From positions 22,568,001 through 22,632,000 of the forward strand of contig OZ281495.1 of NCBI GenBank assembly GCA_965637545.1: a stretch of DNA of 64,000 nt, in the 5' to 3' direction. The position numbers were made by a program, and so were the translations under genes. The stretch's first letter is position 1, and each line of letters opens with the position of its first letter. The notes beneath the pieces were generated by a model. That model ran no database searches, had not been told where the DNA came from, and worked only from the letters and a program-made list of their open reading frames with translations. The DNA is from Phallusia mammillata (taxonomy: Eukaryota). Shown here in pieces: positions 1-64,000 of this stretch.

Positions 1-1000
1 TTAACTTACTGACGACAAGTCATGGTAAAAAGGAAACTTGACACCGCCACTGATGTGAACTTAGACTCAACAACTAATGCTGACAGGAAACAGTAGCTAA
101 AAAGCGTGGTGCATCCGGGAAGCAATTTCCAAATTACCCTCTTCCGTTCTACTTCTTAAAAGCGAGAGGTGGCACGATTCTTTCTGCCACATTTAATAAT
201 TGGTTAAAATACAATTTGTAAATAAAGCTTTGACTTAGGTTTCTAAATATAAAGCCTGAAGCCATAATTTTGGCCTGGAGTTAAATACTTTTTTTTTCAA
301 ATGATCACGCAAGTTAACAAAACCCACACAGCTTAGTCGGAATCAGGGATTGTTTTAATTTCTAACTGTGCCCACTGTATCATTTTGACAGTTTTACCGA
401 TAAAGGCTTTAAGGGTGTGTGAGGTTTCGTGACATCCAATCACCGACGGACACGCGATGTGAGGCGTTAAACATTATTAACGTTTCTGGACAACAAAGAC
501 CGCCGATTCGACTGGCAATGGACACGCTCGTTTGCAAACGGTCGTCTGGATTGAACCGCCCATCAACTGAAATGCTTTCGATTTCGGTCATGCCGTTCAA
601 ATAAAGGTCGTTATACTAATTCTGGCATCCACCCTTGTGTTTTTATTTTTTGAACTAGTTGAGTCTATGTTTAGATGCTTAAATAGTCGACGACAGAGTC
701 CTATAATTTCAAATTTAAAAATATACAGAAGAAATTGTTTTATAAATTACATTTGTCCTTGCTTATATATTTCGATTGTGGTTAATTTTGTTTCGAAAAT
801 TGGCAAATAAATAATGATATTATTACACAAAGAAATCCAATACATTTTTATCAAATTGCGACAGAAGCTGATTAGAGAAGCTTGCCTTTTTAATTAATTT
901 ATATGGTGGAAAGTTCTTAAGCAACCTTAAATATGTTTTTTGACGTAAACGATAATTCACAAACACTAATTTCGTTTTTTGTCGAAGGATTCATCTACAT

Positions 1001-2364
1001 CAGTGGTCTTCAACCTTTTTTATAGGCGACCACAATTTAAGGGAAAATGAAATCAGAATTTACATGCGACCCCATTTTTTTCAACACTGAGAAAAATGTT
1101 TTAAGTAATGCTGAACCGCAATAACAATTACACAAACTGTACATAATTACCAACAAATATGGCGATACAAAAGTATTACGAAAAAAGTTTTTAAGGCGTT
1201 TCATTAAAGACATAAACCCAATTTTGGGAACACAAACTTGTCAAATTGTTCAACATTTAGTTTGCACTGTTAGTGATGGTTGCGCCTGTATACTGTCCAC
1301 GAATTTTTGAAGCCGCGGCTTGACTTTGCACAAGCTTAACCGCATGTTATGATCCACTTCCAATCGATTACGATGTTTCGTTTTTAATACACTCATTGCA
1401 ATAAATCCTGCTTCACACAGCCACGTGGTTAAAAACGGGATTAGAAAAATTTGGCATAGTTGGGTACATAGGCGCCGAGTTTTGCAAAAATGCAAGGTGG
1501 CGGATTTGAAATATGACGTCATCTTATGTGACGTCACTAATGCGTGCCACCACGTGAGCTCAAACTCAAAGCCCAACAAATTTCACATAGAATGCAAAGT
1601 TTGTCAAAATCATAAAAAAAAATTGAAAATAGTATTTATTTGGAACACTTTGCTGTGCAACGTTTATCACTGCTTTAGCAGCGTTTAAAAAATGTTTTGT
1701 CATGTTGTTTTTGCTTCATATCACCTTAGATAACCATTTATTACAGCACAATCGAATTGTACACAATAATGGCCAAACATTCACTGGCAACAATTATGTG
1801 TTGGACCTCATAAACAAGGCATTAATCTAAACAGGTTGCAGTTTTTTTGCTGTTTTTTTCGCCAGCACGCTTGTTAAGAAGCAAAATCGTTCCTGATTTT
1901 TCTCATATTTTACAATTTTTCGTATGATACCGCTACAAACAAACCAAAATATCCATGGTGGCCGCCACCGTGCTTTACAAACCCAAGGTGGCGGCGCCAC
2001 CCCGCCACCGCCCACTCGGCGCCTATGGTTGGGTACCTTGCGTAAATAACTATTCACTCGTTCTGGTGTCACTGAAATAAGACAAACTTATAGTGTTGAG
2101 TCATAATACACATTGTCCAAACTCATTGTTACGCGATAAAGGCATTTTCTGTTTTTCCACTACCACGATTTAATTGCAACAGGAGGTAGCAAGCTGTACT
2201 ACAAAACAAGAGCAAAAGTTGCGATCTAAAAGAACATAATATTAGTTTCATTTTCGGTTATCAATTTTAAAATGCAATAAATTAAATTCGGCGACTTATT
2301 GCGACCCCAGAAAAAGTTTAGGCGACCCCACTTGGGGTCGCGACCCATAGGTTGACGACCACTG
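1001..2364 (-). mobile_element. Non-autonomous hAT (Charlie/Buster-like) DNA transposon carrying a transposase C-terminal remnant
   Basis: TIRs CAGTGGTCTTCAACCT (1001) and AGGTTGACGACCACTG (ends 2364) match at 15/16. The 8-bp TSD is atctacat/atctacac. The minus-strand remnant at ~1260-1450 reads LIPFLTTWLCEAGF...KTKHRNRLEV...QAQPS, the hAT dimerisation-domain end. Confidence 0.9.
1467..2027. mobile_element. hAT-type MITE nested inside the Charlie-like element
   Basis: Perfect 14-bp TIRs CATAGGCGCCGAGT (1467-1480) and ACTCGGCGCCTATG (2014-2027), with a perfect 8-bp TSD gttgggta (1459-1466 and 2028-2035). Confidence 0.9.
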
Positions 2365-5300
2365 ATCTACACGATCTTAAAAAAATCCATAGCTCCCCTA
2401 AGTTGTACCCACATTTGCCGTTCAAACCAATCTAATTTCGTTACATCAGATATGCTCGCTTAATTGAAAAGCGACGCCAACACTCTGGGTTTGGGCTCGT
2501 TTGTTGGTCTTGCAAGAACAGAAAGATACGATCGAACACGCATTTACCGCTGGCAAACGGCGTGGCTAAAGACTTCACGCGTCTGTAGATTCACGTCAAT
2601 CTACGCCAATGTTTCACTGAACAACTCGCAGCACGTGGTTGAGCAATACACCAACGCGTTTCGCGATGCGCAATGTCCCGAAAACGATGTTGTCAGTGGC
2701 AACATTTTTTGCGGTGCTTCAGTAGAATCCATCGTCGAATTCGAGATCATTTTCTGTGGGAATTCGCCACATGTGTATTTCCACGGAAAGGCAACGAGCC
2801 GAGATATCACACATTAGAAGCAAAAGTGGAAGTTAGCACTCCGTAACGTTTGAAGATGCGGGTGTACCCATCTGGCAAAAATGAGAGCTTCTGTGTCAAG
2901 GGACGCGACTATTACTGCGAATTATACTCGTTAGACTACATGAAACCAATTCTAACGCTTCATGAATTGGGACATATTATCTTTCACAACACGGATGCGA
3001 ATTCTTTTTAGTTGATATATTTTGGTCAAAAACGGGGATCATGGTCCTTTTTTATTCCTTTTTTTTCAATTTCAAAGCCTAATAAAAATAATAAACCTTG
3101 TATTTTTGACTTCGTTACTTAGTTATAGTTCTACTCAACGGCTTCTGTGCCAGCAACTGATGTTGATATGTCCTTACGATCCTGATGACAAAAGTACACT
3201 TTTATTCCCCTATTAAACTGCGATTTACATGTAAAAGTTATTCATAAAAGTAATTATTAACATATGCTACAAAATCATAGAAAAACGTTCTCGAACAACC
3301 TCATTGCTGTTTGGTTATGCATAGTCGCCAACTTTAGGATCACAAAGGACAGGAAACAAGCGGTTTCTCGACTGACGGGAGCATTTCCACAAAACAACAA
3401 GCGACCGCAATGGACAAGAAATAGTTATGCGATAAACCCAGGACGCACAGCGAAGATTCTACGAAACACAACAGCAGGTGTCACAGAACGTAAAGGTTGA
3501 TTGATCTGGGGTTGTTCTGGTGGGCTGGAGGTTTCAATTATGACATGCGAAGCGAGCTCTTCAGCAGTGGTCTGGAAAAACCTCTGAGGGGGGAGGGTTA
3601 GGAAGTGGTTTGTTCTGCTGGTGAATTGAATGGCAATGATGAGTATTTCAAACGTAAACAGAACCTTAGAATCGTAATATTCCCAAGGTGCTTGAAACTT
3701 CACTTTCAGACACACGTTAATGTGATTTGCTAGGAAATTTTAATAACTTTAACAATGCATTGATAAACAAATGACACCGCTACTTAAACCCCCTGTTTGA
3801 TTGCACATGTCAATTGAGCAAAGTTCAAAAATAATAAAAGTGTAATTTGTAAACAAACAAAAGAGTTCCTTGTAGCCATTTAACGTGATAGAAAGTTTAA
3901 CTTTATGGCACAGTGCCGATCAAAACTAGCGGCATGTTGTCTCCAAACAATTACCTTTACAGCAGACACAATAAAGTTTGTTGCAAAAACTTTACACTTG
4001 ACTTACAGGTAGTACTGATGAGGTTACAAACAACGGCATTGCGCATGGCTGCCTCCTGTTATCCCTGTGTACATGACATAATTTCACCTTGGCTTCTGAG
4101 TGTTTGCAGGAGTAAGTATCGGAACAACCACAAGATTCGGATGCAACGAACAGCAGCTGTTGCTAAACCAGAACGTATTCAAAAGCCCAGTAAAATCAAA
4201 GAAAAGTTTATATCTGAACTTATAAAAGTAAACTCCAATTCACAGGGCAGAGTAAATAAGCGAAGCGTCAATTTTTTTTTGATGATGTAAAAATTGAAAT
4301 TTTAACAACCGCTGCAACCAAAAAGCGGCAAAAATATAGTCTGACCTTGCTATGTGACAAATGGAAATAAACTATGGGGAAAACCTCACGTAGATGGACA
4401 GCGTCATTTATCATGGGTAAGGGTTTGGCTGTATCGGATGCGACTCTGTCTGTGTTTGAAGATCATCGCGGTCATCACCACTTCGTGAAACGAAAACCAC
4501 ACAACAGTAGCACAATAAAAAACAATAGATAAAAATAGGGTGGCCTTCGACCAGTGTCAAGTACAAGATGACCACGGATCCTGTGTAAAGTGCTCGAAGA
4601 TGCCATTGCTGGCCGCCCTGGTCAGCACTGTCCTTGAACTCAACAGATAATGATGTTGATAAGAGCTTGCAACATTGTAGCTCTCTTTGACCCAGCGTTA
4701 TCTATAGTTGCCATCAAAATTTGTCTGGGTCCTGGTTCAGTCACGGGTCGTAAGTTTATCCACTGGTTTGTCGAGTCGCTCGCCTATTGGTATCGGTGCT
4801 TATACGGAAAGCCAAAGGAAACGCGAGTAAAGGCACACAGCGAAATTTGTTTGTGGTTAGCTGGATTTTCCGGAGGATCGCGTTTTTAAAACCAACTAAA
4901 CCACGTCGATTTACAAGACCACTAAAATAGAATTTTATACTTGGACAGCTTTATTATTATCAAATAAATGAATGACAATTCATTGACTTTTTAAAGTTTG
5001 TGCCAAAGTCATTCAGGATACAACGGGAATAAAATTGCGAGAGTTACCAGAAATTTTACACTCATACATACACAACGTTCGATTTTGATGGGTGCATAAA
5101 CAAGGGTAGTCCTAATTAGAAACATGCCATCAGCACATACCCAAAGCTTTTGTTCATATCGAATAAAAATAATCTTAACATCACAAACTCTGTACGACCC
5201 ACTTTCAATCGAGTTGGTTCAGGATCGTTACACTCGAGGGGAGGTTTAGGGGTTGGCCTGGGTCCCGTTTTTTCTCCTTCCATTGTTAGTGAACCGTCCC

Positions 5301-5826
5301 ATCTCGTGAAACAAACCCCCAGTTTTGACATGTTGCCGACAACAGGCGTAACGTTAGTCACACAGTTGCAAGTCGATACTGGGGCGCTTGTGGAAAGTTT
5401 AGGGGCAAGTAGTAGAAGGGAGCCAGGTCGGGGGTACGTGCTTATATAGTTGGCTCATTGTGGAACACCACGAGTATCGCTTGATAGACGTGATGCATGG
5501 CAGATAAAAACAATTTTTTAAATGGACATGGGTTTATAACGGCTTGGACATTTTTATACTTCATACATGAAAGTTAATTTTTTTACCTCTAAACACTTAC
5601 ATTTAGTGATGTGTTGATTTTAATTCCGGCAGACACTTGTTTGTTAAAAAGGTAATTGACTGCCTGAGTGGTTTAAGTCTTAACTCTTTCGTCGTTGTAA
5701 GCATAGTTCATTATTAAAATCAGCACCTGTTTCTATTTAGAAAATAAAGAATAATTCTGCTAGTACTAAATTAAGTAAGCCAGACAGCGAGTTTCGGTGG
5801 CTAAGCGATTTGACCGAACGATTTTC

Positions 5827-10631
<4,805 letters not shown>

Positions 10632-11712
10632 CAGTTTTTTACACACTGTAAGCGTTTTTTTTTCCAAAAACTGGCATTTCTAGCCTATACCTTTGTATAA
10701 ACCCGTCGGTTGCATGTGCGTTTCGACCCAAAAGTTCAAATATTTAACCTGAATGATATAGATGCAGGTTTTGAGGAAGGTTGGGTGGAACGAGTTTTAA
10801 ACGTTGTATAGGCCTATGCTTGTAATACAGAGTTATAATTCTTCGTTCGCTGGCCGAATACAAACATTTGTTTTAAAATTGTATGATATGTATAAAATGC
10901 TTATTGATGCATAATAAGCGCAATAAAATACGTTTTCTCTAAAAATTGTGTATGCTGATGCTTACTACAAGATGGCTAAAAGTGCCCAAAATCTTCACGT
11001 ACATTTGTCATGATGATTTGCATTATCAATCGGAAATGCAAATGCTTTAAATTCACGACAAGGAATGTTAATTTTTGTGGCTTACAAAGCGTTCAACCTT
11101 ATATTGCAGAAGATAGAACAAGAATGATTAAGAATTGCGTTTGAAACATTATTCATTGCATTGTTCCTACACGTTATTAGGCAACATTGCATCATCAGCA
11201 ACGAAAGTAGATTGCTAGCAGTAAACACACAAAAACCAATACTGATGGTAGTAGAAATTTAACAAAAATACAAGTTTGTGCTTTGTGTTATTTTCTCAGC
11301 CTCGTGATTGCAGTAAATTGATTGATCACGCGTGTATCACGTGATGTGCGCGTGGTTGGATAAGGCGTGCACGGTGAACGCCGCGTGTTAAGCATTTGTC
11401 TCACTACAGCATGACGGGGCAAAATCACGCGTGACTAAGGAAGAAAAACAACCAACAAGCAGTTATAAAATCCCCTTGCAGCGAAAACAACTTATCCTTC
11501 GTTCTGTTTTGCTGGCAGTTTTTTGTTCTCGTTGAAACGCTGTGTTAGTAGGTCTTATTCTTGTTGTTATGTTATCTGTCTTTATTGTTATACGCGGACT
11601 CTAAAGCAAAAATAAATTAAATTGAATTGTTAAAGGTGATATGCTAACCGTTATTTAAAGTATTGTTATTTTTTTCAGTCTTATATTAGATAACAGTGCT
11701 TTTTGATAAAAC

Positions 11713-14700
11713 ATGAAGTTAAAAGTACTTTACTGGGCAGCAGCAGTTTCTAAGCGAGATTTTTCTACAACTGTGGCCGCAAATGTTCGTCGTTTGCCAC
11801 ATGGTGAGTTTCACACCATGAGTAATGCTAAAAATCAAAAAGCATTGTTACAAGAAGAAATCGCCCTCCCTGGTGATTTAAGTGCACTACCTCAAGTCAA
11901 GTTGCCCGAAACTGAAAATCTGTTTAGAGGCAGCAACTTTGAATTCCCATGTTTAAACAGAAGGTATGTTAGATATAATTTTATTGGGTAGATTTAAGTG
12001 ATTCAATGTAATTTACTCCAAATATTTACATAGATTTGTAGATGGACCAGAACCAAACTATCAAAAGGTGATGGGTGGTTACAAACTCTTCAAACACAAC
12101 AAACCGTTTCATTTCTTTTATAACAAAGGAGTTCTTCCAGAAATACAGGCAAGCATGCAATTTGTGTGGAAAACCACAAAACCACTTTTGATTTACACCA
12201 TTTATTTAAACTTTAGTTGGCATATGAAACATGGGGAGAGCTGAACGAGGATGCCAGCAATGCTATTCTATTATACACAGGTTTATCTGCAAGTTCCCAT
12301 GCTGCACAACATGCGGTAAATCATTTGAAAAATATGACATGTTATTGTGGAGTGTTGTTTATTTTAAAAATGCAAAAGTAGATTCAAAAAGTGGTGCAAG
12401 ACTTATTACTGGGTTTCATATACATAGCAAAAAGTTGCTTTGATCCATTTTTTAAATAGTGTTAACAATAATGCAACCATCTATTTTTAACTGATTTATA
12501 TTGATGTTTTCAATGGTATGATTATTTAGGACAATTCTGCACCAGGATGGTGGGATAAATTTATTGGACCTGGTCAGGCACTTGATACCAACAAGTTCTT
12601 TATTATCTGTGCAAATCAGCTTGGTGGATGTTACGGCTCAACGTATGTTGTGCTTTGTTTCATCTGCATTTGCAGTTTAAATTGTGTTAACACAAATATT
12701 GTGAACATATTTCAGGGGCCCATCAAGTAAAAATCCTTTAACTGGAAAACACTATGGAACACATTTTCCCATGATAAGCATCAAGGATATGGTTAAAGCA
12801 CAGCAACTTCTTTTAGAAGAACTCTCAATAAAGAAGGTATGTTTAAATATTGTGAACTCAAATTTGGTGCAATACTCATAGAAAAAAATGATTTTTCTGG
12901 GTATATAACAACAGCAAATTTGCTTTTCGGGCAAGTTTCGTTAAATTATCTGGCAATTTGAATCCCATTGAAGGTAATACTAACACTGTAATACACAACT
13001 ATGCTCAACATTTGGGTTGAATTTATATTGTTTGGTGAAAATACACATCTTTTGTGTACCTTAGAGTTTAATTCATTTTAGAAGTATAAAGTGTGGTAAT
13101 AGAATATTAAATCACAATTTCAACCTTTACACAGAGTTACGGTTTATTTACCCACAGCGACCTTTGAACGTGGCATGCTACATACTTTAGGCAGCTTGAT
13201 CGCCCCTTTTTGTTTACTATTTAAATGAGCACATGTTTGAACAAAACCCGTGATGGCAATATCCTTTTGTTTATGATCCGAATTTTGATGCATCAATGCT
13301 ATGCAACTTGTTTAACTTTAAGTTGTATGTTCATAGTCTTCAGTTCACAATATAGTAGTTATGTGCCTGGTTTAGCTTCTTGAATCTACTGTATGCCACA
13401 TTTTTCGTCCCAAATTGACCAGCCATTAAAGTACAAACAAACTTGGTCACAAGATAGTCTTTTTTGTTGCTTTCCTGTTACGATTATGTGTGCTGTTTTG
13501 CCAAAGCGTCTTAACACCTAATTCCTGGCCTTTTACCGAGCTTGTTCTTAAAATTTTTGTTTTTCTTTAACAGCTCTATGCTGCTGTGGGATCTTCCTTA
13601 GGTGGAATGTGTTCCGTTGCCATGGCAGCAATGTACCCGACTCAAGTTAACAGGTAAATGAGCCCCAGAATGAGTGCCCTGTATTTAGTTTCTAAATTTG
13701 TTTAATTTCTATCAGGGTGGTATCCATTTCTGCTTGTGCCAAAACCCACCCATCTGCAATTGCTATGCGATACTTGCAAAGAAGGTGCATAATGGAAGAT
13801 CCCAACTGGAACTTGGGGCACTATTACGGAAAGGAATATCCTTTAAGGGGCATGAAATTAGCAAGGTTGGTGTGGTGTTTGCTTGTAAATATAGGTAAAG
13901 ATCATATAAATATAACCTCATGGTTTCACAAGTCGCATGTGCTTCATGGAGTGTTCTATGTAAACATCAGTTTAGGATTACCTTAAATCTTTTATCTGTT
14001 TTACAATTATCTAATGGTGCCGACCTTCCTCCTACAGAGAAATCGGAACAATAACGTATAGAAGTGGGCTGGAATGGGAAGAGAGATTCGGACGAAAGCG
14101 AATTTCCGGCGAGCCTCCGTCGTTATGCCACAATTTTGAAATTGAACAGTACATCGAGTATCAAGGTCTGCAGTTCGCAACAAAGTATGATCCCAACTCG
14201 TTGCTGTATATTTCCAAGGTATGTTTGTGTAACTGAACAGTAAAGTTATTTTGTACACTAGTTAATGCGTTCTTGGTTTACGACTCTTTTTACTTAGCAA
14301 AAAATGTTTCTGTGCGGAAATAAACTGGGTCAGTTGAAAAGTATCTCACACACGTATGCAAAGTTGGGATCAGAAGACCTAGACAAATTTGCATAGTTAT
14401 GTAAAACTTGACATACTACTTTTCCCACTCACGATTTGTTGGCACAGGACAAATTTGACATTTACCACGTACACGGCATAACATTATACAGGGCCGCGTG
14501 ACTGATCACGCATTGCATCAGCCGCGCCATTGCGGGCCTTTTTCACAAGTCTGTGTACCTTGCACCTTACAGTCATTGTCATAGATTCTACTTGAGCGAC
14601 CGTAAAGGAGTTTGACGTCATAGCCCTGTGTGCTTATTGATAGTCTGCGAAAATTGATGTTTGCTTTCAACAATGGGGATTTTTTGTCGCAAATTTGGAA

Positions 14701-15624
14701 ACCAAAGCCTTGTACGCCTTTAGTGCACTAAAATTAGCCTTGGTTAACTGTTTTATGACAATAACTGTTTAGTCGTTAACATATTTTTTACAATGGCTCT
14801 TTTATGAACTATGGACGCCACTTGTACAACCTTTCTCCATAACATGTTAAGAACTATCTGTTTTTCGGTGTTGTATGTGTCTTGGGGAGTTGCACTTTTA
14901 AAACAGCGAAAATAAATTGGGTCAACACGGTAATATATATTGACACTACAATATCGTGTTGTTGCAGGCTATGGACCTGTTTGACGTCAACGAATATTTT
15001 GAGGACTCAAACGAAGATGCCTTGGCCCATATAAAGTGTCCAGTGCTAGTAATGGGCGCCACGAGTGACGTCATATTTCCTATCGATCAACAACGCGAGC
15101 TAAGCAGCCGGCTGCGACAAGCAGGTGAGTGATCTTTGACCCACACAAAACACTCATAAAAACTTGTCTGCGTTGCTTGTTTGTGGATTTGCATAACGTG
15201 GCACATTGACCCAATTAAATTTCTAGCTATTGCACCTTTAATGAACGCCGTTAATGCTCTCTGCTTGCAGCGATAATAATTGCAGATTTTATAACGCAAA
15301 TGTTTACGGATTAAAACCAACTTGACCTGGTTGGTGTGGCACATCATTTGCTACACATTATATTTTGTCATGTCATTTTACTTGAAACAATTTTGCTTGA
15401 ATTAACAGTTTGGTAACAAGCCATTGCGTTTGGCCAGGGTTTTATTACCAATGTATCATTACGTTCTTGCAGGAAACGAAAGTGTGTCTTATTACGAGCT
15501 CAACTCTATCTTTGGACATGACACCTTCCTGTTGGACCTAACCACGATTGGTACAGCAGTGAAAGGTTTCCTTGAAACGGAGCTGGCAACCACAGGACAC
15601 CTATCCAAAAACGGCCGCAAATGA
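11713..15624 (+). CDS. MetX-family alpha/beta hydrolase: homoserine O-acetyltransferase-like, probable serine O-succinyl/acetyltransferase (fungal Cys2-like), probably mitochondrial
   Basis: Exons 11713-11963, 12034-12148, 12217-12315, 12530-12642, 12716-12836, 13574-13653, 13716-13865, 14038-14218, 14968-15124 and 15473-15624. Motifs include [39 protein letters not shown], nucleophile elbow GSSLGGM, KYDPNS, SDVIFP and GHDTFL. The N-terminus is basic/hydroxylated and resembles a mitochondrial presequence. Substrate assignment is inference. Confidence 0.92.
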
Positions 15625-16738
15625 ACTTTCGGATTTTAGAACATTTTGCAGGGTGAAGTACCCTTACAGCCTGCCGGTAGCTATGCTCAACTAGCCGGGT
15701 GGCGGATTGCAACGTGACAGAGCGTTGTTGGATGTGTATGCGCTCCAAACAAGAGTTTGTGTGCTGAAAGTAAACGCATCTGGATTTGCTTAACGATAAG
15801 AACGGAAACCGACCAAATTACCCCAATACTACACACGTCTCGTTTTCAGGGCTTCTAATCAATATATGCAAAGGCTAAGTGGCACAATATCTTCAATACA
15901 ATTTGTCTTGGTGATGCGCTTTCATGCTATTGTCAAGTTTGTTGTGTTCACAGCGAACGCGACAGTGGAAGCATGATATGCATTTTGTGTGTTTTACGTC
16001 CCAAATTATGTTTTTTTACTGTAGTTCATTTAGGTGGTTTTTCTACATTGTTTTCATTTTCGTGGTGATTGTGACATTTATGGCAAGTACTTTGGGCTGT
16101 AAATAGTAACATTTTTTGACAGTATTATTTCCTTACCTTTCTGTATGCCAACATTCGAGCTGTTTTGGGGCCATGGTCGGCGCCAAAGGATGCTGCTTAT
16201 CTCTTTCGTTTTTGTTAGTTTTGCTTCAATTCACTTTAATTTGTGTTCACTATTCGGTCAAGGGACATTGCAGTCTTAAATAAAATAATCATTGTAGGCA
16301 TTAACTGTTAGTATGCATTTTTTCCTTGTGACATGACAATGTACCAAAAATGCAGACTCACGATCTTGTGGCATTAGAGTGTTTGCAAAGGTTTTTAAAA
16401 CTAAACAAAAATTGCAAGTCATTGTAATGCGTCACAAGTTTCTTAACTTCTTACGCAACCGTGCTTTGTCATCAATGTTGACAGAAATGGGTCACTACTA
16501 CCCCCTAGCGGAAATACAGCAGATTGACTGAATCTGACATATGACTGTATAAAGTAGGTAGCCACAAATTTAACCAGCCGCATATATCTAAATAGGTTTT
16601 GTGCCAATTGCAATTGCAAAATAGTCTTGTACAGTAGGTATGCCCGCCAGTTATCAATTGTCTCTTCTGCCTCGCAGTGCAAAATACTTACCGGCTAACA
16701 TGCATAATCAGTTTTAACAAAGCTTTGTAATATTGATA

Positions 16739-16850
16739 GACTTATTTGACATCAATGGTGATCTCGAGGATTCAACAAATATGCCTTGGCCCACATAAAG
16801 TGCTTGGTGCTAATCATGAGGCCAAGAATAGCGTCATATTTCCAATCAAA
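16739..16850 (+). pseudogene. Degenerate duplicate of exon 9 of the Cys2-like gene
   Basis: Aligns to 14974-15086 ([37 protein letters not shown]) at about 84/111 nt by hand alignment, with two 1-nt deletions. Confidence 0.8.
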
Positions 16851-18898
16851 CTACCTACATATAGTTTTCGTTCGCAAGATAATCTATACATAAAATATTT
16901 GACATGTGAATTTCATTTACTTCTAATGTTCTTATATTTAAGGTTGTGATGTAGTATCACCTATATCAGGTATTGGCGGCAATCAAGTATAATCCCTACT
17001 TAGAAGATTTAGAATCCATGATGTGTATGAACCCGCTCGTTTTTCATTTATTCTTGTGGCTGAGCTTATAACATATACAAGCAAGTTATGCCACTCTTTT
17101 TCACTTTTTTCCACGTGTTTTATTCAAAATATATATAAAATATAGACTTTGCCACAAGAAAAATATACATTACTTAGTAACTGAAGCTTTCAGTACACCT
17201 AAATCAAACTTGAATCATCCGTATTGAGCGCACGTTGGTTCAGGACGATTTCTGTAAAAGCACAGTTATATAAGAAAAATATACGTTTCAAATAGACTTT
17301 GGTTTATTTAATGGCATTAAACAACAGTGTCACCGTGCGACATTTCTGTTGGTTAGCACCGCCCGGTAAGCGGCGGTATGTACATTCGAAAACAACATGA
17401 CTGTAACTGCACCACAACACACAAGAAGTTCCTGACAAGTAAAAGTAAACCTATATACCTGAGCTTTTGTGAGATGCTAGAAACATTTTTACGAACAAAG
17501 AGTCGCTGGAACATATTGTTTTAATATATGGCACATGATATGCCACGACTCGAACAAATGCAAAGATTTGTTTAAAAACGTTTCTTTGTTTTGTATAAAA
17601 AAATAATTTGTTGGTTGTCTTTATTTTGGGATTAACGCCGATGGCAGGCCTCGATATAGTGCTTGCGATGCAACTTTTAGCAGCAAGTGGCTATGTTGGC
17701 AAACTCGAAAATTGGTTAATATAATCAATACTGTCTTTGTCTTAATCAATACTGTCTTTGTCTTAAAGATAAAGATTTTCCCTTGTGCTTATTAGGCAAA
17801 TATGCTCAGGCTTTAAAGGTTAGCAAGACATTTTTAAGGTCGGCTCGATATACGCTTTATTACTGTAGCATTATAACTTTACGTTGATGCGGATATGAAC
17901 TTTAAAATGTGCAGTGAAAGTCCACTGCACGTATGACGCCACACATGTACAAGGCGAAACTTAAATCGATCTTCATAAATTATGCAAGCTCCCGACGGAC
18001 GAACGGCAATCATTTCACTGTCTCTCAGGGATCACCCTCGTTATTTCTCTCTCATGTTTAAAAAGGTGCGCCTTGCGGTTCAGTCTACCCCAAACAAAAA
18101 TTAGAAACTGAAAAGGCCACTTCGTTTACTTTCTCATGTCAAAGCGTTACAATGTCCAATAATTTTTTTTAAACACAGTATTGGATAGATGATGGACTGT
18201 AGCCTACCCTAAAAGTTCATTACATTTCAATTCAAAATGTTACAATGCAAATACTCAAAAAGTGTTATTTTATGAAATAAGAAATACTGTTTTGATTAAC
18301 AAAATATTTATTATGTCTAAATAATAAGTTAAAAATAACGTATTTATACATAAATCAGAAGCCCTAAAAAGGTAACCACATTATGTTGGACAAGATGTGT
18401 TCCAAATCATGTAATACATTTTCTAAATCGAAAATCACGTAGACATGACCACATCTGGAGCCATTTACGACAAAGCCGACCTGTGGCAATGCATTATTCA
18501 CACGTCACGAGCGTTGATTGTGTGTGGAGGTCTATGTTTAACGCTGGGTTTCGACCGGTGGAGAAAAACGCACGAGCTGTATCGATTAATGTCCACTATG
18601 TTATGTATTTTTGCCCATCCTGCAGCACTTCTTCGTCAGTGTAAGAGTCGAGCAAAGACAAACAGCCTTGCGACTGGCAGATAAGATTGTGCTAGGTATG
18701 TACATTCCACAAGCGAAGAAAACAGTGAACAGATTAGAGTCTGTGCGATGATACTTACTGAAACTTATGCTAGTAACTATTCTCTTGATTTCGTTTACAG
18801 CTTTTAAGGTTACTGGCGTTACAATCAAACTGAGTAAATTGTACAGCACGATAATCAGTGGACATCTCGAGTCAGTTAGTTTTCGACCAATTGTTTGA

Positions 18899-21800
18899 AT
18901 GGCAAAGCAGTTTCAAAGAGTCTTTTCACAATTAAGTCTTCTACCATACTTACTACTGTTGTGTTTTGCCTTGCAATCAGCGTTTGGCTCAGGGGCCAAA
19001 CAACATGCCAGTCTTGGTACGAATAAGCCCCCTCATGTATTCACAAATGACTTCATAGTGGAAATGACGCCGGAAGGGCCATCAACAGCAAAGAGGGCCC
19101 ATGCAGATTGGCTGGCTACAAAACATGGATTTGAGAATCGTGGCACGGTAAGTCAGACTAATGTTTTCATTCAACACTTGTATGTTTAACACCTAACGCA
19201 TGTAATTTTGCCATGAGACTGTAATTGAAACCAGTTTTGGGTTCAACAATTTACCAACAACGCTTTGATTTTGCCTGGTATCTGGGTAAACATTGCCTAA
19301 GCGAAATGCCTCGCTTGGGTGGTTTTCTCAAGGAAAGGAACCATTTTGCTGTGCGAACGTCGCTATTTACACAGTAGGCAAGCCGACAGTGAAACGCCAA
19401 CAGCAAACACCACAAGCTTTCCCTTAAAACACCTATTTCGTACACAATGTATTATGCATAATTTTGTGTTTAATGCCTAGTCGATCAAACACACAAGTCG
19501 TTTTCAGCCATTCTGAAATGCATTATGTATGCGATTTAACGAACGCAATAAGATATATTTTTCCTTGGAATGACGCACGCCCAACTACTGACGACTGTTA
19601 CCTGCGCAAAAACGATATTAGCCATTGTTCACAAATGAATTATTTAAAGGCTTATGACCTTTACGCCGTGCGACGTATCTACTCCCAATGATGGACTTGA
19701 GGATGTCATGAGAACCGTTTTTTACATTTTAAATTTCGTGTGAAATGTTGTCAAAATATTTTCCGAAATACTGTTTTATAGAAGTTTATAGAAGTCGCCT
19801 TTATGTAAAAGCGTACAGATCACAGTGACATTCACAAACCCTGCGCAATTACTTGCCCCAAACACATATTGATTTCAAAATTCCATTATTAACACATATG
19901 GATTGTATATATATATGGCACTTTCCTCTTAGACAACCCAACAATACGTGTCATACCAATGAGTGAGATACGTGTGCTTCTGTGGTTTTCGTGTGTTGCT
20001 GCACGCGTTTCGCATGTACATAACAGAGATATACTGCGGTTTTTCCACAAATTATCATACATGTCGGTGTGTCATGTCACACATGCAAATATACGAACCG
20101 CAGTAATTTTGTTCGTAGTAAATCGCTAGAAATATACTTGACCTGGAAATTCCGTGCCATGTAATCTGTTTGTGACTCTTGATTCAGAAACGTTATCTGC
20201 TTAAAAATTGTTTTCCATCGCACAAATGTTACATGTCCACCATACAATTGCGTCTATTCTTTTGCGGGCCATCTATATATACGTCCTATGAGCTCGCTTT
20301 GGAGTTGGTGCGAGACATTTTAACCATTAAAGTTTGGTTCTTCCACATGAAAAATATTTATCCTCCATATGCAATTTAATTTTGGCAAAGAAATGCTATT
20401 TGTCTCGCTTTGCTATTGTTCGGAGCCCACAAAAATATGTTGGCAAGTTTTACATTAAAAAAGTTTCCGCAAGGTCGCGCAATGGAGTAAAACTAAGTTG
20501 TCGACCTGACAAGTTAACTCAAGTTGGGCAAGAGATGCGGCTTTCCGCGTAAAAATCGGCTTTCGGAATACCTGAATAAGAGTTGTGTATTAAAATGGTA
20601 GAGTGAATGATGTATTGCTGTGGTAGACTTCCATATATAATTCCACATGTAAAAAGCGCTCGGTCTGTCCTGTCGACTAATTAGGTGAGAATGAATCATG
20701 TATATCACACAGTTTTGGTGACTCGTTGCAATTTACTTCATGTTGGCGGTCGAACAAGGCATTGATCAATGATCGATAATCATTCGTGTTAGTCAGGGAA
20801 ATGGCACGTCCCTGTTTCCCCTGAAGGCCATTGGGTTTACCACGAGCAGTTTCGATCGATATGCAATCGCATTTTTTTAATTATAATTATCTGTCATTCG
20901 CAAAAAGGGCGCCTGTCCTGAGCCCTCTTTGCAACTGTTAGAGGCACTCCGAATGTCGTACCACAATCACGTTTGTCACATTGCCCATTGATCGGTCATG
21001 TAACACATTAACCACGACGTTGTAAAATACATCGGTCCCACTTAAGTGTTTGACTTTGCCTTGGCTTACCGAGAACAGCAAACATCCGGAACAAGGGAAG
21101 CTCTGTAGTTAAACAATGGTTGTTTTGCCAAGATTGGCCCGATTACAATCCTGGTGGGATGATTTTGATCCAATAATTCATCTTGAGTATGCCTGTATTT
21201 GATTGAAAATCAAATCGCACGCCACACAGTATTTTTGACCTCGAATTCACTTTTTATGGCCCTTCCGTAGTTGAAAGCCGATTCGCAAAGTTGAGAGACC
21301 CAATAACCGCAAGGGCTGCTGTCTCGCTGGTTTGTACACCCAAAATCGACCCTGGTTGTTGGATGAGCGGTGCCGGGGTTCACCAATCGGGCAATGTCGT
21401 AATAATAGAACCGCAAGTAGCTAGTTTGTTACTTTCCCAAGCCACAAATCATTGTTTCCCGACGCTCAGCGAGTACAATGTCGACAGGAAACTGTAATAG
21501 ATTTGGCTTTTGAACTTCGGCCCCGATCCTATGAAAAGAATATTTAAAACTGAATGTGTTTTGGCAGGTTGTTGGGGACGATGGGCTTTACCATTTTCGA
21601 CATCGAGCCTTAAAAAGAACCTCACAAGAGCCAAGTTTGGAACACATATGGAAGCTGCGGTTGTCGCCAAAGGTAATTTTGAGGTTGACTTAAAGCAACT
21701 CCAACATGAATTCTGTGGTTAAGTTTCGAGCTTCTTTGCCCAGGTACAAAATTAATCTCCCTGGCTTTTGCAGGTTAAAAAGGTTCGACAACTTGAAGGA

Positions 21801-24800
21801 TACGGTCGGTTGAAACGGGGTTACAAGACAAAAGAACATACATATCAGGGCCATGATCCGCTTTACAAATTCCAGTGGTACATTGTAAGTAACGTTTACC
21901 TTGCAAATAGTAACAACTTTGGCAACATGTTTTAATGGTATATGAAGAGCGAACGTTATGACAATTGAATATATATTTCGAAAGTTCTATTTGTAGTTGT
22001 GGATCCCATTTAATGACTATTTTTCAAGTACTAAAAATAAAATTTCGCTAAATAAGAGCCGTTTTATGAGAAGAGTTTACCATTCACACGATCGTTTGGC
22101 CATTTCGTGGTTATATTTGGCCTTATTAAATGTGAAAAATTTGAGACCAAACAAGCACGCTTGGCCGTGCAAACAGCAAAGTCATGGCTTATGGCAACAG
22201 TTAACGGGACAATAACCCGCGCCTGGGTCCAGTGACGATTTGACTGACGGAATAACGATGTTTGTTTTCCAGAACAATACGGGGCAAGCGGGTGGCACCG
22301 TCGGCTTGGATTTGAACGTACAAAAGGCCTGGGACATGGGTTATACCGGCAAGGGTGTCACTGTAGCTATAATGGACGACGGAATCGATTATCTTCACCC
22401 CGACCTGCGTGACAACTACGTGAGTCAGAACTGTCAACATCCATGTTGATCATTTGTGCTTAATCGAATTTTTAATGAAAGCAACAGGGCACTGCAAAAT
22501 GCCAAGAAAATTAATGTGATCCGTAAAAACTGAAAACTCACTATTGACAAGAAGTGGCATTTAAACTGTACACATAGAAGAGGTTGAAAAACGTTTACAA
22601 AAAGATATACATACGCCTTTTTAACTTACTTTAACTGAAAAAGCATACACATAGCATGAATTATATAACGGCGCAACGTAAGGTTTTGCAAAGGGTGTGT
22701 ACAATGTATACATTGATACAAAACAGCACATGACAAGTTATGCTGAAACAAAAGGAAAGGACACTTTAAACACACGCAATATGACTGGAAACATGGTATG
22801 AGTAAAAACTTACAAACGATATTGAAGCATTTGAAAACATAGCAATGCATAAATAAAAATGCGCCATGCAAAAAGACTTGAACAACGCGTAAAATAAACA
22901 ACATTAAAAAAGATTGGAGAAAGTAACTTAACAATGGAAGTTGAGCAGCGGACACACCGCCATGCGTCTTATCTTTAATCGGCGGACGCCAGATTGCAAA
23001 CACTCACCCTTTGCGGTTGTTTGCAAATATTTGTTCAAACGTTTCCAACCGCACGTCGATCAATGCAAAGTTGTTTGGCTCGCGTTCACCAAGTCGCACT
23101 AATCGTCGTCGTCAAATATGAAAGTGGTGCTTTTGACGTCGAGTTGCCGCTCGATCATACCGACCAGCCATCGGTCAGCTTCAGTTTTGCGTCGTAACCA
23201 ACCCACAGTAAGGTGTCGGTCTATCATTTCGATTCGACGCTCCTCCGACAACGCCGCCCATCGCCGTCGGTTCAGGCAACTGCTGTCGGCTAAATCGAGC
23301 AAAGTGCGACGAAGGCGATTGCAAACCACGTGACCAATGCAGCACACCACCTGCACTTTTTGCTCGCTCGTCATTTCTTTCCAAGGCACGTTGCGAGCCA
23401 GTTGGTATTGACTTACTCCAGAAGATGTCGGCGGACAGTGGGAGCATTGCCTCGGTGAGCGCAGCACGTCGCGTATGTCCCCCCTGAAGTCGTCTACCGA
23501 AACACTGCGAATAAGACGATCGCGGATACGCACAGGGTGAGAACATGGCCTTCCCCGGAATCTGGAAGCGCGTTTTCGGAAGATTCTGATTTGCTTTTCA
23601 AAAAGCATTTTAAGGCTCTCCTTCCATACGCGCTTTGTTGCTATGGCCAGAGCCTGGGTTACAATGCCCAACTGGCCGCGGAATCGTATCTCCCACGTGT
23701 GTTCGGACACAAACGCGTATCCGACGGGCGACGGCACTGCCGGGCTGTTGTTGTCGTTGGTCGCAGATTTCAAAAATAATCGCAGTTTGTATCGCTGATC
23801 GGATGAAGCTACATCGGTTGCCTCCAAGTAAACATACGGCGGATTCGTACAAATGTACCTGTTTTGTGCCACAGCTTCGTTGGTGTTGGAGCCGTAATAG
23901 CAAGCTCGAACATGCTGCATGACGTCAGTGGTCATGTAAACGTCATGCCACGGGTGCCTGAGGGTCATACGTCGAATATCCTCTCTAGCGTCGGGTTTCA
24001 AGGCATCAACATCGAACAGCTCCATCCTCTCTGCACACACAAAATGCGGTAACGTTAGCCAGCTCATGAGCTGATGCAATAAAGCGATGCAAAATCAAGT
24101 GCCACTTCCCGCAATAACCTGTCACGAGTTTCCAGAAAAATGCACACACAAAGCGTAAGCCGCTGTATTTGATACTACATGCATGTTTGCGTCCATGTCG
24201 CTTTTTTTGCGGCCGTTTAAGACCTACCATGCCGAGGACGTGAACTTTGTAAGCAAACGATTTATGTTTCTAAATTGCCACGTTTTAACACGCCTAAACA
24301 AACAAGGCTTACTCAATCCTGCACATTTAACCTTTTTAACTTTATTTTTTGTTTAACCCCAAGATTGTAAATTTATATTGCCTCGACTAGGTCATAAAGG
24401 GTCGAAAATAGCAAGCCTACACCTGACTCTTGTGCAGTCGATCCCACTTCTATAAGAATATCGACCAATTCTCAATTAAAATTTTATGGCATTCTAAAAT
24501 TTTAATTTTCTTTTTATCTCCAATATTTACCGTTCTTGTGCTGCCGCATTGACGCCGGTGGAAAGCCGAAATTCAGTTGCTTCGCTTCGTTATAGTAAGT
24601 CGTCAATTGCCGATCCTGGTCACGACCGAGGACGGTAACCACCACTCGTGACGTCATCAGTCGGACGGTGCGAAAAGCGTTGTTGACGTAGGGTTCAGTT
24701 GGCTCCACCGGGCCCGTAGCGGTCGCAGACTTGGCGGCAAAGGCGACGGACAGAAACAGGGACAGTAATCCACGAATCACGGTATCTCTCTTTGCTAATC

Positions 24801-27800
24801 GGTCAGATCTTGTCACGTTACGCATGTTCAAGGAGCAACTTCTGTCTGTCCGAAGTCCGTCTTCTCATGCTGGATGCTTGGCGAATCGCGACACAGTCCT
24901 TAAAACTGAATCCAGTGCTTTCGCCTGGAGCATAAACGCAATAACCGCCTCGGTTGCAGTATTTCCTGCACACAGCACCAACGGGCTTCTAAGAAAAAAA
25001 CATGTTTTTATACAGGATCCGGTTTGGCAGTTACTGTTCGCAATTAGTAACGGTAAAACGTCTGTCATAATTTTCGCAGACCTTCAAAACTTACAAAAAA
25101 ACGTCTTGCTCATTGAACCTCGTAACTCTACGCGAAGCTGATTAACTGTGCGCCGCAGAACTTTCTGTGCGGTCCAACCGCATGTTTAGTGAAAAAATTA
25201 CCTTACTGACTGCTGATGGCATGCGAACTCGTCGAAAGAGAACAATCCTGTCACGTAGCTGTGCAAATAATAGCTTTACCCTTGTAAGAGATTTGTAATG
25301 CTCAGTCAAGATCAGCCAAGCGCAAACGACTTTTGCAGTGATGCAAGCCTAGGGCCGCGCTAGGCAAGGTAAGCGTGCTGTCACTGAACCGAAAATACCA
25401 GATTGCACCAAGCAGCTTTGAAAGGCCGCGGGTTTACTGTCTGTCGTAAATGCTCGTTATGCGGGCGAATAACGGCATTCCTGTAAATTTCTCTCAATAT
25501 AACACCATCGCGTTCCGCGGTAAAAACTTGGCACAGTAAAATCATAGACGTCGGCGCAAACAGGCGCCGATTTGATCAACTGCTTCCGATGTGTAAAGCT
25601 CCCAGCGCGGTCCCATGGTGCCCCAACTGCCCGCGTGATTACCGCCGCCACTCGATCACCAACTGAAAGACAAACATGTTTTCGAAAGCGCAAACATGGC
25701 CGCTGTGAACCCACAAGCAAGGATTGAGGCCTGCAACTTGCGGCGGGTTATCTGAGTCGGATCAAGGTTGTTTGTTTATTGACGTACATCTATCACTAAA
25801 CAGGCTACTAATCGGCTTCTTTGCGATTACAAAATTGTAGAAACCACGAAACACGTCTCGGTAGCCAGAAAAGGTGCACATGACCGCATGCGGGAATATT
25901 TACTACGTTGCTTTGACGCAATCTTTTTGACAGTTCAGCACTAATGCAACACTTTCAAATTACCTTTAAAAAAGGTGAACAAATGTTTACGACCTAAACT
26001 TTGCGCCGATCAACTACTTAATAGCTCAACTTGCCCGCTTTTAAACAGTTTTGACATCGTTTGTTTTATAAAAACAACAAATATAACATTGTTAAATTCA
26101 TGACATCATACATGTAGGACCAACAGAAATGCCAACTCGGATCAATGACTGCATATTGCAGCTATTTTACATGTTGTGTTTCTAGGAAATGTACTTGTCA
26201 TGACTCAACACACAAGTACATTTTTCACGACTTAAATGTTAAGTAAACACGAGGTGTTAGTGACTGCTTTGGGGTGGGCAGTTATCACTTGCTGTATGAT
26301 CATAACTATATGCTCATTTTTATTTTTAGAACGCGGAAGCCAGTTACGATTTCAGCAGCAATGATCCTTTTCCATATCCCCGCTACACTGTGGACTGGTT
26401 CAACAGGTGCGCTATTTTCTACAATTAAATTTAGTTTGCTTGGATAAATTGAAGAGACGGGGTAAGGACCGTTTTACGGCATGAAACATGCTTTATTGCT
26501 GTCATATGTCATCTACGTGATATGCGACAAGACGACTTTTTGTCATATTGAGTTACTGATTGTTTGTTTACTGTGCATACGCCAGTTTGGCAGAAGCGCT
26601 CAAACGCTTGAAACTCTTTACGAGAATTGAGTCGAATTTATGATCATTTGATGGGAAACTAACAAACCATTAACAGAACTATCGATTAGTTGCCTGTAAA
26701 ATTCATTGTTTGCTTTCATTTTTGTGTTATTGCGCACCTGCTTCTTCTTTTTAAACACCTGCGCCCGCGCATGACTGGGATTAAACAGCCGGTTTTAAAA
26801 TTTTAAAACCTATTATGATAAACTATCCCGAAACTAATAAGCGTTCCAACAGTCCTTATTTCAAAGGCAAAAAATGGTGACAGTCAAATATATTTCTGAA
26901 ATTCTCAATGTTCTATATTATGATCTTACAATTTATTGATTTTACGGGTATGCGAGGCAAATGTATGCCTATTACCACCTGGAGGTTAAACAATGTTTTT
27001 TTAAAACCCTTCACCCAAACGCCAAGCTGTCCGAAACACAATGAAATTTCTATTTGTTGACGGTTGTTCTGACGACAGGTGGTTCTGACAGAACTAACGT
27101 GACAGCGCAAAAAATTCCTTTCATTAGCGCGGGTCGAAATCAATACGGATTGCGTTTGTTTGTGTGATGAATGACGGTTCAAAGCAGTCAGCGTTAATTT
27201 GCATAATTGTTAAAATTTCTGTAAAAATTCCGACCTGTGGGTGCGAAGTAATCCGATTTTCTACCGGTGATGAAATAGAATTATGCGATGAACAGAGCAG
27301 GGAATTCATACCGTACTTGGTATTAGCTTTTGTTTTTCAACCCCGAATCAAGGTTTTCTTGATTCCTGAGCCACTTCACGACATATTTATCAAATCGCTG
27401 CTGTATACCGTTATTCTAAAAAGTTAGATTCCTATTGAGTTCCCTAATGGTTATGCTGAGAAAAAATATTCCAAAAAGCTCTAAAACTCGAGAGCGCCGG
27501 CTTCAGGCATGTGTGTTGGCATATAAACTTGTGGCAAATAAGCGAAGAACTGCAACTGTTTTGAATAGACTGTGGTTTGCAGCCCGCGAAACGTTTCGCC
27601 ACGTTTGCAACAGCGTTCAAAATCATGCAGTCGCCGCTCGATAACCTAATATATACCGTGTCCAAACACATTTCCTACATCACCAACATCGTAATTAGTG
27701 TCCAGAAAAGTTTAAGCCGGTGCTGATTCTAAGAATTCGCGGTGGCTGTAACCTTGACTTTTGTGAGGAACGATGCTCGAATTAGCGCCGTGAGCAAAAC

Positions 27801-30800
27801 TGGCAGGTCAATGACCGCGCAAACAGGAGAAGCCACGCTTGCTTATCACCTACGCGCCTTTTTGTTTGTTTGTTAGATCTCGATCGCCGTCCCTGGAGGT
27901 TTTAAACCGCTTTGTGTGAAGGTAATCTGTGTTTTTAATCTTCACTATGGTCGCCATATTCTGTGCTTGGTAAACTGTGCCGCAGTCTTTGAGAAAACCT
28001 TATAGACGTCTTGCAGTGTTACTGATCTATATTTTTAAAAGGATTAACATTACACTGTTTGTGAGTTTCCTACAATGTTACTTACGTATTGGTAAAAGCG
28101 TAATGTAAGTGAAAACAAGTTTAGGGACATTGCCATAGTTAACTTATACCCCACGAAGATAATATAAAATTAAATAAATAACAACATTTAATCATAGTTC
28201 AGGTGTTCAAAAATAAGGGTGATGTAATGCCACAGTTACCTTTAAAATATTTACATGCGTTTTCCCACGATGTATTGCCCACACGTTTTTGCCACCCCAG
28301 CCACCGCGATGAATACCACTGTTCAAGTTTTCGTGTAGTGGTTGCGTAATTGCTATTTATAGGAGATGACTGTTTCATTTATTTGGCGTGTTTCTAAATT
28401 CAATGTTGCACGACCACATTCTTTTCATTCCCTTGCCTTGATGCACTTAACAAAAATGCTTTTAACATGGCAGTGGCCAAAACATCGAAGGTGTAAACAA
28501 CAGCGTTGGGAAAATCAAATCTACTCATCTTGTCAAAGATTTATCGGCAGACAGCGCTCTACTGCGCCTTTATGTCATCACACATATTACGTCATGAGGG
28601 AACACAACGTAGCCTCTTAGTGCGAACTCAGCAGCATTTAATGGCATTTACCAAATGTAAAGCTCTTTCTTACCGTAGTTTGCTCCCAGTGATTAGGATA
28701 TTGCGGATCCCTGTGATCGTTATCACCCATCTTACTTATCAGTGTTCGCTGCCTTGGTTCATCCAACAGAGTATAAGCCATTGTTGAGAAAAGGGGCGGC
28801 GTTGGCGTTTGGACAGTAAATGACCGTTTGCGAATCAATCAACTTAATCCCGTGGTTGTTTGCCCCAAAAGCAGAGTCAGATTTTGAAAACTGTACGGTT
28901 TCCGTAGATGTCTAAACCGCCGGTGGGATTTCAATCAGCGTTTCCGGACTGACCCTTTGTTAATCCAAAAACGCGGCCAGTAGCAATGATCTGTTTGAGT
29001 GTCCACAAACCCAGACCTGCTAAGTGGATTGGTTTAGCCCTAAAAATCCACCAGCAAAAATCCACTTATTGCAGCTAAAAACAACAATTCAAGTTAGTTG
29101 TCGTTCAGTAATGTTCTAATGCCTTTAAAATTGAAACAAAATTACATCTACCCAACAATATTGTCAAGAAGATACGATATAACCTTTTTTACTTGCATTG
29201 TTAGCCCCACATTAAACGCAACATGAAATACCAAGTGTTAGACAAAGTTCGTTATAGCACAGAAAGACGTTTTTTGTTGATTAAAATCTCTATCGTTGAA
29301 AATGTCTTTACATTTGGGTTCGATTTATCATCATAGGGGTAGGTAACTCATACCTAAAACTTATCAGCTCGATTTGCAACTACAAATTTGGAAAAGTGTA
29401 TGTTAAATCCAACACTACTGCAGACTTTCGTGTAACCCGACATAAAGATTTAACTTCTGTTGGTTCGATTTGTTGCTTTGTGGAATTTAAACGAGAACAA
29501 AGTTCAAACAACAACCTGTTATCACTTTCCTTTGCAGTCACGGAACACGGTGTGCAGGGGAGGTTTCAAGCATTGCAGACAACGGAATATGCGGAGTGGG
29601 AGTGGCTTACAACTCGAAAATTGCAGGAATTCGAATGTTGGATCAGCCCTATATGACAGACGTGATCGAGGCGGCTTCGATGTCGTATAAACCAAACCTC
29701 ATCGATATTTACAGGTAAGAATATCGATGCGTCGGATGTAATTAGTCACCATGGTAACGTTCGGTCGGATGTTAATGACGTCAATGCAAATGTCATGTGA
29801 TTACGCCGTAGACTATTCCGTCACAAGTACTAATATTATTTTAAGTCATGGCCAAAACACTCCAGGATTCTGTCATGCGTCGGAGCGATTTGAATCTAAA
29901 CAAGCGCAATACCGTTGATAGCGTCACGTTAAGATAGATTACGTCACGCGGAATGCCTTATAATCTATTGACAGACTCAGAAGGCGGACATACGCCATTA
30001 ATAGAGGCTCTATCGATTCCCGGTACAGGGTAGGCGGTCGTACGCGACAGATGGGTGGATGAATTGTTGTTTTTGCAGTGCGTCATGGGGACCGACGGAT
30101 GACGGAAGGACTGTGGACGGACCTCGTGAATTGACATTACGGGCGATAGTCGATGGAGTGAATAAGGTATTGAAGTAGAATGGATGTTGAATAGATTTTC
30201 GAAAAGTCTAATCGTTGGTATTTTGCATATTGTTGCAACAAGCACAAATATTCACATCAACAACGGTGTTTTATATGAACTATATGTAATTTCGCAAGTG
30301 GGTTTGAATAATAATCAGTCTCACACTTTTATTCTCGAAAGAGATCGTGTGTAATTCCAACAAACACATTTATTCTTAAACATAATTTTTAACGCTGTTT
30401 TCAAATGTTGCCACTTCTAACGTTCTCACCATTTGTTGTGAAACACTCCCCTATAGGATGTAGGGCGAAATGTATAATCAAGCATTTCTAATAATACCAC
30501 ACATAACACAACTCCATACTAAACTCCAAAATTAAATCTCTAAAAATTCTATCATACAGGGTCGTAATGGACTTGGTTCGATATATGTGTGGGCTTCTGG
30601 TGACGGTGGTGCTGATGACGACTGCAACTGTGATGGTTATGCTGCCTCCATGTGGACAATCTCGGTGAATTCGGCTATTAATGATGGAGAAACAGCTTTG
30701 TACGACGAAAGCTGTTCGTCAACCTTAGCTTCAACTTTTAGCAACGGACGTGGCCAACGCCCCGGTTCTGGAGTGGTGAGTGTTTTGCGTCAACTAGTAT

Positions 30801-33395
30801 TTGCTATCCATGTTTGAGTTTGATTAAATAAAGCAAAGAGCCTTTATACAACGGAAGATAGTGATTGGAAATGATACATAAATAAATGAAAATCTTGAAG
30901 TCAGGCTTTGTTTTGATCGTTCTGGATTTTCTTTTTCCCCGAAATTTGCGCAATGCCGCCGCGGTTTTCTTACTATCCCCGCGCATAAATTATATAAATG
31001 ACTTTCGTTGTCTCCTAAAAACCATCATGACAATACGTTTAATGTCACAGGCAACCACCGACCTTTACGGGCAGTGCACGCTTCGTCATTCTGGTACATC
31101 GGCAGCCGCTCCCGAGGCCGCTGGGGTTTTCGCGTTGGCTTTGGATGCAAACAAAAACCTGACGTGGCGTGACATGCAGGTAAGTTTACCATAAAATTCC
31201 TCGTGGTCACCCTTTAGACGGCCTGGCTAAAAAGCTTGACATTTAAATGTGTTTTTAGCATTTAACCGTTCTTACATCAACACCGAAACAACTGCACGAC
31301 AATTTACACCAGTGGAAGAGAAACGGAGTGGGACTGTTTTTCAACCATTTGTTTGGATTCGGTGTCCTGAATGCCGAGAGAATGGTGAGTCATTGTGGTT
31401 TAGGCTAATTGGCATGACTGATAGGCAATACAGAGGTATTGGGCCTGTTAATTATGTGTGTGTTATTTTCCTGAAAATGTTACGTTGTTTCTGCTCGTTT
31501 TCATCTGTAAAATAATTTGTTCTTTCAAGCTTAAATTATGTAATAAATATTAACCTACAAATATTTCATTGGGAGATGGATCCAACCTTGAACTTGGTGC
31601 ATTTTAGGTAAAAATGGCGTCAACGTGGAAAACCGTACCTGCACGATTTCGCTGCGAGGGAGGTTTAATCGAAACACCGTTCAACATTCCGTCAGATGGC
31701 GCCCTCGAGCTAACCATCGACACTGATGCTTGTGATGGAAAACCCAATCATATTAGATATCTGGAACACGTGCAGGTTGGTCAAACGACTTGCGTTAAGC
31801 AATATTGCAGTTGGCCAGCAAAAAATACCATACGTACAAAATGCGCTAAAATCCTTGAGCAATTCGATTTTGTAATTAAAATAATAGTGAGAACAAGCAA
31901 ATTACATATTCATGCACATTTTTATTAAAGTGGTGTAACTAGAACTATCTTCTAGTGTCGTAAGTTAGGTCAATAGCTTACCCACTTGTATTGGCTTTTT
32001 CACTCACTATTTCGGACTGTGGTCAATGCACTGTAACAACATAATACCGCAGGCTGTTGACAGCCAGTGATGGTACTTCAGGATTTCCAAGCCTAAATCA
32101 AACTCGATTTTTACAGTCAAGTTAGCATCTGCCCTGCTAGCTCAGTCGGTAGAGCGTTGGACTCTTAATCCAACGGTCGTGGGTTCGAGCCCCACGTGGG
32201 GCGCTTTCTTTTTGTTTTTGCCCCAATTTGAACTTGTCGCAAAAAATTGAAACTTTTAATATCCCTGGCATAGGAGCATGCTCGTGTTTTCAAAAAAGTT
32301 GACAAAAATACTAATTTGGTCTCAGCACTATTTAAATTAACATAAAAGTGTGTTTTAATTCCAGCTGCTACGGAACTATTTTGAGCCCACACCTTGAACA
32401 AAATCAATTTAGTATCTGCTTGACAAACGTTTGAATGCTAGAGTTTTGGGCATGTGGCTAAACTCTACCTAAATCATTCCAGGAATATCTATGCACAATT
32501 CCGTTGCATGGGTTTGAATTGAGGCATTCATTCCAACTACAGCAACCGCCCTGCTAGCTCAGTCGGTAGAGCGTTGGACTCTTAATCCAACGGTCGTGGG
32601 TTCGAGCCCCACGTGGGGCGCTTATTTTAGTAAAAAAGTTATGTTTTTGTCTCAGGCGTTTATTACACTTGAATCTTCACGTCGTGGTGACGTCACTATC
32701 AATTTGACGTCACCGATGGGAACGAACTCCATGTTGCTCAATAAACGACCCAACGATGACGACAGCACGCGTGGTTTTAGGAGGTAACTGTGGATCAACT
32801 AACTAAAAATGTTGGTGAAATTGAGGTAGAACAGAGTGACGTAGTAAATACTATAATACTACCTTACTTTTAAGTGAAAAATATTAAAAATAATAATGAT
32901 TTGTGTAGATGGCCATTCATGACAACACACACTTGGGGAGAGGATCCACGTGGAGAATGGAAACTATCAGTTTCTCTCAACTCTGAATATCCTCAAGAAG
33001 GTCAGTCACTAAAAACTATTTACAAGTTTACCGTTATCTGCACGTACTTTGAGTCTAACCTTGATCAAACCTTTTAACATAAGAACAAATTGCTGAGTGA
33101 ATCAGTCTTCGTGAATGTTAAATCTAAAATATTTGGTCGAAACTTAAGTAAAGTACAATGATGGAGTGTTCTCATAAGTTAGATTTATATTTTGATTGCT
33201 CTTACAGGTCGAATAACTCGTTGGGCTCTGCTGTTTCACGGGACTCAGAAGGCACCGTACATCGACGAAATCGTGGATAACCTAAATTCAAAACTGGCAA
33301 TCTCTAAAAAGCTCGAATACGCGGAAGGTATTCTTCACGATTTGGTGGATGAGCAGGGGGACTCGGATACGAACGTTGATCCAAAACGGTCTTGA
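18899..33395 (+). CDS. PCSK2: Prohormone convertase 2 (neuroendocrine convertase 2)
   Basis: Signal-peptide exon 18899-19147, then exons 21568-21672, 21774-21884, 22273-22419, 26330-26406, 29538-29714, 30079-30166, 30560-30775, 31051-31179, 31259-31384, 31608-31775, 32656-32783, 32909-33000 and 33208-33395. The catalytic triad is in [13 protein letters not shown] and GTSAAAP. The PC2-diagnostic Asp oxyanion hole is present (WASGDGG), and the P domain has RRGD. Confidence 0.97.
23099..24825 (-). CDS. Nested antisense gene in PCSK2 intron 4; uncharacterised ~408-aa putative secreted protein
   Basis: Exon 1 is 24825-24531 (ATG with an upstream in-frame stop; donor AACG|GTAAAT, phase 1). Exon 2 is 24030-23099 (acceptor ttttgtgtgtgcAG|, phase 1) and holds a 310-codon open frame. 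The join reads ...RQHKN-E-RMELF.... A hydrophobic segment [13 protein letters not shown] lies near the N-terminus. An AT-rich UTR-like tract follows the stop. Confidence 0.72.
29745..29758. promoter_or_regulatory. RFX X-box-like palindrome in PCSK2 intron 6, with a CRE (TGACGTCA) ~20 bp downstream
   Basis: GTCACCATGGTAAC matches the X-box pattern GTNRCCATGGNAAC. This is a motif match only. Confidence 0.4.
32131..32203 (+). tRNA. tRNA-Lys (CTT), copy 1, intronic in PCSK2
   Basis: Full cloverleaf GCCCTGCTAGCTCAGTCGGTAGAGCGTTGGACTCTTAATCCAACGGTCGTGGGTTCGAGCCCCACGTGGGGCG with A and B boxes, followed by a T-rich terminator. Confidence 0.96.
32548..32620 (+). tRNA. tRNA-Lys (CTT), copy 2, intronic in PCSK2
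   Basis: Identical 73-nt sequence to copy 1; the flanks are unrelated. Confidence 0.96.
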
Positions 33396-33979
33396 TAATT
33401 TTTAATCATTCCATGTCCAATTTAGCTAGATATTAAAAATTGCCGACTGCTGTCTATAATTGTCATATCCATTCAGCGTTGTATAAATTTCATCCGTGTT
33501 CTTGCACATTTTTCTTCCGTGTGGGACGTCTGCTGCTGACATTTTGACTGTTTTATTCGACTTTAATTGAAATTATTAATATCAATGTAGATTTTGACTT
33601 CCAAACTTTAACTAATTTTTACAAATGTTTACTACTAATTTTTACCGATATGAATTTCGGCTCGGCATTAGTTAAATACTGTTTTGTTTTCTACCGTGCA
33701 ATGTCTCGTTGTGTTTTGTTTGTGATTTCCATTTCTAATTTATGATATTTTCATTTGGAATTTGTGATTACTATTCAGAGATTAATTACATCGTGCATCA
33801 GATTCTCAGGTGTGTTATATCTTGAAAATCAAGTATATTACTGGCTACAAGTTGAATGCATTCGACAATTTCCAAATTTTCTAGACCAATATTTATTCCT
33901 TTGAGTACAAAATAGACAAAAACTCCATCAAATAGTAGAAAATGCATAACAAATCAAATTTACATCAAACATCTAAAAC

Positions 33980-36900
33980 TCAGTCAACCTGGGGGTTCTG
34001 CTCAAAAAGAAATTCCGCCTGAAAATTAAAAAAAGTAAATGAGGTGCGGTGCAAAGTGCAAGCATGGGTGCTCAGTTCAGCGAAGGAACAAAATTCACTG
34101 TCATGAAAAACGCGATGTTTGGTACCAAGTACTGCACACCTATTTCAATCATGCTTAGTACAAGGTCAACAAAGTCCTTGGACATTACAGACAAATACAA
34201 TTGGTTTCAAATAAAATGGACGCCGGATATTGTCGGGTAACTGTGTGGATAATTTTTGACAATTCTATGGCCAAAGTAAGTAAAGTTTCTCCCAAAAAAT
34301 CGTATAAAAGTGGATACGTGTTCTTCATTTATTTCCAATCCCTTACTGCAAACTTACAGAACAAAAACCCCAATCCTTACCAGATAGTCGACAGGATCGT
34401 CGGGCCGAACTTGACAGCACTGAATAAGCCCCTGGGTGAGGGTTGGCATCACGTGCTTCATGAGATAATTTCTCAGAGGGATCGATTGTAGTTCGAGAAC
34501 CTCGCGCTCCTGCCTTCTCACTTCCTCCAATCGCTCCAACTGCAAAAGTTAAGAAAAATGTGCTGGATTCATCTTCTATCGTAGCATGTAAAGATAAGAC
34601 AAACGCAAACCCTAGCCTACACTTTTGGGTGTTGTTGACAGACGCAGATTTCGAAGTTTTTGGCTAAGTGGCTTTAATTCAGCTACATTCGACTTTAGCA
34701 GCATTAAAATCTTAAGGTATATACGACATATACTGGTATAACTATACTTGGTGAGGTTATGGTTGAGTTAAGTTGAGTTTATTTTGCTTGGTGAAAGAAA
34801 ACGACACAATAGCATTAAAAAAATCACCAAGCCGGAAATAGCTGCGCAACGTTAAAACGTTGATGGAGCGCAATACAGTGAAGAGCACAAATGGTGGATA
34901 ATGGCTGAACGCGCTTCAGCCACATCGTTCACCGTGGTTAGCAAGTGATCACATTTTCTGTTTATTTTTTTGGTTGGTTAACTAGTGGAATACATTAACA
35001 ATACTTGATGTACAATCACACCATGGAAAGAGTTTGATTTTAATAAAATACTCAGTGCAAAAAAAAGTAGAAGCAACTTTACCCATTCCTCTTGTCGTTG
35101 TTTCATAATAGCAGCTTCCTCTGCTTCGTTTCGCTCCCGTATTGCTCTTTCGTCCGCCTCTTTACGCAACCTTGCCTCCGCTGCGGCTCTTTCCATTTCC
35201 TCTTTCTCCTCCGGAGTTGGTCCATAATTACGTGGTTCTCCTAACATTCCTGCTATCTTTTCGATCGTGGCCTCGTATTTCGGATCGGCGTTTTCACTCA
35301 CATCTGAGCAACAGCGGTGTTAACTTTTTCACTGTTTATCATTTGGTTTTTAACTTTCAAGTGTACTCCATGTTCCATCCGTATTTTTTTAGATTTTAAA
35401 CAAAAAGTCGATTTACTATTTGAAAGAAAACTCGGATGTAAAATTTTGTATTCCTTTTTCAGATGAATCCCCGTTTCCAACAAACCAAAAAAATGTATTT
35501 TTTTAAATTCCCTTCTGTAACAAACAAACTTTATTTCTGTAATACCGATGTGTTCAGGATGAATCTCCAATTCATCGAAATAGTTCAAAACTGTTTCATC
35601 TTCATGATTTATTGATCTGTGTTCTTGTAGTCTGCGAAGGAATCCCTCTTCGGTATTGTGGGTACCCTGTGTAAAAGTAGTGATGATGTATTGCACAAAT
35701 GATTGCACAAACCAAAACGTGTTTAAGGTTATAAGCTTTTGTGTGTTTCACCTGAACAACTTCTTCAGGCAAATTCATGATGCGATCTTTAAGAAAGTCA
35801 TCAGGAGCGTCAAGAGCCACAACTATCTCGGGCATTATTGCTGCATCATAATTTACTTTTGATGACTCATCTTCTTCTTCATCCTCCACTAAACACAAAA
35901 TAATATTGATCTTAGTGGTCCAGTGTGACAAAATTGTACTCCAGTAAAGTTTGGTTAATGCGGACCCATTTTGACTAATAAAATTGCCAGGATTAAGTGA
36001 AGATTCGTTTTTTCCGATGTCGACTATTTCAAGCCGTAGTAGATTACAAATCATTTGTACCTCATGTTTTGTCTGAATTAGGCAAAGTTTCGGATTAAAC
36101 GAATGCGATGTACCCAAGGTTTACTGTATATATGTGCTGATAAAAATATGTAACTTTTACGCCTCAACAAACAATGTATTAATAAGCTAATAGACACTGC
36201 CTGTTCTATGCAGTAAACCCACAAATATACATCATCTTACACTTAATAGCATCAAGTGGGTGCAATTTGTTAAATGTTTGTAAACATTTGCACAGTTTAA
36301 CACATTTTAACACTTACATGCAAAAAGATCTTTGGCATGTTCATACGTTTTAGGGAATCCATCAAGCACAAACCCCTGATTTTGGCAGGGCATGGACTTT
36401 AGCTTCTCTCTGAAGAACTTAATGACATACTGATCTTCAATCCTTCCACCATTGGACTCCTTGCTTTCTTTGATCTGCTCCAGAAGCTCTGCATCCTCTT
36501 GAGCTTTCCCATCATCTTCCTCTTCTTCTTCACCAGTTGCACTTCCAGTCTACAGAAATTTGAAAAATTATTCATTTGCTTTATTTATCTACTTCCATTT
36601 GGTGAAAAAATGGTGTTTGAACGACCTCTGCACCTTTTACTTGAGACGGTTTATGCAACAATATAAATTGTAACAGTCACACCTTTGGACTTCTCATGCA
36701 ATAACAGCAACTGCTTCAGTGTGTAAAAAATTATACATACTCTGAAAACATATTTAATGTTTCCAATTGTAAATAGTAACATAACCTACAAAAGATGTCT
36801 AAGCCAAAAAATTAGTAATAATTTTAATCGAACCTGTTCAAGACGGGCAGCACTTTGCTCCAGTTTTGCCAGTGTATCGTCAATTACATCCTTGACTGTT

Positions 36901-39900
36901 ATGTGATGAAGTTTATATTTCTTACACAGAAGGTCAGCCACTGTGCTCTTTCCTGATGCAGGTGGACCCAAAATACAAGCTCGCATTGGCTAAAAACAAA
37001 TAAGTTATTTTTGCCAGTAGGCTCTTGGATATACATAAACATATCTGTTAGTGAGATTTGTGCATTGTTTACCAAAAGGCCTCTAGTTTGTTTGTATTCC
37101 TTGATAATGGAGTCGATAGCATCAACCATTCCAGTTTCTGCAACCCATCGGACACTCATCGATTCTTTTACAAACATTGCTTCCATGCGAAGATTCACCA
37201 ACAACGAGTCAAATTCATTTTGCTGAAATGTTTGTGCATTGGAAAAGGCAAACGTTTTTGCATATTGCTATTTTCAGCAACCCAAACTACCCTAACCTTT
37301 AAGTCTTTGATGAGCAAAGCGTCCTCTTTTGAAATATGTTCCACTTTTCCACCACCACCTTTACTACTTACAACCTAGTTAAATATAAAACAATGATCAA
37401 TAAATTGGTAACTTACAAAACAATAATGCAGATGGTAATAAAACACAAACACTGTTTTTCACACATTGGTTGCAGTCAAGACCAATTATATAGAAGTTTA
37501 GCTAAATGATGTTGTAATTTGATTCAATAATGTTTTGCACATCACTACAAAAGGCAACTGTACACATAGATGCAACAAGTATCTTATATATAATTGAAGA
37601 AAAACTGTAATACAATATGACTTTCAACACAAATGGTTGGTAAAATGCACAGAAACAAAAATTTCTAGTTAGTACTATAAAAACAAGGTGTTAGTTTTAT
37701 TTCTATAAAAAAAGAAGTTTCACTGCACAACACTGTACTTGTCTCATATAATCATAATCCTCTTTGGCAATTTTACGAACTCTGCCTGTGCCGAGGTAGT
37801 AGCTGATGCACTGCAGGGAATTGAAATTTTACTGTTTTTGTATCAAACTCATGCCTTATTAGACATAGGTTTACAACAATGACTGTGTACAAGTAGAGTT
37901 ATTTTTAACATGCTATTTTATACATACCCTGACAATTTCTTCCAGGGAGTTTTGTGAGTCATCAACAGCCACCAGGTATCGTGTTTTCGGCTTGGAATCA
38001 CAAACATTCTGGATAACACTGGAAAGATGTATATGAGAATTATAGCAAAGCGATATAACAATCAATCACAGGGGTAGTTTGCAAAGGTTTCCACAAACAC
38101 TGTAAATAATAGAACATATAAATCTCTATTAACAATTGCAAGATATGATACCTGGCCAAGTCTTTGATATGAATTGTTGGAACTATGTTGGTTCCAGTGC
38201 CAAAGCATTGGAGGGCAGATGCTTCCCCAAGCCAAGCAGTCTATCAAACAAAGAGAATATGTCTTAACACTGTGCACAGTTGGATCTCTAGCACAACATG
38301 CAGCAGCTTTTACCTTGAACAGAAAGTGGAAAATGTTTTCTCCGAGTCCATATGTAAGACCTGATGCAATGACATAGGTTTGGAATTTTTGTTTGTTCTG
38401 AAAAACATACAGAATGTATTGTTCATTCTTATACAACACAAGGGCAGTTTAGGACTCCAGCGTACCGTTTTACCAAACTTTATCACCATCTTTTCTGCAC
38501 TAATGTGTTCTTTAAAGTTGGGATGAGGCTTTCTTCTTCTGTAGTCATCCTCAGTAAATGGGATTTCGGGGTCATCCTAAACAAAACAGTGTCATAAACT
38601 TTAAAATTTTAATTTAGTACAAAAACTGACAATACCGGGTCAAGGGGTTTGCTTTTGGCCCAAGTAAGCACTGTAGATAGTAGAATAAACATTTTGGGAG
38701 AGTCAAAATGTTCGATTTCAGTGTGAAGAGAAGAAACAGACCACACAGACTCATCAATTGAATCTGCATCTTCAGTGATATTGTAGATGATTATATCACA
38801 CTCCAACAACTTCTCCAACAGTTCCTCTCTTGTTTTAAACTGTAACAAATTATTGACAAAGTTTAAGACTTAATATATTCTGAGCAAAATATCCAGTATC
38901 TCACTATATAATGTCATGTATTTATAAGAAAACATGCTGGAAGAGTAATACCTGTTTATACTCAGTGTATAACAATATGACATTTAGAAACTTACCAATT
39001 GACTTCAATTAAATCAAACCAATTGAAATGGTGTATCTTGTGTACAACTAAACAGGCAATCGCACAGAAAAATATAGTTGTGAATTCAAGCACTTAAGTG
39101 ATGAATAAACTTTATTTTTTGTTGAATTCTTATAATCGTTGATTTTCATTTTTTGATTCATAGTGTTATGGTGGTGGTGGTGTTAAAAAAATAACAAACA
39201 TACGTTGACAATCTCTGTAACAAATTCTGGTGGCTTTGCATTAGGATCTTTCAGTGTTCCAATAACTCGATAAGCTCCTTCCTTGTGGGATGCTGCACTG
39301 TGCACAGATCCCGTTTCACCTTCCTCCTCCTCTTCATTGTCCTCCAGTGAGGATCCAACAATGCATTGTGACAAATACTAAAAGTAAAAATGTAGAAACA
39401 TTTACTGCCATAGACTTTTTGGGAGAGAAGTTGCCATACAAAAATTGAGTCCTATTTGGCTGTAAGATTTCATACCTGTTTGGTCAGTAAAAATACTGTA
39501 AAGGTAAAATAAAAAATGTACTAACCACCCTTTAAATGATGCAGTATCTGTTTATTTGTGCGACGAAATTTTTGTTACATTCTACAAAGGCTTGCCATCT
39601 TAGAGTCTGGATAGATTTATTTTTGTTTTTAAAGAAAATTAAAACAACATAAATTTAACAAAAGTAGTAGTAAGAAACAAGTGGGATAAGCCAACGCTAA
39701 AAAACACGAACTATGGAAGATCAGTTAGATGTTAAATGTGCAGCTGCTAACTTGATCAAAACCATATGTCTATAAACGAAGTAAGAGAAGAGAAAAGAAA
39801 TACCTGTCCTAGGTTTTTTCCAGTGAACAAATCAACATTGTTAATAAATATGCGTTTGCTACGAAGCTTTTGTACGGGTTCTTCTTCTTCTTCGATATCA

Positions 39901-39905
39901 GACAT
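33980..39905 (-). CDS. AK7: Adenylate kinase 7 (ciliary; NAD-binding-like N-terminus, AK domain, C-terminal Dpy-30 motif)
   Basis: The first exon 39905-39804 reads [25 protein letters not shown]. Later exons encode [13 protein letters not shown]...[33 protein letters not shown] and the P-loop [11 protein letters not shown]. The Dpy-30 motif [33 protein letters not shown]|[12 protein letters not shown] ends in the last exon 34018-33980. Confidence 0.96.
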
Positions 39906-40007
39906 GATGCAATTTGTACAAATTCCCTTATACTACTTTAGCGCTTCTGTAATCAGTTTCACAAACCAGCCAGTAAAATAAACGAATAAAATCATTGTAG
40001 CATGACC

Positions 40008-40021
40008 GTTGTCACGGAGAT
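40008..40021. promoter_or_regulatory. X-box (RFX) motif in the AK7 promoter
   Basis: GTTGTCACGGAGAT lies ~100 bp upstream of the AK7 ATG, the typical position for ciliary genes. Confidence 0.55.
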
Positions 40022-40435
40022 AATTATCGCCACTAGATGACAGCAATTAGCAAACTTTTAAAGTGGGAAGGTGAAGTGACGTATTCAAGACAACGATGCC
40101 AACATTACATGAAAGTGTTTTACAAATATAGATTATGGGGCTCAGATAATACGCTTTTGCACCAGACAGTTCTTCTAATCAAAACTATTCAATGAAATAA
40201 TGACGTAATAACTAATAAGTCGTGCTGTATTTCACCAATTTTTGGCATCAGAATCCATGACAAATAATTATTTTTTTTTCGTTTTTTTGGTATATCACGA
40301 ACATCAGGCGCAGCAAGGGACTTCGATACACGTTTTAAAGTGTTTTGGTAACCCAAGTAACAGACAGGTATGAACAGTTAACATCACTTCGATCATAGCA
40401 GTTTTGTTCAAGTTATTACGAAATTCGAATAGGTT

Positions 40436-42121
40436 ATGAGCGAAAACAACATTTGTGTTTTGTTGTTGGGTAAGTAGAATTGAGGTGATTGTTGATAACA
40501 GAACTTTGAATCTTTCATTTTTGTCTACAGTAGCTGCATTTATTCAAACTGCAATAGCCGATTGCAGAAACACAACTACAAGATATGGTGATTTCTATCA
40601 TTCGGTATATTCACCGAATGCAAACGAGTTCAACGTTTGCCGAATGACATTTTTTCCACCTAAAGGACAACACAATGTTGCACTTATGTTAAAAATAATT
40701 CATGTTTCTTACGCTAATGGTTCATCTGAAGCAATCTTGGGCCCTGATGGTACGTATTTGTCTTTTCAACATTAACGCACAACGACAACGTAAAACTTAA
40801 CATGGGAAATGTGTAAATAGTATTTTAAACATGAAATTTGGTAAATGAAGTCAACCGAATAACAATGTTGTTTCTAAATCGCATTCGTTGCATTTGAAAT
40901 TAAAACAAAAGCATAACAACTTGTAAATAAACACCCTATTAACTAAATTAAGCCTAAAATTGACCATATTCTATCTCTTGTGCGTATAGGTCATATAATT
41001 CCATATATGAAAAGAAACTTCTTTGGGGCAAAGTTTCCTGCTTGGTGCGGGGTATACATAAATGACCCCACTACCCAATCAAGCTGCGCTCCGGATACAA
41101 TTTTGACAGATTCATGTTCAACGCTGTCCACAATGAGCAGCCAGTGGCCTCCAACGTTACAAATATACTCGATGAATCAACTGCAACTTCTAATGACATA
41201 CTCGTATATTAATTGTCCAGTGGCATCGGATGAACCAGGTTCATAATTTTTTCGGATCGTTAAAGTTTTTTGTGTGGTTTACTTTACTTACAATGTTTCT
41301 TTTTTTAGTAACACCTGTTTTTACCGGGTCGACGGTTTCAAACGCGCCAGCTACGAAGATTCCTAGTTCCGCAAACAAGGATTTTGCGTTGAATAAGCTG
41401 TCTATAATGCTTTTAGCTCTGCTTTTAATAACCGCGATTGGATTTGTCATCTTCATGGCAGTTTCTTTTAACCGAAGAAGCCGATTAAGGGTAAGTGTTG
41501 TGGTACGATCCAATATTGTACAAAATATATTAACAAAGGTGTGACTGTCGCCCTACATTAGTAATTTGTAATGTGGCAATTGAGTGAAATGTTATTCAAT
41601 TTGATTAAGACAATTGCAAATCAGCCATATTCTAAAATGTTTTTCATGCGTAACAATGTAAGTATATCTACAAACCTAGACCTTTTTTGGCACAATTTTT
41701 TTTTCAAATAAACACGGTGTTATGTTCATATAATTTATTTCGTATTTCCTGGTAATTTGTAATGGCCATTAAAAATTTGATGTCGATTTTGCATCCGCTT
41801 TGTTAAGGACTTTTACAACAGTCGTGACAAACGACTTTAACGATTCTTTACCAAATGCGATTTTGACGCCACTTTGATGGATGATTTTACTATTTGTGAT
41901 CAGTCCTTTGAATGTGTTTTCAGAAACCAGTCATTTATACACCACCCATGCGACGGGCCAAAGCAAGGGCAGCCAACAAGCGTGGTCGACTCAACTCAAA
42001 TTCCAACGAACTCGTAAGCAGCACATCTTTCTCATTTGCGGCACATAGCCGAAGTGAGACTCTGCCACAAGTGGTGGAAAATCAGCTTTACCTGTCGATG
42101 GACCCAGGATTAAAACAATAG
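40436..42121 (+). CDS. Orphan type I single-pass membrane protein (~293 aa) with a divergent CUB-like ectodomain
   Basis: Exons 40436-40469, 40531-40749, 40990-41238, 41309-41490 and 41924-42121 sum to 882 nt in phase. It has a signal peptide (MSENNICVLLLVAAFIQTAIA), a six-Cys ectodomain with CUB-like SPN...CRMTFFPPKG..VALML, and an S/T stalk. The TM segment is LSIMLLALLLITAIGFVIFMAVSF, followed by the stop-transfer sequence RRSRLRK. Confidence 0.8.
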
Positions 42122-43583
42122 ATTTTGACGAGACAACTGTTTTAACAAATGGAGGATGATGAGCCACGAGTTGGTGGCATTGTTGAAGTGGATATTTCCT
42201 TATTTCCGTGTTTTTGCTTTTGGCAGCGCAGATTTCAATAAACTGTACGTATGTTGTGACGTTGCTTTATTTTGGTGCAACTGCTTACAATGAGCACGCC
42301 TAATTTGCACAAAAGACTTTGTTTTGGAATTCATCCATAGTGATGCGTATTTTGCGCTGGCACCGTCACTGTGTCTGCCACGTGAGACAGACTCGCAATA
42401 TCGAGCGGAGAACGCACAATGACATCAGGGTTGCTTCATCTTGTTTGTGCGCGTTCAGAGAAGTCTTGTGAAAACCTGGATTTTGTACTTACGTAATCGT
42501 CTAATGCTGAGCTCCCAAAAGGGTTGATGCTTTTTGATTTGGATGAGTATTTTTAAAGACGGAAACTGGTCCTGAGGCTAAAGGATAAAATAATGTATTG
42601 ATAACACAGTAAAATTTTGAGCCATTTTAAAATTCGAATTTATTGAGAGTACAGCGCGTTAAGAAATCACACAGTTTTATGCCAAAACGTAACACACAGA
42701 AACGCTTTTAAACGAAAGTGCAAATAGGACTTGATTGGAATGATCTAAAATTCAATGTGACAAATATTTTTAAATAAGTCAGTTGCTGTACTCAAAAAAC
42801 GGGCAAAACTTATATTTTTGTTGTTGTTCAAGGGTGCAGCCGCAGAATTTTGGCAACTTGTTACCAAAACAATGTGTTTTTTTACTCAACCAGGTAAATC
42901 CGCTACAGTTTTTAAAACAACGAAACAACAGTTACAGCAGCGCAGGGGAAATACACAAAAAACATACACAGTGATTAAGCAAACCTGAGAAAATGTCCAA
43001 CTGTCCGCGAACGGGCACGATTTAACCAATTGTGTTCCCGGAAGTTTGAATAAGCTGTCGAAATAAAGCTAAATGTGCAAATTCGCAAAACAACGTGACA
43101 ACACGATTGGTTTACCAAATTATCAAAATAGTCGGCTCCTAACATGCACCGGGAGGTGTCTGGAAAAAGACCTCAAAACAAATAACTACCCAACATGCGC
43201 TCTGTGTCATTATTAAAGTGTTAAGATCAAAGAAAGGTAAATGGTGAGCCTAAAGATAATACAAATCGTAAACGCCTCCACTTGGTTGAACATTTTGGCA
43301 AAAAAATACATATTCCATGAACCACAATCCAAATCCTTTTCATTTGGGAAATGTCAAACAAACAAGACTAAAACATACTTGTCTGGTGTTTGTGAAAAAT
43401 ATAACACACCAAAAAAACAAGATTCACAACCAACAGAAAATAAATTTCACGCCCAATGCACCACTCAAAAACTAAATTCAAGAAAGGCAAAACAATAATA
43501 TGAAAAGGTAAATAGCAACACGACATCGATTTTGAACTAAATGAAAAAGTGAACAAAAAATAAGCACGATTATTGCGCAGCCA

Positions 43584-46500
43584 TTAGGGAACCTCTGGAC
43601 AAACTTGTTGTAACAAACGACCAAGTGCTTGGCATCGATCCTTTTCATCTTCGCATCTTCTTTCCGCCTCCTTTTGACGTGACTCGGTGACCTGCAGTGC
43701 TCTCATTAGGTGGGAATTCTCGCAATACAAATCCTTCACCAAGGTTTCGGATTTGGCCAACTTGGAGTACTGTGCGACAAACAACGTTATTGGTTTTATC
43801 GTGCACAAAACCAAGGTTTAATGATAAAAAAACGAATACACAGAAGTTGGAGCTGTATTTTTTGCCAGAGCAGTGTAACGCTGCCGTGCATGGATTTCCA
43901 AAGCCCATAGCCACCTTACGACATAGTTAACTCTGCATTCTTTTATTATTTTACCTTTTTATTTTAGTTCGTCACCGGTTATGCTGAGCCAGTATTCCTA
44001 GAGTGTAGGATAAGTACGTAAATGTAGAGGTTCCACCGTTCACACAAGGCACTTTCAAAAGGTGGCTTATCATGGATGGTATTTAATTGTAGAGAAAAAA
44101 AGACAAATAAGGATTTTAGCATTGTGTTTTCTGCATCTGACGTTTCAATATATTTTTCTGACAACAAGTTTTACAAAAACTTTGGCCTATTCCACCAACT
44201 ATGCAAGCAGCGCTGTTCTATTTATGTCTCAAAAAACCACTGGCACAAAATATACCAAAACTGTGTTCACAATTTGTTGTTTGGTTTCAAACGCCATTTT
44301 TGATAATCGAACACCCTATGGTTTTATACGTTCAACTTAAGCACGTACCAGGTCTTTGGTGCGTTTCATCTGGCTGTTCAGCTGTTGTCGGGTCATAGTC
44401 AGCCTCGAACGAAGCATGTTTGGGTCCGAAGTTGCACCGGAACCTTGTGACGTCACGCTCAGAGCGTCACTCTCGTCGTCAGTCGCGACGTGGTGCATGA
44501 CGTCATCGCTTATGCTCTGGTTGGCCAGTCCGTTCGCGGCGAGCTGGGTAAGTTGAGCCTTTAGATCGGCTATTTCCTAAAAAGCATTGATTTCAAAGGT
44601 TTGTGCATGACACTTACGTATGAATGTCAGGTCGTAGATAAATCTACTTATTCTTGTCCACTGCCCTATCGCGTCGCTTCTTACGCAGGTTCGAAACGTG
44701 AGTGCACGAATCCCTGTTTAGGTCAACGTGCAAGAAAGAAATAATTAAAATGAAAGGTCACAGGTTGCCTGTTGCAACACGACCGTACATATTTATTGTC
44801 AAGATTTAGACACGTAACATTTATTTGTGACTACGCTATCGAATGCGTTTAAAAAATTACACAGTTTTTTGACAAATTATGAAAAACTGCTGATGATTAG
44901 TATGCTTGACATACTGGAATGTTTTGCAATTCCAATCCTGACTATTTTAGGAATACAATTTACCTTTGTCATTTCTCCAATCTTCTCTTCAGCGAGTCTC
45001 CTCCCTCTACTTTGCTCCTCATCCAATCTCGACTTTCGTCTGCTCCGGACTCGAGGAGAAGGAGTGGGAGAGCTCATCCCACTCCTCTCCAACTTCTCAC
45101 ACTTTGCATTCAGTCCTGCATTCTCCAGGCGGCAAGTAAGTTTCTCGTGTTCAAGACCTCGCACCTTTAGTGAATGACATGAAAATATGTGAACTTGTAC
45201 GAGTAACTTTTCAAGCAGAGTTTTGTGTGATTGGGTTTTTGTTGTTTGACGCATAATGAAATCTGTAGAGGGACCACTGGAGTGCAGTAAGGCAAATAAA
45301 AGACTTTGCCGTAATATATAGAGGATACTATTAGTTAAAAAAGTTGTTAGTTTTGCTGTTATTATATTTCTTGCGCCAAATTTTCAAGTTATACCCTTGT
45401 TTGAAAGTAGATGTTGCTTTATTGGGAACTTAATTATTAACGGGACAAATAATTGGACTGCATGAGAACATGATACGGTTAGACATGACTTGCTAGGCTT
45501 TTTGTGTTTTATGTAGTTATAGCTTGACTATAGTGCGGTTACCTTTTCCAGCAGTTCATCGTATTGTCGTTTTAACCGAGTTTTTTCGACCTCCATGACA
45601 TCAGCTTCGTTTTGCATACGGGAGATCACGTGCGATTTCTCTTGGTTCGAATCCAAAAGATCCTCCATCTAAACAACACAACCATGCCACAAACCTTACA
45701 TTTACAAGGTCACATTAGTTAAACCTCTGACATCGGGATCCCAGTTATGAATTTATGTTCATCTTAACTGATACTGGTCAATCTGGCGATCCCCTACTAC
45801 TAAGCTGACATGTGCATCATACGGGGCAGGCAACGGTGCTTGTGATTCGACTTTCGGCGGATCTCCACTGAGCCTGCGTAGCTCAGTTGGTACAGCGCGA
45901 GTCCCGGAAAGACTCCTGTCGTGGGTTCGAATCCCACCGCAGGCTAGATTTTTCTAGCCTACGCCTTGCCACATGGTGGTGAATGCTTGGTGACCGGCTG
46001 ATTCGGTATGGCGCCTTCAATGGGCATGACGTACTGTGATTTACATACGAGTGTGCCGTGATCGCTGGTCTGCATAGACGCTTCAGGGTTGATCCCAGTT
46101 ATGAATTTATGTTCATCTTAACTGCCAACGGGAAAGAATAATTTCTTTTTTCATTTCCTATGCACCTGTGTACGAAGGTTTAGGTTCAGCTGCTCCTTTT
46201 CGGAAACTTTTCTGTTGACGTCATCCAAGCGTTCTTTGAGCAAAGAAGACTGTCTGACGTCATTACCAGCTTCACCCATTTTCATGTCGCGGCTGTGGAG
46301 GTCGGTAGTTGCTCGGGAAAGAAGGTTTTCCAGGTCTTGGTTTCTTTGCTGTCGGTTGAATTCGTAACATAGTAAGTTTGTGATTGAAGTCAAGAGTCAC
46401 AGTTTTGAAGATGTAAATTTTCAGCTTTTTATAAAAATGAAAAAAAAATACATCTTGCTAAGTCCGACAAATATATTTTTTGACATGTTCTTATGTGCTA

Positions 46501-49500
46501 ACTTGTTATATCTCCATTAAAACATTCTAACATTTGGACTTCAATATGCGGTGTGAAATTGTTGGTTCACCTTTAAATCTTCCATTTCGGAACGTATGCT
46601 CACAAGTTCACAGTTCTCACTTTCCACAGTTTCAACTCTGACCCGCATCTTCTGCTCGGCCTCTTCCATCGATTGTTTCTTCTTTTTCATTTCTCTTTCC
46701 GTCTCTTCAGCGAGTCGTTGACGCAGTGAAGCCACCTCGTCGCTACAAAAGCAAAACACAAATAAATTTCATTTTACAAAGATAATTTACAGCTCCATAT
46801 TAAAAAAACACTTACGTAAGAACTTAAAGCACACAAAGTTTGCTAATTTCCGAAAGAAGGCACAAAAAGCATTTGCGAACAGTTTAAAGCAAAATGAGTG
46901 AAAACGAGATTTCTTACGTTAGTAGCCCTAACTACATATCACGTCCTTTTACAAAAGAGTAATTTGGTGCGCAGGCCACCATATTGATATTTCAAAAGAT
47001 TGTATTAATCAATGGTCATCATAGTACGCCAGGCTTATTAAAGGCGTGATACCGAATTGATCAATGGTTTCCTAACCCATATAAACACTTTCACACAAAG
47101 CGTGAATGTTACAAACTTAGGTAAGATTAGATTATACAAACGAGTTTACTTGGGGTCATTTTCAATATCCAAGCTACATCGTGTACTGTTTGTGTGGTGT
47201 TTGTCGACTCTTGATTATATAACACTCACTTGAGTTGTTGTCGTAACTTGGCCTTGTCACAATCAAGCATTTGTTTCAGTTCAGCTGCTTCATGTTCGAA
47301 CGCGTCCCGCATTTTCTGCATCCGACCATGCATGTCCCTTCGTTCCACTCCGATGCTCTCCTGAAGTCGATCCAGTTCACTGCACATGGACGCGGTCTCT
47401 TGTACCTGCGTCACGTGACAAGCGCATATATTATGCATTGCATGCTGATGAGTAATTTATGATCTATTCTATGACTTGATGCATAGGCTTCGAAATGCTG
47501 GGCATATTAGGACGCTTGTAAATTGATTTTATCGATGGAAGTGTTTTAGTAACTGTTTAAGCTAAAAATTGAACTGAAATACATTATAGAGTTCAACTTG
47601 GAAAAAATACCCACACAATGAAATTTCAAGCCTTATTGGTACCTTGTGTTTTTCAGCCATAACTTCCTCCAGCTTCTCCTCCAAATCACGTTTGACTTTT
47701 TTCAGCTCCGTCGTATGTTCCTGCTTGAGTCGAGTGACTTCCGCTTCAAAGTTGTCCGTAATCTCTTTTATTTTATCGGCACCGACGCTGCCGTCAGGAG
47801 CGACAGGTGTACTGCTTCTGTAGACGGTAATTTTAACTCGTAATTTAGCTAACAAAGACAAAACAGTGTATTTTAACGGTGTAAATTTCAATAGACAAGC
47901 GCAAAAATTATGTTTTAAAACAGCCCTCCTTTAAGTTGCATATTAAACTCGAGACAGGAAAACAGTAGGACAAATTATTCATAAACGCGTTGTCGGTTAA
48001 GTTAAAGTAAGCTTCACAGAATATAACTCAAAAAAGTTAGTGACCCTACTTCAACGTTAATGTGTTGAAGCATCAAGCTGTATGATACGCTTGTGCCAAT
48101 CGTTGTACACACCTTTCGAATTTGGAGATAACTTCTTGGTGAGCAGCCAGTGCCTCAGTGTGTTGAACACGTTCTGCTTTCAGTTGCTCAGCAAATCTTC
48201 CACTTGCTTTCTCTTCCTCTGCAAGACGCCGTTCCACCACTTCCAACTTTGAGCGCATCGCTTGCATCTAAAAAATCACAGCTTTTAAAACCGGCAAGTT
48301 ATAAGCAGATGTATAGAGGTTTTGTATCGGCAAACATATAAGTAAACCTATACGAAAATTGGAACCGGAATGCTAGCATCGTATTTGCTCGTAAGTTGTG
48401 CACACAAGCTTTTAAGTTTAACGTCCTTATTACCTGCTCTTCGTGTTTGGCAACGACTTCGGCCTTTTCTTGGGCAAACTCTCTGCAGAGATCAGCCATT
48501 CCATGTTGACTTTCTGAGGATTCGTTCTCAGTCTTTTGTTTCAGTTTCAAGAACTTGCTTTCTAGCTAAAGACAAGATTAAGAACTTAGGAACAGGTCTT
48601 AGATCCTTGAGCTAGACACTAAGGCGCAGGTGAGCAAAACAATATATATACCTCGTCTTTTTCCTGTGTGATTTGCTTCAAGAGTCGCATAGTCATGTTT
48701 TGTTGTTCCTCCACTGCCCGATTATCATCTAGTGAACTCAATTTGGCCTTTTCATTTTCAAGTCGAATCTGAAATTCTTTTTCCATCTCCGCCTAGCAAA
48801 TAAAAAAGGGATTACAATTTTGAGACATTAGTGAATTGAAATACAAAGTGGCATATACACATAGATAATGTAAACTGTATTTTTCATTAGAATATCACAA
48901 ACTTTACAACTAAGTTACTATTAACTAAGCCGTCGATAGGTGTAGCTAAATCCACAAAGTTACCCAAGAAGGCTTACATTACCTTTTCAAAAGAAATCTC
49001 ATCCATATATTTTCTCTTGTCCGCTCGGAGATCCTCAACAAGACGTTCCAGTTCTGCCATTCTAATGTTAGCATATTCTTGAGCGTCAACGTTATTTCGT
49101 CGTGGCCTTTCCAGATGCTCAATTGCTGTATCTACAAAATCAAATACAAAAAATGTAAGGAAATGAAAGTTTTTTTATTGCCAAATAAAAGCAGCAGCAT
49201 CAAACACTTTTCCAAAAGTTTAAACTCCACAAAGCACCCAAAAACAAAAAGACAATTTGCTAAAAACAACCAAAACATGTGCTACGGCACTTAACATAAT
49301 ACTACACAATTTACCATTTTCCATATCACTGTAGTTATTGGTGTTGTAGTCCAGATATTCAGACAAGTTAGACTCCCTTCTAAGTGGCTTTTTCCGTTTC
49401 GGTGATGATCCTTCTCTCAGTTTTTCATCATGAAACGAACTTACACTCACACCTCTATTGTGATCTTTTGACTCATAATGTTTGATCTTGCCATGCAGAG

Positions 49501-52500
49501 ACTCTACTTCAATAACAAGCTCATCATTTTTGTCTGCCAAGTGCTAAAAGTAAAAAAAATTACATAAAATGATAAATAAAATTCTGTAAATGTGTCAGTA
49601 CTTCTACAGTCTGACTGCAAGTGAATGTGAGCAAAACCACAGTGGTACATCACATTTAAATCCCACTATCAGTTTAAGCACAAACCCTAAGTACTGTCAT
49701 ATAGTTTCCTATGTCAACATAGCCAGATGTAACAATAGAAACAACGTGAGCAAACAGTCAACGTTTGCTAACAGTTGGTAAACATGAACTGTTTTATTGC
49801 TTGACAGTTGACAAAAACACTTTGTCACCAAGATGCATCAAGCTATTTGCTCAGAAAGGGGGGGTTATTATATAATTTATTGATAGAAACATGTATTACC
49901 CGGCATTGTGCTTCATATTCCTTGATAATGGTGGCAAACTTTTCTTCCTGAGATGTATTGATTGGATTTGATGTGTCATTTGTCTGAAATTACAAATGTT
50001 AATTAAGTTGTGTCCTAACATAAGTAAGACCAACCATGGTGTAGTTTGAAACCACTAAACCTATGGATAATAACCCACCCTGTTAAAGATTCAACTTGTT
50101 TCAGAAAAACATGTGTCTAAACTTGAGACAGAGCTTCTGTTAACAAATTGCATAAACTACAAAAAAACTGATTTACTAGTACCAACACACTTTGCTAAAA
50201 ATAACAACACAAAATGGCTAGAGTTTACTACAAAAAACATTGTGCAATGCTTGACTTTTAAGATGAACATAAATTTATAACTGGGATCAGCCCTGAAGCA
50301 TCTATGCCAGGGGTGGGCAAACTACGGCCCGCGGGCCGCATGCGGCCCGGCAAACGAGTTCATGCGGCCCGCCAAATGTTAGTAAATTTTAAAGAGAAAG
50401 TTTCCGAGTAACGCTGAATAGTATTATGAGCACGGGCGTAGAGTTTTAAAAATACTGCGACTTGCCGATACCTATTCCATGTCCAGTATCTGCACCCGTA
50501 CCATACTTTGGAACTAAACACAGATACTTTTTACGTGCTTTAGCCTGTTGTTGTTGCCACGTTATAATGCAAATCGTCACTTGACACAATTTCTTCGTTC
50601 GATAGAAGTAAATAAAAGTAAAAGCGATTCACGTTTTCAAATACAGCCCACTTTGCACTGTTGACGCCAAAACTTTGGTCACTTTGGATCAAGTTTTAGG
50701 TCGTTGCAGTACTTTGCAAACGAACATTAAACACGGCTTAGAATCGTTAACACAGACCCGTACAACACCCAAAGATGGATATTAAAAGCGGTTCGCATTG
50801 CTTAATGTTGGCGCAAGGTATTTAACAAAAATGCCAAACAATGCAAATAAAACAGGCACCACAATCGTCACAATACACTTTATGACGTCATAAACAGTTA
50901 GCTTCGTTTAGCTAAACTTATGCACAAGTTAGAAATTATTAATCAGAGCATTTTAGGCGACTTTAAATGGTATATGTGTGATATAAACCTAATTCTTTAC
51001 ATCAGTTATTTTAAAACAAAAACAAGCAAGCAACTGGCGGTTGTTGGTAAAATACTATGCGGCCCGATAAAATTACAAACTTTTGAATGCGGCCCTTGCA
51101 CTGAAAAGTTTGCCCACCCCTGATCTATGCAGACCAGCGATCATGGCACATTCATATATAAATCACAGTATGCCAGGCCCATTCAAGGTGCCATACCAAA
51201 ACAGCCGGTCACCAAGCATATACTATAAATATAACACATAACCTTGTCTGATACGTGTATAACAAAAATAGGTGATAATAATTTAGTCAGTGTAACCTTT
51301 TCATTGAGAAGACATTCCAGATCTTTTCTAAGCCTATCAGCATCCTTCTCTGCTTCGTTGAGTTTTTCACAAAGTTGAAGAGATTCTCGAGATAAGGAAT
51401 CATTTTCAGATTGCAGAAGGTGGATTTTATTGCGAAGACACTCATCACTATACTGCAAAGCATCTGCACAAGAAAGTAATAAACTAAAGCAATGGTTTTC
51501 AATCTTTTTCATACCGCGACCCTTTTAGCAACCAAATGCAACTTGCAATCCCCCCATTTAAAAAAATCCTTGTTTTTCAGATTTAATAACAATTTCTAAA
51601 AATTTTATGACAGGTTAAAATCTAACAATAACTTTGAATATCTTTGTTACTACAAAACACACACATGAGTTCAAAAAACTGTTTTCTGAGAAAAGCAATT
51701 AAATTCAATATGCACTGAAACATTAAATTTATGTTGGTACCAACAACCTTTATTTGTTGATATCTTGCATTAAATTGAATGTGATTGGTGGAACAATGGA
51801 ACAGATGGCTACTAGTGTAACAAACACCCTTAACAAAAACACTTTCACAACAAAGCATAAGCTTACAAGTAGACAATCAAATAAACAGTAGTAAGACCAA
51901 CAACAGATGGATAACCCTAGCGGGACAAGCTTAGTTTAACACAACACACAATCCACTTACCAATTTCTTTACGAAACAACTCTTTGTCCTGGTTGAATTG
52001 AATCAGCATTGTGTCCCGTTCCCTTTCATGGGCATGTTGTGCACAGTTAAGCTTTTTTGCCCACTTACGTTCCACCACAGTCAACTTTTTCTCATTTTGT
52101 TGATCCATGCTTAGATATCGGTCATCGACTTCATCTATAAGCTTTGAAGTTCGAAGTTCCGATCTTTCCAGATCATCCTTCATTTTTTCTGTTAGGTTTT
52201 TGTATTGCTCTGCTTCTGAACTAAATTATATAATTATAAAACATTAAAAAAGCAAAACAAACGCCTTCAATGTATCCGAAACAAGAAAACAATTTTTAAG
52301 ATAAACATAAACTTCTTAACTGGGATCAGCCCCAAAGTGTTTGACGACTTTAATGGGCCTGTCGTACTATCAAGAAAATAATACGATAACAGTTAAATTG
52401 ACAAACATAACAAATCATAATCTAAAACACCAACACATGTACTAACTTAAAATACTTTATGTATATACACAGTCAAAAGACATACTTAACAAAGTAGACA

Positions 52501-54880
52501 AATTCTCTGTAACTTGCCACCAAAGCATAAGTAATAGAGGAGTGAAGTTTGGAGTTTGTGGTGGGTAAGAGTGAAGTACCAGATACTGCTTCCTTTTCAA
52601 GGGCAGTTGACAACTCAAAAGCATCGATTAACCCATTTCGATGGGTTATGTCAAGGGCCTGTAAATATAAATAGGGTAGGTCTCTTTGTGTCTATTTAAT
52701 TTATCGCAAGTCAAGTCAGTTGTGTTGAGAGTGAAAAAATTAGACAAGAGATATTTGGCATTGGAATAAAATTACATTCTCATGGGCACCATTACTATAG
52801 TGAAGGGTAAGTCATGCACATAGATTAAAATCAAACTAAGTCAGTAGTTTCAAGTTCAAATTAATAGTCAGATTTAAAAATGATGTACTGCTGCATGACC
52901 TGTGTGATATTTTTTGAGATGAATATAGACAGCTTTACCACTTGTAAGCAGCGTACCTCAAGTATTTGAATGGCATCTTCAACCCCTGCTTTTTTCCACA
53001 TTGCTACCAATGATTCTACTTCAATCATGCCAGAACCATCCAAGTCAAGTTTTAGAAAAAGATTAGGAATACATCCTTCATGGATGAAGGTACTGTTTGG
53101 TGTAGCATCTGCAATCTGTCCCTATAAATCAGTATGTGTCAAAGATTTTTTCCAGCAGCTTTTGTTAACTATATAATTGATAAATGTAATTAAAGTTACA
53201 TAATTATAAAGCATACTGCATAATACTGTACAGCACATCTAGAAAATCCATGCACCCAAGCGTACATTGTATTACAATCCTTCATAGTACAAAAATCATG
53301 GCAAATGTTTATGTGTGAACACATTCCTACCATATCTTCAGTTGACATTGCACTGATTTCATTTGGTTGTTTCTTTAAATCAGTAGATGCTGAGGTAGTT
53401 CCACTATGGCTTGACTCAAAGTAATGACCTTTATCAGGTTCATCAATTCCAAATCCAGGTTCATAGTAAACTTTGTTACCAACACCCAAAGCATCTTCAT
53501 TTTCATCTGATGAGGTAAGCATTTCACCCAACCTGTTTTATGAACAGATTTACATTAGGAAATAGTTGGTTTCATATTAAATGGATAATAATTCCCAAAA
53601 GTTTTATGCAAAGGTGAAAGTTGGAGTTGAACTCTGTGTGTCCCACATTTAAAGTGAAGTCAAAGTTAGTTTCTGAATATTGTGGAGTCATGATTTGTTT
53701 TTGGCAACTCTGACTTAAGGCAAAATTTGTCAAAATCAGCTATAAGTTTATGCAAGGCAAAAGCATGGTTTTGGGATGGAATTTAAGTGATTTTACTGAA
53801 ATGAAATTAAGTAAAGTTGATGTTGGAATATAGTGGATTTAGGAAATCTGCCTCCTACTTAATAATTACATTCAATAATACTGCAATAATCAATGATTAT
53901 GTTTGAGGCAGAATTTACTTGTAAAAACAAACAGGATTTGCCAACTGACTTTCAGACTTAAATGTTAATATGCATGGTGTGTAAATGATTTTGTGAAAAT
54001 ATGTTTGCTTTATCCTAAAAAATAGTTTTAAATTTTACATACCAATGATCATCTGTGGTGACATTGGGGTTTTCATTGCAATCTACAGGGTGCTCAATGT
54101 CACTAAGATCTGCCGAAGGTGCTGACTTTCTGCCATACTTCTTTCCACCTCTAACCAATCGTGGTTTAACACTATCTGAAAACAACAAAGTACAATAGTA
54201 AAAACATGATCAACACCTGACAATCTAACTAAGACCTTCATTTTCATCACAGGGTGAATCGCATGTAGCCCCACTTTCAGTGGATTCTGTAATTTCGGAA
54301 AGAACAGCAACAAAACATTGGCAAAACTGATCAAATGCAATAAAGTCATCAGATGAAATTTCCTCAAACTCTTTTTGTTCAAATGCCAAAGCAAAAAGAC
54401 GACCAATTGAATCTGCATCCAGAGACAACCTTTAATGTAGTCATATTGTTAGATATTACTGCATTTTTTAGTTGAGGCTGTTTAAAACCGTGTATCAGAT
54501 ATCCACAGTTATTGCACAGTGTTCTAGGTTTGCATTGTTTAAAATCATATGATAAGATTACATAATTAAGTTACAATTTAATTAATGTATTTGAAAAGCT
54601 AGTTGCATAATTACGACATTTTTCTATGTTTAAATATTAACTGTTTCATATCGTAATACATCAATTTATGATTTGTTAAGTTTGCTGGGTGATTTGTGGT
54701 TACATTACTGGGGTAATTTACATAGTTATGGTTGGAATTACCAGTAACACATTAACTTGTTACAAGATACCTTTCGCAAAGTGATATCAGCTGAAATTTG
54801 TCTATTCCTGGCTGCGAGCTCGGGCAAAAACCGTTAAATATTTCCTCCAACTGCTTTACATATTGTTCGTCATTCTCCAT
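43584..54880 (-). CDS. NINL: Ninein / ninein-like centrosomal protein (EF-hands + coiled coil)
   Basis: Start MENDEQYVKQLEEIF at 54880, followed by EF-hand exons. The ninein motif KPRLVRGGKKYGRKS is at ~54170-54125. Many coiled-coil exons follow. The NINL-type C-terminus LVKDLYCENSHLMRALQVTE ends at stop 43584. About 20 exons; a probable 5' UTR exon has its donor at 55000. Confidence 0.88.
45872..46124 (+). mobile_element. tRNA-derived SINE (young, full-length copy) in a NINL intron
   Basis: tRNA-like head 45872-45945 with A box TAGCTCAGTTGG and B box GGTTCGAATCC. The body and tail are shared with copies at 50260-51220 and 52298-52345. Confidence 0.8.
50260..51220 (-). mobile_element. 5'-truncated copy of the same SINE, split by a hAT MITE
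   Basis: 50260-50307 plus 51123-51220 align contiguously to the reverse complement of ~45987-46120. Confidence 0.85.
50308..51122. mobile_element. hAT MITE (CAGGGGTGGGCAA TIRs) inserted into the SINE
   Basis: TIRs CAGGGGTGGGCAAAC and GTTTGCCCACCCCTG, a perfect 8-bp TSD atctatgc, and subterminal GCGGCCC motifs. Confidence 0.93.
52298..52345 (-). mobile_element. Degenerate 3' tail fragment of the SINE family
   Basis: aagataaacataaacttcttaactgggatcagccccaaag resembles aagatgaacataaatttataactgggatcagccctgaag at 50260. Confidence 0.6.
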
Positions 54881-55126
54881 TGCTTTTTAACATCACCATT
54901 AGCAAATCGCCGCAACTAAAGCAAGAATGTATTTGTAATTCATAATATGATGTACCCAAATAACACACTACGTTTTAAGGACCTTTAGACAAAGCTTACC
55001 TGCGGTTATCAACACGTTTCCTTCGCCAAACCGCAATTCCTCAGCAAACAATTCATGTAGAGCGCTTCACTACAAAGCAATGAAGCGGAACGGTTTGTTT
55101 TCAAATTTGGGTAAAAAGTACCAATA

Positions 55127-55236
55127 TCGTATTTACTGAGGTGTTAAAAAATTATGTAAGCCGCCCTCGATTATAAGCCGCACGAACGGCAGCTAAAAAA
55201 CAATGTAAGCCGCGGCTTATAATCGAGTAAATACGG
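55127..55236. mobile_element. Short pogo/Tc1-mariner-type MITE upstream of NINL
   Basis: TA|TCGTATTTACT...AGTAAATACGG|TA termini with TA flanks, and repeated internal TAAGCCGC/GCGGCTTA motifs. Confidence 0.7.
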
Positions 55237-55550
55237 TAACAAAAATATAAGCTTTGAAACTTGTGGCCAGTATATACTTTGTTATGCACACCAGTATTTC
55301 GCCTGTGTGCACTTTAAACATTGGGAATATTTCGTGGCACACTTGGAAATCTCTCACGGAACACTAGTGTGCCGCGGCGCACAGTCATATTCATAGAAAG
55401 CAACAAAGTTACTTTGTCTAATTGCTCTGTTGTCGTATCCAGTTGACTCAAATACATGTCATTGTAAATTAAGCTTGGATACTCGAGTCAATTTAGTGGC
55501 GGTTCAAGTCTCAGGTCCAACCTTAAATAAATATCAAAATACATTTTTGG

Positions 55551-55576
55551 ATCAATCAATCAATCAATCAATCAAT
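55551..55576. repeat. (AATC)n microsatellite, possibly a non-LTR element tail
   Basis: About six AATC units. Any link to a retroelement is unverified. Confidence 0.6.
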
Positions 55577-56262
55577 TTAGTTTATTTGTTTCAGCGCCCA
55601 CGTACAATAATAAAGACGAATAACATACGGTTAAACATATAAAACAAGCGTTGAAACAAAAAGGGTGCAGCTGGAGCCACAATTGGCTATGGATGATTTG
55701 AATGTGGTTCGAGTTTTGATCGAGTGAGTATTTAAGAAACAGTTTTTTGTGTCTTTGAATCAAAAACTATTACCAGAGCAACTTGATAATATATTGGCTC
55801 TGCTATACCCACCCATGTACTTCGTTGTAGCCAACAGAATCCATCAACTAGGTTTTGTTCATTAATTCCAAACAAGCAGCATCAAGCGCTACCTAATCGA
55901 ATCAAAAGTTACATGCAGCGACGTTTTCATTACGTAACTGTTGTTTGTATGATGAAATTCCTGCAAGTTTTTTGCATTTTCGCATACGACGTCCGAGACT
56001 CCGAGCTAAGGGTGTAGTGTGACGAGCCAAAGTGAAACAATTGTAGTTATGCAGCCAGTCTCTCCTACATTGTGGAAATTACTCTTTGACCTATTGCAAT
56101 GAAGTTACCAATTTATTAGGAGCAACAAAGTGCTTCCAAAAAATGTTTTTGCACAAAACGACAACACTCTACAAAATTGCAGGTTGCAAAAGTATGTTTG
56201 AAAAGAGGATACTTTACATGTCAAAAGTTACAAATCGTATTCGTATTTTGTCCTAACAAAGC

Positions 56263-58856
56263 TTAGCTCGAGCTTTCAGGCATGTTTGGTAGATGGTGTC
56301 CTTGAGCAATGGGCAAATTTTCTTGCATTACATTTTCGCTTGCATTTTGTAGATTTTCTGCAGCTGAACTTACGTTGATGTAGTTTGAACTTGCAGTATT
56401 ATTTCTGTGCTCAAACATCGTTGGTGCTGTGGTCTGAGGTGTAATAAAGCGATGCTGATCGGAAGCAAAATTTGTTTCCTGCAAATTCGGCTGATTCAAT
56501 TGCGGGTGTTGGCTCTGGTTAACCTTCTGAGCTGGATTATACGGATTCTGGTTCTCCCGTGTTGTTTGTGGATAACTATGTGCCATTGCAGCAGCGGCCT
56601 GAAATTGTTGGTTGATTGGTGTTTGGAATGGACCTGGAATGGTTTGGGTTAGACTTTGAGAAATGTTTCCTGGGCCATTATGCCTTGTAAATTATAAGAA
56701 ACGCAGATTTGATACAAATTTGACTAACCTGTGTTTAATATGTTTGGAGGGTTTTGAACGACATAAACTATCTGCTCTTCATCAGTAGTTGAATCCTATG
56801 CAATAAAAATAATTGTAACGGACAGTATAGCGCTCCCCTACAACAAAAACTTTTCCCGCCGTTGCAACCATTGCGCCATACATGCATTGTTACGACATAC
56901 ATGACAACCGTGTATGTATCCCACTTCAACAGCTTCCTTAATATTTCTACACGTGCAGACCAGTTAAAATTACAGTGGTATCTGAGTAAGTTGTGAGTGT
57001 ATTAAGTTGTGTTGTGGTGAATAATTTTATGTGCTGTATTAAGTAAGATTGTTTGACTGTTTTGTAGTTATGGAGTTATCTATAGTTCTTTGTTCTACTA
57101 TTTGGTTTAGGTCTGGGGTGGGCAACCTTTGTTACTGTGGGGCCAAATACAATTGTCAAAATTGGATTGCGGGCCGCACATGTGCAACACAAAGTGATTT
57201 TGCATTGTTGCTTACCAAATATGCTTAACTACAAGTATAATTCGTATTTGATTCTAGCCACATTTTGCAAGATCGCAGAAAACTAGCATCAGGCGCATCA
57301 ATCAGCTCAAAAGTATGTAATAATTGGACTCGTTTGCCAGTACTTTTGAAATCCAAGCGTCTCTGCGGGCCGCACAACCTTTAATGAAGCCGCAGGTTGC
57401 CCACCCCTGGTTTAGGTGGTCGAAAATAAATCACTCTTCATTTCAATAAAGTGCATGTGAAAGTGAAACTGACCGCTCTTATTCTGCCAGTCACGAGAAT
57501 GAAAGGTAGAATTAGCACAATGCTTGAATTCTACAATAATTCTGCTTTTCACCAATATCAAATACTCATTTATTTCGAAACAAATGTTGAATCCCCCTCC
57601 GAGTGAAAAAATTGTTAGCCCATTATTCCTCACCTCACAGCAACAGTCGCAACAGCAGCTGCAACATTCACATTGACTTTTGGCGTATAAAAAGCAACAA
57701 GATGCTGAAGCACTAACAATGCACATGACCATGGCCACAAAGCCCAAAACCGCACCAGCAAGTTCTGCACTGGTATGGACAGCATTTGTCTGCAAAATAA
57801 CAATGTGTTGGTGTTTTACTGTAATTTTTACTTACAATATTAATGGCAATGTTTACCAATGTTATAAGCCCCCAGGTGATTCCCAAAGTAAACAGAAGTG
57901 CAGAAAAATGTGTTGCTATAATTGCCAGTGCCATGTGTGCACGAACCTGCAACAATTGCACGTGATGATATTATTAAAGTAATTGTAAACGAAGGGTGAT
58001 GGCGTTTATCCTTTTTAGTTCGTGGGATAAGCTGCACGTAGAAAGATAAACAAGCAAAAAACAAACAATTTAAGTAGTCTTCCACAAATACCAAACTATC
58101 TGTCGCAGCTGCTCGTCCACAAGCCACTCCTAGTGATCCACTGATCACCGCCTGCAAGAATAAATTTAGTAAAAAGATAGTTTGGGCGTTTCCTCTTAAA
58201 TAATAATTCTACATTTTGCACGGATAAGCGATTAAATGTTAAAATATTCATTATTATAAATGTACTTGTAATACTGTGGACATACGCCTACCCATAATCC
58301 ACACCAAATTCCTTCTCCAAGAGACAATGGAAAATTCTGTAAAACAGATATACTCGATGTGGGAATCGCAGTTACGACTGATGCTATGCCAGAGAAGATG
58401 CAACTTGATCCCAGAAGAATTTCGGTAATCTAAAAAAAGTGATTTAGTGGAACATGTGAAAGCATCACAACCAATATACCCTGTATACATGGACATACAT
58501 ACATGTCCATTTCTCAATATAGCTAAACCTAAATCATACAACTAATGAAGAAACGAAAGATATATGTAAGGTATTCAAGTTGCTCGTATGTTTCTACTAT
58601 ATACTTATCCCATCTACTTGTTTGTAGGTACTTCAATACAAAACGTTCATACGCATAAGTAACATGGGTAAATGTTTGATCTACACAACTTTGTTGGTTT
58701 TAAATTTAATATTTGTTTCAAAGCACATCTTAATTTATAAATTCAAATATTTACCCCGAATCCCAACATCAGTCGCCGCTTGTGCTGCAAATACCTTCTT
58801 TCTTCGTTTAGGCCGATTCTACCCACTATTTTCGGAACATTTCTCGATGAATCCAT
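56263..58856 (-). CDS. MS4A/CD20-like four-transmembrane protein with a Cys-rich juxtamembrane tail
   Basis: Exons 58856-58755, 58429-58292, 58151-58092, 57946-57836, 57789-57634, ~56796-56730 and ~56670-56263. CD20-family-like motifs are LGFGITEILLG, GEGIWCGLW and ISGSLGV. There are four hydrophobic helices and a long Q/N/P-rich C-terminus. Confidence 0.75.
57113..57409. mobile_element. hAT MITE in an intron of the MS4A-like gene
   Basis: TIRs CTGGGGTGGGCAACC and GGTTGCCCACCCCTG, with a perfect 8-bp TSD gtttaggt (57105-57112 and 57410-57417). Confidence 0.9.
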
Positions 58857-60231
58857 CTTCAAATCCTCCAAGTACGTATTGGTCCAACTAGATCTTGGTC
58901 AGGTAAGCGCGGTAGACAAGTATTTGATGTTGGATTTGAATTTTGGTATGTTAAAGAAAGAAGAAAATCCACTCTCAACTAGCACAATATTTGATGTTAC
59001 GATTTACATATGTTTAATATCAGATGTTTGACTAACGTGTAGCAAATAATTCAGCCTTTTGTGTTTCGCCAGAAGGGAACATATGGAACCGCAGTAAAAT
59101 TAGCAAAATACTTTATGAGAATGTACAAAAGTGCCATTGTACGATGAGGCGTTTGTGTAATAAAGGTGTGTGTTTTGTGTTGGTTTGTTTAATGAATCTG
59201 TTTTATGATGCCAGTGCAAAACAACATATTTTTCATGTCTTCCTGACAAAATTTCCATTTGCTATCATGGACTAATTTCAGAGCCCATAATTGGTTTAAA
59301 TTTAAATCCTGTTATAGCTGGTGCGAACAATCGGATGTCGCCCTTTATAAAGTTTCAAGATTCTAAAATAGGCATTTTGTGTGTTGAAAAGCTATAAAAA
59401 GCTCTTGTTTGTGACTGCAAGAGCAAATTTAGACATACGCTTTTAATTTTATCCAGCGCCCCAGGGTATTGGACTTGCACAATTTTAAGCTATTCGAAAT
59501 GTGTCGTCACTGCCGCGTCTAACTTTTTTTTCAAACACAAATCGGGATGGAGCCACTTTTAACCCGAAATCAACGCAGCAAAAAATATATTTATTTTGGG
59601 GACTTCCGTGATTTACGATATTACATATTCGCAATAATGTAAAGGGAAATAGAAAAACGGATTTGGAATTTTTCTGAAAAAAGCGCAGTCTAGTACGAAT
59701 GGCTTGAGTTCAGCTTGACATTTTACTTACAGCACGCAACTGTTTAATGGGAAAACTTTTACCAGTGGTTACCAATCTCCTAATTTTTAAAAAAAAATGA
59801 CCCTCTTGTACTTTTTTGACCACTCGCTTTGGACAAAATGTAGATTTTTAGCAAAACTAAATCAAATAACTAAAAGTTTTACAATTTAAAAAGCATTACA
59901 AAATGCAATTGCCTTGTACATTCCACACCAACTTAGGTTTTCTCTCTCAAGTTCCCAAAGATACCACAAAACATCAAAGCAACATTTTAGAGATGGTTCA
60001 CTGGCGGGTCAAATGTTTTTATCTGGAAAAACGAAAAAAGCTTGTGTTGATGTGCGCATTTCCTCTGGTGGTTTCGTTTCAAAGGATGTTAAAAAAGATC
60101 AATCTGTGCACGACGATATTCAAACCAGCTCGGCGTTCGTGGCCTGCATACAACTTTAACAAGGAGGTGGAAAATCGTTTACTTAGTCTTCTGTGGTTTA
60201 AACTTGTTAACAATTGCAAAATTTAGGAAGA

Positions 60232-63200
60232 ATGAGACCGTTTTCATCACCGTTTTGTTACACACTGTTGGTGTTGTATTGTTCGGCCTTATTAAACAAA
60301 GGAGAAGGTAATACTAGTTTGTTTACAGAATCAAAAATCAAAATAAACCCAAGGTTTTATTTTTGCACAAAGTTTTAAAATGCCTAAAATTTGTTTTTAG
60401 AAATTTTAACTTAAAAAAGTTACGTCGAAATACAAGACGTGGCCATGGATATAATCTTAGTTACCTGCTTGCAGGAAAGAATGCTAAATAGTGGAGAATG
60501 TCGTGCATTAATGAACTTTTAACAATATATTTACCAAATAGTAATTGGTGCGTTGTTTTGCAGCGTGCAGTGATGTTCACGAAGATTGTGCATTCTTTAA
60601 ATCACAAGACTACTGCACGTCACCGACCTTTCAAAACTCAATGAAGGAATTGTGCAAGTTTACATGCAGGTTCTGCTCATTCGGTGAGATATTTTGGCTA
60701 CTACAATTTTTTCTAAAGAGGTCATGTTAAAGTAAAATGAATTTTCCCAGATAGTGCTTTAAATAACTACGTTTAACAGATATAGTGTTGTTGCCAGGCA
60801 TATTTCACAAACTTCCTTTTGGTGCAACAGAACTACACAAACAAAACATTCGAAGTTAATGTAAAAGTTTATTTTTGAAAATCATCCAAAAATATTGGAA
60901 CTTCTGGCTTTCAACGAATTAAAAACCTAATTTCTACATCGAATATAATTGAAAGTAAATCTTATATCTCTATGTAGGAACCTCGTGACCTAATGCGAGG
61001 CACGGCTTATTGTAATAATATTACCAGAAAAATTTTGATTTTGTTTAGTTACTGAGTGGAGTCAGTGGTCGCAATGGGGTGAATGCCTGGGAGAATGCAG
61101 AGCAAACAACACACAGGAGAGAACCCGGGTGTGTCAAAACGGAAACTCCTGCCAAGGTTCACCATCAGAAAAGAAGCGTTGCGTTGGTACACTCTGTCCA
61201 GCAGGTACTGTTTTGTTGTATTTTCGTTTTTCTTACGCGAAGTTTTATTGTAAGCGTTTAATAAAATTCGTTCATATAGCCTACATCCTGTAAATAAGCC
61301 TGTGTGTTGCAGAATTGAAGTTTAGATCTCAATTTCTTTAATAATGCGGCATCATTTAAGCAGAGTTAAAGTCATTGTGTATAAGCATTCATTACTGCAA
61401 AGAGCTGGATATCATAAATAGCGATCCTAATCCAAACTTAAAATAGCTGCACCAATTACGACGTTTCGTGGTACCGAATAGTCCGAAACCAAAATTTGCG
61501 AGAAACTGAATATTTTAGTTGATTCGTTAATAAACCGGAGCACGGCCCAACAAATATACTTTCAAATTATTTATGTTGTGTGACACGAATAGTTCCAAGA
61601 AAAATCAAAATTGGGCTCCAACGTGTGTTTTTTCAGGCTCATGGGGAAGATGGACCGCTTGGAGCAACTGTGTGGGACCCTGCGGTTCTACTGGTAGGAA
61701 GAAAAGAACCCGACCATGCGGTACTTGGTTTAGTTGCAATGATACGCAAACCGTTACCACATCTTGTTCAAAGTCTTGTGGTGAAAGTAAGTTGATTTAT
61801 CGATATAACTTTAAAATCGCCCTTTGTTTGTTTTTTCTGTAACGCCTCCGAGATGACCCAATGGTGAATGCAGACCGCCGTGATATTTTTCCTAAAAAAC
61901 TCAGAATTGACCATGTATTCACCCAGTGGGGCTTTAAAGTATAAATTAAATCGAAATCACTAAGTACAACTAAACAAAAAACAACCAATCAGTATCGCAA
62001 TGGGCCAGGCAACTCGGCGACAGAAATATTGTAAGTACATCAAAACCGCCCAATGAAGATAAATATGTAACAAACAAGCTAACAAGTGTCACTTGGGTAA
62101 TGACGTATTGTAGGAGTGGATTGAAATCCAAATATTGCTGATTAGTCAAATGTTTGGATGCACTCACACCACATAAAGCACAGATAATGTTTAAAACTGA
62201 AAGGCTACTACAAAATTTCCTCATTTTAAATTAACAAACCAAAACATTTCGTTATAAAACTGACTAGACTCCATCATCTTGGTAAAGCACTTGATTGTCT
62301 TGTAATATTGTTCCTCAACATCATGCAGCAGATGCTTCATGGGGAAAATGGGCACCGTGGAGTAAATGTAAAGGACACTGTGGCACAAGAGGGAAAAAAA
62401 GCAGAAAACGCGAATGCGAAAATGGACAGTCTTGTGTTGGTTCAAATACAAAAACGAGAAGATGTTCTGTTCCTGCATGCCAAACTGGTGGTAATTTTTT
62501 GCCTTTAATTTTACAACCAGAGCAGAGTTTATTTAATGAATGATCATGTAAAAACGGTAAAAGAGTTATCTTTAAAATGAAAACGACCCACAGGACATGC
62601 TTTACCATAGTTTAGTGTTTAGTGTTATTTGGTATAATTTAGATCTTTGAAACAGATTGGAGCAGTTGGAGTAAGTGGGGAACCTGTGGAGCCCGATGTG
62701 GCAGAGTAGGCACAAAACTAAGAACGCGCAGTTGTCAGAATGGCAACGACTGTCCAGGGTCTGCTACAAGCTTACAATTCTGCACAGGTCCTTGTGCACA
62801 AGGTAACATTTATAAAAAAATTAAGAAGTGTTTTATCGCAGCAGTTCCCAAACGGAGATCTGCGGCATAAACATGGCTTCCAATCTGTTTTGCTGCATGA
62901 TCGTGCTATACTGAATTAGTTGAAAGTAAAATAGAACTTAAAATATAAACAGGCAGTACGTTTCACGCAAATAGCTTTACACACCAAAGGTTTTTTCTCT
63001 TGCACGCAAATCTGATCAACTAATTTTAGTTATCTTTCCTTGTTTAAAAATATAGTGCTCTTACTGGACATAAGAGTTCTATATTAATCGTAAGATGTAC
63101 ACATCAGCCGTGCGTATTTAAACTAATAATTTCAGGACTCGTAAATTTTGATTTTAACAATATTACAGGCTATCAATCAAGATATGATTAAAACAAGTGC

Positions 63201-64000
63201 ATGTTTGAAACAGAATGGAGCAGTTGGGGTCAGTGGGGTACTTGTCGAGCTGCTTGTGGTACACGAGGCACAAAGGAAAGAACACGCACTTGTCGGAATG
63301 GCAACAACTGTCTAGGGTCCGCTACAAGCAGTCGAAACTGCAATGGACCTCCTTGCGCACAGGGTAACCTCGCATAGCCAATCTACTTTGACTGACAGGA
63401 AAATAAAGCTTTCATATGCACTTTATTTATTCCCTTCTATAACAATTTTTGTCACATATGTTAGCTCACAGAAATTATAACCTCAAAGTCAAAATATTTC
63501 CAGTTACAAATGTATAGAAACCTACTGCAAAAACAACTTGTACACTTATAACTGGCGTGAGTAGCTGGAGTAACAGATACTACGCAGCAATTTTCGAGGA
63601 TGATAAAGGAAAAACTGTCAAACACAAAGTTTAAAGTTATAACGCAACAATAAACGTGCGGTGCAATACCTACTTATTGGCGGGAAAGGATTTTACTGTT
63701 GTAAGGGAACGCTCCGCATCAACATGGTCAATCTTTTGTTGACAACTTGTTTTTCTATTTTATGAACTATAAATAACTTATAAAGGTGTCACCTGTAACG
63801 CAAATAACACCCGTGTTGTATTTTCTTGCCATTGCCGCCTCTTTAGTGAAAAACGTTGTTTTCCAGGTTGGAGCGGTTGGAGAACGTGGGGCTCGTGTGA
63901 CAAGACATGTGGTCGGGGGCAAAGGCGGCGCACGCGGTCTTGTCCCAATTCTAATGGTTGCACAGGAAGTGGATCGGAATCTGATATCTGTTTTTTGAGA
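60232..64000 (+). CDS. Secreted ShKT-domain + multiple thrombospondin type-1 repeat protein (3'-partial)
   Basis: Signal exon 60232-60307. ShKT exon 60564-60683 reads CSDVHEDCAFFKSQDYC...MKELCKFTCRFC. TSP1 exons with the WSxWSxC...R-R-R-C pattern are at 61049-61204, 61637-61786, ~62329-62487, 62656-62802, 63214-63363 and 63867 to the window end. Confidence 0.88.

Follow-up and report, generated by a model that had tools for sequence, protein, structure and literature searches.

The locus considered here raises the question of whether two open reading frames, lying on the minus strand inside an intron of a convertase gene, form a single gene and, if so, what kind of protein that gene encodes. 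The window, that is, the whole 64-kb stretch of DNA that was analysed, carries on its plus strand a host gene with Peptidase_S8 and P_proprotein matches. The host is a PC2-type convertase, and its nearest named relatives are labelled "neuroendocrine convertase 2". Host exons and introns are numbered as coding exons counted within the window. Exon 4 (22273–22419, plus strand), which begins NNTGQAGG and is followed by a GTGAGT donor, was placed by flanking-exon homology. Exon 5 (26330–26406, plus strand) is a 77-nt micro-exon encoding NAEASYDF, which is found in relatives too. The 3910-nt intron 4 (22420–26329, plus strand), delimited by these flanking exons, contains the entire nested gene on the opposite strand.

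Gene model and coding potential

The first-pass annotation had proposed that two minus-strand frames are spliced into one protein of about 408 amino acids, and both frames are present at exactly the positions it gave. The exon-1 frame (24514–24831) comprises 105 amino acids counted from a TTG and has its first ATG at 24825; the exon-2 frame (23099–24079) comprises 326 amino acids. The donor after 24531 reads AGAACG/GTAAAT and the acceptor before 24030 reads TTTTGTGTGTGCAG/AGAGGATG; both are canonical and in phase 1, and joining the exons gives 98 + 1 + 309 = 408 codons. The coding part of exon 1 (24531–24825, minus strand), identified by ORF, splice site and homology, runs from the ATG through 98 codons to the first base of a split Glu codon. 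That of exon 2 (23099–24030, minus strand), identified by ORF and 13 homologues, comprises 309 codons and a TAG stop at 23101–23099. Between them lies a 500-nt, AT-rich, GT...AG intron in phase 1 (24031–24530, minus strand), which is placed by the Clavelina RefSeq model and by comparison of the contigs L013 and L001. A TGA is found in frame 16 codons 5' of the exon-1 ATG and, going by sequence pattern, an ATTAAA about 120 nt past the stop codon (22974–22979, minus strand) is a possible polyadenylation signal.

The GC content of both exons is 0.51–0.56 and that of the intron 0.37–0.41. By codon position (GC1/GC2/GC3) the nested gene has values of 0.56/0.45/0.59, versus 0.52/0.43/0.48 in the exons of the host and the neighbouring gene. 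Stop to stop, the exon-2 frame spans 331 codons and is the longest in the window, the runner-up having 172. It was matched in none of 2000 dinucleotide-preserving shuffles drawn from its own GC-rich region (mean 134, SD 32, maximum 305), which bears out the earlier view that an exon of about 310 codons is improbable by chance. The length of the exon-1 frame is not significant by itself, being matched in 422 of 2000 shuffles, and the reality of exon 1 therefore rests on homology.

A tunicate family

A filter-free full HMMER search over 1.84 billion representatives returned 13 true relatives with E-values from 1.5e-75 to 6.9e-09. Every named one is from a tunicate, in line with the lineage restriction that had been suggested. 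The named relatives are all "uncharacterized proteins": Ciona intestinalis LOC144747076, Clavelina lepadiformis LOC143445854 (XP_076801320.1) and Styela clava LOC120346089 (XP_039271674). The description of the gene as hidden thus holds for the window, where it is an unannotated pair of ORFs, and fails for the relatives, since RefSeq already lists an uncharacterized LOC in three tunicates. The copy reported here is new because the window species is a different tunicate from these three. No relevant Pfam match was found for the family at E ≤ 0.1 (E ≤ 1 for the window exons) other than a weak assemblin match in one of 16 members, a profile search against PDB sequences was without match, and full-text searches found no mention of this orphan family in the literature.

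Homology extends over both exons. Exon 2 matches the relatives P0052 (E 1.5e-75) and P0053 (1.5e-56), Clavelina (2.7e-56) and Styela (4.6e-24), and exon 1 is homologous to exon 1 of L001 (E 5e-10) and to Ciona, with 42% identity over 79 aa to L008 and 46% over 57 aa to Clavelina. Full-length relatives of 405, 420, 401 and 394 aa are colinear with the two exons joined together. Over the whole length, the Ciona and Clavelina proteins are 37–42% identical to the window protein and that of Styela 29%, and all three share with it a signal-type start, conserved cysteines and motifs. The window protein keeps 30 of the 31 near-invariant family columns that it covers, the exception being a Gly to Ala change at exon-2 residue 258. 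Six cysteines are conserved in the family (Cys43, Cys60, Cys162, 195, 229 and 251 in exon-2 numbering), and we infer disulfides between them.

That the two frames belong to one spliced gene is evident from homologues in Ciona, Clavelina and a transcript contig, which read straight through the predicted junction (...FGFPP.../E/RME(L/I)F...). The 418-nt intron of the Clavelina RefSeq model (AACGAG/GTAAGA ... TTCAG/AGAGGA) is identical to the window intron in position and phase, and its splice-site sequences differ little from those of the window; in both, a phase-1 intron splits the Glu codon before R-M-E. The junction between L013 and L001 is likewise in phase 1. When contig L013 is aligned to genomic L001, the match falls into three blocks, and the gaps between them, of 211 and 440 nt, are GT-bounded. 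This identifies L013 as a spliced transcript, and the intron at the nested-gene junction is among the sequence absent from it relative to L001. Between L013 and the sister-species genomic L001, dN/dS is 0.16 over 317 codons (dS 0.56), so that the conserved ORF with dN/dS below 1 envisaged for relatives does exist. Judged from these sequence comparisons, the two-exon gene is genuine, protein-coding and under purifying selection, and its orthologues are LOC144747076 in Ciona intestinalis and LOC143445854 in Clavelina lepadiformis.

Conservation of the nesting

Nesting in intron 4 of a neuroendocrine convertase gene had been recognised at the outset, and the arrangement is also conserved in relatives. 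An antisense copy of the gene occupies the corresponding PC2 intron in Clavelina (L006), in Ciona intestinalis (L015) and in two tunicates known only from metagenome contigs (L008/L010 and L001, the latter showing the upstream PC2 exon only). In Ciona and Clavelina, the two-exon layout is also that of the window. Host exon 4 shares 81–92% identity with its counterpart beside the nested gene in L001, L008, Ciona and Clavelina. Beyond the nested gene, the micro-exon is found again in Clavelina, Ciona, L008/L010 and L014, a third contig-only tunicate that shows the micro-exon side only and in which the nested gene adjoins this same exon. A neighbouring Abhydrolase_1 gene is conserved too. The Styela copy differs: its N-terminus is longer, it is split by more introns, and its host is an Ig/FN3/Bravo_FIGEY (L1CAM-like) gene, not PC2. 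On these shared positions, the nesting in PC2 intron 4 is older than the divergence of Ciona, Clavelina and the window species.

Conserved nested intronic antisense pairs are known from chordates, and there too a whole guest gene on the opposite strand persists across deep divergences. The present pair differs from the others in that its guest is a tunicate-only orphan, not shared with vertebrates, and in that one lineage (Styela) carries the guest in a different host.

Predicted fold

Although no domain had been recognised in the first-pass annotation, structure prediction points to one. An AlphaFold2 model of the Ciona-like relative P0053, which is 41% identical to the window protein, was built on a 16-row alignment and reached a pLDDT of 84.2 and a pTM of 0.82; its fold was carried to the window via alignment A1 (folded by itself, the window exon-2 product reached a pLDDT of 41). 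The P0053 model is a 12-strand beta-trefoil into which a helical domain of about 185 residues is inserted. As the last trefoil strand is the extreme C-terminus, the helical domain sits between strands 11 and 12 as an insertion. By homology, exon 1 covers strands 1–3. Strands 4–11, transferred from the P0053 model through A1, would correspond to exon-2 residues 1–118 (23675–24028, minus strand), and the all-helical domain, placed in the same way, to residues 119–297 (23138–23674, minus strand). Of the conserved cysteines, Cys43 and Cys60 fall in the former segment and Cys162, 195, 229 and 251 in the latter. The C-terminal strand FIFDD (23108–23122, minus strand) aligns with the last strand of P0053, residues 400–404. 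The window protein is accordingly predicted, by way of this model, to fold as a beta-trefoil with an inserted helical domain.

The best 50 VIA-align matches to the model are all beta-trefoils (Z 10.7–12.2; 118–146 residues; rmsd 2.6–4.5 Å), and the alignments span P0053 from about residue 50 to residue 404/405. FGF, IL-1, ricin-B lectins, the MIR domains of IP3R/RyR and Kunitz-STI inhibitors all superpose on the predicted trefoil within this range of Z. Sequence identity to these structural matches is 4–12%, which gives no indication of ligand or activity. Pfam and PDB profile searches found no sequence relation to known beta-trefoil families, and Foldseek with the P0053 model returned nothing at E ≤ 0.001. 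The predicted helical domain of about 185 residues before the last strand sets the window family apart from these trefoils. In the trefoil-plus-helical regions of IP3R/RyR, only the trefoil part aligns (131–139 residues), with a Foldseek TM of 0.2 and an rmsd of about 20 Å. As far as found, the modelled combination of a trefoil closed by the C-terminus and an inserted helical domain matches no described trefoil family.

Probable secretion

The N-terminus of the predicted protein (residues 1–31; 24733–24825, minus strand) is signal-peptide-like by hydrophobicity, as had been noted from the first reading. It consists of a charged n-region followed by a 13-residue hydrophobic core, and Kyte-Doolittle values over 11 residues peak at 2.45 at residue 20, while over 19 residues they stay at or below 1.6 throughout both exon products. 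The call was made from Kyte-Doolittle hydrophobicity and conservation; a signal-type hydrophobic start is present in all eight N-terminally complete sequences (the window and seven relatives). A second 19-residue stretch above the membrane-helix cut-off occurs in P0072 and P0073 only. That of P0072 is the signal segment itself, and that of P0073 lies in a probably mis-spliced insert. N-x-S/T sites are frequent among the homologues, alongside the six conserved cysteines. Taken from these features, the window protein is probably secreted.

Alternative interpretations

Our main reading, to which we give a probability of roughly 85%, is that this is a real two-exon, PC2-nested orthologue encoding a secreted 408-residue trefoil with a helical insertion, presumably a binding protein. 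The other readings concern what this protein might do, or whether there is a gene at all.

The location invites the idea that the product is a convertase substrate, paired with its host gene as precursor with enzyme and cut by PC2 or a furin-type convertase at a basic linker so as to release or activate fragments. This linker (23543–23587, minus strand), defined from alignment A1 and a motif count, ends at the invariant Cys162. An R-x-K/R-R motif within a K/R-dense stretch is found at this point in seven of 14 family members and a K/R-dense stretch without the motif in two more, just ahead of the invariant cysteine; the protein is probably in the secretory pathway, and in at least six tunicates the gene and PC2 are linked. 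However, the window linker is the weakest basic cluster in its clade, with a single K-R dibasic site and the R-x-K/R-R motif missing, no basic linker is present in P0057 and P0060, and the basic run is partly modelled as helix in P0053. Because the C-terminal strand completes the N-terminal trefoil, a cut would leave a two-chain globular protein and not free peptides. A neuropeptide or prohormone precursor would agree with the signal-type start but was rejected: the protein has just one basic linker and lacks repeated peptide units between dibasic sites, and its predicted fold is globular and ties the two ends together. The Styela copy keeps the basic linker outside PC2, and physical nesting is no evidence of an enzyme-substrate relation. 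7B2 (SCG5) and proSAAS are mostly disordered, secreted binding partners of PC2 and PC1/3, respectively. They too are secretory-pathway proteins with basic cleavage sites and are tied to convertases, but the window protein has no sequence similarity to them (no Pfam match) and is predicted to be globular, so this likeness is a lead only. Overall, a role as convertase substrate appears unlikely, if the least so of the alternatives.

Slightly less probable is a divergent ligand of the FGF or IL-1 superfamily for an Ig-domain receptor, perhaps replacing an IL-1 that is unfound in tunicates. A secreted beta-trefoil is what the predictions suggest, the top structural matches include FGF12, FGF10, FGF4, FGF18, IL-1beta, IL-36gamma and IL-33 (Z 11.0–12.2), and several baculovirus FGFs are among the best, though weak, viral matches. 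Secreted FGFs combine a signal peptide with a basic patch, as the window protein is predicted to do. Nevertheless, lectins, protease inhibitors, toxin-binding domains and IP3R/RyR trefoils reach the same Z, and the PDB-sequence profile search recovered neither family. The FGF (PF00167) and IL-1 (PF00340) Pfam models gave no hit at E ≤ 0.1 in 16 members, nor did FGF at E ≤ 1 in the window exons. To our knowledge, FGFs and IL-1s carry no helical insertion ahead of their last strand. Pro-inflammatory IL-1 members lack a signal peptide, and the window protein has a signal-type N-terminus. A survey found IL-1 homologues in many invertebrates and none in Ciona, Botryllus or Styela; it describes ancestral IL-1 proteins as having a PDZ domain and no signal peptide, unlike the window protein (PMC13736523).

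The same low standing is given to a carbohydrate-binding protein, secreted or resident in the ER lumen, that is built on a trefoil of the ricin-B or MIR type. Many of the top structural matches are lectins or carbohydrate-binding modules (HA1/HA33, PSL, SeviL, CNL, CBM42, SDF2-like), which would suit a protein predicted to enter the secretory pathway. Against this, Pfam Ricin_B_lectin and MIR found no hit in 16 members, the threefold Q-x-W repeat was not seen by eye in alignment A1, and the family alignment shows no conserved KDEL-type C-terminus.

Still more speculative, and improbable in our estimate, is a cytokine-like ligand class invented in tunicates that would fill the missing IL-1 role, be held in the PC2 landscape and be matured by a convertase at the linker.

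Finally, the reading that this is no host gene but a chance ORF, a pseudogene or an intronic transposon or viral ORF, to which the weak herpesvirus assemblin match (Pfam E 0.099, PDB E 0.12) and a GC3 and CpG somewhat above those of the host exons might point, is refuted for practical purposes by synteny and selection: the gene is single-copy, syntenic across tunicate orders and constrained (the dN/dS given above), its ORF is intact with the family's conserved residues kept, the assemblin match is confined to a single member, and the transposon or viral match that would have spoken against a gene was not found in Pfam, viral contigs, phage records or a repeat search (no transposase, RT or viral-protein match, no viral fold at E ≤ 0.001, neither terminal nor inverted repeats flanking the locus, and no other copy within the window).

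Proposed role and significance

In the reading that we prefer, that of a secreted trefoil protein, the 408-residue product would enter the secretory pathway via its N-terminal signal peptide and fold as a 12-strand beta-trefoil closed by the extreme C-terminus. The cysteine-containing helical domain, preceded by the basic linker, would be inserted between strands 11 and 12. The protein would then act as an extracellular binding protein, a ligand or lectin-like factor; we infer this role by analogy, because other secreted beta-trefoils have such roles. The basic linker could be a surface loop that binds glycosaminoglycans or is sensitive to convertases. The simplest explanation for the persistence of the nesting would be inertia, since an intronic gene cannot easily be parted from its host, and shared neuroendocrine regulation may contribute.

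With these results, an unannotated pair of ORFs becomes a well-supported gene, and a tunicate-wide orphan family without a Pfam entry is defined. That the gene has remained in one and the same intron of PC2 in at least two ascidian orders, and in several tunicates known only from metagenome or metatranscriptome contigs, offers a clean case for the persistence of nested gene pairs. As Ciona carries the gene at the same place, an established model permits direct tests of its expression, secretion, cleavage and knockout.

Structure of the nested gene and its host

A proprotein convertase gene, identified by matches to Peptidase_S8 and P_proprotein, lies on the plus strand of the window, and the named proteins closest to its exons are neuroendocrine convertase 2 (PC2). 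Coding exon 1 starts from 18899 (+), exons 2 and 3 lie near 21565–21670 (+) and 21776–21915 (+), exon 4 occupies 22273–22419 (+) and exon 5, a micro-exon of 77 nt, occupies 26330–26406 (+). As exons 4 and 5 are located at these positions, the nested gene lies entirely within intron 4 (22420–26329), which is where the first-pass annotation had placed it. Rfam and tRNA scans found no RNA genes in this intron.

The two proposed minus-strand ORFs, 24514–24831 and 23099–24079, are both present. The reading frame has its first ATG at 24825, with an in-frame TGA 16 codons upstream. Exon 1 ends at 24531, followed by GTAAAT, and exon 2 starts at 24030, preceded by TTTTGTGTGTGCAG. The two splice boundaries agree in phase (phase 1), so that a Glu codon is divided between the exons and the joined frame counts 408 codons. 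The exon-2 frame measures 331 codons from stop to stop, and no other frame in the window is as long (the runner-up has 172); when its own GC-rich segment was shuffled 2000 times with dinucleotides preserved, no shuffle reached this length. In the shuffle test, the length of exon 1 alone is not significant. The exons have a GC content of 0.51–0.56 and the 500-nt intron one of 0.37–0.41. GC by codon position is similar to that of neighbouring genes, with GC3 somewhat higher. Composition was counted on the two exon pieces side by side, leaving out the split codon. A possible uORF of 16 codons is seen in the 5' leader (24868–24820, minus strand, ATG at 24868), and its TAA overlaps the start region of the nested gene in another frame.

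Several other features surround PC2. Upstream is an ETS-family transcription factor gene (8184–10628, +), with a Pointed/SAM domain exon at 8184–8477 (+; E 1e-15), an Ets-domain exon at 9706–9909 (+; E 1e-24) and a long, Q/P/Y-rich last exon at 10146–10628 (+). Adjoining PC2 at about 11710–15621 (+) is a gene that resembles, by appearance and motifs, homoserine-O-acetyltransferase-like alpha/beta hydrolases. The two exons of it that were scanned gave no Pfam match; genes matching Abhydrolase_1 take the same position beside PC2 in Ciona and Clavelina. A later PC2 intron holds, on the strand of PC2, two near-identical tRNA-Lys(CTT) genes 417 nt apart (32131–32204 and 32548–32621, +).

Relatives of the nested gene in tunicates

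Homology searches used exon 1 and exon 2 as separate queries. Single-sequence queries with exon 2 found no match in a word-index protein search and only noise in Pfam. The blank word-index result was uninformative, because a filter-free HMMER search of 1.84 billion representatives then returned 14 matches to exon 2, of which 13 are convincing (E 1.5e-75 to 6.9e-09). The other, a repeat protein (P0065, E 1.3e-4), was excluded from the family as spurious. The named members from this search are an "uncharacterized protein" of Clavelina lepadiformis (420 aa) and one of Styela clava (464 aa); profile search added LOC144747076 of Ciona intestinalis, and the remaining members come from metagenome, metatranscriptome or Logan contigs. 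Homologous ORFs are thus conserved in tunicate relatives. The lineage restriction proposed for the gene also stands, as all named relatives are tunicate and neither the filter-free HMMER nor the profile searches found one outside this group. Full-text searching found no literature on the family, nor on any gene lying within PC2 in tunicates.

Full-length members (405, 420, 401 and 394 aa) align in order with exon 1 followed by exon 2 and cross the predicted junction without a break. This continuity, together with the fitting phase-1 boundaries, bears out the spliced two-exon model. In addition, RefSeq annotates just two coding exons for the Clavelina gene; the intron between them interrupts the same codon in phase 1, and its splice sites read almost as in the window. 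The RefSeq model of the Ciona intestinalis gene (contig L015, 10001–11634; protein P0073) has about 60 additional hydrophobic residues right at the exon 1/exon 2 junction. This insert is missing from the 80%-identical P0053, a Ciona-like relative, and from every other member, and probably reflects a wrongly chosen splice site or a piece of intron left in the model.

Transcript-type sequence comes from contig L013 (1324 nt, one ORF of 401 codons), which aligns to the genomic contig L001, a Tara metagenome scaffold, in three blocks of 84–87% identity. The gaps in L001 are 211 and 440 nt, and each of the three boundaries that the alignment resolves shows canonical splice-site sequence; L013 is therefore a spliced transcript from a sister species of L001. 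Its first junction agrees with the predicted one in position and phase (phase 1). The L001/L013 lineage has acquired a further intron close to the C-terminus, following ...VWGK (L001 12177–12616), which explains why the genomic ORF of L001 ends about 50 residues early. Over 317 aligned codons the two relatives give dN 0.092 and dS 0.563, a dN/dS of 0.16 and hence below 1.

Nesting in PC2 and a change of host

Synteny was approached by using host PC2 exon 4 as a query and retrieving the matching contigs. In L001, two ORFs lie downstream of the PC2 exon on the opposite strand, one homologous to exon 2 (E 2e-18) and the other to exon 1 (E 5e-10). In Clavelina (L006), Ciona intestinalis (L015) and a metagenome tunicate (L008/L010), the homologue sits between the same two PC2 exons, again on the opposite strand, so that a syntenic ORF does exist in the PC2 intron of other ascidians. 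The homologue in L014 is antisense and about 250 nt from the PC2 micro-exon. In this metatranscriptome-type contig (1–3166), an intron-free 3' half of PC2 runs from micro-exon to stop on the minus strand and is joined to a copy of the nested gene that stands uninterrupted on the opposite strand. Possible readings are a highly compact genome, a transcript that is unspliced or overlaps in antisense, and two overlapping transcripts fused in assembly.

In Styela clava (L007, 10001–16550), the family gene is antisense within an intron of a neural adhesion gene of 1314 residues (Ig/FN3/Bravo_FIGEY, L1CAM-like), meaning that the guest gene changed hosts and is still nested. No PC2 exon was found beside the homologues in L011 (about 10 kb on each side) or L012 (the whole 9.6-kb contig). 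The family tree groups the Styela-type sequences into a single clade with strong support (100/99) and places PC2-linked members on both sides of the midpoint root, which suggests, without proving, that nesting in PC2 is the older state.

The protein and its predicted fold

A hydrophobic start is present in all eight N-terminally complete sequences. In the window protein, a charged lead of 18 residues precedes a hydrophobic core of 13, a pattern more likely to mark a cleavable signal peptide than a membrane anchor. A second 19-residue window above the membrane-helix cut-off occurs only in P0072, where it coincides with the signal segment, and in P0073, where it falls within the probably mis-spliced insert. 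Six cysteines are conserved in the family, and the window protein keeps 30 of the 31 near-invariant positions that it covers.

An AlphaFold model of exon 2 from single sequence was discarded (pLDDT 41). AlphaFold2 on P0053 with a 16-row alignment reached pLDDT 84.2 and pTM 0.82, with eleven strands at 52–211, helices at 212–396 and a last strand at 400–404. The best 50 VIA-align matches to this model are all beta-trefoils (Z 10.7–12.2), including FGFs, the IL-1 family, ricin-type lectins, IP3R/RyR MIR domains and inhibitors. As the aligned range extends to residue 404/405, the C-terminal strand is predicted to close the trefoil, with the helical domain inserted before it. A two-domain match to IP3R/RyR, seen as long Foldseek alignments (TM ~0.2, rmsd ~20 Å), was rejected because VIA-align superposes the trefoil alone. 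No particular trefoil family is favoured, since Foldseek gave nothing at E ≤ 0.001 in the PDB and viral libraries and Pfam FGF, IL1, Ricin_B and MIR matched none of the 16 family members; the family profile also found no match among PDB sequences. The predicted architecture is a new variation on the beta-trefoil theme.

Function and origin

What the product does is inferred only. Most family members have a K/R-dense stretch directly before an invariant cysteine, and in 7 of 14 this basic linker contains an R-x-K/R-R motif, which raises the idea that the product is a PC2 substrate, pairing with the enzyme of its host gene. However, the linker of the window protein is weak, with one K-R site and no such motif, and two members lack the basic stretch. 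Moreover, both halves share one predicted fold, so that a cut would yield a two-chain protein and not free peptides. For these reasons the pairing is rated possible but unsupported. A cytokine-like role is a long shot, kept open by a 2026 survey which found IL-1 homologues in many invertebrates and none in Ciona, Botryllus or Styela (PMC13736523).

A viral or transposon origin finds no match in viral contigs, phage records or the viral fold library, and repeat searches showed neither terminal repeats nor extra copies around the locus. Herpesvirus assemblin (PDB sequence match E 0.12, Pfam E 0.099) was dismissed as chance because it was seen in only 1 of 16 family members. Elsewhere in the window, tRNA-Ser(GGA) (45871–45946, +) adjoins 96-nt inverted repeats (45983–46078 and 51124–51219; 89% complementary, 5 kb apart), and a second pair lies at 46072–46128 and 50251–50307; these pairs may mark the termini of a mobile element.

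Overall, the first-pass gene model and its interpretation hold, and the nested gene is real and conserved. Three RefSeq genomes already list a member of its family (the LOC144747076/LOC143445854 group), in each case as an uncharacterized LOC, and the Phallusia mammillata gene is a new copy in this unstudied, tunicate-only family.
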